Positions 1 to 4,554 of a DNA stretch of 4,554 bases are shown piece after piece (positions within the stretch are counted from its first letter, which is position 1; each line of letters opens with the position of its first letter). The notes beneath the pieces are model-generated. The model worked only from the letters and a program-made list of their open reading frames with translations. It ran no database searches and had not been told where the DNA came from. The position numbers and the translations under genes are program-made. The stretch spans positions 1 to 4,554 of the IMG/VR virus record IMGVR_UViG_2778261688_000001. The stretch is one strand, 5' to 3'. The DNA comes from a virus (lineage: Duplodnaviria; Heunggongvirae; Uroviricota; Caudoviricetes).

Positions 1-892
1 GCAGCGTTAACGGTGATGGTGTGTCCATGTGAACCAATCGCAACGGAGTGCGTATGAGCACCAATACCGACAGTATGTGCATGTGCGCCTGCGCTTGCAG
101 CAGTGCCGGACAGCGAGTGGGTATGAGCACCATCTGATGATGTCTTCCCTGCATTACGAGTCTGGCCACTACCGCTTGTTGTGCTCATAATCCCCGCGCT
201 TAGATTTGAAATCGCGGTATAACCATTAGGGAAAATGCTCGTGTTCGTGCCACCAAATGCACCGGAACTCTTGTGTTGGTGCGCACCGGCACTATTTGCG
301 GTCCCGCTAATACTATGGGTATGCGCCCCGGTGTTATTCGTGGATTTGGTTCCGTAATCAAACGACGATGTGGTTTTCGTCCCCAAATCCGTACTGGATG
401 CGCTGGCGCTGTGGGTGTGCGATTTAATGCCGTCCTGTTCCTGAGATAATACGGCCCGACCACTGGCGGGCTTGCCCTTAATCGTCCAGCCACGCATATC
501 AGGGATCACGCCTGACGGATAAGCAACTGCAAGTTTCGGGTATGCAGATTTGTCAAAAGTCTGCCCCTGCATCAGGGCATAACCAGACGGAACGGTATCT
601 GATGGCCACGGGATTGGTGCACCGACTGGATAAAACTCTGCAGGAGGATGAGCCGAGGTGTAAAGCTGCGCCCACGGCGACCAGTTTGCGTCGGTCGTAT
701 CCCGTCGTGAACGAATAAATGCCGGAGCATGAGCACCGCTTGTACCACTCCAGCCGATGAGTAACTCACCTTCGCCAACGGCTGTCATCCCTTTCAGGTG
801 AATGATATTTCCATACGCTGTTGGATATCCGTTGTTATACACCTCGTATAACTCAAGACCTGCTGCCCCCTGCGTATTGTCTGTCAGCGCGG

Positions 893-894
<2 letters not shown>
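1..894 (-). CDS. stf: Side tail fibre protein (Stf-like) C-terminal region; 5'-truncated gene remnant lacking its native N-terminus and start, 3' end beyond the window start
   Basis: Hand translation of the minus-strand frame with codons at 899-897, 896-894 ... 5-3 shows no stop from 905 to 1: ...[149 protein letters not shown]...GAHTHSISG...GAHQHK...GAHTHSLSG...[29 protein letters not shown]. The PWPSD...[29 protein letters not shown] block and GAHxH repeats are characteristic of lambda Stf / T4 gp37-type distal fibre domains. Not listed in the ORF track because it runs off the window edge. Confidence 0.75.
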
Positions 895-3287
<2,393 letters not shown>

Positions 3288-3353
3288 GCTGGAGGGGTCA
3301 TCCGGCGTCCATTTGAGGCCAAACGGCGTCTCTTTGTCGCCAAATTTAAGATA

Positions 3354-3356
3354 CTA
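3354..3356 (-). other. In-frame amber (TAG) codon within the terminase large subunit gene
   Basis: Forward cta at 3354-3356 is TAG on the minus strand in the gpA frame. By my recollection of lambda gpA (…CPHCGEE-Q-YLKFGDK…) the wild-type codon is Gln, probably CAG, so a single C-to-T transition would create it. Confidence 0.85.
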
Positions 3357-4094
3357 CTCCTCCCCGCAGTGCGGGCAGGCAACATGAAAACGCATAAAAT
3401 GCAGGGATTCACTGGCTGCACGCTCAATCTGGCAGGTGCCTCTCACTTTGGGCGTGGAGCCACGGATGGACTTTGGCCAGACCGAGCCTTCAATACGTTT
3501 GTCGCCAAGGAACGTCGGAGAGCCTTCCTGTTCAATATCCTCATCAAAGGCAGCAAGTTCATCATAACCCGCCACATCCACCGACTTTTCACGGTAGTTT
3601 TTTGCCGCTTTACCGCCCAGGCACCAGAAGCCACGACCATTGGAAAAACGCTTCATAGTGAGCGTGTTATCCCGGTGCTTTTTGCCATACCACGGAGCCA
3701 GCGCCAGCAGCGACGGAATATCGCGGATGGTCGGCTCAACGTGGGTTTTCATAAAGTTCTCGGCATCACCATCCGTCGGCAACCAGATAAGGGTGTTGCG
3801 CTGCTTATGCTCTATAAAGTAGGCATAAACACCCAGCAGCATTTTGGAATAACCGACACGGGCAGACTTCACCACATTCACCTCACGGATGTAGTCGCTG
3901 CCCATCGCATTCATGATGGCCCGCTGAAAGGGCAGTGTTTCCCAGCGCCCTTCCTGGTATGCGGATTCTTTCGGGAGATAGTAATTAGCATCCGCCCATT
4001 CAACGGCGGTCTGTGGCTCCGGCCTGAACAGTGAGCGAAGCCCGGCGCGGACAAAATGCCGCAGCCTGTTAACCTGACTGTTCGATATATTCAC
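3354..4094 (-). CDS. A: gpA N-terminal fragment (246 aa) ending at the amber codon; the only product expected without an amber suppressor
   Basis: ATG at 4094-4092 and TAG at 3356-3354 on the minus strand. The sequence covers the Nu1-interacting N-terminus and the ATPase Walker A region of terminase large subunit. Confidence 0.8.
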   Translation of the reverse strand: MNISNSQVNRLRHFVRAGLRSLFRPEPQTAVEWADANYYLPKESAYQEGRWETLPFQRAIMNAMGSDYIREVNVVKSARVGYSKMLLGVYAYFIEHKQRNTLIWLPTDGDAENFMKTHVEPTIRDIPSLLALAPWYGKKHRDNTLTMKRFSNGRGFWCLGGKAAKNYREKSVDVAGYDELAAFDEDIEQEGSPTFLGDKRIEGSVWPKSIRGSTPKVRGTCQIERAASESLHFMRFHVACPHCGEE

Positions 4095-4554
4095 TCAGCA
4101 ACCCCGGTATCAGTTCATCCAGCGCGGCTGCTTTGTTCATGGCTTTGATGATATCCCGTTTCAGGAAATCAACATGTCGGTTTTCCAGTTCCGGAAAACG
4201 CCGCTGCACCGACAGGGGGATCCCGTCGAGAATACTGGCAATTTCACCTGCGATCCGCGACAGCACGAAAGTACAGAATGCGGTTTCCACCACTTCAGCG
4301 GAGTCTCTGGCATTTTTCAGCTCCTGTGCGTCGGCCTGCGCACGCGTAAGTCGATGGCGTTCGTACTCAATAGTCCCTGGCTGGAGATCTGTCTCGCTGG
4401 CCTGCCGCAGTTCTTCAACTTCCCGGCGCAGCTTTTCGTTCTCAATTTCAGCATCCCTTTCGGCATACCATCTTATAACGGCGGCAGAGTCATAAAGCAC
4501 CTCATTACCCTTGCCACCGCCTCGCAGAACGGGCATTCCCTGTTCCTGCCAGTT
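4069..4554 (-). CDS. nu1: Terminase small subunit Nu1 (DNA-packaging protein), 5'-partial; about the first 20 codons lie beyond the window end
   Basis: Minus-strand frame open from the window edge to a stop at 4069-4071. Codons 4554-4537 read NWQEQG, then MPVLRGGGKGNEVLYDSAAVIRWYAERDAEIENEKLRREVEELRQ...SEYIEQSG, which I recognise as lambda gpNu1 (181 aa in lambda). The 3' end overlaps the gpA start by 26 nt (4069-4094), as in lambda. Confidence 0.9.
   Translation of the reverse strand, partial: NWQEQGMPVLRGGGKGNEVLYDSAAVIRWYAERDAEIENEKLRREVEELRQASETDLQPGTIEYERHRLTRAQADAQELKNARDSAEVVETAFCTFVLSRIAGEIASILDGIPLSVQRRFPELENRHVDFLKRDIIKAMNKAAALDELIPGLLSEYIEQSG

Follow-up and report, generated by a model that had tools for sequence, protein, structure and literature searches.

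A decayed Qin-type prophage of Escherichia coli with a 17,889-bp deletion ending at a recurrent TA dinucleotide of the stf tail-fibre gene

The DNA analyzed here (the window, 4,554 bp) corresponds to the entire contig NLGU01000056.1 of the E. coli draft assembly GCA_002225785.1, reversed and identical in sequence, and is the late-gene end of a decayed Qin-type lambdoid prophage at the ydfJ locus of E. coli. Its genes follow the order Nu1-A-W-B on the minus strand, ahead of a remnant of stf (Table 1), and the Pfam cut-offs were exceeded in the window by Phage_Nu1, GpA_ATPase, GpA_nuclease, gpW and Phage_portal_2. Nu1, which corresponds to nohA (6328–6873) of the intact prophage of strain O22:H8 154 (L003) from L003 position 6388 on, has lost its first 20 codons to the contig end, and A is read as two ORFs of 246 and 372 aa in one frame. 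Both flanks of the junction showed 99–100% identity to annotated prophages and phages, with matching genes carried by thousands of E. coli prophages, so that a chance pattern can be discarded. The Nu1-A-W-B block was detected at 98–99.9% identity in hundreds of records, from phages and complete E. coli genomes, with the match ending at window position 895, and positions 1–896 matched tail-fibre genes at 100% identity.

Table 1. Features of the window and left partners joined to the fixed stf breakpoint (L003, intact prophage of strain O22:H8 154).
Feature	Window position	Strand	L003 position	Basis or remark
Nu1 (nohA) small terminase, 3' 161 codons	4072..4554	-		Pfam Phage_Nu1, E 5e-88, profile 21-164 of 164
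A large terminase, full length 641 codons, amber at codon 247	2169..4094	-		Pfam GpA_ATPase, GpA_nuclease
Amber TAG in A (CAG in relatives)	3354..3356	-		changed base at window 3356
W head-tail joining gene, intact, 68 codons	1966..2172	-	8770-8976	Pfam gpW, E 6e-38
B portal, truncated, codons 1-358 plus junction-made TAA	893..1969	-		ORF, Pfam, blastn
Deletion junction	894..896	.		three-line junction alignments
stf side-tail-fibre remnant, codons 710-1007 of 1027	1..896	-	27935-28830	100% identity; Pfam Collar, Phage_fibre
Left partner in ynfO			5886	
Left partner in Nu1			6856	K-12
Left partner in A			7092	
Left partner in B			9404	
Left partner in B			10047	window
Left partner in E			12458	
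Left partner in E			13125	
Left partner in Z			14201	
Left partner in L			20134	
Left partner in I			21433	
Left partner at lom				base after the lom stop
Left partner in stf itself			27305	
Left partner, portal				second lambdoid type
Left partner, head protease				second lambdoid type
Left partner, terminator after major tail gene				second lambdoid type
Left partner, tape measure				second lambdoid type
Left partner L412				unmapped

The original prediction placed this DNA in a lambda-like framework, which holds for the gene family but not for the element, as the genes are of the lambda family and the prophage is of the Qin type at ydfJ. This distinction from lambda itself derives from the Qin accessory genes of a 27-kb sister contig with the identical junction (L004), which carries cspF, cspB, ynfU, a holin gene, ydfR, a lysozyme gene, cspI, gnsB, ydfO and ynfO upstream, and from relatives in complete genomes, both intact and deleted, that adjoin pinQ, ydfK and ydfJ. 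The placement at the Qin site is read from this contig and these relatives; the window itself stops short of the attachment site. For the Nu1-A-W-B block, the proposed conversion (window coordinate equal to 4805 minus the lambda coordinate) appears to agree with the standard lambda coordinates of these four genes. Lambda stf has no counterpart of the stf segment retained in the window, so any estimate of the deletion size based on lambda cannot be exact.

L003, which lies at the ydfJ/Qin locus, was used as the reference for the deletion. In blastn alignments, positions 1–3660 of the window minus strand matched L003 6388–10047 with 99.95% identity and positions 3659–4554 matched L003 27935–28830 with 100% identity, leaving 17,889 bp of L003 absent between two collinear matches on the same strand, somewhat more than the 16–17 kb initially estimated. 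The absent part comprises the 3' end of B, C (S49 peptidase), D, E, FI, FII, Z, U, V, G, T, H, M, L, K, I, J and lom, together with codons 1–709 of the 1027-codon stf, so the proposal that the genes between B and stf were missing was borne out by the intact relative, which carries C through lom between the two points. The alignment to L003 placed the junction at window 896/895, where the two parents have 2 bp (GT) in common.

As had been described from the ORF list, the portal ORF ends after 358 aa (...VFEQSL) in a TAA codon. Leu358 is the last intact codon, and the TAA at window 895–893 was created by the junction itself, with its T supplied by the opening base of portal codon 359 and its AA by stf. 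The truncated portal aligns with positions 2–311 of the 354-position Phage_portal_2 profile (E 3e-76), and its intact homologue in L003 (8973–10574) has 533 codons, in agreement with the approximately 175 codons that were thought to be missing. Downstream, the stf remnant (window 896 to 3, minus strand) occupies a frame different from that of B and shows a stop-free translation ending in ...GHTITVNA that runs off the contig 61 nt short of the stf stop. The earliest start codon in this frame is the GTG at window 842–840, 18 codons in, from which gene callers begin the ORF. Assignment to a tail-fibre gene in another frame was thus correct, the identity with annotated stf being complete, but what is retained is the last 31% of the gene and not its C-terminal half.

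These data define a simple internal deletion with loss of the head and tail module, since the order and orientation of both flanks agree with those in the intact prophage of this locus. The loss includes all capsid and tail genes, and the prophage is unable to make virions, as anticipated in the claim that no capsid or tail shaft could be built. As such the deletion is ordinary, adding a new allele to a cryptic prophage that was already known. The description as a simple deletion stands with regard to gene order and orientation, but the event was not random, as its stf end coincides with the recurrent hot spot described below.

An alternative, already raised as a concern in the original prediction, was that the assembler had mis-joined two prophage fragments and that the true genome still has a complete set of head and tail genes. 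The window is a complete but short contig of 4,554 bp with both ends in sequence repeated among prophages, and four further contigs (L007 and L010–L012) end precisely at codon 358; as they merely end there, these four were dropped as junction evidence. Against a mis-join, the identical junction was detected in five distinct contigs, three from NCBI assemblies (L004, L005 and L006) and two from Logan assemblies of separate runs (L008 and L009), from various projects and assemblers and one of them 27 kb long. According to the tool counts, and comparing assembled contigs, these five represent at least 12 samples. Moreover, as the parents have only 2 bp in common, k-mer overlap could not link them and no assembler could join them without junction-spanning reads. 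Junctions of this kind are also found in finished genomes, among them those of K-12 and of strains 33-6, 58-3 and LZYWN_4. With this recurrence in independent samples, the probability of a mis-join is practically nil and we consider the deletion virtually certain to be real. A 35-mer covering the junction had no match in genome_contigs (one genome per species) or metagenome_contigs (JGI), and no complete E. coli genome spans this particular junction, which was found only through an exact-protein look-up. Its absence from complete, species-representative and JGI metagenome sequences indicates that the lineage is uncommon.

The closest known structure is the Qin prophage of K-12 MG1655 (nohA-stfQ, b1548/b1547), which shares with the window the ydfJ site, the phage type, the stfC-tfaQ-pinQ module and the right breakpoint. 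It differs in the left breakpoint, located at the 3' end of Nu1, so that A, W and B are gone, whereas the window retains A, W and 358 codons of B. In addition, the K-12 junction generates an in-frame start (MNITALTD...), whereas that of the window generates the stop of B and leaves stfC out of frame. On the L003 sequence, the breakpoints are Nu1 6856 and stf 27936 in K-12, portal 9404 and stf 27938 in strain 33-6, and portal 10047 and stf 27935 in the window, and all three are compatible with an exchange at the same TA (L003 27936–27937, window 895–894). Deletions with other stf ends were also detected at Qin or DLP12, namely L001 (9601/27033), with a 12-nt microhomology, and L014 (stf end at 28333).

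Public collections were scanned for exact matches to the 26 nt that follow this TA on its right, in two alleles (ACCGCG... and GCCGCG...), and the sequences on the left side were classified. Further sources were a 120-nt BLAST search of 5,426 complete genomes and subsequent alignments. The fixed site reads GGTCGGG-TA-ACCGCGCTGACAG, and around 100 loci carry the intact stf sequence ...AAAAGGTCGGG-TA. Seventeen different left partners, the window included, were recognized at the DNA level, all joined at L003 27936–27938 (Table 1). A further partner was seen at the protein level only, as a fusion between a third type of small terminase and stf (...VLETL/TALTDNTQG, P0023); the protein search for in-frame fusions, which also gave the K-12-type start (P0002), returned only proteins of up to 286 aa and constitutes a poor census. 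In one locus (L401), recovered in a scan of the left flank, it is the left half of the site that was retained, with a deletion rightwards into tfa that was again joined at the TA to a partner with TA.

As a check free of ascertainment, the 120-nt query was centred on the site and compared with the 5,426 complete genomes. The region was present in 1,122 of them, intact in 685 and partial in 437. All 23 evenly sampled partial matches began at query positions 57–60, the TA being at 60–61, and within 60 nt on either side the sole other breakpoint was an internal stf deletion 15 nt upstream (L032). Around 39% of the complete genomes with this stf module have it truncated at that end, those sampled being mostly K-12 and laboratory strains. 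The tail-fibre end of the window therefore coincides, at the same TA, with at least 17 other independent deletions, where independence is inferred from the differing left breakpoints and most events come from prophage regions predicted in draft genomes. The pattern shown is one of many independent deletions, in distinct E. coli lineages and in no fewer than two types of lambdoid phage, that converge on this one TA.

The model implicit in the original prediction, a random illegitimate deletion whose coincidence with others would be due to chance or to shared ancestry, has in its favour the 2-bp overlap of the window, typical of illegitimate recombination, and the different stf ends of L001 and L014. 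However, it is contradicted by the junction scans, the complete-genome search and the partner mapping, as the right ends of deletions with 17 different left ends coincide to within 2 bp in a neighbourhood otherwise almost free of breakpoints, and shared ancestry could not produce different left partners. We regard it as very improbable, and together with a mis-join as essentially excluded, whereas a site-directed hot spot is very likely. As far as we could find, the breakpoint has not been described, full-text literature searches having yielded no description of a TA breakpoint in stf, and it deserves direct experiment.

The crossover dinucleotide was TA in 15 of the 17 partner sites for which the parent sequence is known, compared to a TA frequency of 3.4% (binomial p ~1e-20). 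The exceptions are the window, with TT in the parent core and TA in the product, and strain 33-6, with TG in both, products that fit the segregation of a heteroduplex 2-nt core. On the stf side no base was lost or gained in any of the 18 DNA-level events, with the other side lying 0.6–22 kb away. Twelve left partners align to L003 in direct orientation, and these events are therefore deletions; the orientation of the partners of the second type rests on gene direction, and the remaining orientation was not separately tabulated. Neither inversions nor insertions or duplications were seen among the mapped events, and the absence of inversions could be explained by selection for the loss of phage genes together with the small sample. 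The flanks of the partners resemble those of stf more than random TA sites do, but weakly (permutation p 0.001–0.01), the likeness taking the form CGGnTAnCCG, with GGTTA in five partners.

The site was compared with known recombination sequences. A scan of L003 revealed no 26-bp Pin/Hin-type (pix) site with the centre AAACC-nn-GGTTT and up to 2 mismatches at or near the junction; as a positive control, the pix sites of e14 (AAACC-TT-GGTTT) were recovered. The L003 prophage contains no second copy of the stf site in either orientation, and an invertible segment was discarded on the same grounds, there being no inverted copy of the stf site in L003. A transposon or IS end was likewise rejected: the best inverted 20-mer match in L003 was 14/20 at an unrelated place, no terminal inverted repeat or transposase was detected, and the genes annotated downstream are tfaQ, pinQ, ydfK and ynfT. 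Local alignment to attR gave only a 10-nt chance match outside the crossover, arguing against an att-type site, and detected nothing significant with respect to cos. Hairpin analysis of single strands at the site gave z-scores of 0.2–0.6 and nothing past a 3-bp stem. The XerCD site dif, gamma-delta res and the integron core, as well as IS608 (TTAC), BstEII (GGTNACC) and phiC31 attP, each appear to fail on crossover position or spacing. By eye only, the bottom strand of the site shows GGTTAC and CGACCT as in cosN, with 6 nt missing between them, which constitutes a lead.

Several well-studied systems resemble the stf events in part. Deletions of the lambda b region such as b2 are promoted by Int and have one end fixed at att, and share with the stf events one nucleotide-precise end at a recombination site with the other ends variable; in contrast, the fixed end in stf lies inside a tail-fibre gene with no similarity to attR, and 2 nt of identity suffice in place of the 7-bp overlap region. 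The invertases Hin, Gin, Cin and Pin require partners that share the core dinucleotide, with mismatched cores resolved to either parental version, and the resemblance of the stf events to their quasi-sites extends to the 2-nt crossover and the presence of a serine recombinase gene beside stf-tfa. Unlike them, the stf site is not of the pix/hix type, has a TA core, yields only deletions and lacks an inverted partner site. Serine transposases of the IS607 type and Tc1/IS630 elements follow a 2-bp-core or TA-target rule with loose target choice, and likewise join one defined end to almost any site with the right dinucleotide. The stf site, however, has no transposase gene, terminal inverted repeat or element boundary, lies inside a conserved reading frame that is intact in around 100 prophages, and may also be retained by its left half.

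The explanation that best accounts for these data overall is a real deletion produced at a hot spot through a conservative exchange, to which we assign a probability of roughly 0.55. The exchange would consist of cutting and rejoining with a 2-nt stagger at the stf TA, between a specific partner, the stf site, and almost any other TA of the same DNA, flanks like CGGnTAnCCG or GGTTA being weakly preferred, as might be expected of a serine-type recombinase or a topoisomerase-like enzyme acting on a true site and on pseudo-sites. A mismatched core with such a stagger would leave a heteroduplex that segregates to either parental dinucleotide, and both outcomes were seen; in the window, the TT core of the partner would have produced a one-base mismatch that segregated to TA. 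That the exchange itself is of this conservative, 2-nt-staggered, site-directed recombinase type is a suggestion that we place a little below even odds. No candidate recombinase emerged from the sequence. Four observations count against a conservative exchange: the site is unlike the canonical Pin/Hin site derived from e14; the prophage holds no second copy of it in either orientation; a palindromic TA core should also yield inversions, which were not seen among the mapped events; and imperfect microhomology would equally give partner sites their likeness to the stf site.

In the main rival scheme, the DNA would first be broken or nicked specifically at the stf TA and then joined through microhomology or by template switching, the terminal TA of stf pairing with an upstream TA and the deletion being completed by synthesis or ligation. 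The initial lesion might be due to a nuclease, to nicking of a terminase half-site, to cleavage by a type IA topoisomerase or to the collapse of a replication fork. The exclusive finding of deletions, with no inversions, insertions or duplications, is in line with this scheme, as are the longer imperfect homologies to the stf site in several partners (8 nt, TAACCGCG, in L027 and GTCGGnTA in L036). The same holds for the GGTTAC of the bottom strand, also present in the left half of cosN (by eye only), and for the C at -4 on both strands, which brackets the TA with a 2-nt stagger and is the cleavage preference of type IA topoisomerases. However, RecBCD degrades free double-strand ends on both sides, yet the stf side was intact to the base in the 18 DNA-level events, and microhomology joining would be expected at varied positions and lengths instead of at the same dinucleotide in 15 of 17 partners. 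In addition, either half of the site may be retained together with the TA, as in L401, and local alignment yielded nothing significant for cos or attR, nor was there a hairpin. We thus consider a break or nick unlikely, although less so than recombination between a quasi-site in stf and others upstream by PinQ or by a different serine invertase of the Pin family. Serine invertases do cut with a 2-nt stagger, and Iida and Hiestand-Nauer reportedly found that Cin uses quasi-sites sharing the core dinucleotide. In the intact module pinQ lies 1.6 kb downstream of the site, and its product is an active serine recombinase that inverts the pix sites of e14 (PMC12529663); De Paepe et al. remark only that exchanges in stf are believed to be driven by invertases (PMC3945230). 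Nevertheless, when aligned on the TA, the stf site matches the e14 pix sequence at around 3 of 24 flanking positions (by eye), no AAACCnnGGTTT-like site with up to 2 mismatches exists near it, and its core is TA, not TT/AA. Invertases also strongly favour inversion between inverted sites, and no inversion was seen. Moreover, the 1.5 kb retrieved downstream of the junction of one hot-spot deletion (L420), where sitD follows tfa, contains no pin gene. These data make an invertase origin improbable.

Returning to the conservative exchange, we tentatively propose that GGTCGGG-TA-ACCGCG is the substrate of a candidate, so far unrecognized, site-directed recombination activity that joins it to a TA elsewhere. 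Under this proposal the activity would have repeatedly stripped virion genes from prophages while keeping stfC-tfa-pin, as a dedicated or hijacked route of domestication, and would have produced the Qin prophage of K-12. The usual picture of prophage decay in E. coli is one of random deletion plus selection; in the present case the same nucleotide-precise end is common to at least 18 independent deletions, so at least part of prophage domestication appears to be mechanistically directed. The rule that emerges (one fixed site, TA in the partner and no base loss) provides a simple assay for the enzyme responsible, and would also explain the origin of the K-12 Qin structure, with nohA fused to stfQ. 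The invariably retained stfC-tfaQ-pinQ module encodes PinQ, for which a link to defence against phages was recently reported (PMC12529663), and the hot spot may therefore influence which phage genes are kept by bacteria.

Finally, the amber codon in A (CAG to TAG, Q247*) was present in L004, L006 and L008, whereas L005 and L009, which have the same deletion, and L003 carry CAG. Because it is found in three of the five contigs with the deletion, the amber arose after the deletion; a later C-to-T change introduced it into terminase A in one sub-lineage. Compared to the A protein of sister contig L005, Q247* is the sole difference.

Five related contigs, L004, L005, L006, L008 and L009, carry the same junction between portal gene B and the tail-fibre gene stf as the window, and they were compared with it over gene A, which encodes the large terminase subunit. 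The amber codon at position 247 of A was detected in L004, L006 and L008, and was absent from L005 and L009. Presence in only some of the contigs that share the deletion marks the amber as a second inactivating event, acquired after the deletion. Another base differing from the sister contigs was found at window position 2745, where the window has T and L005, L008 and L009 have C (in the minus-strand sense). This difference is silent in the A protein, and the T is common to the window and L004 only.

Sequence features of the window
Feature	Window position	Strand	Description
Amber codon in terminase gene A	3354-3356	minus	In frame, CAG to TAG, Q247*
7-bp inverted repeat	836-854		GTTATAC-N5-GTATAAC, 54 nt into the stf remnant

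The window begins within the 3' end of stf and terminates within the 5' end of the small terminase gene Nu1 (position 4554), both being sequences common to several prophages per genome. When compared with complete E. coli genomes, the window matched a median of 2 places per genome (maximum 10), and this repeated prophage sequence is the probable reason for the breaks in the assembly at both ends. Four contigs from unrelated runs (L007, L010, L011 and L012) end exactly at portal codon 358 and so imitate the truncated portal protein, most likely where a polymorphic base made the assembly graph branch. Such ends call for caution when exact protein sequences are looked up.

The inverted repeat in the stf remnant was considered as an invertase site, showing by eye a faint likeness to gix (13/26 positions), and was rejected on account of its distance from the junction and a spacing wrong for such a site.

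Deletion at the stf hot spot (the recurrent right breakpoint, stf TA) retains the reading frame in the complete genomes of strains 33-6, 58-3 and LZYWN_4 (L002 8586-9920), yielding a 444-aa portal-Stf fusion labelled 'phage portal protein' in RefSeq. In some relatives several deletions are stacked within one prophage. Nu1 is fused to lom, with the lom end then joined to stf TA, in L094 (1-700), while in L401 (6000-9200) cos-Nu1 is joined to J, J to mid-stf, and stf TA to tfa. A related prophage at the DLP12 locus (L014, NZ_CM132250.1) has a separate deletion from D to stf, away from the hot spot (12051 and 28333 on the map of the intact relative L003). Between its lysis genes and Nu1 lies a free-standing gene for a GIY-YIG nuclease (L014 1685-2173).

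Finally, two short proteins from the search for stf fusions, P0014 and P0032, combine an StfC domain with unrelated host-like sequence on its C-terminal side, the partners being an enzyme of the PALP type and a periplasmic-binding fold of the LacI type, which suggests more rearrangements within stfC in other genomes.

Follow-up and report, generated by a model that had tools for sequence, protein, structure and literature searches.

An Orphan Tail-Fibre Tip Fragment in a Defective Qin-Type Prophage of Escherichia coli and the Recurrent Deletion Endpoint at Its Boundary

Introduction

Why does a defective prophage keep an open frame of about 300 codons for the receptor-binding part of a tail fibre at a locus that holds no other tail gene, and what put it there? 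The question is raised by a stretch of 4,554 nucleotides (hereafter the window), which is the complete contig NLGU01000056.1 of assembly GCA_002225785.1 and in which every gene lies on the minus strand in the order of the lambda late operon. We regard it as very likely that the frame (hereafter stf′) is a 3′ remnant of a side tail fibre gene (stf), that a single deletion of 17,888 bp produced it, that it is non-functional as a gene and can still serve as donor DNA, and that its 5′ boundary is an endpoint at which deletions recur. The fragment itself is routine; the part of greater interest is the recurrent, nucleotide-precise endpoint, since, were deletions triggered by a defined site in stf, prophage domestication in E. 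coli would be partly sequence-programmed rather than random.

Gene Content of the Window

The features of the window are collected in Table 1. In thousands of E. coli genomes, Qin-type prophages carry a nohA-A-W-B region that is 99.7–99.9% identical to positions 896–4554, and positions 1–896 are 100% identical to the interior of a 3084-bp gene annotated as "phage tail protein" in many of the same genomes. The end of the contig falls inside the repeated 3′ end of stf. The amber codon in the large terminase subunit gene results from a single G>A change at 3356 relative to the intact allele, and the portal gene, whose intact CDS in a related prophage comprises 1602 nt, is truncated.

Table 1. Features of the 4,554-nt window, with their positions, strand and the basis of each assignment.
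Feature	Position	Strand	Basis or remark
stf′ open frame, 301 codons	3..905	−	Translation; from 893 downward, Stf residues 711–1007 of 1027
HxH motif 7, GSHGHT	21..29	−	Translation and 2XGF alignment
HxH motif 6, GAHTHS	48..56	−	Translation and 2XGF alignment
HxH motif 5, GAHAHT	75..83	−	Translation and 2XGF alignment
HxH motif 4, GAHTHS	117..125	−	Translation and 2XGF alignment
HxH motif 3, GAHQHK	273..281	−	Translation and 2XGF alignment
HxH motif 2, GAHTHS	315..323	−	Translation and 2XGF alignment
HxH motif 1, KSHTHS	411..419	−	Aligned to AHSHS of T4 gp37
Homology to T4 gp37 receptor-binding tip (collar, iron-binding needle, head)	3..635	−	PDB 2XGF
Phage Tail Collar domain PF07484	480..623	−	Pfam E=9e-12; frame residues 95–142
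In-frame ATG	786..788	−	Anti-SD duplex +0.4 kcal/mol; AAAGGG directly abuts
In-frame GTG	840..842	−	Gene-caller start in public assemblies; anti-SD duplex −3.2 kcal/mol
Deletion junction, portal B′/stf′	893..896	.	2-nt overlap AC at 895–896; recurrent endpoint after GCGCGGTTA, before C
Truncated portal gene B′	893..1969	−	Codons 1–358 of 533, then TAA at the junction; PF05136, E=3e-76
Head-tail joining gene W	1966..2172	−	Intact; PF02831
Terminase large subunit gene A	2169..4094	−	Amber Q247*, TAG at 3356–3354, inactivating
nohA/Nu1, small terminase subunit	4069..4554	−	PF07471; first 20 codons lost at contig end

Identity and Architecture of the Fibre Fragment

An earlier note on this DNA had described a fully open frame of about 300 codons, and translation gives 301 open codons from 905 to 3. 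The frame is closed on its upstream side by a TGA at 908–906 and on the other side runs off the end of the contig, where the first base of the window lies 61 nt before the natural stop of stf. It is not ended just past the window: in L208, a sister contig that shares the junction, it continues for another 50 nt, identical to the intact gene and with neither a stop nor a frameshift, and this contig ends 11 nt before the natural stop. The seven HxH motifs listed in the note were recovered at exactly the positions it gave, and they are mostly GAHxH as it had stated (five GAHxH, one GSHGH, and one KSHTH). The frame contains 17 histidines in 301 residues; HxH motifs numbered 0.9 on average and at most 6 in 20,000 shuffles of the protein, and seven are therefore far beyond chance.

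The intact counterpart is a 1027-codon stf (3084-bp CDS) of E. coli O22:H8 strain 154, which is preceded by J and lom and followed by tfaQ and pinQ, and the fragment corresponds to residues 711–1007 of this lambdoid Stf. Against the tip of T4 gp37 (PDB 2XGF), the fragment was aligned over 231 residues (fragment 88–318 against chain residues 28–242; E=9e-84), with all seven HxH motifs in register with the seven of gp37. The C-terminal 25 residues of the two proteins are nearly identical, whereas a central head segment of approximately 50 residues is divergent and contains indels; hence, a different receptor specificity would be expected. In 2XGF, the work of Bartual and colleagues from 2010 is said to have found that the HxH motifs coordinate seven iron ions along the needle. 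The proposal that the motifs are metal-coordinating His boxes thus agrees with the alignment and with the published role of iron in gp37, and the 2XGF match together with the Pfam domains bears out the Stf/gp37 identity that had been claimed; besides the collar domain, Pfam reports a tail-fibre repeat (Phage_fiber) in the fragment. The collar, needle, and head architecture would accordingly be common to both proteins as judged by alignment, although stf′, unlike gp37, is devoid of any upstream part for attachment to a fibre or virion. The N-terminal tail-attachment domain (PF08400) and the Ala-rich shaft repeats are present only in the full 1027-residue protein, and the Pfam search found neither in the window frame.

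The boundary of the fragment does not coincide with that of a protein module. T4-like phages and lambda orf-314 match stf′ only from approximately residue 88 of the fragment onward, the latter (lambda Stf being split into orf-401/orf-314) with 69% identity over the same C-terminal 230 residues, whereas phages D6 and Goslar and Vibrio phages match a domain that spans the N-terminus of the fragment, which consequently starts in the middle of a domain. The statement that only the receptor-binding domain survives is therefore correct in that the tip is kept, but approximately 87 additional residues of a cut upstream domain are kept as well. On the basis of these comparisons, we assign positions 1–905 of the minus strand to a lambdoid stf, of which they form the 3′ third, carried by a Qin-type defective prophage of E. 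coli.

The Deletion That Joined the Portal Gene to stf

Both flanks of position 895/896 are collinear with the intact prophage of strain 154 (L007), where they correspond to 2112/2113 in stf and 20001 in B. Codon 358 of the portal gene is joined to the middle of stf codon 710, and the 17,888 bp between these points contain the rest of B, followed by C, D, E, FI, FII, Z, U, V, G, T, H, M, L, K, I, J, and lom, and the N-terminal 709 codons of stf. Outside the gap, the 4.5-kb window differs from the intact prophage by only two SNPs, one of which is the amber codon in A. A single recent deletion of 17.9 kb in a Qin-type prophage made the fragment. At this locus the earlier description of a fibre domain retained without any tail is accurate, given that in the intact relative the joined points are 17.9 kb apart, with head and tail genes in between; it is also accurate that the fragment is not a fusion with B, which ends in a TAA created by the junction (895–893, minus strand) in a frame different from that of Stf. 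The loss differs in kind from that in lambda PaPa, in which the full-length stf carries a frameshift, whereas 709 codons have been physically deleted here.

The annotated counterpart of the fragment is stfQ of E. coli K-12 (b1547, 320 residues; "putative prophage side tail fiber protein StfQ") in the cryptic prophage Qin, which represents the same Stf segment and shares the stf-side deletion endpoint with the window to the nucleotide. Because the two proteins are 99% identical over 300 amino-acid residues, the fragment is, at the level of sequence, a new deletion allele of a known stfQ-type remnant and of low novelty. The two alleles differ on the other side of the junction: the K-12 deletion reaches the 3′ end of nohA, whereas that of the window stops in B and keeps nohA, A (with its amber codon), W, and B′. 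In K-12, furthermore, a GTG start was created in nohA-derived DNA two codons before the junction, whereas no start codon for the Stf frame is found at the junction of the window. As with lambda Stf/Tfa, a tfa chaperone gene comes after stf in the related loci with a visible left flank; tfaQ adjoins stf′ in every such locus and derivative, and K-12 and other Qin-type loci continue with pinQ, ydfK, and ydfJ′. The contig of the window ends before that flank.

A Recurrent Endpoint in stf

IMG/VR, metagenomes, and genomes were searched with anchors from the stf side, which yielded approximately 200 loci, 152 of them with an intact stf. On the stf side, no fewer than 19 distinct junctions in public E. 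coli prophages terminate within positions 893–896 of the window (hereafter the hub); 16 of these junctions stop precisely after ...GCGCGG(T/C)TA. Partner sites were located in J, K/I, L, H, V, Z/FII, E (two sites), B (two sites), A (two sites), nohA (two sites), a Rac-type locus, and others. All traceable partners are in the same prophage, collinear and in direct orientation at a distance of 3–21 kb, which identifies the events as simple deletions of 3–21 kb. TA immediately precedes the junction in the partner parent in 14 of 15 traceable cases, against a background of 2.9% of dinucleotides; the junction of the window, with its overlap of AC instead of TA, is the exception. Two junctions (L196 and L214) fall 1 and 2 nt short of the hub, with a microhomology of 7 nt in the former and none in the latter. 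Microhomology of 7–8 nt is found in a few hub junctions, and the hub junctions have no filler DNA. In one locus (L101), the opposite side of the site was kept and the N-terminal part of stf was joined to tfa.

When junctions were collected with an unbiased anchor 150 nt away, the hub accounted for approximately 10 of the approximately 23 junction types counted in stf, and minor clusters of endpoints followed GGATA (four junctions) and GTATA (two junctions). At other positions in these prophages, deletions show mixed microhomologies of 0–15 nt. Among complete genomes, approximately 470 of 1277 with a match have a best match that ends exactly at the hub, many of these being K-12 laboratory strains. 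From these data we infer that the stf-side endpoint is a non-random, nucleotide-precise hotspot for many independent deletions; a literature search found no report of this deletion hotspot.

Deletions with one fixed endpoint are known from other systems, including Int-promoted lambda deletions from att and deletions anchored at the nick sites of the M13 and pC194 origins. As at the hub, one end is fixed to the nucleotide in these systems, the other is scattered over sites sharing a few bases, and either side can be retained. Unlike them, the hub has no detectable integrase att site, rolling-circle origin, or nickase.

Possible Mechanisms at the Hub

It is possible, and we put it forward tentatively, that the hub is a site of sequence-specific breakage, stalling, or strand transfer in lambdoid stf that repeatedly seeds one-sided deletions toward TA; with the same reserve, it might be a previously undescribed pairing of enzyme and site, or else a hotspot for lesions or roadblocks. 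If so, E. coli prophages would systematically lose their head and tail genes through the hub and keep the fibre tip, tfa, and pin, and the widespread stfQ-type orphans, that of K-12 included, would be products of one mechanism. In the case of a break or stall, DNA ends or polymerase stalls would recur at ...GGTTA and be rejoined with the partner through 0–8 nt of terminal microhomology, usually TA. We slightly favour such a break or stall over a recombinase or other strand transfer, because two junctions stop 1 and 2 nt before reaching TA, because a few junctions have microhomology longer than TA, and because the flanks of the partner sites are only weakly similar to the hub. A point against a break or stall is that the analysis identified no nuclease, lesion, or roadblock. 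A serine recombinase or a TA-targeting transposase would fit the exact 2-nt TA of most junctions equally well.

The principal alternative is that the 5′ boundary of stf′ is the crossover site of a conservative recombinase, either PinQ/PinR or another enzyme with a TA core, so that the fragment would be the "variable cassette" of a former tail-fibre switch and the deletions would be reactions at pseudo-sites. Such a site would account for an endpoint that is fixed while its directly oriented partners vary, for the precision of the TA without filler DNA, and for the retention of the opposite side in L101; moreover, pinQ lies 1.6 kb away in Qin-type loci, and invertases have been proposed to drive the exchange of stf modules (PMC3945230). 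The hub is, however, unlike the pix sites of e14, which were recovered as 21-nt inverted repeats, and whereas the invertible P segment of e14 has two inverted pix sites, neither these nor an inverted cassette is present here. No second or inverted copy of the hub was found in any locus, its dyad symmetry is weak (5 of 12 positions), and PinQ, a serine recombinase, is only 38% identical to PinE. Two loci (L028 and L060) carry a hub deletion without an adjacent pinQ, the junctions outside TA and the AC overlap of the window depart from a strict TA core, the similarity of partner flanks to the hub is weak (p = 0.05 on the left and 0.01 on the right), and no boundary between protein modules coincides with the hub. 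Taken together, we consider a crossover site of this kind improbable.

Several more specific candidates were tried and rejected. A recombination site of the Din family (Pin/Gin/Cin/Hin) is a 26-bp sequence resembling TTCTCCCAAACC-NN-GGTTT... and is expected as an inverted pair; in a scan with this consensus, the true e14 sites scored 18–19, whereas positions 877–902 at the hub matched 13 of 20 consensus positions with the centre 6 nt off, a score equal to that of other top chance matches in the window. A remnant of an invertible segment was discarded since neither an inverted nor a direct copy of the hub occurs in the intact loci, in the approximately 200 related loci, or near pinQ. The DNA at the hub folds no better than shuffled sequences (z = +0.6 to −0.3), which argues against a hairpin or cruciform; Chi sites are absent from the window and from the late region of the intact prophage; and a BstEII-type GGTNACC site was dismissed because deletions use the hub equally when it has the GGCTA allele. 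The 7-mer GCGGTTA is not the sole determinant, given that it occurs at six places in the late region and only the hub shows a cluster of deletions; the copy at 15842 was also used, in two junction types. Deletion mediated by insertion sequences was rejected because none abuts the hub in any locus, one IS3 lying 56 nt away in a single genome. A protein module boundary likewise fails to explain the endpoint: homology to T4 and lambda begins 88 residues downstream of the hub, and that to other phages spans it.

Expression and Possible Function of stf′

The in-frame GTG at 842–840 and ATG at 788–786 that had been proposed as starts both exist, and neither has a Shine-Dalgarno match, in keeping with the remark that no ribosome-binding site could be verified. 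Duplex energies with the anti-Shine-Dalgarno sequence (Table 1) may be read against a background mean of −2.9 kcal/mol and values of −4.1 to −6.6 kcal/mol at the real starts of B, W, and A; the ATG has no usable Shine-Dalgarno spacing because AAAGGG abuts it directly. In public assemblies, a gene caller reports a gene of 297 residues that begins 51 nt past the stop of B′. No sigma-70-like site was found on the minus strand of the window. Probably, to judge from these signals, stf′ in this allele is a non-functional remnant and is silent; at most it would be transcribed by read-through of the late operon and poorly translated from the GTG or the ATG. Without a PF08400 domain, the product would not be mountable on a virion.

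The other alternative to be weighed is that stf′ is a domesticated protein that is expressed, either through reinitiation after the stop of B′ or from one of the two start codons, and that Stf′ folded by Tfa might mask or occupy an outer-membrane receptor and serve superinfection or anti-phage defence in the manner of StfE2 of e14. Orphan Stf fragments of e14 are reported to block T2 adsorption (PMC12529663), and StfE/StfP likewise comprise orphan fibre C-termini with tfa beside a serine recombinase (Pin) in a cryptic prophage. The distance of only 51 nt between the stop of B′ and the GTG makes termination-reinitiation possible, gene callers and PGAP call a CDS here, K-12 has a start codon, strain LZYWN_4 has an in-frame portal-Stf fusion CDS, and tfaQ is kept beside stf′ wherever the left flank is visible. 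Furthermore, stf′ is open to its natural C-terminus in 29 of 33 complete deletion derivatives, and a comparison of the old K-12-type copy with the intact allele over 196 codons gives a dN/dS of 0.36; their divergence may predate the deletion.

Against such expression, the window allele has neither a promoter nor a Shine-Dalgarno sequence, the N-terminal context of stf′ differs in every derivative, and the N-terminus cuts a domain in half. In L194, which carries an old version of the K-12-type junction with approximately 90% identity and is the only anciently diverged copy, the stf′ ORF is truncated and spans 203 codons. Intact phage genes have open frames just as often, and the open-frame rate is for that reason uninformative on selection, and neither a published function of stfQ nor, unlike the anti-T2 activity of StfE2, a defence phenotype was found in the literature. 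We therefore judge a domesticated, expressed Stf′ to be unlikely in this prophage. As a separate observation, the open frames and the dN/dS value are compatible with some selection on the protein.

A role that requires no expression would be that of a donor. The module of fibre tip and chaperone is sequence-perfect and so could supply incoming phages with donor DNA for a change of host range; stf′ with a downstream tfa could still act in this manner for incoming lambdoid phages, and lambda has been reported to recombine with the stf/tfa region of Qin at about 2e-6 (PMC3945230).

The Junction in Sister Contigs

That the B′-stf′ junction is an assembly artefact, namely a chimeric contig joined at a repeat boundary by short-read assembly, is extremely improbable: the 4554-bp window is a complete contig with one end in the repeated stf 3′ end, and its exact junction occurs in no complete E. 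coli genome of the collection, but the identical junction with the 358-residue B′ is present in 12 contigs from at least six independent assemblies, one of these contigs being 27 kb long, and analogous hub junctions are present in finished genomes, including that of K-12 MG1655. A scan of genome contigs did not find the window junction, and a 22-nt match in Altererythrobacter (L193) looks like chance. In the sister contigs with the same junction, A is intact (641 residues) in some and split by the amber codon in others; the deletion accordingly preceded the amber codon, and this lambdoid prophage was disarmed by the 18-kb deletion first and by the amber codon in the terminase thereafter.

Deletion Endpoints in stf

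At least 19 different deletion junctions in E. coli prophages share one stf-side endpoint, referred to as the hub, in the side-tail-fibre gene, and 16 of them lie exactly after GCGCGG(T/C)TA. The sites joined to the hub (partners) are located 3–21 kb away, and the dinucleotide TA is also present in 14 of the 15 partners that could be traced. Two lesser endpoint clusters are found in the same gene, in which TA occurs at the junction in all four traceable partners (L204, L197, L205, and L199), the parents of L202 and L201 not having been found. Furthermore, a hub-anchored deletion (TA/CCGGGC...) adjoining a partial ParB/Srx gene was observed in a Rac-type prophage near trkG (L215, NZ_CP091026.1); thus, the hotspot extends beyond the Qin locus.

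Coordinates of features in the window and in related loci (L007, intact reference prophage of E. coli strain 154)
Feature	Window	Related locus	Detail
Hub	893-896	L007 2110-2113	
Lesser clusters	827 and 850	L007 2044 and 2067	
Cluster after GGATA			4 junctions (L204, L202, L201, L197)
Cluster after GTATA			2 junctions (L205, L199)
Amber codon Q247*	3354-3356		G>A at 3356
oriT-like match	871-882		TGCGTATTGTCT
pinQ		L006 2623-3213	
Portal–Stf fusion		L214 1716-3050	NZ_CP046416.1
IS3 element		L216 1809-2971	NZ_AP045795.1

Deletion Derivatives and Their Relative Age

In strain LZYWN_4, the N-terminus of the portal protein is fused in frame to the Stf tip at a point 2 nt left of the hub, and the product is labeled in RefSeq as a 444-residue 'phage portal protein'. 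Strain ECGI0523 (L194, CP178306.1) carries a copy of the Qin region, of approximately 90% identity, with the K-12-type junction between nohA' (small terminase subunit) and stf' at the same nucleotide, implying that this junction is old; the stf' frame of this copy is cut down to 203 codons. In the window, the terminase large subunit A is split by an amber codon. Among contigs with the same junction between the truncated portal gene B' and stf', part carry this codon and part retain an intact A of 641 residues, and the amber mutation is therefore later than the deletion. The window constitutes an entire draft contig (NLGU01000056.1), ending at positions 1 and 4554, and sister contigs stop within 50 nt of the point at the stf 3' end where it does; breakage at one place implies a near-identical stf/tfa repeat elsewhere in those genomes.

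The Serine Recombinase PinQ

PinQ shares only 38% protein identity with PinE of e14, and its PDB match strength falls between those of Gin (E=1.6e-29) and γδ resolvase (E about 1e-22). Within the Qin locus, PinQ has no visible cognate site.

Sequences and Insertions near the Hub

The 12 nt of TGCGTATTGTCT, 13 nt away from the hub, are identical to those preceding the nic site of the IncW (R388-type) oriT, the sequence of which was checked in 12 plasmids. Intact stf contains a second, loose match to the oriT stretch, GCCAGATTAA, 27 nt after the first. The resemblance near the hub is probably coincidental. In one complete genome, an IS3 element lies within stf approximately 56 nt 3' of the hub, and the gene is split at the insertion point, not deleted.

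Follow-up and report, generated by a model that had tools for sequence, protein, structure and literature searches.

The amber codon that interrupts the terminase large-subunit gene of this lambda-like prophage is real but ordinary: a nonsense mutation of recent date in a cryptic prophage that was already gutted. The stretch of DNA analysed (the window, 4,554 bp) is the whole of contig NLGU01000056.1 (GCA_002225785.1), reversed. The amber, a TAG, is codon 247 of the gene (3354..3356, minus strand), where the ancestral codon was CAG (Gln). Very probably, the gene was lost by neutral pseudogenisation, through a spontaneous C>T change in a prophage at the Qin site that was already defective; we infer the neutrality and the spontaneity from the context, with only two private substitutions in the lineage.

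Every gene in the window lies on the minus strand, in lambda order. The terminase small-subunit gene Nu1/nohA (4069..4554, minus) has its 5′ end cut by the end of the contig, and is complete (181 aa) in L003, a 27-kb contig of GCA_002227175.1 which is identical to the window across all 4,554 bases. It is followed by the gpA-type terminase large-subunit gene A (2169..4094, minus; 641 codons, GTG start), now a pseudogene, and by the intact head-tail joining gene for gpW (1966..2172, minus; 68 aa). Next comes a truncated portal gene, B′ (893..1969, minus), which covers residues 1-358 of 533 and whose TAA stop is generated by a deletion junction. The remainder (1..896, minus) is a 3′ remnant of the side tail-fibre gene stf, which begins at codon 710 without a start of its own, includes the Collar domain and fibre repeats, and is cut by the contig end.

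The nearest intact relative is the lambda-like prophage of E. coli O22:H8 strain 154 (L008), which served as the coordinate reference. Of the 3,660 collinear bases in window 895-4554, all but two (3356 and 2745) agree with it; against lambda J02459, there are 64 differences over 3,659 bases. For window 1-896 the match is to the stf gene of the strain 154 prophage (100% identity), where this sequence is located 17.9 kb further on. The junction (895..896) corresponds to a deletion of 17,889 bp relative to the intact prophage, with L008 5046/5047 joined to 22935/22936 and a 2-nt GT overlap at window 895/896. The genes lost are the 3′ end of B, followed by C, D, E, FI, FII, Z, U, V, G, T, H, M, L, K, I, J, lom and stf codons 1-709. 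The B′/stf′ junction was not found in 5,426 complete E. coli genomes, nor in genome_contigs, and its carriers were recovered solely by exact-protein look-ups. Both ends of the window fall inside genes that are multi-copy in E. coli genomes, stf and Nu1/nohA (median 2 places per genome, up to 10), and the window probably ends where the assembly broke off at repeated prophage modules, rather than at biological boundaries.

On the plus strand, window 3354-3356 reads CTA, i.e. TAG on the minus strand. Translation of 4094..2169 (minus) gives 641 codons and a terminal stop, with codon 247 as the sole internal stop (ACPHCGEE*YLKFGDKETPFGLKW around the amber). This agrees with an earlier note on this DNA, according to which one TAG, at codon 247, is the only interruption of a lambda-like gpA frame. 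Base-by-base comparison places the mutated base at window 3356, which is A on the plus strand and G in both lambda J02459 and strain 154. The earlier note had also considered CAG as a possible original codon, and the alignment it suggested as a check bears this out, with CAG in lambda J02459 and in strain 154; by sequence matching, codon 247 likewise reads as CAG (Gln) in every one of approximately 3,000 E. coli records and 80 phage records. The amber arose by one C>T transition on the coding strand, from CAG (Gln) to TAG. Stop codons are created by 4.0% of all single substitutions in the gene, and by 4.6% of coding-strand C>T changes. As a chance event the amber is unremarkable: since approximately 4% of single substitutions in A create a stop, no selection need be invoked and drift suffices.

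The amber allele is one base away from every record searched (3,055 from E. coli and 80 from phages), as might be expected of a sequencing or assembly error in which the true base is C and A is intact. The 61-mer centred on the amber codon matches none of the 80 phage records exactly, nor any of the 3,055 E. coli complete-genome records (4,300 places), the closest matches in both being exactly one base off, and the 45-mer of the TAG allele was not found in genome_contigs or metagenome_contigs. However, searching for the exact 246-aa product recovered the TAG from separately assembled data, i.e. from L003 and L012 (GCA_002227175.1), L005 (Logan ERR2223751) and L006 (GCA_965257995.1), and several further samples share TAG-bearing contigs. 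In L005 the haplotype around the TAG also differs slightly, with ACC at codon 450, which is not expected from a recurrent artefact. An error at 3354-3356, against which the earlier note had cautioned, is therefore vanishingly unlikely. One other candidate from the 246-aa look-up, L007 (Logan ERR15562984), was rejected as a carrier, as its contig runs out on the C of an unmutated CAG. This example illustrates how the end of a contig can leave a partial product that passes for a truncated allele.

Apart from the stop, gene A is a close counterpart of lambda gpA (641 aa). The complete list of differences is T151S, D185E, P231L, Q247* and I459V, giving an amino-acid identity of 99.4% (four substitutions plus the stop). 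When glutamine is restored at position 247, Pfam identifies both domains of the lambda protein, GpA_ATPase (PF05876) at residues 47-285 (E 2e-50) and GpA_nuclease (PF20454) at residues 322-600 (E 2e-74), in the order typical of the gpA family, with the ATPase domain N-terminal to the nuclease domain. The gene order is also that of the family (Nu1-A-W-B), with Nu1, A, W and B′ collinear with lambda and strain 154. An uninterrupted full-length frame is missing, and the TAG at codon 247 makes the gene a pseudogene by the annotation standard applied to its relatives.

Without suppression, the predicted product is the open N-terminal fragment of 246 aa (3354..4094, minus). The earlier note had predicted that this fragment would contain the Walker A region and lack the nuclease, and this much stands: the fragment retains the Walker A region (KSARVGYS) and lacks the entire nuclease domain and the C-terminus. 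To this can be added that the stop falls within GpA_ATPase, which means that the ATPase domain is truncated as well, losing about its last 40 residues. Downstream there is a mechanical ORF of 372 aa (2169..3287, minus), which starts at a GTG at Val270 and spans the nuclease domain.

Both pieces are listed as ORFs by gene callers and match Pfam domains, as they would if A had become a domesticated, functional split gene with a 246-aa ATPase fragment and a 372-aa nuclease fragment; a domesticated gene might alternatively be read through at the TAG. We consider either version very improbable. The stop lies inside the ATPase domain (47-285) rather than between the domains, and the change is very recent, only one substitution away from the intact allele. 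On inspection, the bases just upstream of the Val270 GTG, GATGACCCCTCCAGC, contain no Shine-Dalgarno-like purine run; as its start is an internal GTG lacking such a run, the 372-aa ORF is probably not expressed independently. There is no tRNA gene within the available prophage segment, and hence no suppressor tRNA encoded there, and no Rfam family matches the window, leaving read-through unexplained by any element found. Under neutral pseudogenisation, by comparison, the amber-bearing A would be expected to give no functional protein.

Two substitutions, at window 2745 and 3356, are the only lineage-private ones in 3,660 bases. Each is a G>A on the plus strand, and so a C>T in the coding sense of A. 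The change at 2745 (minus), identified by alignment to strain 154, is synonymous (Thr450, ACC>ACT). With just two events, no mutational bias can be inferred. The relative timing of these changes can be read from the carriers. The window and L003 have all three changes, i.e. the junction, the TAG and ACT at codon 450. L005 has the junction and the TAG, yet still has ACC at codon 450. An exact look-up with the junction-specific 358-aa B′ protein recovered L013 (GCA_961210755.1) and L015 (SRR12645874, and further samples), in which the junction is identical, codon 247 is CAG, codon 450 is ACC and an intact A gene of 641 aa is called; they are otherwise identical to the window over 4,554 bases (L013) and 3,860 bases (L015). 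Read from these haplotypes, the order of events is the deletion, then the amber, then the synonymous change: the deletion came first, and the amber later in an already dead prophage, because L013 and L015 combine the shared junction with CAG and an intact A, and the Thr450 change followed the amber because L005 has the TAG but still ACC. The modest value of this locus is in such a cleanly ordered decay of a prophage (deletion, nonsense, silent change), with each stage extant in public data.

Four more-diverged Logan/ENA contigs (L014, L016, L017 and L018) all end at the junction-equivalent base, exactly at window 896. As they do not cover the junction they were excluded from the deletion carriers. 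Their ends suggest a branch in the assembly graph, produced either by the same deletion in other backgrounds or by a deleted copy beside an intact one.

The earlier note had described the lesion as a point mutation and not decay by frameshifts or deletions. That description holds for gene A itself and fails for its neighbourhood, where the 17.9-kb B/stf deletion lies 1.3 kb downstream. This deletion first joined the portal gene B to the final third of stf, with loss of all intervening head and tail genes. A C>T, very probably spontaneous, then turned the CAG of Gln247 into an amber in a prophage that was already cryptic. Translation would end at residue 246, inside the ATPase domain, which would remove any residual terminase activity, and the amber would have no effect on particle production, this being already impossible.

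The element is a defective lambda-like prophage at the Qin site of a natural Escherichia-type chromosome. In L003, the genes upstream are, in order, relB, hok, rem, a Q-type antiterminator, csp genes, a holin, a lysozyme, cspI, gnsB, ydfO, ynfO and nohA. This is the order found in Qin of K-12, and it is likewise annotated in strains 154 and 81. The genes tfaQ and pinQ lie past the contig ends in every carrier recovered, while the stf-ending deletion itself is seen.

Among natural elements, the closest counterpart is Qin, the cryptic prophage of K-12, in which a deletion of this kind, but larger, formed the nohA′-stfQ′ junction. The two prophages are alike in chromosomal neighbourhood, in the gene order upstream of nohA, and in having an internal deletion that ends at the identical stf nucleotide. 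In K-12, nohA is joined directly to the stfQ remnant, which is followed by tfaQ and pinQ. However, the K-12 deletion starts in nohA (L008 1832), so that A, W and B are wholly gone, whereas the prophage in the window has kept Nu1, A, W and two thirds of B, and its A gene has been hit separately by a nonsense mutation. Another terminase large-subunit remnant in a defective prophage is aaaE in e14, also a cryptic prophage of K-12 (NC_000913.3). In that case the remnant is a fragment within a chimeric CDS, ymfN (‘chimeric replication protein/phage terminase’), whereas A in the window is full length with one point nonsense, which represents an earlier stage of decay.

The natural setting bears directly on the suggestion, made in the earlier note, that the amber is an Aam-like, conditional-lethal allele, which would make it a suppressor-sensitive A-amber of a viable lambda or of a lambda-derived vector. 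The likeness to the classical lambda Aam alleles is genuine, in that the TAG is one substitution from a sense codon, as in a sus allele, and CAG>TAG is the type of change that gives supE-suppressible ambers. In principle, as the earlier note had it, a glutamine-inserting suppressor would reverse the change and restore the wild-type protein, the ancestral codon being CAG. Both private changes are also G:C>A:T transitions, which classical mutagens tend to produce, but two transitions are far too few to infer mutagenesis. Unlike the classical alleles, this amber lies on a non-lambda backbone, with its 64 differences from lambda over 3,659 bases and near identity to a natural Qin-site prophage rather than to a laboratory stock of lambda, and in a non-viable genome. 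A sus allele belongs to an otherwise complete genome, whereas here B is truncated and the 17,889-bp deletion extends from the 3′ end of B through stf codon 709, so that no suppressor could give plaques. With the B-to-stf morphogenetic genes deleted, the building of particles is impossible whatever codon 247 reads. The deletion is moreover older than the amber, which arose after the death of the prophage, and the carriers are whole-genome assemblies and sequencing runs with the Qin chromosomal context. The Aam-like reading is not supported and must be regarded as extremely improbable. A gene that is ‘intact except for one stop’ can, out of context, resemble a designed conditional mutant.

A further explanation is that the loss of A was selected, because a remnant consisting of cos, Nu1 and A could cut the chromosome during late-gene expression. 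The remnant does retain Nu1, A and W together with the Q-type antiterminator and the lysis genes, and the amber lineage has lasted long enough to gain a further substitution and is present in several samples. However, the amber is a single event with no second independent knockout seen, relatives that bear the deletion with an intact A occur in at least as many samples, and a stop results from approximately 4% of random substitutions in A. We therefore judge selection for the knockout to be improbable, and retain neutral pseudogenisation as the explanation. One consequence of the amber is that superinfecting lambdoid phages can no longer obtain gpA from the remnant in this lineage, either through complementation or through marker rescue at codon 247.

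The amber itself offers nothing novel. A separate observation concerns the stf side of the junction, where the breakpoint, GGG/TA/ACCGCG at stf codon 709/710 (window 895-896; L008 22935-22937), is common to at least 12 deletions and is exact to the nucleotide. In the intact gene the sequence at this point is AAAAGGTCGGG/TA/ACCGCGCTGACAG. The loci concerned are L009, L010, L025, L030, L036, L039, L045, L046, L058, L070, L112 and L123-L134, and the prophages with the shared endpoint come from genomes, viral contigs and metagenomes. At least 11 distinct upstream partners, and one downstream partner (into tfa), are joined to this endpoint. Upstream partners lie in nohA (L008 1832, the K-12 type, and 1854), in A (2090), in B (5046, the junction in the window), in E (7456 and 8123) and in Z (9199), and four others come from other phage backbones. 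All of the mappable events are collinear deletions. Of the seven partners that could be mapped, six have the dinucleotide TA at the crossover (P about 4e-9, given a TA frequency of 0.029). The site is intact in 56/65 and 90/91 viral contigs.

A gene for a PinQ/PinR-type serine recombinase lies about 1.6 kb from the breakpoint, and is also present there in functional phages. Exchanges in stf have been ascribed to stf-associated invertases (PMC3945230). According to a 2025 paper (PMC12529663), PinQ shares only 38% identity with PinE, and its target is e14 rather than the DNA adjoining itself. The pix repeats of e14 were recovered (TTCTCCCAAACC..GGTTTGGGAGAA), and a Pin/Gin-type invertase site at the stf breakpoint is not supported, as the best likeness to pix is 11/24 positions and there is no second copy nearby; in the intact prophage, no second site matching the breakpoint was found in either direct or inverted orientation. 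In two functional lambda-like phages, mEp460_ev081 (L121) and PhiR42_1 (L122), stf and tfa are accompanied by a convergent gene for a PinQ/PinR-type serine recombinase. Neither has a second tfa′/stf′ cassette able to form an invertible segment, and the role of the recombinase there is not evident.

We tentatively suggest, as a possibility that is still rather doubtful, that the stf breakpoint is an undescribed site-specific break or crossover site, a candidate being the native site of the PinQ/PinR-type serine recombinase. The breaks may result from a TA-centred recombinase crossover, or alternatively from template switching primed by microhomology after a site-specific nick or stall. If such a site exists, it would be a main driver of the gutting of lambda-like prophages at the Qin locus, and the recurrent breakpoint could matter more than the amber if it is specified by an enzyme.
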